DNA from: Trichodesmium erythraeum IMS101
GTDB lineage: Bacteria > Cyanobacteriota > Cyanobacteriia > Cyanobacteriales > Microcoleaceae
DNA length: 32,000 nucleotides
Direction: 5' to 3'
Assembly: GCF_000014265.1 (NCBI RefSeq)
Contig: NC_008312.1
Location: 1,680,001-1,712,000, forward strand
Shown here piece after piece: positions 1-32,000 of this stretch (positions are counted from its first letter, which is position 1; each line of letters opens with the position of its first letter). The position numbers and the translations under genes were made by a program. A model generated the notes under the pieces. That model saw nothing but the letters and a program-made list of their open reading frames with translations, did not search any database and had not been told where the DNA came from.

Positions 1-862
1 TCATGTATATTAGTATTTTGGCCAAACAAAAACAGAGAAATCAAAGGACAACTCTGACTCCTACCTCGTAATTAATTTCTATTTATTCCTAATTCCTAAC
101 TTCACTCATAAGACTTTTTCCGTAAACTCTAAATAGGTGTGAAGCGATACATTTTCATCCTGTGAAGCACCACAAAAAATTTGCATCAATTAAGCTGGCA
201 TTCTCAAAGCAAATCTGATACTATAGATATTAAAGTACTTGCTTGCACATAAGCTAGATTTTTTATTCAACAAAAAAAATCTAGGTCAATTACCAAAAAA
301 TTGAGTCTAAAGCCTTGCCCTTTTGGGGTGACTGTTTAGTTATTTTTTTGAATAATGATTTTTTTTGATTCTGGGTGCTGACAATTAACTGTAAGTTATG
401 GTTTATATATGGAAATGTTCATTAACATACAGTGTATAAATTTTTGATTAAAGGCAGAATGCAGAAGGTAAAAGTCAAAGAGCAGAAGTTTTTTTTAGTT
501 ATGAAGTAAAAACCGCTATACTTCTTATAAAAGTTATTAGATTAATTTTAAATTCGTTCAAGTTACTACATATAAAATTATCATTCTTGGAATTACTGAA
601 AATATTCTTCAAAGCCCTATTGGATATTAAAGTTAATTGTTTTGATAAAATATCCTGAAAAAGCCCATAGTTAAGCTTAATAAATTTATATCTTACTTAC
701 TCAAAACTAAGAAAAACCATATTATTTTGAGCACTTCAAGAGCCAGAAATTATATAATTTATAATAGTAAAATTATATCATAATTGTCATCGTGGTTCCA
801 AAAGAAGCCACAAACTTTATAAACAAAATAAATTTATTCACAATAAATGGGAATTCATATCC

Positions 863-1228
863 TCATATTAAACTATCATATTCATAATCTATACAGATAA
901 TTAAACCTGCTAGTAACTCTTCAAGAATAGAATTTGAAACTCGCCCAAGACATCTCACAAATCTTTCATTAGCAATACTACGAACTTGAAGCACATTACC
1001 AGCAGAATCGTTATCTAAACCATTTTCATCAGTTTTCGGTATCGAAATCATAAATAGACGGTTTTTAAATTTAGATTGCCATTTAGCTATAGGAACAATA
1101 ATTTTAACACTTACTGATCTAAAAATGTTTGAACTAATCACAATTGCTGGGCGAGTTTTTTTTATTTCTTGACCTCTAGTAGGGTCTAATTTTACTAACC
1201 ATACTTCTCCTCTTTTAGGGTTATTCAT
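863..1228 (-). CDS. mazF: Type II toxin, MazF/PemK-family endoribonuclease
   Basis: Translation has the PemK/MazF N-terminal signature PKRGEVWLVKLDPTRGQEIKKTRPAIVISS and a C-terminal RSIANERF block. The maximal ORF runs to 1255. The ATG at 1226-1228 (MNNPKRGE...) overlaps the upstream antitoxin stop (1221-1223) by 8 nt, as in coupled TA pairs. Confidence 0.88.
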   Translation of the reverse strand: MNNPKRGEVWLVKLDPTRGQEIKKTRPAIVISSNIFRSVSVKIIVPIAKWQSKFKNRLFMISIPKTDENGLDNDSAGNVLQVRSIANERFVRCLGRVSNSILEELLAGLIICIDYEYDSLI

Positions 1229-1523
1229 CTCCTGTTTCCCAATCTTCTCCATCAAGAATAAAAAACTCTGTTAATTCTGGATCATTCAAAAAATCTTCAG
1301 CAGTTTTATCTATTGATGGTGTTAATAATTTATGACGCTCTACTATAGGTAAACGGGCAATTTCTTTAAGAGATAACTGATTATTATAATTAACTTGAGA
1401 GTGGTTCAATTTATGTTGAATAAACTGAATAAAGTCTAGTACTTCCTGTTGTTTTTCTGGTGGTAATAATTTAAGATTATCCAAAATTACTTGCTCAATA
1501 TTATTATTTGTTATTGTCGTCAT
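1221..1523 (-). CDS. Cognate antitoxin (DUF2281-like N-terminus, LPPEKQQEVLDFIQFIQHKL)
   Basis: Small acidic ORF immediately upstream of mazF and overlapping it. The likely start is the ATG at 1521-1523 (MTTITNNN) or 1530-1532. The ORF-track extension to 1613 reads through a metH 3'-end relic and is not believed. Confidence 0.72.
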   Translation of the reverse strand: MTTITNNNIEQVILDNLKLLPPEKQQEVLDFIQFIQHKLNHSQVNYNNQLSLKEIARLPIVERHKLLTPSIDKTAEDFLNDPELTEFFILDGEDWETGDE

Positions 1524-1551
1524 AAAATCCATCTCCAACTGATAGAAAAAA

Positions 1552-1765
1552 GTGAGCATATTGTCTACCCCAAATTCAACTATATCAAAATAGGCATTCA
1601 AATATTTGGCCATAGAATGATAAGTGATGATCGCTGTTTTAGACTTTTCTAGACAAAATTATTCCTTTGCATTCTGATGCAGATTAATTTTTTTAGTCTG
1701 TAACAAGTCTAATTTTTTGAACTGCTCCTAAATATTGGGGCAACTTGGATAACTGAAAACATTTA
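1552..1765 (-). pseudogene. Decayed duplicate of the metH 3' end (last ~57 codons plus ~38 nt of 3' flank)
   Basis: 1552-1765 aligns by eye with 3832-4045. The minus-strand translation is FSYPSCPNI*EQFKKLDLLQTKKINLHQNAKE*FCLEKSKTAIITYHSMAKYLNAY. Intact MetH reads [55 protein letters not shown]. The post-stop flank gtgagcatattg.c.acc..aaattcaacta.atcaaa is also shared. Confidence 0.8.
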
Positions 1766-3140
1766 TCAACAAGCCAAAATATTGTCAATTCTCTGCAATA
1801 CATCATTAGGGGCGTTTGAGGACAGAACATTATTTCGATAACTTCATGTTTATGGTCAGGGAAATTTAACAACTTTAGCTTTTTATGATACCTCGTATTA
1901 TCATAGCGGAAAATCAGGTTATTTGAGGTTAGTTAACTATTGTTGAAGATCTAATGTTTATTCACCATTAGTTTATATATATTGATCTAATTATACTGAA
2001 TCAAGTTATATAAATTATGGTAAAATCATACAAACAGACTAATTTGTGGCGTCAAACCAGCCCACCGCTTAACCGAATTCTTGATAAATTACCATTTGTC
2101 CTATATCAAGTCATTGAAACTTTTGTGAATTTCGATCCACCAAGGGGAGGCTAGTTCTTAAAAGCGTCTAGAAGTTTTCTTATAGACATTGGGAGATATC
2201 CTCTCAGTCGGTCAATGTTGCTGTGGGTTGAATTGTTAGCACTCATAGTATTAGCTGTCTGATATTGATAAGAATATATAAGCACTTAAAACTTAATTGT
2301 TTACCTAACCTAGTTTTATATTAAATATGCAATATAAGAGATTAAGCTAAAAAAAATGTGCCATTAATTTTGTCAAGCTGCTTATCACCCTCTACAGTTA
2401 TTTTTACATCTAAAAACTCGTAAAAGTAAAGTATTGAATTGTGTTTAAATCTAACTTTTCCCGGAAAAACTTTTATCTGCACTTTATTTTTAGGAATTAA
2501 ATGTAAAATTTTGAATAACTGAAAATGTCTGAAGATTTTTAGCTACTTAATAAAAATCTTGTTGGATAAGCAAAATAAACTGATTTATATATTTATAATT
2601 TTTGATAATATCGTTCTCTCATTATTGATTATGTAATGTATTTATATAACTCTCAATTTTCTGAAAATTTATCATTTTATTATATTTTTATAATTCCAAC
2701 ATCTGCTGCCTATTCTTAATTGTAAATATACAATTTTTTGCACCATTAAAACATAGTTATTTATATTTTTTTCCTCGAATTATGCCTTTAAAATAACTTC
2801 ATTAAGAGACTATCATCTAAAAATTATGTACTATTTAATAAAGTACTATTAAGTCGTGAAGTTGCTGCAAATAATCTTTAAATAACAAATTCAATATATC
2901 CCAATTTTTCGGTATTTTCTTCCAGTAGTTTCAACATCAAAGCTTCTCCTATCCATTCATCTAATTCTAATATTTCTTCAAATTAATCTTATAAGAGTAT
3001 TTTTTTAGTTTTAGTAATTCCTAATTTTAGTAATTTTACTCGGTCAGAAATAAGACTGTCAATGTTATTTGTTAATGATTATGGATACTGGAATTTAACT
3101 TTAAATTCTGGCATGTTTATTATCTCCTTTGAAAGTCAGT

Positions 3141-3215
3141 GTAGGTTGGGTTGAAGGATAGTAAAACCTAACAAAGTTTTAGTATTATTAGGTTTTGTTT
3201 GGGTACCAAACCTAC
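3141..3215. repeat. Nested palindromic GTAGGTTGGGT...ACCAAACCTAC element (small dispersed cyanobacterial palindrome type)
   Basis: The outer arms gtaggttgggt (3141-3151) and accaaacctac (3205-3215) pair with one mismatch. The inner arms aacctaa (3165-3171) and ttaggtt (3188-3194) also pair. A related GGTTGGGTT/AACCCAACC unit occurs at 29595-29668. Confidence 0.6.
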
Positions 3216-3780
3216 GCTTAAAAGATAACTAGTATCCAAAAAATAGACTTCTTTCATATTATACAAATAACGATCGCGATCGCTTACAGTATCCTTTACA
3301 TAATATTCCACAGGATTTTTATATAAATCTCAAATGGAAGGTGTTTTTTAATGCTGATGATAATAATTTTCCCATTTTCTTGAATAACCTCAAATTATTA
3401 GCTTTCTCCTCATAATTCTTTAGGTATTAATAAACCTTGTTCTGTTGCTGTTAATTTTATGTTTGATTACCCTCATTAATTTTGTAGATTAATTCATGAA
3501 GATGACTTGATATCAAATATTATGAGAAATTATTCTGTAAATAACTGATATTTGGTCTCAAATTTCTGCAATTTTTTATTTAGTTTATTCAATACCATCA
3601 GACAAAAACTGTAACTATTTTTCTAATGCTGATTTTCAAAAGGTTATTAATAATTCTGGGTGCAGGTATTTAATTTTTAATTCTAGCATATTTATGAGCT
3701 CTTTTAAAAGTAATCAAATTTAAGATTTCTAGACATTGACAAGATAATAAAGATTAGTAATTTCTAGATTAATTTAGACA

Positions 3781-3823
3781 AGCGATCGCTCCTCCATTTC
3801 ACAAAAAAATGAGGAGCGTCGCT
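3781..3823 (-). terminator. Stem-loop 47 nt downstream of the metH stop (candidate terminator or RNA-stabilising hairpin)
   Basis: agcgatcgctcctc (3781-3794) pairs with gaggagcgtcgct (3811-3823), giving a 13-bp GC-rich stem with one bulge and a 16-nt A/T loop. There is no clean U-tract after the stem on the metH sense strand, so terminator function is uncertain. Confidence 0.4.
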
Positions 3824-3869
3824 ATTTCTGTGTGAGCATATTGCCCACCCTAAATTCAACTACATCAAA

Positions 3870-6800
3870 CTACGCACTAAAATACTTCGCCGCAGAATGA
3901 TAAGTAACGATCGCCGTCGTAGACTGTTCAGGATACAACTGCTCACTCTCATCCATATACATATCAATTCTTTTAGTCTCCAACAAATCTAACTGCTTAA
4001 ACTGATCCTGCATATTCGGACAAGCAGGATAACCAAAACTATAACGTGAACCTTGATAACGCTGTCTCAGAATATCCTTAATATTATCCGCATCCTTACT
4101 ACCAAAACCCAACTCCCGACGAATACGAGCGTGTAACCACTCCGCCATCGCTTCCGCAGTTTGTACCGCCATACCGTGGAAATACAAATAATCTGTATAT
4201 TGATTATCTGCAAACAATTTCTGAGCAAACTCAGTCGCTATTTCTCCCACTGTCACAGCGTGCATCGGAAACACATCAATAACTCCCGACTCCTTAGGAG
4301 CAAAAAAGTCAGTAATACACAACCGTCGCCCTGACTTTTGCCGTGGAAACTCAAAACTGTTGACAACTTTTGTTGCCTTTCCAGTCTGACTCATTTCCTC
4401 CGAGTCGTAAATTAAAAGTGTATTGCCTTCTGCTTGACAAGGGAAATAACCATAAATTGCTTGGGGATGTAGCAACTTTTCTGTAATTACCCGTGACTTC
4501 CAGGTTTCCAGAATAGGATAAACTTTCTCAGCTAAAAACTCATCATACTCTTCCCGCGACTGGTCTTTAGGTTTACGGAATTGCCATTGCCCCGCTATCA
4601 ACGCTTGCAAATCTAAATACCAGAATAATTCCTCAAATGGCATATCCTCTGGTTGTAATAACTTGGTTCCCCAGAAAGGCGGAGTCGGGCGCTCAATATC
4701 AACTGGCACATCATCAGAACGTCGAGTATCTACTGGAGCAGCAGTTTGACTTTCCTCTTGATCTTCAGACTTAACTGAAGTAGCAACTTTACCATTACCA
4801 TTACCATTACCATTACCATTACCATTACCATTACCATTACCATTACCATTTTCTTCCGCCAACTCATTTAAAAACCCTTGGATATCATCCCACTGCTTTT
4901 CTGCTTTTGCTGGCATTAACTTATCCATGAAATTCAAATCAGAAAAAGCATCTTTACCATAAACAACCTTACCTTTGTAAGTATTTTGGCAATCTTCATG
5001 GACAAACTTAGGAGTTAGTGCTGCACCACCTAAAATCACCGGAACAGTAATACCTTCTTGATTAAATGTTTCCAAATTATCTTTCATAAATGCAGTTGAC
5101 TTCACCAATAAACCACTCATAGCAATACAGTCAACATTATGTTCTCGATAAGCAGTAATAATATTATCAACTGGCTGTTTAATTCCTAAGTTAATTACCC
5201 GATAACCATTATTTGACAAGATAATATCCACAAGATTTTTACCAATATCATGCACATCTCCCTTAACAGTAGCAATAAGGAAAGTTCCCTTAGAATTATC
5301 TCCTGACTCTTCCTTTTCCATATAAGGTTGTAGATAAGCAACAGCTGCTTTCATAGTTTGAGCAGACTGTAATACAAATGGTAATTGCATTTGTCCAGAA
5401 CCGAATAATTCTCCTACTACTTTCATGCCATTTAATAAGAAGACATTGATAATATCTAGTGGCGGATATGTTTCTAAAGCTTTTCTCAAAGCATCTTCTA
5501 AACCAATACGTTCCCCATCAATAATATGTTGTTTTAAACGTTCTTCAATTGGTAAATTTTCTGTAGCAGAACGGTCTTTTTTAGTCGTTTTACCCTCAAA
5601 CATTTTTGTCAATTCAGTTAGAGGATCATAAACACAAATATCCCCTTCAAATTGACGTTGGTCATATATTAGTTTCCGACAAATATCTTGATGTTTTGGT
5701 TCAATTTTTGCTAAAGGTAAAATCTTATTTGCACTAACAATTGCACCATCCAGCCCTACTGCCATTGATTCATGCAAAAACACTGAGTTCAACACTTGTC
5801 TAGCTGCAGGGTTTAAGCCAAATGAAACATTAGAAACTCCGAGCATTATATGACAGCCTGGCAACTCTTCTCGGATCCGTTTAATAGCTTCAATTGTTGC
5901 TTTTCCATTCTCCCTATCCTCTTCAATACCTGTAGAAATTGGCAAAGCTAGGGTATCAAAAAACAATTCACGGGCTGGAATGCCATATTCTATTGCTGCA
6001 TCATAAGCTCGTTTAGCTATTTCAAATTTTTTGTCAGCTGTCCTAGCCATTCCATCTTCATCAATAGTTCCAACTACTACACCAGCACCATATTTTTTCG
6101 CCAATTCTAATACTTGATAAAAACGGGGTTCTCCATCTTCATAGTTAGTAGAATTAAGCAAACATTTACCACCAGCAACCTTTAAACCAGCCTCCATTTT
6201 TTCCCATTCTGTCGAATCTAACATCAGAGGCAAATTAACATTTGTGACCAAGCGAGATGCTAATTCGTGCATATCGCGCACCCCATCACGTCCCACATAA
6301 TCAACATTAACATCAAGTATTTGTGCCCCTTCTTTTACCTGAGATTTTGCTAGGGCAACTAAGCCATCCCAGTCTTCATCATTTAGTAAAGTTCGGCATT
6401 TTTTAGAACCGCTAGCATTCAGTCTTTCACCAACAATTAAGAATGAGTTATCTTGTTCATAAGTTTCTGAAGAATAGATAGAAGCTGCTGCCGGAATATA
6501 GTTAGGTTTTCGTTCTTTTGGTTTGAGGGTTTCAGTAATTTCAGCTAATGCTTTAATATGGTCGGGGCGAGTACCACAACAACCACCGATGACTTGGACT
6601 CCTAAGTCTTCAACGAAGTGCATTAATGCCATTTTTAACTCTACAGGAGTTAGTTTATAGTGAGCTTGTCCCCCAATATTTTCTGGCAAACCAGCATTAG
6701 GAATACACGAAACAATAAAAGGCGAATTTTCTGACAAATAACGAATATGTTCTTTCATTAAATCTGGGCCTGTAGCGCAATTTAATCCCAGAATATCAAT

Positions 6801-7463
6801 AGAATAAGGTTCTAAAATTGTCAGAGCAGCATTAATTTCTGAACCGACTAACATAGTTCCAAAAGATTCCATTGTTACTGATACCATGATAGGTCGGCGA
6901 TCGCCTTTTTTCGCAAAGATTTCTTCTATGCCATTTAAAGCAGCTTTTATTTGCAAAACATCCTGACAAGTTTCGACAAGAAATAAGTCTACTCCTCCAT
7001 CAAAAAGACCTTCAGCTTGTTCAGTAAAACTATCTTTTAGGGTAGCAAAATCAATATGTCCGAGGGTAGGTAATTTTGTTCCTGGTCCAATTGAACCAGC
7101 CACAAATCTAGGTTTTTCTGGGGTAGAATATTCAGCAGCAGCAGACTTGGCTAATTCCGCTGCTGTTTTATTCAGATAATAAGCCTGGTCTGCTAAGTCA
7201 TATTCTGCTAAAACAATTTTTGTCCCACCAAAAGTATCAGTTTCTATCACATCCGCACCTGCTGCTAAGAAATCTCGATGAACTTTGGCTACTGCGTCTG
7301 GTTTAGTATGGACAAGATATTCATTACAACCTTCATATTCTTTTCCGCCAAAGTCTTCTGCTGTTAGGTTTTGGACTTGTAAGCTAGTACCCATAGCACC
7401 ATCAAAGACGATCACTGGGCGTTCTGGACTATGGAGACGGTTTAAAAACTGGCTGTTCATCAT
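3870..7463 (-). CDS. metH: Cobalamin-dependent methionine synthase (5-methyltetrahydrofolate-homocysteine methyltransferase)
   Basis: The 1197-aa ORF shows the full MetH domain order. It has the Hcy-binding region (GGCCGT), the pterin-binding region, the B12-binding DVHDIGKN and MSGLL motifs, and the C-terminal AdoMet-activation domain. Confidence 0.97.
4791..4850. repeat. Perfect hexanucleotide microsatellite (ACCATT)10 inside metH, encoding (NG)10
   Basis: Counted directly: ten uninterrupted accatt units span 4791-4850. On the coding strand this is AATGGT x10 and gives ...AEE(NG)10KVAT... It lies between the B12-binding and activation domains. Confidence 0.97.
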
Positions 7464-8759
7464 CGTATATTTAATATTTTAGTGTTAGTATTTATACTAC
7501 TATTTTGAGAGGTTCAAAGCAATTTATTTTTCAAATTATAATATAGATTGTATTGTGTTTATCAATTAAGTAGAAATAGAATCAAATCATAGAAACAGAT
7601 TTTATCATTAAAGGGGTTATCTGTTAACTACTATCAGCTCTGGTGTTGCTATTCTCATCATTTTTCTCTCACTTTAACACAGTTAAATAATAACTAAAAT
7701 CAACTTATAACCATTCAAAAAGTCATCGAAATATGCTAATTGATTATAACTTCTATAGTAATCCTAAATCATTTATGAAAAATTACTAGTATTTTGAAAA
7801 ATAGCTTTAACCACTCTTACTTTTGGTTTCTCTATTCAGCATAAATACATTGTATTCGTTCCTCTCTTTCACTTTTCAGATAGGATTTTTATCTAAATTC
7901 TATTATCAATAATTACTAATTAATTAACATGCTGTATTTATGCAATAAATTATTCTACTTATTTCTTCCAAAGAATAATTATAGACGATCAATTATTTTG
8001 TATTTAATCTCTTGATTTTTTTTATGGGATTGCAACTACAACTTTATCCGTAAAGTAATTAAATACAATGAAATTAAAGTAATCATCATTAATAATAGCC
8101 AATAAAAATAATCTTAAAAAAATACGGCATTATTTAATATGAAAAATGAAATATAAATCAATCAACTAAAATGTCAAAAAAAAAATGAGCTCAATAGAAT
8201 GCAAAAAAATAAAAAATAATAGTAATAAAAAATATCAAATAGCCTATAAAATCATGTAAAAATAGTTATTTTTTAGTGGAAATATAATAGTTATTATTTA
8301 TGCTGTTATAGCTATAAAATTATTTAATTTTACATTTGATAAAATTGTTTATACAAGGTTAATTACACATTTATAAAACCTAAATTATTTGTTTTATGAA
8401 AAGCATAAATGATTAAAATCGGCAAATAATGCTCTGAGGTACTTAACTTGAAAATACAAGTTTTCTTTAAAGTACATATAAGAGCTAATAGTATTAATCA
8501 ATGGCTTGTTAGTAGAAAATTGGAAATCCAAACTATAGAAAATACTTCTACCTTCCCAACTATGAACTGGTCAATAGTTACACCTTTCTTAAAATCCCAG
8601 CTCATGGAATAGCAAAATTTTTTTTACCATGATTAATCCTGATTTTTATTAAAATACTAGCAAAGTAAACCAAGATAAAACTAATCTCTAAAATTATAAG
8701 TACATTTGAAGTAGAATATTTTCTTATAAAATTTTCAGTAAAAAATAAGGGGTAAATTA

Positions 8760-10061
8760 ATGACAAAAAAACTAAATTCAGAGCATATTTTAGTTGTAGA
8801 TGATGTTCAAGCTAATCTTAAAGTAATAGTTAAAACTTTAACTAATGAAGGATATAAAGTTTCTACAGCAATTAGCAGTGACCAAGCGCTCAAGCAAATT
8901 TCCTATGACTTACCTGATTTAATTTTGCTAGATATACAAACCTCTGGTATTGATGGATTTGAAATTTGTCAAAGGTTAAAAGAAAATCCAGAAATGAAAG
9001 ACATCCCAGTAATTTTAATGGCTGTTCCTTCAAACATTAAAAATATAGTTAAAGGTTTGACATTGGGAGCCGTAGATTATATTACCATACCATTTCAAAC
9101 AATTGAAGTCCTTAGTAAAGTAAAAAATCACATACATTTACAACAGTTAAAAAAGAATCTCGAAAAAGAAGTAGCTAAGAAAACTTATGAACTTACTCAA
9201 GCTTTAGAGCAGTTAAAAGCATCTCAAGTCAAACCCATTAAAAGTGAAGAAATGTTAGTAACGGGAGAATTAATGGCTGGAGTAGCAAATGAATTTAATC
9301 ACCCCATTGGTTCAATTTATAGTAATTCTTTTTATTTAGAAACATACATAAAAAATATTTTGGAACATCTATTTCTTTATCAAAAAAATTATCCTAATCC
9401 TGTAGCAGAAATTATTCAAAGTGCTGAAGATATTGATCTAGATTTTATTATAGAAGATTTCCCTAATATAATTACTTCTATAAAGACGAGCTCAGAAAGG
9501 ATTAAATACCTGAGCTCATATTTACAAAAATTTCGTAAACAAAGTGTTATTACAGCCCATAAAAGTATTGATAGTGCTCTATTAATTTTGAAGCATCGCC
9601 TCAAAGCTAATCAGTATCGCTCCGGTATTAAAGTAGTCAAAAAATATGGAGATTTGCCTAAGATGAAATGTCTGCCTGGACAATTAATTCAGGTATTTAT
9701 GAATATAATTTATAATGCTATTGATGAGATTGATGAGTTTGGTAAGAAAGTAGGTTTTTCTAATTGTAAATTTGAGCCTAAAATTGTAATTAATACTTTA
9801 ATGAGTCATGATAAAAAAGAAGTAATTGTCACTATTAAAAACAATGGCATAGGAATGTCAGAAGAAGTTAAGAGAACAGTTTTTGATAAGCTTTCTAATA
9901 CTAGAGCTTTAGCTAAAGGAACAAGTTTAAGTTTATCTATTGCTCATCAAATTGTGGTCAATAATTATCATGGTAAGCTTTGCTGTGAGTCAATTATAAA
10001 TAAGGGGTCAAAATTTATTTTGCAATTACCAATAACAGAAATGAGTAAGAATATGAGATAA
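8760..10061 (+). CDS. Receiver (REC) + HisKA/HATPase_c hybrid protein with degenerate catalytic motifs (probable pseudo-kinase)
   Basis: The N-terminal CheY-like fold has VVDDV and LILLDIQ. A coiled coil follows, then an H-box-like MAGVANEFNHPIG, the N-box NIIYNAID, a G1-like NNGIGM and a G2-like GTSLSL. The RBS aagggg lies upstream of the ATG at 8760. Confidence 0.88.
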   Translation: MTKKLNSEHILVVDDVQANLKVIVKTLTNEGYKVSTAISSDQALKQISYDLPDLILLDIQTSGIDGFEICQRLKENPEMKDIPVILMAVPSNIKNIVKGLTLGAVDYITIPFQTIEVLSKVKNHIHLQQLKKNLEKEVAKKTYELTQALEQLKASQVKPIKSEEMLVTGELMAGVANEFNHPIGSIYSNSFYLETYIKNILEHLFLYQKNYPNPVAEIIQSAEDIDLDFIIEDFPNIITSIKTSSERIKYLSSYLQKFRKQSVITAHKSIDSALLILKHRLKANQYRSGIKVVKKYGDLPKMKCLPGQLIQVFMNIIYNAIDEIDEFGKKVGFSNCKFEPKIVINTLMSHDKKEVIVTIKNNGIGMSEEVKRTVFDKLSNTRALAKGTSLSLSIAHQIVVNNYHGKLCCESIINKGSKFILQLPITEMSKNMR

Positions 10062-10504
10062 TAATATAATATAAGGTAGACAAAAAGGAAAGTAAATAAT
10101 CAAGTATAAATGCTGGAAAATTAAAATTCACAGCTAATTCTAATTTAGCTATCTATCAAATATTTTATATTTTTAGCAAACATTGATTAAGTTTGTATAA
10201 AAACTAAGACTTACCAAATATTGAATCTGGTTATTTTACTATAAATAAAGTATAGAAACTAGGGAAAGTATTAGATACTTGATCATATTGACATCCGTCC
10301 CCTATAAATTCGGTTTCTGATAAATACTTCAAAGTCAGTATATTTGATATAATATTACTCTGAAAAAAAAGAATGCAAAATTATAATTCATCTAAGATAG
10401 TTATTTCTATCCCAATCTCCTTTTTTTCAAGATTTACTTGCTCCTTTGCTCTGAGGGAGGTCTGTTGTATGCAAACTCCCTACTATTTGGTATAATAAAG
10501 TGTT

Positions 10505-11377
10505 ATGGATTTTTATATTGTAGATGTATTTGCTGAAACTAAATATTCTGGTAATCAATTAGCTGTATTTACTGGCGCTGAAGTAGCTAATCTTTCTGAT
10601 GAGAAAATGTTACAAATTGCTAGAGAAATGAATTATTCAGAAACTACTTTTCTTCTCTCTTCTGAACAACAAAATGGTGGTTACGATGTGCGAATATTTA
10701 CCCCGACTAAAGAATTACCTTTTGCCGGGCATCCAACTTTAGGAACTGCTTATATTATTCAGCGAAAAATTATTAAAAGTCTGGTAGAACAAGTAGTTTT
10801 AAATCTGGGTGTAGGGCAAATTCCTGTGAGTTGGAAAGGTGAAGTTTTATGGATGAGCCAGAATGTTCCGACTTTTGCTCAAAAACATCAAGTTGAAACT
10901 GTGGCAGAGGTATTAAATTTAGAAGTAGTTGATATTGATACTAGATTTCCTATTCAGGAAGTTTCGACAGGGATACCTTTTATAATTGTACCTTTGAAAA
11001 GTCTGGTGGCATTGAAAAAAGCTAAGGTTAATTTGGATAAATATTATCAATTTATTCAAACAACAAAGGTAACAGAAATTTTGATATTTTGCCCAGAGAC
11101 ATACAAAGATATTGATGATTTAAGCGTGAGAATGTTTGCTCCCTATTTAGGAATTACTGAAGACCCGGCAACAGGTAGTGCTAATGGTTGTCTAGCAGGA
11201 TATTTAGCTGAGTATAATTATTTTAATCAGAGGAAAATTGATATTAGAGTAGAACAAGGATATGAAATTAATCGACCATCTTTATTATTGTTACAGGCTG
11301 AGAAAAAAGCCGGCAAAATCGAAGTATTTGTGGGTGGAAATGTTGTGATGATTGCTCAAGGAAAATTTGTTGCTTGA
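10505..11377 (+). CDS. PhzF-family (phenazine biosynthesis-like) isomerase
   Basis: 290 aa. The N-terminus FYIVDVFAETKYSGNQLAVF, the YSETTF block, FAGHPTLG and DPATGSANGCLAGYL are typical of PhzF/YddE-family proteins. Confidence 0.9.
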   Translation: MDFYIVDVFAETKYSGNQLAVFTGAEVANLSDEKMLQIAREMNYSETTFLLSSEQQNGGYDVRIFTPTKELPFAGHPTLGTAYIIQRKIIKSLVEQVVLNLGVGQIPVSWKGEVLWMSQNVPTFAQKHQVETVAEVLNLEVVDIDTRFPIQEVSTGIPFIIVPLKSLVALKKAKVNLDKYYQFIQTTKVTEILIFCPETYKDIDDLSVRMFAPYLGITEDPATGSANGCLAGYLAEYNYFNQRKIDIRVEQGYEINRPSLLLLQAEKKAGKIEVFVGGNVVMIAQGKFVA

Positions 11378-11889
11378 AACAGGAAGCAATGAGACTGATT
11401 TTCAAAATGGATGTGATGATATTTATCAAGAAAAACAAATAAAAGAAAAGATAAAAAATAGAATGTAAATTAAATATTCAAAGCTCTATACTGCGGGGGG
11501 AAATTAAAAATCTATCACGATTAACAAAATTCTTTCTAGAGGTCATTACTAATATCAGTCTCATCAAATAATGCTACAAATAATAAAATAAATATTTTTA
11601 CTACGAACAAAGATTTGTAAAAGCACTACAAAATCCCACTAAAACTGATAATTATAAAAATATCTATTTTGGGGCTATTATAATCATTTCTACTATGTTA
11701 CCTATTTTTACTCATCTTTCTCTATATATTTATTTTGTGATTGGTTACTTAAGAAAAAAAGCAATACATTTATAGAGGTATAGGAAGATGAGGATATAAG
11801 AAGATTGAAAAACTCATAATTAGCATCTTTTATTATTCAAGCACCAGGAGACTAATGCTAGAAACAATTCCAGCTCAAAATGTAGACTT

Positions 11890-12478
11890 ATGGAGTTAGT
11901 CGATAACTTTAATATTCAGTTAGTTGAAGATAATAATTTTCCCTCCGAGTCGCAAGAAAATTTTCCAGAAATAATAGACATAGAAAAAAACTTTTAGATA
12001 AAGTTAGAAGAGGATTTATTAACTTACTTAATTATCTACCACTTTAAGAATATGTAGTCAAAATGTAAGTTCTAGAACCGATTTTATTTATTGATGATTT
12101 TTATCTTACACCCTTCTATATTAAGTCATAAAATTAGATATAAATAGAGAGCGAAGATGATGGAATAATTATCAAAGTTAGAATTGAAATTCTAGTATTA
12201 AAAAAACAACTTTTGGTGATGGTAATTGAATAAAAAAATCTGCATCTTTTGTGGAAGTGAGACTAGATAAAATATTAGTATATATGCTGGGAAATTCTCA
12301 CAAAAAAACTAGTTATGGTCTAATTACTACTGGCAAAAAAATCACTTTTATCAAGTTAGTTAAAGCTGAAAATCATAAGTATGGAATTTAAAGTTTATTT
12401 ATAACTCGAAACCCTAGAGATTTGTATTGGGTTCTGCAAATTTTGAAGCATTTAAGTCAAATTGTTTTAAATAGCTAA
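11890..12478 (+). pseudogene. Decayed HSDR_N-like (type I restriction enzyme R N-terminal domain-like) cyanobacterial hypothetical gene
   Basis: Reading across three frames gives MELVDNFNIQLVEDNNFPSESQENFPEIIDIEKNF*..., ...ILVLKKQLLVMVIE*... and ...LVKAENHKYGI*SLFITRNPRDLYWVLQILKHLSQIVLNS*. The order matches my recollection of this family, but there are many stops and frameshifts. The family assignment is from memory. Confidence 0.5.
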
Positions 12479-12629
12479 ATAGTAACTACTCAGCGGTCAC
12501 CTACTAGCAATAAGTGAAAAGATATTCAAATTTATAGTAGTTTTCAGGTTGGGAACATAAAAAAAGAGAACCCTGTAGGGAAATTGCATAGAACCTCCCT
12601 ACTTCTCTACTGTCTTACTCCCCTATTTC

Positions 12630-13406
12630 CTACATAAATTTACTGCCTTTTGGCCAACCATATAACTGTAATCTGTAGAAAAAGTTGGGAAACAAAGCGA
12701 ATAGATACTTAAAAATCTTAAAGCCAAAAGGCTCATCATAAGTTCCCACCCATTCCTTACTATTTTCTATCCAATTAACTATTTTTTCGGCTACCTGATC
12801 CGCAGGTGGAGCAGAATTAACGCGATTTTCTCGAATCTTATAAGCTTTATCATTCAAACGATTTACAGGTGCCCAAGCAAACTTACCAGCAATTACGCCA
12901 GGGCGATATAACCGCAGGCGAATCATATTTTTACTAGAATGATAAACAATTGGTCCGACACCAGACCAAAAATAATGTAGGGCTATTTTACCAGAATGAT
13001 AAACAGGTCCGAAACAAGAGGGACTCCCATCAGCAATTGAGCCAATGGCAATTACATCTAAACATCTGCTCCGAGCTAACTTTGCTGCTTCAGTACCAAC
13101 AACAGCAGGCCAAGAATAATTAACCCTATTCATCGACTCCACTAACTCAACTACAGGGATGCCACCCTCTCCCACTTCCGTCTCAATTTGACCAGCATTC
13201 AAAATCACCACATCTGGGTCATACTCAAAGAGTTTTTTGGCATCCTCAATAGTTTCTTGGGGTGAAATACATAGCTCATCAAAAAAATTTCCCTCTAAAT
13301 TAGGTTGACGAGTCACACCAACAACTTGCCACCCCCGTGACTTATATGCTTTACCCATCGCACTACCTAAAGTGCCAGAAATTCCAGTAATTACAACAGT
13401 CTTCAT
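12630..13406 (-). CDS. Classical short-chain dehydrogenase/reductase (SDR)
   Basis: The Rossmann motif VVITGISGTLGSA, the NAG motif (ILNAG), a catalytic Ser (IGSIAD), YxxxK (YHSGK) and the PG motif (YRPGVI) all occur in canonical order. Confidence 0.82.
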   Translation of the reverse strand: MKTVVITGISGTLGSAMGKAYKSRGWQVVGVTRQPNLEGNFFDELCISPQETIEDAKKLFEYDPDVVILNAGQIETEVGEGGIPVVELVESMNRVNYSWPAVVGTEAAKLARSRCLDVIAIGSIADGSPSCFGPVYHSGKIALHYFWSGVGPIVYHSSKNMIRLRLYRPGVIAGKFAWAPVNRLNDKAYKIRENRVNSAPPADQVAEKIVNWIENSKEWVGTYDEPFGFKIFKYLFALFPNFFYRLQLYGWPKGSKFM

Positions 13407-14035
13407 TTTATTTTTTTATAAACAACTAATATATATAGCTCAATAAGTTTAGGTTAGGTCTCAAAACGAAACTCAATCATAATACAATATGGTTCAGTTA
13501 AGGATTTTTTTTGGCACTCCTGTAATTTGAAAAGCTGATTTAACTGTTTCATAACTTATGAGTGGTCTGATCTGAACCGTATTAAATCATAGTAAGGTTG
13601 TGTTGAGTTTCACTAGTCGATAGAGATATCACGCCTCATATCCACCCACTGTACATGAGAGTTTCGCTCCTCATAGGGCTCCTAATAATAAAGATTGCCA
13701 CCGAAAGGGTGCATATACTTTCTTTTACCCACCTTTATTTCCATCTAGGGTTTGCCAGATTTTCTTTTAATGGTAGTCTACTAAATTTAGCTTTTTAGGT
13801 ATCGGCTTCTTGTTTATAGGGGGCAGAGCTTCCTCTTCGTACTAGGATAAAAGCTGTTTTTTCAAGTTCAATTTCTGCTTCCCGCCAACCTTTTTACTTC
13901 CCCAGCTACATTATCTAGTCGCGTCAATTTAGCACTAAAGTGACACATTATTTAAAATAGTGGGTGAAAACAGATTGTTAAATGCCTCTCACAGCATAAA
14001 TTTTAACCTTTTAAAACATCCTATCAATTTTGCTG

Positions 14036-15550
14036 TCAAATTATAGCTTTTTGTAATATAGTATCCGCAACTCTCAGAGCATTTGCCGCAATAGTCAAAG
14101 CTGGACTAACACCCAAAGCATTAGGCATAAATCCACCATCCACAACAAAAACATTTTCATGCTCATGTAAACGACAATCTTTGTTAAGCACAGATGTATT
14201 AGGATCTGTACCAAACCTAGTTGTACCTACCTGGTGGGATGTATGAATATCATCTTTATCACCTGTTGCTCCAAAAGATAATATTGATCCTGCCAAGCGG
14301 AATACCTGTTTTAATTTGCTCTTATAGTATTGAGAACGGTAAACATCATAAGGATGAAATTTGTGAAATAGACGAATTTTGCCATCTTTACCTAATTCTA
14401 TCCGATTTTCCTGTTGGGGTAAATCTTCCACAATGCCAGTTATTGCCAACATTCGCTTGAGCAGAAATTCGGCGATGGTTTTTGGTATTGGTATGGGGAA
14501 ATTTTGTTGTAGGGAAAGAAGTCCTGGAATAGGAACTGTTTGAGCTAACCCCAATTTGTGAGTAAATTCTTTATTTCCCAGATACAGGTCTGTAAACCCT
14601 AATTGTTTAATGAATTTATCTGCCCCTCCTGTCTCTTGTTTGAATAAACCTGCCACTAAAGCACCACAATGATACATATAATTACGCCCTACTTGTCCGC
14701 TACGTCCTGTTAAGCCAGACTTCATCAAAATAATTGGACTACCTAAAGCTCCCGCAGAAAGAATATAAAGTTTAGCTGTCAGTTCTTGAACTTTGTTAGT
14801 TTTGCGACAACGGAGGCGAATACCTGTAACTTTTTGGTGACTGTTAGTAACTAAACGGTCTGCTTCTGTGAAAGTTTGAACTTGAAGGTGGTAATCAAGA
14901 GTGGCCTTATCAATAGTACGTACTACCGTAGAAGCACGAGCTTCATTTGGGCAGTAGAAACCAGGACATTTTGAACAACGCAGACAACTTTTGAAATCTA
15001 TACCAAAGGGCAGATGAAATGGCATTAACCCGGCATCTTTTATACCTTTTTCCAATTGTTGGTTAATTGGCTCGAGTGGAGGAACTGTAGCTGGATAACC
15101 TTTGCTTGGTGTTCCTACATTGGGCATTTTATATGGCCGATCTCCAGCAACATGAAATAATGTTTCTGCTTGCTCGAAGTAGGGAGCCATATCATCGTAA
15201 GTAATGGGCCAATCCCACAGGTGACGGGGTAGCCATTGGTCATAGAATTTACCAGGGTGGAAGTCATAAGGACTTGGACGCATTAATACACCTCCATATA
15301 AAGATGTACCACCCCCTAATATTCCGGCAATATGAAGTTGGGCGTTACGTCCATTAACTTCAATTTGGCGATCGTCAAAAGCTTCTTTATTTATTAACAT
15401 TCTTTGCTCATCTTGGAAAGCTTCAACATCACTAAATCTTGGACCACGTTCTACTATAAGAACCTGTTTACCAGCTTTTGCTAGAGTATGGGCGATCGTT
15501 CCTCCTCCTGCACCGCTGCCAATAATAATTGCATCAAAATCGTAACCCAC
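14036..15550 (-). CDS. GMC-family FAD-dependent oxidoreductase
   Basis: It has the N-terminal FAD fold DFDAIIIGSGAGGGTIAHTLAKAGKQVLIVERG and the C-terminal GMC block HQVGTTRFG...VFVVDGGFMP. It starts with GTG (15548-15550). A Cys cluster CLRCSKCPGFYC lies at residues 189-200. Confidence 0.9.
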   Translation of the reverse strand: MGYDFDAIIIGSGAGGGTIAHTLAKAGKQVLIVERGPRFSDVEAFQDEQRMLINKEAFDDRQIEVNGRNAQLHIAGILGGGTSLYGGVLMRPSPYDFHPGKFYDQWLPRHLWDWPITYDDMAPYFEQAETLFHVAGDRPYKMPNVGTPSKGYPATVPPLEPINQQLEKGIKDAGLMPFHLPFGIDFKSCLRCSKCPGFYCPNEARASTVVRTIDKATLDYHLQVQTFTEADRLVTNSHQKVTGIRLRCRKTNKVQELTAKLYILSAGALGSPIILMKSGLTGRSGQVGRNYMYHCGALVAGLFKQETGGADKFIKQLGFTDLYLGNKEFTHKLGLAQTVPIPGLLSLQQNFPIPIPKTIAEFLLKRMLAITGIVEDLPQQENRIELGKDGKIRLFHKFHPYDVYRSQYYKSKLKQVFRLAGSILSFGATGDKDDIHTSHQVGTTRFGTDPNTSVLNKDCRLHEHENVFVVDGGFMPNALGVSPALTIAANALRVADTILQKAII

Positions 15551-15935
15551 TACTCTCTCCCAATATATTTTTTGATTTTTTGATAGGGTTTGTATGTGTA
15601 GTGATATTTAGAAGTCAACTCATTTCACTGTGAGAAGTCTAAATACAAAAATTACTACTTGTACACCACTACCGATAAATTAATGAGTTGATTGAGAAAC
15701 TTTTCTAGTTCGGTTTTGCTACTGACTTTATTCTGCTAGAATTTAACTGTGAAAAATAGCAAAAATTAGTCTCTAAACAAAGGATAGGAACTAGAAAATA
15801 TTAATAGATAAATATTCTCAAATCATCGACCAACTTCCCAACTTTTGACAATAAAATTAGGCCTTAAGCCTCCTACTGCAGTAGGAGGTATTGTTAATTA
15901 TTAAGTATTAATTGTGAAGAAGATAACTAAAATGA

Positions 15936-16796
15936 TTAGGTTGATGATGAAACTTTTTCTTTTTGATTTTCCTTGCCAAACAATTTTTCTAAACGGTCTT
16001 CCCAGTGTTTCTGATTAATATTTGCATCTTGAATATAGGGAGAAATTGCAATTATTTTCATCATTAATTCATTCAAAAATGAAAGAGGAAAACGCATTGG
16101 TCTCATGACATCTAAAAATAAAACAGCACGAACACCATCAGTTTCATTCCAAGCTTCATGAGGAAAAGAATCATCAAAAATCATACTCTTTCCTTCTTCC
16201 CAATGACGAGTTTCATTTCCGACGCGAATACGACATTTTTCTTTTGGTTCAGGTACTTTTAATGCTAATAAATAACGAATAACTCCTTTGTATGGACCTC
16301 GGTGTTCCGGAATATGTTTACCAGGCATTAAAATCGAAAAGAATGCAGTTTTCATTCCCGGAATTTTTTCAATTAAACGAGTTGTTTCTGGGCATCTTTG
16401 ACAATTTTTTTCTGCTTTAATTCCATACCCATACATAAAATATGTTTTCCACAAATCGTCAGGGCTAGTATAATCAGCTTGGTCTGGAGAAATATCTTGA
16501 AAATTGGGTAAATCATCTCGATATTTGAGGAGTTCATCTAATTCCTTTCTAATCAATATCCAATTTGCATCTATCTCGTTCACCCACTCAAAGTGGTGAG
16601 GTTCCAAAAATGCTGTATTGCCAATTAAGGAATAACTAGGAATTAGCTTTTCATAATATCCAAGTAATTTGGCTCCAATTTTATATATTAATATTTTCCT
16701 AAATTTTGCCTTTATATTTTCTAAAGAAAGTTGAAGCATAGATTTTTTGTCACTATAATTTAACCTAATTGGACAGTTTTTAATCACTAGTTCCAA
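15936..16796 (-). CDS. Aspartyl/asparaginyl beta-hydroxylase-family (LpxO-like) 2OG/Fe(II) oxygenase
   Basis: The HIPEHRGPYKGVIRYLLALKVP and FDDSFPHEAWNETD blocks match the Asp/Asn beta-hydroxylase fold. The track start at 16796 is TTG; an ATG at 16737-16739 (MLQLSLEN) is an alternative start. Confidence 0.84.
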   Translation of the reverse strand: MELVIKNCPIRLNYSDKKSMLQLSLENIKAKFRKILIYKIGAKLLGYYEKLIPSYSLIGNTAFLEPHHFEWVNEIDANWILIRKELDELLKYRDDLPNFQDISPDQADYTSPDDLWKTYFMYGYGIKAEKNCQRCPETTRLIEKIPGMKTAFFSILMPGKHIPEHRGPYKGVIRYLLALKVPEPKEKCRIRVGNETRHWEEGKSMIFDDSFPHEAWNETDGVRAVLFLDVMRPMRFPLSFLNELMMKIIAISPYIQDANINQKHWEDRLEKLFGKENQKEKVSSST

Positions 16797-16855
16797 GATA
16801 ATATAATATAAAATAAACTCTCTAGGATCTCCATTAATAATATCTAAAGTCTAAT

Positions 16856-17746
16856 ATGAGTAGCACTATTACACCTTCTCAAGAGAATATAAGTCAGTTG
16901 TCTGACGCTAAGACGACAACCTTTACTTCGGGTTCCCTAGTAGGAGATTTTTTTCAAGAAACTCTAGCATTAACCCGTCGGTTATTTATTCAACTGAAGC
17001 GACGACCTTCTACTTTAATTGCTGGAATTATTCAACCTCTGATGTGGTTAATTCTATTTGGGGCACTTTTCCAAAATGTACCTCAAGGCTTATTTGGTGA
17101 AAGTCAAAACTACGGACAGTTTCTCGGTGCTGGTATTATTGTCTTTACTGCTTTTGCTGGTGCCCTTAATGCAGGCTTACCAGTGATGTTTGACCGAGAG
17201 TTTGGTTTTCTCAACCGCCTATTGGTAGCGCCATTGACATCCCGCTTTTCTATTGTCTTAGCCTCAGCTACTTTTATCGTCACCCTGAGTTTACTTCAAT
17301 CAGCTATTATCATTGGTGCAGGTGCATTTTTGGGTGCAGGATTACCTAATATATTGGGATTAGCTACGATCGCCCTGATTATTTTAATGTTAGTTTTGGG
17401 TGTGACTGGTTTAAGCTTGGGTCTGGCTTTTGCTTTACCAGGTCACATTGAACTTTTGGCCGTGATTTTTGTAACTAATTTACCTTTGTTATTTGCTAGC
17501 ACTGCTCTGGCACCTCTATCTTTTATGCCGAGTTGGTTACAAGTAGTAGCTAGTTTAAATCCTTTGAGCTATGCGATCGAACCTATTCGTTATCTGTATC
17601 TACATCATAATTTCTCTTTTGGTAGTGTAGTTATGGAAGCGCCTTTTGGTGATATTTCCTTTGGGATAGCATTACTAGTGCTATTAGTTTTTGATATTGT
17701 GACTCTAGTCGCAATTCAACCTCTATTACGTCGTCGGTTTGCCTAG
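16856..17746 (+). CDS. ABC-2 type transporter permease
   Basis: 296 aa with about six hydrophobic spans. The RRPSTLIAGIIQPLMWLILFG opening and the overall ABC-2 (DrrB/NodJ-like) layout fit this family. No cognate ATPase gene is adjacent in this window. Confidence 0.86.
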   Translation: MSSTITPSQENISQLSDAKTTTFTSGSLVGDFFQETLALTRRLFIQLKRRPSTLIAGIIQPLMWLILFGALFQNVPQGLFGESQNYGQFLGAGIIVFTAFAGALNAGLPVMFDREFGFLNRLLVAPLTSRFSIVLASATFIVTLSLLQSAIIIGAGAFLGAGLPNILGLATIALIILMLVLGVTGLSLGLAFALPGHIELLAVIFVTNLPLLFASTALAPLSFMPSWLQVVASLNPLSYAIEPIRYLYLHHNFSFGSVVMEAPFGDISFGIALLVLLVFDIVTLVAIQPLLRRRFA

Positions 17747-18258
17747 ATGTGATATCCTCCAACCCTTAGCCTATAGGTAAAACAAAGACTGACCTATCTC
17801 ACAAGTTCAGCATTCGGTACTATCATATTACTTGTCTAGTTCATAGACCTCTGACAGACTGGACCGGATCCAAAAACGGTATCCTTCATAGTATAGTGAT
17901 GGTATATGTGAATTAATGATGCCTAGTAAGGGAGCAAAATGCTCCCATTGCCCAAGCCCAATATCAAAATAGTTATAATAGACCATCATTAGCATACACC
18001 ACCACCCAAAAAACAAGTTTTTAAGCCTGCCATTTAAAAGTTCGGAAAAAAATCAACTTCAGTTTTAGGTAAAACAGTCGCCATTACTATCACGACATTC
18101 TTAAACTATCAAATTTAGTCAAAGTAATAATTTAACTTCTGACTTGTGAGAGCTGAATTTTGAATTAAACTATATATATTTTCTTGATCAAAAAATATTA
18201 AAAAAGTTGTATCCTAAATACATCTGATAAATTCCCTAAAAAACTAAAATACTACATT

Positions 18259-18630
18259 ATGCCTGCCCAACTTTTCACTAAAATTCTTTTGAGTACCTTA
18301 ACCACAGGAATAATCACGGTAGTCCTGCCTCAGGGTACTTTTGCTCAATCTTATAACAATAATACAGTTAATCCTTTAAAGGATTTACAAACAATAGATA
18401 ACTCTGATCCTTTCACTGGTTCAGGTGGGATAGATATGTTCGATATTATTCATAACTCCAGACTGGGAAATAAGCAGAACATGAAGGAGTATATGCTCGA
18501 ACAACGTGATAGTCTAAATGACGCAGCAACACAGTTCCGCAATAAACAAAAAGAACTTATAGAACAACCACAGAATACTACTGGTAACACTCTTACTCCT
18601 TCTACAAGTAGTATGGAAAATAATCCTTAA
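18259..18630 (+). CDS. Small secreted hypothetical protein
   Basis: 123 aa with a plausible Sec signal peptide (MPAQLFTKILLSTLTTGIITVVLPQGTFAQ). The mature part is polar and Q/N-rich. No function can be recognised. Confidence 0.55.
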   Translation: MPAQLFTKILLSTLTTGIITVVLPQGTFAQSYNNNTVNPLKDLQTIDNSDPFTGSGGIDMFDIIHNSRLGNKQNMKEYMLEQRDSLNDAATQFRNKQKELIEQPQNTTGNTLTPSTSSMENNP

Positions 18631-18834
18631 AATACTTGTTAGTATTAATAGACTGATGCGTATTCAATGTTGCCTTGTATCAAATCCGATAGCATGGTTT
18701 TTATTCAGTATTAAAGATAAAAGTCCATATTTAGGGGCGAATGGCTATTCCCTCTTACACACTGAAATATTCTCGTGGAGGCGGTGCTTTACATTTTATT
18801 AACGCACCCTACTCGATCTTTTGACTAGCTAATT

Positions 18835-18903
18835 AGACATCTCCAGAAAAGCTTCTTAAGCCCTTAACCCGCCATTTCCAAATCAGCATTTTTGGAGAGG
18901 TCT
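18835..18903. mobile_element. 69-bp MITE sharing terminal inverted repeats with the IS at 25504-26641
   Basis: The ends are agacatctccagaaaa (left) and tttttggagaggtct (right). It is flanked by a 3-bp direct repeat, att, at 18832-18834 and 18904-18906. The ends match the IS termini agacctctccaaaa and tttttggagatgtct. Confidence 0.75.
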
Positions 18904-19321
18904 ATTATGTATAATTAGAATTTGCTTTTCTTTGTCTTGTGAGGGTAGAAATTAGGAAGCATGCAATTAGCAATTACAGCGATTTTCAGATTGATAAACC
19001 ACATCGTCACAACCAAAAAAAATCTTGTAGATACCTTCCTAGGATCCCTTACGGTGGTCTAATGAAATGAAAACTGCTGTAGGGAGCAGGTCGGCACAGA
19101 TAAATGCCTTGGTCACCGCGGAGGTAGTGGTAAGAATTGTCTCCTGATTTTTCTGCCTAAGTCCTTGAGAAATCAGATCTATGCATGAGCTTAAGCTACC
19201 CAACTTCTGCTACTTTTTGTACTCGGCAAAATTTGGCTATGAGCATAATTTGTGCCCATCCTTTGAGAATTAATCAGCAAGCTCTAATTATGTCTAACTT
19301 TTTAACTTCTGTAGTTAGCAC

Positions 19322-20081
19322 TTATTTTCTCATGAGGAAATCATCCTTACTAATAGATGGAATATTAGTTAGATTTATAAATTGACCACCAGTTCCAAAT
19401 TCTGCTTCTATATCATTAGCATTGTAGAATAATTTGCCGTTGTTGCTATTGTAAACAATTACTGTTGCTGAGGTTTCGGCATTAGAATAGAGCAGCATCT
19501 TCCACAACATGAAATACCCTGTCATTAATTGCACTCTCACACCCCGCATCAATAAAAGCCTTTTATTCTCCCTTAGAAATAACCGTTATTTCTCCACCAC
19601 TAGCAATAATATCTAAATCTCCTGTAGCAGCATCTTCCTTATTCTCTGAGATAGTCAAATTATATCTATGTTTCTCCTGCAGTCAGTCGAATAGCATCAT
19701 TTTCCGGGGTACTGTTCGCTTCAATAATAGCTTTCCTTAGAGAAAGTAACACGATCACTATCATCCACTATATCATTAGTAGTATTCACCATAATATTTG
19801 CTAACACTCCGGCATAACTTGCCTTAACTTCTGGTGTAAATGCTAACGCCGACTTAAGTTGAGCAAATATTACCTCTAAATTCCAGTTACCACCTCTGCT
19901 AACATTTCCAGTCAGTGTTTACGAGGCAGCAATATTTGCTCGGTGTGAGTTGATGAAGTTATCGAACAAATTCTCTACCTTCTTTACCACTTGCTATCTC
20001 ACAAGCATAAATCAATATTTTCCCATTAGCAGACAAATATTTACCCTTTTGCTGAATACCCTCAACATATAAATGAATATT
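19322..20081 (-). pseudogene. DUF4347/RTX-like large exoprotein gene, distal remnant (multiple frameshifts, internally deleted)
   Basis: Next to the IS the minus strand reads NIHLYVEGIQQKGKYLSANGKILIYACEIASGKEGREFV. Broken frames follow (ANIAAS*, GGNWNLE, TNDIVDDSD). It ends with the cyanobacterial RTX-type tail IVYNSNNGKLFYNANDIEAEFGTGGQFINLTNIPSISKDDF. Confidence 0.65.
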
Positions 20082-21107
20082 AGAGTTGTTGGGAAATAAG
20101 GTAAAATAATTTCAGAAAAAATTTGCCATAAAAATGCTAAATATTGAACGAGCCTTAAAACAAGACAGATTACTCAGAGCATTAACACCCATTAAACCGT
20201 AAAGCATTTGAATCTTTGTTGGAGTCCTTTGGGCAAATGTATGAGCAAACATTGCACTCGCTCACCTCGTCAACGCTCTGTTGGAGGAGGTCTTTTGGCT
20301 CGTTTACGCACTCTACAAGACAAATTGTTTGACATTCTCTTCTACTTTAAATGTTACCCGACTTTTGACTTAGCTGGTATCTTGTTTGATATCGACCGTA
20401 GTCAAGCACATTATTGGGTTCATCGCTTACAAACTATGTTAGAAGCAGCCTTGGGAGAAAAAAAGGCGCGATGCATTGCGTCAAATTAACAGTGTCCAAG
20501 GATTCATAGAGCGTTTCCCTCGAGTAGAACGAGTGATAATGGATGGCACAGAACGGCCAGTACAAAGACCAACTCACTCTGAAAAACCAAAACTGAATTA
20601 TTCAGGAAAAAAAAAGCGTCACACTCGCAAACATCTAGTAGCAGTTAATCAAAACAAGAAAGTGCTGGTATTGAGTCAGGCACGAGAAGGAAAGCTGCAT
20701 GAAGTCGAAGTTCCATGACCAGGAAAAATTGATAGGAAATATACCTCTAGAGATTCCGATAGAAGTAGACAGTGGTTTCCAAGGTCTCCACGCATCAGTA
20801 TGAAAATATCCGAATCCCCCATAAAAAACCAAAAGGGGGAGAGTTAAGTGAGCAACAAAAACAGATTTTCGGAAATTGAGTCAATCAAGGGTAGTCTGTG
20901 AAAACGCCTTGGCGGGCGTCAAGCGTTATGGAGCTGTCAGTCAGATTTCTCGTAATCACAAGTATGATTTTGATGACAAATTAATGCTAACAGCAACTGG
21001 TGAGTGGAACTTATATCTGATGACAGCATAAGTAGTCAAATTACTAGGGAAATATGTCAAGTTTTCGTTTGAGTTTTTTCTCTCCTAAGTTATTTCCCAA
21101 CAACTCT
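20082..21107 (+). mobile_element. IS5-superfamily (DDE_Tnp_4 / Harbinger-like) insertion sequence, transposase inactivated
   Basis: It has perfect 18-bp terminal inverted repeats, agagttgttgggaaataa (20082-20099) and ttatttcccaacaactct (21090-21107). The 3-bp target duplication att sits at 20079-20081 and 21108-21110. Confidence 0.88.
20134..21031 (+). pseudogene. Frameshifted DDE transposase of the IS at 20082-21107
   Basis: The transposase is split over at least three frames. The pieces include MLNIERALKQDRLLRALTPIKP*, ...YFKCYPTFDLAGILFDIDRSQAHYWVHRLQ... and ...VIMDGTERPVQRP...YSGKKKRHTRKHLV..., followed by further broken C-terminal pieces. Confidence 0.85.
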
Positions 21108-21338
21108 ATTATCTAAATTCAGGATACTGTTTCCCAGGTACATAGCACCTTTTGCACCATGAGAAATAATATGGACTGTATCCACATTATGCCCTTTACC
21201 CAGGCTTTTAGATATTTGGTTTATACCATTTTAATGGGGTTGTAGGACAATTATTTTTGTCTGAGGGTCAACCTCTGAGATTAGGTGATTGTAATTTTCT
21301 ACCTTGGGGTCGATGAATAATAGTTTGTCTTGATTCAT
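21108..21338 (-). pseudogene. DUF4347-like gene, N-terminal remnant (same gene as 19322-20081, split by the IS)
   Basis: The minus strand reads MNQDKLLFIDPKVENYNHLISEVDPQTKIIVLQPH*NGINQISKSLGKGHNVDTVHIISHGAKGAMYLGNSILNLDN. An in-frame TAA lies at 21231-21233. Confidence 0.65.
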
Positions 21339-21518
21339 AATTTTAGAAGGGTGGTAAAGCTATCAGAAAAAAATTACCATTATCATAACAATAAAGTTTT
21401 TGTTTACAGAAACAATTCAAAATATCAGTCAATAGTCAATAATTTAAAGTCAAAAGTTAAAATCTAAGATGAATTGACAATTTATAACTGATAACTGATA
21501 TATAAATACAGTTGTTAA

Positions 21519-23168
<1,650 letters not shown>

Positions 23169-23170
23169 TT

Positions 23171-23327
23171 TATAAAGCAGGGAGTATTAGATTTGTCGGT
23201 CACTTAAAAAATCACCAAAAACCAAGTTCAGTAAAGATTGTAGCTATTGTGCATCAAGCAAAGCTTAAAAATATTGCTGTATCTAGCTTAGAGCGGTTTT
23301 TCCTTTCTACTTAGCTGCAACTCTATT
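23171..23327 (+). repeat. Left copy of a ~157-bp inverted repeat (partner at 31811-31968)
   Basis: It starts 3 nt after the pgm stop. By-eye alignment to the reverse complement of 31811-31968 shows long identical runs, including cacttaaaaaatcacc, aaaaccaagttcag, aaagattgtagctattg and ttagagcg.tttttcc. I estimate roughly 80-85% identity with small indels. Confidence 0.8.
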
Positions 23328-23484
23328 ATAATAAATTGCGTGTCAAGAAACTGGGTGTATGGAAAAAAGTATGTCAGTATGTTAGGGCATCTCGTGCTTT
23401 CCCCGGTTTCTATCCTTTTTAAGGGCTAGGGGGGATGGCTACCTCAACCTATCAGTACAAACCCTTTGATATCTTTAATAAAAA

Positions 23485-23524
23485 CATCACAAAGTAGTGG
23501 ATACGTGTCCACTACTTTGTGATG
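23485..23524. repeat. Perfect 17-bp-stem hairpin (catcacaaagtagtgga / tccactactttgtgatg)
   Basis: Read directly: 23485-23501 pairs with 23508-23524 around the 6-nt loop tacgtg. A second, shorter hairpin (gggtag...ctaccc) follows. No ORF lies nearby. Confidence 0.7.
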
Positions 23525-23825
23525 GGGTAGGTAATAATTTAACACTACCCTCACCAAAAGAGTGATGGAATGTATTGGGTCAATCATAAAAAAGAATAAA
23601 GGATAAAGAATAATGACACTGGAATACAGTTGGTGATCAAATATGAAATATGAGACAAGCACATAGAAGCGCCAAAAATTAGTTACTCAGGTTCTGCAAA
23701 CAATCAACCCAAGGGTCATTGAAGATAATTCTTTGTCTTAGAAACTAGAGGTAATAATGAATCTGTATGAGCGCCTTCTAACACAACTCAAAGAATTATA
23801 AGAAAAAAAACAATCCCTAAAAGAT

Positions 23826-24919
23826 GCTTTGTTGCACAAAGCAAGGAAAGATGGTAAAAATAACAGTGGGTAGCACAAAATCCTGCATTAACTCTCCTTA
23901 TGAGTAAGTCTAAGTCTAAGTCCAAGTCTAAGTCCAAGTCCAAGTACCGGGTTAGCAACTGGTCGTATGGATGATGCCTCCTTAAAGCAGAGAGGGAGTC
24001 TGACATTTTGGCTAAGTTATGAAGTGATAGAACAGTGGGTAAATCAACATCAAACTGGGCGTCAGGGAGCATCGAATACCTATAGCGATGTAGCTATTGA
24101 ACTAATGGTCACTCTCAGTAGTTTGTTTGCAGGGCGGGGCGACAGACAGAAGGATTTGTAGAATCTATATTTGATTTTTAGAGATTAGATTTACCTGTAC
24201 CAGACCATAGCACTGTATGCCGTAGGGTCAGAAAACTAAATATCGGGATACCAGTGAGAACAAGGACAGAAGGGATGCATTTGGTAGTTGATTCTACAGG
24301 GGTCAAAGTCTACGGTGAAGGGGAATGGAAAACCAGGATTCATGGTGTAGGTAAACGTAGGACATGGCGTAAATTACTAGAGTGTGAATGAGGCCACCGG
24401 AGAGATTGTCACAGCAGTTGTCACAACCAATGATGTGAGTGACGACCAAGTATTTTCTGACCTATTAGATGGAGTAGAAGGTGAAATAGCCCAAGTTTCA
24501 GGTGATGGGGCTGATGACAAATACAAGTGCTATGAAACAGCTCACCAAAGAGGCATAAAAACGACCATTCCACCGCGTAAAAATGCTGTGATTAGGCAGC
24601 ATGGCAACTGTAAAGCCCTACCCGCTCCCAGAGATGAGAACCTCAGAGGAATTCGTCAAATAGGACGGCAAAAATGGAAGCATGAAAGTGGATACCATAG
24701 ACGCTCTCTATCTGAAACCACTATGTTTAGGTTCAAAGTTTTATTTGGTGGGAAGTTACGAAGACGATAATTTGATAATCAAGCAGTGGAGTTATTCATT
24801 CAATGCGCTATCCTGAACCCCATGATACAGAATGGTAAACCCGAAAGTTATCAAGTACACATCTAGAACTGCATCTCTCCAGGGAGTCATCTGCGATCGC
24901 AACATTCATACAACAAAGC
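23826..24919 (+). mobile_element. IS5-family insertion sequence remnant with an inactivated transposase (pseudo-CDS ~23900-24866)
   Basis: Transposase pieces lie in shifting frames: MSKSKSKSKSKSKSKYRVSNWS, a +1 shift into DDASLKQRGSLTFW, LVVDSTGVKVYGEGEWK, NEATGEIVTAVVTTNDVSDDQ...VSGDGADD...HRRSLSETTMFRFK, and an in-frame TAA (RRR*FDNQAVE). The candidate imperfect ends are gctttgttgca (23826) and tacaacaaagc (24919). The boundaries are approximate. Confidence 0.75.
23903..23944. repeat. Hexanucleotide microsatellite (AGTAAG, then TCYAAG x6) encoding (SK)7 at the IS5 transposase N-terminus
   Basis: Read directly: agtaag tctaag tctaag tccaag tctaag tccaag tccaag. The opposite strand gives the (DL)n run in the spurious ORF 23788..24072. 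Confidence 0.9.
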
Positions 24920-25503
24920 TATTATTAAGGTTAATTTTGCCTAAACCCATTTGATAATTGGCAGGAATAGTTTTTGATCATCAGCTTTCTGACTGGCTAG
25001 TCCGAAAAAATCTCATAAGTGATGATGCGCCTTAGTTTAAGTTACTTTCAGTATTGAGTTGGCTTTGTGTTGAGTACATCAGGGATCACATTATCAAATG
25101 TTAACTCTCAAGGTTAATTATCATCAAAAACTCCTCCAACAATTCTGGGATGATTTTTGGTCTGATACAGAGATTTACTGGCCGGGAACAGATACTCCCA
25201 TACTTTCGACTGCTTTAAGACTACCCTCTGAATTTTTAGAACTTTTCACAACTGTGAGTAGGTGATCAGCAGCTTGGTAGAACCAAAACGATTAACTGTT
25301 ACCCTGCATTTGAGAGTTGCTGTTGGTGTTGGAACATCCTCAATTGCCATTCCATAATAACCAGGTGCAGTTAGCTGCTTGAGCTATGTTGACTAAAAGC
25401 TATATAAGTTATAGAACTCAGACGATGGAGCAAACTGAATCTTGGGATATTTTTATGTTCCTGGTTGCTACTACTCGTAAGCTAAGATTAAGGTTTTTTA
25501 AAT

Positions 25504-26641
25504 AGACCTCTCCAAAATAGAAATTAAGGTAAAATTGTAGTGCCAAATTATATATATGCTGTCCCCAAATGAATAATGTATTAGAATATATTTATAATCA
25601 TCCATCCATATACAAAAAGGATTATTGGTATTACAGATAAACAACTAATAAAATTAATAGAAAATGCTCAAAAAGTTGAAGACAAAAAAAGACAGGCGAT
25701 CAAAGAAAGAAGAAAAAAAATTAATTAAGGCAGGAGGAGTCAGAAAAAAGTCTTTAGGCAAAGCGGAAGAGATAATTTTGACATTATATTATTTGCATCA
25801 TGTACCAACATTTCAACTGCTAGGAGCAATATTTGGAGTTAGTGAATCAACAGCAAATAATATTTTTCAGGCTTTGGAGCGATATTTTGATGGAATTATT
25901 ACCATCTAGTTTACTAGAGGAATTCTCGGGAAAAAAAACGAATATTTATGGATAAAAGAAGCTTTGACAGAAATAGAATTGATAGTTGATAGTACAGAAC
26001 AGGATATATTCAGGCCAAAAAATGATGGAAAGCAGAAAAAATATTACTCAGGAAAGCAAAAAAGTCATAGGTTAAAAAATCAAATAATAATCACAGATAA
26101 TGGAAAAAAAATAGTTGATGTAATAGTAGGAGAAAGAGGTCCAGAGAGTGATATAATTTTATTCAAAAAACAACAAAAAAAGTTTGATAAAGAACAAAGA
26201 TTTCAAGGAGATAAAGGTTATCAAGGTGGGTCAAGAATTGACAGGCCAAAGAAAAAAAAATAAACCATAAAATGTCATACAAAGTAAAGAAAGAGAATCA
26301 AAAAAAAGCTCAAAAAATAATATTTGTAGAACATGTAATAAGACTGATAAAAATATTTAAAGTGGCACGAGAAAGATTCAGATTAAAAGAGAGTAATTAT
26401 GAAAAAGTAATTTTAACAATATGTGGTTTAGTGAGATTAAGAGATTAAGCACTAATGTTAACATAAATCCTAACTTTAGGTCTAGTAAAAAGCAATAAAT
26501 AATTACATAAAAATGCTAAATAATTAACAATAACTATCTGTAATACTATAAATATCATAAAAAATGACTATCTAGAGGAGCTGGCGATCGCTCTGGAGAA
26601 GATAGTGACAGTAAGGGAAGTGATAATTTTTGGAGATGTCT
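25504..26641 (+). mobile_element. Second DDE_Tnp_4/Harbinger-like IS (AT-rich, transposase frameshifted; pseudo-CDS ~25569-26448)
   Basis: The termini are agacctctccaaaa (25504-) and tttttggagatgtct (-26641). The 3-bp duplication aat sits at 25501-25503 and 26642-26644. Transposase pieces include MNNVLEYIYNHPS..., ...LTLYYLHHVPTFQLLGAIFGVSESTANNIF..., ...ELIVDSTEQDIFRP...KYYSGKQKSHRLKNQ... and ...ICGLVRLRD*, spread over several frames. Confidence 0.85.
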
Positions 26642-26784
26642 AATATGTACAAGATCGCATTTTTCAGACCATGAATATTCCTGCTGTGGCAACTATTATT
26701 TATGTTCGCGGAGGGTGGCGTTAGCCGTATCACTCCTTTATTCATTATAGATAGCGGGATAAGTCTATTTTTTAAAAATAGTTT

Positions 26785-27560
26785 GTTGGTTTATAATAGT
26801 TGACGTCATTAACACCTGTGAGATTTGAATCTATGCAATGTCCTGGCTGTGGCTGCCAGCATATCCGCAAAAATGGCCATCGACTAGGCAAGCAGAACTA
26901 TATTTGTGTCCCTTGTAGCCGTCAGTTCATCGAACCTTCTCACCCACCAGGATACAGCGATGATGTCAAAAGGCTGTGCTTGAGAATGTACGTTAACGGT
27001 ATGGGTATTAGAGGAATTGCGCGGGTGACAGGGATTACACATCCAACTATTATCAATTGAATCAAACACACCGGGGAACGCTTACCTGATGCCTTATACC
27101 CAGAGCAACTGCCTCAAGTAGGAGAACTTGATGAACTTGAAATTTTTGTTGGTTACTAAGAAAAACAAGGTATGGTTGTGGACTGCGCTAGACCATTTCC
27201 GTCCGAGAATTCTAGGTTTGGTAGTAGTAAACCACAGTGCTGATACTTTTCAACCGTTATGGCAGGCGATAGCCTTTTGGCAGTGTTACTTTTAGGTTAC
27301 TGATGGCAATGGGGTCGCTTCCAGGCTTTATCCCTGACGGAGATCAGATCGTAAGTAAGACCCATAATACCCGCGTAGAAGGGGAAAACACCAGTTTACG
27401 CTACCCCAAGGCCCGCTTACATCGTAAAACTTTGTGTTACTCAAAATGTATTAAAATGCTCAAACATTCTATCCGTCTGTTGATTCACGCTTCTCAAATT
27501 TGGAGAGGTGCCTATTGCGGCTTAATTCATCCCTTAATTTACCAACGCCTTTTTCTGAAA
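26785..27560 (+). mobile_element. IS1-family element remnant (InsA-like ORF intact; InsB-like part riddled with stops)
   Basis: The InsA-like part is MQCPGCGCQHIRKNGHRLGKQNYICVPCSRQF...MYVNGMGIRGIARVTGITHPTIIN*, a zinc finger plus HTH from the ATG at 26833. Broken InsB-like pieces follow: ELDELEIFVG, IVSKTHNTRVEGENTSLRY, ARLHRKTLCYSKCIKMLKHSIRLLIH. I could not verify terminal repeats, so the boundaries are approximate. Confidence 0.75.
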
Positions 27561-27586
27561 TCTATTGACGTTTTTTTCTGCTCCAA

Positions 27587-29560
27587 TTAGACTGACTCCT
27601 TAAAAACAAGTCTAACTTTTTGAACACCTTCTATCATTTGTAAGCCAAATTGACCAGAGGTAAATTCATCTTCATCTGAGCTGCTTAGAGTCTCCTTCAT
27701 TTGTGTAGCGAACTTTTGTAAATCAATCACTTCTTTTTCTTCATTCTTCCAAGGAATAGGAATAGAGTTTTCCATTAATTCTCCTTCACTATTTCGTAGA
27801 TTTTTTGACCATTCTGGAGAATCTTCCGTTGGTGCATCTAACCCAAAGTGCATTGACTCCGGTTGTAAGTGAATATCAACGGTTTTGATTTCTCCTTCAA
27901 ATAAACAAAGTAACACATCTTTAGCTAAGGTTTCCATTCGTAGTAGGGGTAAAAGATTGGCTTCTGTGGGGTCAATTGAATCTAAATCACTTACAACCTG
28001 ATCATATCCATCAACCAGTAAACCAGGCCAACCAGAAACTACTTGCGATCGCATAATAATTCCACTAATTGTTTTATTTTGCTGACGCAGAAAATTGTTA
28101 AGTTCTATAATTTTTTTATCGTCTGATAAATCACCTTTCGTAACACGACCAACACTAAACGCACCATCCTGTAAGCAGTCTATCCAAACAGAATCTAAAC
28201 AGAAGAAACGGATAGATTCTGGGGGTAATAAGCCCTCATCAGGTACTAAATAATTAAAAGGAACACCTTGTAATAATCCTAACCCTTGAAACCATTGTTT
28301 GACAGGGTTTGGGATAATTTTTTTTGTTTTGCTACTTGTGGAGTTAATTAGTCGTAAATGGGTCTGTTGTTGTTGCAAACGTTTGATATTCTGTACAACT
28401 TCTCGTTTCCATTTGAATAGTTGAACCGCTAACCCTTGATTTTCTAACATTAACATTCGACCTAATTGCCAAGCAGCAGAATAGGAAATATCAAACATTC
28501 CAATTTCGGAATCATAGCGTAATAGTTGATCCGATGCTTTCATAGGAAACTCATAGATTTCTTGTTCTTTATCATTAAAAGCTGTACCTAGGGGACTGCT
28601 ATACCAAGAATAGGTTTTACTTCCTTTTCGGAGGGAATGGGGAATAGTAACGTATCCTTTTTTTAAGTATTCTTCTGCTTTTTCATTATCACTTTTGGGA
28701 AGTCTTGGCGAGGAAGGAGCATGATTTAATCTTTGCAATAATTTGGTGAAACTTTGCTCAGGATCAATACAAGAAAATTCCCAACTCGCTAAACTAACAA
28801 AGCGAATTAAATCGTCTTCTTTTGCATCCATAAAATAAAATTTATTATTAGAATAACGCCCTTCTATTGACACTAAATAAACCGTACTTTTGCCACTGGG
28901 TTCGGGGAGACGATTACAAATAATTGTAGAATATTCTTTCTCAAGTAGCTTTAGATTTTCTTCTGATGCTGATGCTAGTAATCTTCGACGAACATGAGCA
29001 GTATAAGAAAGATCCTCGTAAGTTGGTAAAATGTCTTGAAGATATTTCTTTTTAACATCAATAACAGTCACTTGTTGGTTTGGCGTTTGTCCTAATTCTA
29101 ATACCATTGTAGGATATTTAATATTAGGAGAGTTTTCTGTAATTAATTCCGAAAGGGTAACATTTTTGGGTTTGGGTTTATCCTCTTCATTCCCGTCAAA
29201 ATCGCTTTCTCGGAATAATAATAAAATTAACCAAGGCAAGTTGTCATCTGTTTGTCCAGGGTAACGTTCCCAAGGCAAGGTACTTCTTTTAAAAGTAATA
29301 TGGGGTAAAACGTTGGAATGTTCTCCTAAACTTTCAGGGGGAGGAAAAACGGCATAAATATCATTAGGAGATAAGGGACCAAATCGTTCACCTTGGACAA
29401 CAAAAGTTAGTTCACGACTATAGGTTTTACCATTACCATTGTTATCAATTTTATCCCCTGCTTTGATGGTTTGTTCGACTTTTAAGTCATAAGTTCCACT
29501 TTCTAATGCAGGCTGATGGAATTGGATAAATTGAACTTTTCCTTTTTCAGTTGTTGGCAT
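27587..29560 (-). CDS. Large (657 aa) protein of unknown function, downstream partner of the tail-collar protein
   Basis: It is an uninterrupted ORF with the strong RBS aaggag 8 nt before the ATG at 29558-29560. I see no signal peptide, TM span, P-loop or metalloprotease motif. Notable blocks are RSTLPWERY...LPWLILLLF and GVPFNYLVPDEGLLPPESIRFFCLDSVWIDCLQDGAFSVGR. Confidence 0.8.
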   Translation of the reverse strand: MPTTEKGKVQFIQFHQPALESGTYDLKVEQTIKAGDKIDNNGNGKTYSRELTFVVQGERFGPLSPNDIYAVFPPPESLGEHSNVLPHITFKRSTLPWERYPGQTDDNLPWLILLLFRESDFDGNEEDKPKPKNVTLSELITENSPNIKYPTMVLELGQTPNQQVTVIDVKKKYLQDILPTYEDLSYTAHVRRRLLASASEENLKLLEKEYSTIICNRLPEPSGKSTVYLVSIEGRYSNNKFYFMDAKEDDLIRFVSLASWEFSCIDPEQSFTKLLQRLNHAPSSPRLPKSDNEKAEEYLKKGYVTIPHSLRKGSKTYSWYSSPLGTAFNDKEQEIYEFPMKASDQLLRYDSEIGMFDISYSAAWQLGRMLMLENQGLAVQLFKWKREVVQNIKRLQQQQTHLRLINSTSSKTKKIIPNPVKQWFQGLGLLQGVPFNYLVPDEGLLPPESIRFFCLDSVWIDCLQDGAFSVGRVTKGDLSDDKKIIELNNFLRQQNKTISGIIMRSQVVSGWPGLLVDGYDQVVSDLDSIDPTEANLLPLLRMETLAKDVLLCLFEGEIKTVDIHLQPESMHFGLDAPTEDSPEWSKNLRNSEGELMENSIPIPWKNEEKEVIDLQKFATQMKETLSSSDEDEFTSGQFGLQMIEGVQKVRLVFKESV

Positions 29561-29594
29561 GGGAATGACTCCTTTTTGTTAGTTTATAATTGAG

Positions 29595-29668
29595 TTGGTT
29601 GGGTTAGCAGTAACGTAACCAAACAAAAGGTTAATGGATGTTGGGTTTCACTTTGTTCAACCCAACCT
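29595..29668. repeat. Intercistronic palindromic repeat (GGTTGGGTT...AACCCAACC family) between the two large ORFs
   Basis: gttgggtt (29640-29647) and aacccaac (29659-29666) form a perfect 8-bp stem. An upstream ggttgggtta...taaccaaac forms a second hairpin, and that upstream ggttgggtt can alternatively pair with the downstream aacccaacc. The motif is the same as at 3141-3215. Confidence 0.65.
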
Positions 29669-29718
29669 AGTGTACAATTATGTTAATTATTTTACTTCAG
29701 TAGTTAGCCCACAAAAAA

Positions 29719-31734
29719 TTATGTTTTGATGATGTAATTAAGTGCATAATAAGGTGGTCGGTTTTCGAAAGGTTTATTGTTTCCTATTACCTGAAGAGCT
29801 TCACAAGAGCCAAGATTTGGCTCTCTGAGACTGTTATTAACATTGTTTGAGGTAGTCACTTTTCCATCCTTTTTTAAAATGAATTTATATTCACCCTTAC
29901 TATGATCATGGCTTGGCATTTCGTCTTTTGTTAACGTGTGCTTTTCTTCTCCGCCTTTGGCATTAAGACTGTAGGAGTAGCCATCTTTATCTCCAACACC
30001 GATGATAAATCTTCCTTTTAAATCTGGAAGAACCTTTATTTCATCAAGCACCTTGTATAATTCTGAATACTGCTCCCAGTCGTATGACTGACCATTGCAT
30101 AACAACCAACCTTCAGGGGCTGTTAAACCTGCATAAGGAACAATTGTCCCTACAGGAACGACCCAGCCAGTGCTATCTTTAATTCGTCCACACCCAACTT
30201 CTAGGTTACCTTCCTGATCAAGCAGCATCTGTGTGCGACCCCCATCACCAGGGGTTGTACTTGTTTCTTCATGACTACCTCCTAGATACCAAGCAAAGTA
30301 TCCGTTTGTTCGGAAATAAGTGGTATTGCCTTGTGTTCCAACTCCATACTCTGGACCCCATAAGTTAATTCTTTGTCCAGTCTGACCACTTTTGGCAGGA
30401 AATTGCAAATCACCGCGCGATGTTAATTCCATCAAGGGTAAGTCATTTTTCTGTTTATAAAATTTGACAGATATATCATCATTTGATGTATCGGTATCAG
30501 ACCGAAAAATCAAAGTGCCCGTGTGGTTAATTTCCCCTGGAGCATCTAGACTAATCCCATCTTTCACGGTGAGAAGTCCATCTAATGATTTGTTGGTTCC
30601 TATGCGGACTTTCTCATCAAAAACTAAGGGAGCTTTTTCAATTTGACAAACAAATTGTCCGTCTCGGTAACCATCAATATATTGATAGCGTAAATACAGG
30701 TTAGTCTCTCCTGTGGGGTGCGCTGTAGTAATACCATCCAAGTTAATTAACAAGGTTTCTTGCGAGTTTAAGACCACATCAGATTCTTGAGGAATAAACG
30801 TCCATTCCAAAGCCTTAGTTTGACCGTTAACCTGAATTTCTTCCGGACCATCACTAAGTTGCTGCCAATTATTAATAGTAATATTAACACCATTGACATC
30901 ATCTTGAGTACCTAATGCCCAAGGAACCGAATCTTTATCTCCTACTTCTAAAACAATCACTAACTGAGAACATTGATCCGAGTTTGCATTATAATTAAAG
31001 GTAATTGCTGAGTTATCTGCATTTGAAAGATTTGTGTTAGTAATTCGCAGTTGCAGACGGCTATTGTTATCGTGGGTATTGAAAACTTTATTAGAACCCA
31101 CAAAACCGACATAGAGAGGGATGTTAGATTTTCCAGATGTTTTTTTCATTTCTAATGTTAGGGTAGTTGTTGTATCATACGAATCATCTTGTCCAGGGAA
31201 TTTAACTTCCGCTATGCTAATGTTTTTCTCTCCAATTATCCAGTTAATGTTGACATCAGCGACTGCTCTGGCGCTAGCACTGTTATTAGCCAAATCAATA
31301 ACCTCTGTTAAGATAGCCTCTGTAGCACTGTTATTAGCCAAACCAGCAACCCCTGTTAAGATAACCTCTGTTTCTTGACCAGGGTTGAGGATTATTGGTG
31401 CTTCTGTCCACAATAAATACAAACACACATAGTTAGGATCTGTTTTGATATAAAGTGACCAACTTTCGGTTTCTTCAATCTTAATTTGGTCGGGATCAGC
31501 TAAAATTCCTGGCTGAAACGTTAATTTAAAATGATAATGTTCAGCACTAGCTATCGTTACCTCTGGAATGGAAGCAATTGTGATAACCTTATCAGAAAGA
31601 GTATTTCTGAGACCAATATGGAGTGGGGTAACTGTCTCAGGTGTTCCTAACAGTAAACATTGGCAATATTCTTCCTCATCTTCGTCTTCTGGCTCATAAC
31701 ACCAGAAAAACTCAAACGGCATTATGGGTGACAT
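29719..31734 (-). CDS. Phage tail-collar domain protein (671 aa; fibre/receptor-binding-like, MdpB-type C-terminus)
   Basis: The C-terminal ~144 aa (29722-30153) read VGTIVPYAG...PEGWLLCNGQSYDWEQYSELYKVL...LPDLKGRFIIGVG...GGEEKHTLTKDEMPSHDH...NRPPYYALNYII, which is the tail collar signature including HxH. The N-terminal ~520 aa look beta-rich and N/S/T-rich. The N-terminus is acidic, with no signal peptide. An aagga RBS lies ~9 nt before the ATG. Confidence 0.85.
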   Translation of the reverse strand: MSPIMPFEFFWCYEPEDEDEEEYCQCLLLGTPETVTPLHIGLRNTLSDKVITIASIPEVTIASAEHYHFKLTFQPGILADPDQIKIEETESWSLYIKTDPNYVCLYLLWTEAPIILNPGQETEVILTGVAGLANNSATEAILTEVIDLANNSASARAVADVNINWIIGEKNISIAEVKFPGQDDSYDTTTTLTLEMKKTSGKSNIPLYVGFVGSNKVFNTHDNNSRLQLRITNTNLSNADNSAITFNYNANSDQCSQLVIVLEVGDKDSVPWALGTQDDVNGVNITINNWQQLSDGPEEIQVNGQTKALEWTFIPQESDVVLNSQETLLINLDGITTAHPTGETNLYLRYQYIDGYRDGQFVCQIEKAPLVFDEKVRIGTNKSLDGLLTVKDGISLDAPGEINHTGTLIFRSDTDTSNDDISVKFYKQKNDLPLMELTSRGDLQFPAKSGQTGQRINLWGPEYGVGTQGNTTYFRTNGYFAWYLGGSHEETSTTPGDGGRTQMLLDQEGNLEVGCGRIKDSTGWVVPVGTIVPYAGLTAPEGWLLCNGQSYDWEQYSELYKVLDEIKVLPDLKGRFIIGVGDKDGYSYSLNAKGGEEKHTLTKDEMPSHDHSKGEYKFILKKDGKVTTSNNVNNSLREPNLGSCEALQVIGNNKPFENRPPYYALNYIIKT
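31276..31371. repeat. In-frame 48-nt tandem duplication (2 units) inside the tail-collar protein gene
   Basis: The units at 31276-31323 and 31324-31371 differ at 5 of 48 positions, all transitions. They encode TEVILTGVAGLANNSA and TEAILTEVIDLANNSA. Confidence 0.9.
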
Positions 31735-31810
31735 AAACTTAGTTCCTTCATATTAGTTATAAGTTGTATAGTATGCTTGATGACACTATATTGTTATTCT
31801 TTGATTAAGT

Positions 31811-31968
31811 CAATAGAGCTGTCGCTAAACAGAGGGAAAAATCGCTCTAACTTAGACGGAGCAAAAGTTTTATTTTTCTTGTTTTCCAATAGCTACAATC
31901 TTTGCTGAACTTGGTTTTAGGTGATTTTTTAAGTGATAAAGCGACAAGTCTAATGCTCCCCTTATACT
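31811..31968 (-). repeat. Right copy of the ~157-bp inverted repeat (partner at 23171-23327)
   Basis: The reverse complement of 31811-31968 aligns with 23171-23327. It lies 77-235 nt upstream of the tail-collar gene start, so it overlaps that gene's likely promoter and 5' UTR. Confidence 0.8.
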
Positions 31969-32000
31969 AAACTTAACCCAAACTTACATGGATCAGGAAT

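Follow-up and report, generated by a model that had tools for sequence, protein, structure and literature searches.

The two long genes at the right-hand end of the 32,000-nt window (the whole stretch of Trichodesmium erythraeum IMS101 DNA analysed here), Tery_1091 and Tery_1090, belong to a four-gene operon, A-B-D-C, of which they are genes D and C. The operon is one of a very large, widespread, and uncharacterised family with a constant core of A, B, and C. Gene D encodes a chimeric fibre protein, in which an anchor of about 370 aa exclusive to this system is followed by a shaft and by an exchangeable, phage-type receptor-binding tip.

Genes D and C form two co-directional minus-strand ORFs of 671 and 657 aa with a 158-nt gap, exactly where a preliminary description of this DNA had placed them (Table 1). 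That description also called them the only intact genes between pgm and the window end, which is correct inside the window but misleading, because the operon continues past position 32000. On identical contigs, genes A (1316 aa, without a family) and B (1107 aa, DUF6603) lie beyond that position, with the B stop codon about 150 nt past the window end; the stand-alone look of the two-gene arrangement thus arises from the window edge, which cuts off A and B. Between pgm and the pair lies dead IS DNA, as had been stated, composed of truncated transposase pieces (DDE_Tnp_1_5, DDE_Tnp_1, HTH_Tnp_4 / DDE_Tnp_4, and DDE_Tnp_IS1). The DDE_Tnp_IS1 fragment covers just positions 75-123 of the 131 in the profile. 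It overlaps the stop codon of the final gene, C, by 4 nt, and the Trichodesmium operon ends downstream at this point; contigs L002 and L003 show the same junction. The remaining genes of the window are ordinary chromosomal ones (metH, PhzF-like, ABC-2 transporter, and others), and no phage or contractile injection system (CIS) gene accompanies the pair in the window, again as described. Of the GGAG-type ribosome-binding sites proposed for both genes, that of C holds (AAGGAG, 8 nt before the ATG), but D has only an approximate GAAGGAA. The hairpin repeat of the D-C spacer is found at the same place in two other loci (L007 and L019), and a 13-mer from it recurs elsewhere in cyanobacterial loci; its fold z-score is only -1.2. 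Sigma-70-like matches such as the one in the B-D spacer are no commoner in this region than in shuffled sequence.

Table 1. Coordinates of the features in the window
Feature	Position (nt)	Strand	Basis or remark
Gene C (Tery_1090), 657 aa	27587..29560	-	ORF call, ATG start
Gene D (Tery_1091), 671 aa	29719..31734	-	ORF call, ATG start
D anchor, aa 1-375	30610..31734	-	Alignment of ten D proteins
D shaft, aa 376-513	30196..30609	-	Conservation loss and PHROG match positions
D short-tail-fibre-type tip, aa 514-671	29722..30195	-	Collar, PDB 9cuy, phage tail fibres
Collar domain in D, aa 529-577	30004-30150	-	Pfam
HxH in D, aa 609-611	29902-29910	-	Motif position
D-C spacer, 158 nt	29561-29718	-	Carries C ribosome-binding site and hairpin repeat
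Extended hairpin repeat, ~75 nt, in D-C spacer	29595-29669		Sequence
B-D spacer, first 266 of 419 nt	31735..32000	-	Coordinates on identical contigs L001, L017, L018
Sigma-70-like site in B-D spacer	31813..31785		Promoter-like match, 10/12
IS1-type transposase fragment	27303..27590	+	DDE_Tnp_IS1, E 5e-6

Neighbourhoods were counted in 80 metagenomic loci carrying C, with the loci of sufficient upstream flank as denominators. Where at least 1 kb lay upstream, B was found near C in 61 of 63 cases; where the upstream flank reached 9 kb or more (36 loci), D was present in 32 and A in 25. All were on the same strand as C, and no further neighbour family recurred among these loci. The commonest order is A-D-(enzyme)-B-C, and D stands directly beside C only in the Trichodesmium clade. 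The same gene set also occurs in Microcoleaceae, Cylindrospermum, Microcystis (two types), Desmonostoc, Archangium, and Kouleothrix, in each case with A at the start, C at the end, and unrelated flanks. Streptomyces and Embleya have the order B-C-A, and Paenibacillus has C-A; a D-type fibre was undetectable in these three genera, which retain A and C, suggesting that the fibre is dispensable for the core function. The preliminary description had proposed a stand-alone module of a fibre and a single dedicated partner, and the adjacency, shared direction, and co-regulation of D and C would suit that model. It is nonetheless very improbable, given the two further conserved genes directly upstream, the near-constant linkage of C to B, the usual position of B between C and D, and the Gram-positive C genes that are accompanied by A and lack D. 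The actual unit is A-B-D-C, and the constant partners of C are A and B rather than the fibre.

Three parts can be distinguished in D. The anchor, bounded by a conserved acidic motif, MPFxF..YE, at its start and QIEKxPL at its end, can be aligned across ten D proteins of three phyla, 17 columns being invariant, and BLASTP with it retrieved proteins of Archangium (E 2e-33) and Kouleothrix (E 2e-28). The fibre-like genes share a homologous N-terminal region in every cyanobacterial, myxobacterial, and Chloroflexota locus examined, and a PDB profile search with the anchor gave no match. The shaft opens with V(G/R)IGT, a motif typical of fibre repeats; conservation in the alignment drops beyond column ~460, and PHROG tail-fibre matches begin at approximately aa 481. 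In the tip, the Pfam Collar domain (PF07484) exceeded its cutoff of 24 with 49.5 bits (E 4e-13), a solved structure named 'short tail fiber' (9cuy) aligns to the whole of aa 514-671 (E 4e-11), and 21 PHROG families, mostly annotated as tail or tail fibre, match the C-terminal third; a match to Gp10_C is weak (19 bits, under the cutoff of 27). The tail-collar signature reported in the preliminary description, HxH pair included, is therefore borne out; the motifs of D are YEPEDEDEEEYCQC at aa 13, GWLLCNGQ at aa 542, LPDLKGRF at aa 569, HTLT at aa 599, EMPSHDH at aa 605, and PPYYALNYII at aa 660.

The tips differ among loci, comprising Collar and Peptidase_S74 types, and D paralogues are common, often two to three per locus, with three tandem copies in L015 and L026. 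The two Microcystis D genes share 90% identity across aa 1-475 and diverge thereafter. In type-2 loci, D is extended at its N-terminus by Laminin_G_3; Cylindrospermum has a CBM_4_9 gene of its own beside D. The tips of D are thus swappable between loci, and its anchor is specific to the system.

Homology to phage Collar fibres (T4 gp12 type, 9cuy, and HK97 Stf) covers the final ~160-200 aa of D, and D resembles these fibres also in having an HxH after the collar and a terminal tip that is exchanged between loci. In T4 gp12, the HxH binds the axial metal. Phage fibres dock to the baseplate by their N-terminus; in contrast, the N-terminal ~450 aa of D have no phage homologue and are specific to the operon family, and no phage or tail genes surround D. 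The same division emerged from the phage records: aa 471-671 of D match annotated tail fibres in 973 of them, whereas A, B, C, and aa 1-450 of D had zero matches in 50,697 phage genomes, and no relative emerged when IMG/VR was pattern-scanned with the C profile. Sheath, tube, spike, gp25, Baseplate_J, tape-measure, and AAA+ genes were absent from the window and from the flanks of related loci.

The eCIS and tailocins (Afp, PVC, and R-pyocin, with Afp13-type fibres) are likewise chromosomal non-phage operons with phage-type, tip-diversified fibres. They are similar, too, in that variable effector genes are often adjacent, the proteins have no signal peptides, and cyanobacteria, myxobacteria, and Streptomyces are among their carriers. 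They differ in the defining genes just listed, all missing here, and the three core proteins have neither sequence nor predicted-fold similarity to CIS parts. It is accordingly highly doubtful that the operon is a remnant or satellite of a prophage, tailocin, or eCIS, consisting of leftover fibre- or baseplate-like genes or serving an unlinked contractile system: the homology that the D tip shares with short or side tail fibres and the sub-cutoff Gp10_C match are offset by the missing phage homologues and tail genes and by Foldseek searches of C and B that returned no baseplate protein. The locus is neither prophage debris, as the preliminary description had also judged, nor an eCIS cluster. 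That description had named in advance three findings that would count against it, namely a known family for the 657-aa protein, a prophage or eCIS flank, and homologues that are not neighbours, and none of the three was encountered.

Gene B encodes a full-length member of DUF6603 (PF20248; E 1e-116, profile positions 1-501 of 502), a family described merely as a 'domain of unknown function'. DUF6603 is unmentioned in the literature searched, and no description that we found notes how constantly it is linked to A, C, and a fibre. The B model is nearly all beta-meander, and Foldseek matched it weakly to large beta-sheets and beta-barrels of a generic kind (E at least 2e-3, TM ~0.1), with XptA2 at a probability of 0.04. 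In one protein on two contigs, P0274, B (aa 6-1092) is fused to a complete D (aa 1098 onward), the D anchor region directly following the B C-terminus; this fusion is a physical link between B and D. Many loci also carry a variable enzyme gene in the D-B interval (MBL-fold, EEP, kinase-like, or GNAT); the Trichodesmium operon has none.

Tc (ABC) toxin complexes and the umbrella particles of Streptomyces are multi-protein, non-contractile assemblies of very large subunits, with an exchangeable toxic enzyme alongside receptor-binding or lectin modules. The predicted very large beta-sheet of B is loosely shell-like in comparison. Unlike Tc components, A, B, C, and D have no Pfam match to SpvB, TcdB-mid, RHS, or VRP1, and the enzymes here are separate genes instead of C-terminal toxin domains.

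Judged by sequence comparison, C is a member of a very large uncharacterised family without a Pfam model. None of the 621 homologues found has a Pfam domain, and the family comprises 5208 clusters at 50% identity (E of 1e-3 or below) from Cyanobacteriota, Myxococcota, Chloroflexota, Actinomycetota, and Bacillota. C itself is matchless in Pfam, NCBIfam, PHROGs, PADLOC, and a PDB sequence-profile search. Its AF2 model (pLDDT 78, pTM 0.67) is mixed alpha/beta with one helical hairpin, and Foldseek against PDB and BFVD gave no match at E<0.06, in agreement with the earlier statement that this protein cannot be placed. The model therefore suggests no known fold, provisionally, since the AF2 models are moderate (pLDDT 78 and 68) and the fold search covered PDB and BFVD. 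The preliminary description had argued for selection from the survival of both genes amid decayed DNA; the genes are indeed intact, under selection, and expressed, but that argument is weak, and selection on the pair follows instead from conservation, with 46-48% identity between the cyanobacterial and myxobacterial homologues listed and thousands of family members.

A different identity for Tery_1090, an EzrA-like regulator of cell size, was proposed from an EzrA (pfam06160) match by web BLASTx/CDD and from its higher abundance in Fe/P co-limitation, a condition that makes for smaller cells (Walworth et al. 2016). The EzrA match was not reproduced by hmmscan against Pfam-A (E<=1). Moreover, C lacks an N-terminal TM anchor, its model has no spectrin-like repeats, only the single hairpin in a mixed alpha/beta fold, and the gene is located in a fibre operon, so that we consider this proposal the least credible of all.

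In published proteomics of Trichodesmium, D and C were both detected, and both were 'up' in 3/3 Fe/P co-limitation contrasts; the signal came from cells, not the supernatant. The abundances of the two proteins correlate over 24 samples (r = 0.88, mean D:C ratio 2.3), and D and C are co-regulated. A heuristic hydrophobicity check supported the earlier claim that neither protein has a signal peptide or TM segment, as no 19-mer exceeded 1.4 (Kyte-Doolittle) and neither N-terminus was signal-like. Signal peptides and TM segments are absent from the system proteins, nor are genes for secretion, lysis, or an ATPase linked to them, which counts against a complex acting at the surface.

These properties bear on two further explanations. 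The operon might be an anti-phage or intracellular conflict system, with A, B, and C as a cytoplasmic sensor or scaffold, the enzyme as effector, and D mimicking, trapping, or sensing phage parts. We regard this as unlikely, although it would account for the missing signal peptides, the cellular abundance of the proteins, and a variable enzyme slot typical of defence effectors, and although McrBC lies 3.5 kb downstream in L007, Uma2 / nucleotidyltransferase pairs are inserted in the Microcystis operon, and helicases and a PLD-like gene surround the Paenibacillus locus. PADLOC models match none of the three proteins scanned (B, C, and D), housekeeping genes flank most loci, the core has no NTPase or recognisable nuclease, and the Trichodesmium operon has no effector gene; the lectin, CBM, and Collar tips with their tandem paralogues are a signature of extracellular receptor binding.

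Alternatively, the polymorphic D tips might attach cells to each other or to particles with no toxin delivery, in an apparatus by which multicellular or colonial bacteria recognise kin or adhere; colony formation or dust capture in Trichodesmium would be examples. Filamentous, colonial, and developmental lineages predominate among the named carriers encountered (Trichodesmium, Microcystis, Nostocales, Moorena, myxobacteria, Kouleothrix, and Streptomyces), as also remarked by Walworth et al. (2016), and the enzyme-free Trichodesmium operon and the rise of D and C in Fe/P co-limitation are consistent with such a role. This too seems to us a minority possibility, as export signal and membrane anchor are absent, an enzyme gene is present in many loci, and three very large conserved proteins exceed the apparent needs of an adhesin.

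Altogether, we infer, at about an even chance, that the operon encodes a fibre-guided complex for surface recognition or delivery, built from parts unrelated to phage tails. Gene linkage and the one fusion suggest that A, B, and C would assemble into a chassis, on which D, probably trimeric, would dock through its N-terminal anchor beside the B C-terminus. The most plausible shell component, or part in contact with membrane or lipid, is B with its predicted huge antiparallel beta-sheet. The variable enzyme of many lineages may be cargo or effector; as Trichodesmium has no such gene in its operon, 'delivery' possibly does not apply there. The D tip, of Collar or S74-chaperoned type or, in other lineages, of lectin or CBM type, may bind a glycan or protein displayed by a foreign or sister cell at its surface.

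The 671-aa fibre protein D (Tery_1091) and the 657-aa protein C (Tery_1090) of Trichodesmium erythraeum IMS101 are encoded in a four-gene operon that continues past the end of the window. On contigs carrying identical proteins, the two genes just beyond position 32000 are co-directional with this pair and encode a DUF6603 protein (PF20248) of 1107 aa, here called B, and a 1316-aa protein without a family, here called A; no prophage or eCIS (extracellular contractile injection system) cluster was found there. Three independent Trichodesmium contigs of ~13.4 kb (L001, L017, and L018) contain A-B-D-C as their sole called genes. On each of them, C is preceded on the same strand by the DUF6603 protein, and an A homologue and a fibre with the D anchor lie in the same operon, the arrangement by which we define a DUF6603-linked A-D-B-C operon family. 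The preliminary description of this region had proposed D and C as a stand-alone two-gene module; because the real unit comprises four genes, with A and B outside the window, we have dropped that reading as very improbable.

Within the window, D and C are co-directional and separated by a 158-nt spacer, at exactly the coordinates first assigned to them. A GGAG-type ribosome-binding site had been proposed for each gene; this is true of C, which has AAGGAG 8 nt upstream of its ATG, whereas D has the weaker GAAGGAA. A heuristic check revealed no hydrophobic segment and no signal-like N-terminus in either protein, which agrees with the reported absence of signal peptides and transmembrane segments. 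Likewise, the DNA between pgm and the pair, described as dead IS DNA, proved to consist of truncated transposase pieces, and the remaining genes of the window are ordinary chromosomal genes. An IS1-type transposase fragment extends 4 nt into C, across its stop codon; this junction recurs on metagenomic Trichodesmium contigs. Other split IS fragments match DDE_Tnp_1_5/DDE_Tnp_1 and, in two ORFs, HTH_Tnp_4 plus DDE_Tnp_4, and one ORF translation holds the run DLDLDLDLDLDL, indicative of a short tandem DNA repeat within the IS-debris region. Elsewhere in the window, a PemK/MazF-type toxin ORF of 130 aa and the ORF upstream of it, likewise 130 aa and without a family, overlap and are probably a toxin-antitoxin pair.

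Coordinates of genes and other features in the window and on related contigs or loci carrying homologues (L numbers)
Feature	Location	Strand	Basis
C (Tery_1090), 657 aa	window 27587..29560	-	ORF call and exact-sequence look-up
D (Tery_1091), 671 aa	window 29719..31734	-	ORF call and exact-sequence look-up
Hairpin in the D-C spacer	window 29595-29669	-	
IS1-type transposase fragment	window 27303-27590	+	
Split IS fragments	window 23967-26263	+	
ORF with tandem-repeat run	window 23788-24072	-	
PemK/MazF-type ORF and overlapping ORF	window 863-1613	-	
Trichodesmium B	L017:4489-7812		
B-D fusion protein P0274, 1819 aa	L015:10001-15460		
60-64-aa ORF after A, Microcystis	L005:1640-1834		
60-64-aa ORF after A, Kouleothrix	L011:14143-14325		
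Split between D and MBL gene, Microcystis aeruginosa CP046973	L010:17318-20435		
Slot genes (examples)	L006:5209-6216; L011:17874-19283; L034:3573-5426; L067:3082-5196; L063:3067-4170; L004:5652-6755		

The same gene set occurs in the order A-B-D-C in a Microcoleaceae MAG, as A-CBM protein-D-kinase-like-B-C in Cylindrospermum PCC 7417, and as A-small ORF-D-D-B-C in Microcystis NIES-298; it is also present in a second Microcystis type, Desmonostoc, Archangium violaceum, and Kouleothrix (Chloroflexota). A is first and C last in each of the individually listed loci (Trichodesmium, other cyanobacteria, Archangium, and Kouleothrix), and the operon flanks are unrelated (FHA-kinase, TauD, TsaD, tRNA synthetases, and TetR/ABC). 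A search of genome contigs with gene A returned the source contig only. A metagenome scan with the C profile gave 80 loci, whose six-frame ORFs were searched with HMMs for A, B, C, and the D anchor. B was present in 61 of the 63 loci having at least 1 kb upstream of C. When at least 9 kb was available (n = 36), B was found in 36/36, D in the same operon as C in 32/36, which upholds the neighbourhood that had been singled out for checking, and A in 25/36, a count affected by flank length as A often lies outside the fetched flank. All A, B, and D matches in these loci were on the same strand; the commonest order was A-D-B-C (24 loci), with A-B-D-C confined to Trichodesmium and close relatives. 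Clustering of all other ORFs in the 80 metagenome loci yielded no further recurrent neighbour family, and no downstream family was common to more than 5 of the 80.

Directly after A, a Microcystis and a Kouleothrix locus each carry an ORF of 60-64 aa without a family; the two share 62% identity over 32 aa (E = 2e-10) and may represent a small fifth component of some operon versions. In Microcystis aeruginosa CP046973, two pairs of Uma2 and nucleotidyltransferase (NTP_transf_2/Polbeta) genes plus a DUF2283 gene split the operon between D and the MBL gene and look like inserted toxin-antitoxin-like cassettes.

At E ≤ 1e-3 the C profile matched 5208 clusters (representatives at 50% identity), and with the limit tightened to E ≤ 1e-30 it matched 2921, with no Pfam domain in the C homologues among the 120 matches listed. 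By tblastn against plasmids, C was found in Streptomyces, Embleya, Kitasatospora, and Paenibacillus. The Gram-positive gene orders are B-C-A in Streptomyces and Embleya and C-A in Paenibacillus, and a D-type fibre was not detectable in the Streptomyces, Embleya, or Paenibacillus loci. Thus, A and C are the pair that varies least, B is almost as invariable, and D is part of the Cyanobacteriota, Myxococcota, and Chloroflexota versions. C had been regarded as the dedicated partner of D; its constant partners are instead A and B, D being a variable, exchangeable component. Small proteins of 157 and 171 aa that share an AGC[DN]V motif were considered as a possible fifth component in Gram-positive loci and dropped, as their similarity was not significant (E = 0.016).

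To judge from its homologies, D is a chimeric fibre, composed of an operon-specific anchor and a phage-type tip. All of the tail-collar motifs read earlier in this protein were found, including the HxH motif at residues 609-611 (H609-D-H611), and the suggested comparison with Pfam Collar (PF07484) gave a match well above the cutoff (49.5 versus 24 bits; E = 4e-13), with residues 529-577 covering the full profile (1-57). Residues 514-671 align with the solved "Short tail fiber" 9cuy (E = 4e-11), and 21 PHROG families, the majority annotated as tail or tail-fibre, match the C-terminal third, among them PHROG 523 and 1800 ("tail collar fiber protein"; E = 7e-21 and 2e-20). Residues 471-671 match annotated tail fibres in 973 phage records; the D tip is therefore like the gp12-type tips of phage fibres in both the Collar HMM and whole-tip homology. 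No tblastn match to residues 1-450 was obtained in 50,697 phage genomes, nor was any to A, B, or C in the same set, and an IMG/VR pattern scan with the C profile revealed no relative. D as a whole is thus not a phage tail fibre, since its N-terminal part is without phage homologue and its neighbours are also absent from phages.

The N-terminal region of ~370 aa, the anchor, is homologous across the fibre-like genes of the cyanobacterial, Archangium, and Kouleothrix loci (Trichodesmium versus Archangium, E = 2e-33; versus Kouleothrix, E = 2e-28), with 17 invariant columns in an alignment of ten proteins. It ends at QIEKxPL, just ahead of a V(G/R)IGT fibre-repeat motif, and has no match in the PDB. 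Downstream of QIEKxPL the D proteins diverge, with Collar tips in Trichodesmium, Cylindrospermum, and Microcystis type 2 and a Peptidase_S74 chaperone tip in Microcystis; in type-2 loci, D also has a Laminin_G_3 lectin extension at its N-terminus. In Microcystis, two D genes in tandem share 90% identity across residues 1-475 and differ thereafter, and L015 and L026 contain three tandem D genes each. Such a combination, a constant anchor bearing interchangeable tips, is characteristic of receptor-binding proteins mounted on a fixed platform. The first D of L015 is joined in frame to B in a single protein, P0274, in which an entire DUF6603 protein B (aa 6-1092) precedes an entire D, whose anchor begins at aa 1098 and which includes Collar; two D paralogues and then C follow. 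This fusion, present on two contigs, suggests that D is mounted at the C-terminus of B.

A ~75-nt extended hairpin (TAGGTTGGGTTGA...AAACCCAAC...GCTAACCCAACC) lies in the D-C spacer and is kept at the same position in L007 and L019, with compensatory changes in two pairs and a fold z-score of only -1.2. The 13-mer at its core has further copies: upstream of A in Microcystis L010, after C in L019, and in L021. The hairpin was dropped as an operon-specific RNA element since its core, although the hairpin is conserved in three loci, occurs at unrelated places too, and it is probably a small dispersed cyanobacterial repeat.

We compared the core proteins with characterised families by sequence and predicted structure. 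C had no match in Pfam, NCBIfam, PHROGs, PADLOC, or a PDB sequence profile search, and ten long homologues (903-1061 aa) contained no fused domains. Its AF2 model, built from 48 sequences (pLDDT 78, pTM 0.67), predicts a mixed alpha/beta, multi-domain fold with one long helical hairpin, and Foldseek found nothing at E < 0.06 in the PDB or BFVD; these empty searches accord with the earlier remark that C could not be placed in any family. The B model (pLDDT 68, pTM 0.45) is nearly all a meander of long antiparallel strands. A PDB profile search with B gave no match, and the best Foldseek matches of this moderate model, to sheets and barrels of ApoB100, vitellogenin, LptD, usher, and porin (E of at least 2e-3, TM ~0.1), indicate only a very large beta-sheet, not homology. 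Conservation of Trichodesmium B is far lower in its first ~350 aa than in the remainder, many close homologues cover just 68% of the Trichodesmium query, and residues 297-393 are predicted to be disordered, suggesting that B too has a variable N-terminal module. A showed no consistent match in single-sequence Pfam and PHROGs searches, a Pfam search of 29 family members, or a PDB profile search. Profile-profile comparisons (A versus C, B versus C, and B versus A) showed no detectable relationship among the three, and the idea of a shared N-terminal "LPW/WL" module in A and C was rejected on this basis. Altogether, by sequence and, as far as the moderate-quality models tell, by predicted fold, three of the four core proteins are unlike anything characterised.

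No sheath, tube, spike (VgrG/PAAR), gp25-like, Baseplate_J, tape-measure, or AAA+ ATPase gene of an eCIS, tailocin, or prophage was found in the window, as originally noted, or in up to 10 kb of Pfam-annotated flank at 10 related loci, so that A-B-D-C differs from such tail clusters. A remnant of a prophage or eCIS, to which the Collar tip might be ascribed, is highly unlikely and was dropped, given that A, B, C, and residues 1-450 of D are not in phages and that linked injection-system genes are absent. The operon likewise differs from Tc toxin complexes: VRP1, SpvB, TcdB_toxin_mid, and RHS repeats are absent from A, B, C, and D by Pfam, and Foldseek of B shows no RHS or TcB cocoon. In the searchable literature, which comprised papers available without subscription, we found no description of the system beyond the Pfam DUF6603 label and a 2016 proteomics mention.

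The proteomic data of that study (Walworth et al. 2016; PMC4931248) include Tery_1090, reported as raised under Fe/P co-limitation only and read by the authors as "EzrA-domain" evidence for cell-size control. It is hardly credible that C is an EzrA-like (PF06160) septation-ring regulator: hmmscan against Pfam gave no PF06160 match at E ≤ 1, C is without a TM anchor or hydrophobic segment, and its predicted fold is mixed alpha/beta, not spectrin-like, so that this identity was rejected. According to supplementary tables of the same paper (files 3-5), Tery_1091 is "up" in the same three contrasts as Tery_1090. In its data, the abundances of the two correlate over 24 samples with r = 0.88, compared with 0.08-0.28 for two arbitrary control proteins, and the mean D:C ratio is 2.3. 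Tery_1092 and Tery_1093 do not appear in the supplementary text covered, which carries little weight. That C is induced together with the fibre D suggests a response to nutrient stress in the form of surface interaction or conflict, rather than cell-size control.

Many loci have one extra gene between D and B, its family differing by locus: an MBL-fold hydrolase in ~12 loci, a ~610-aa Exo_endo_phos protein in 3, an EcKL/APH kinase-like protein in 2, and elsewhere a DUF4135 protein, a GNAT-TPR protein, or uncharacterised ~500-aa proteins. The Trichodesmium operon lacks a slot gene. A cytoplasmic defence or conflict system, with which this effector-like slot, the absence of export signals, and the few defence-type neighbours would accord, appears unlikely to us; a comparison of B, C, and D with PADLOC-DB v2 matched 0 defence families at E ≤ 0.1. 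Similarly small, in our view, is the chance that the operon serves multicellular bacteria purely in adhesion or kin recognition.

A-B-D-C is a delimited, expressed, strongly conserved operon family that is absent from phages and carries a chimeric fibre. The preliminary interpretation of a selected, uncharacterised recognition or conflict candidate distinct from prophage is thus partly supported, being right on these points. We consider it about an even chance that the operon encodes a recognition or delivery apparatus in which A, B, and C would assemble as a chassis and D would dock by its anchor near the C-terminus of B. D would probably be a trimer by analogy with Collar fibres, with which the D:C ratio is compatible without being proof. 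The tip would bind a surface structure of another cell, and the slot enzyme, where present, would serve as cargo or effector. Somewhat short of even, in our estimate, is the broader proposal that the operon represents a previously unrecognised class of macromolecular machine. Three large proteins unrelated to phage tails, secretion systems, or toxin complexes would make up its chassis, to which receptor-binding tips captured from phages and, in many lineages, an interchangeable enzyme would be fitted. Such a machine would recognise and act on other cells in thousands of lineages, prominently in multicellular bacteria (Trichodesmium, Microcystis, myxobacteria, and Streptomyces).

Even should its function be defence or adhesion instead, the gene set is clearly delimited and expressed. 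Should the operon indeed encode such an apparatus, an entire class of fibre-carrying systems, its core parts named only by one DUF, has gone unnoticed in thousands of bacterial lineages, and it would offer a novel platform whose targeting tips and cargo are interchangeable by nature, of the sort at present engineered from eCIS. In Trichodesmium, the protein cited as "EzrA-like" cell-size evidence under Fe/P co-limitation would be reinterpreted, and bloom-forming cyanobacteria (Trichodesmium and Microcystis), predatory myxobacteria, and antibiotic-producing actinomycetes would possess a new route of recognition or attack against other cells.
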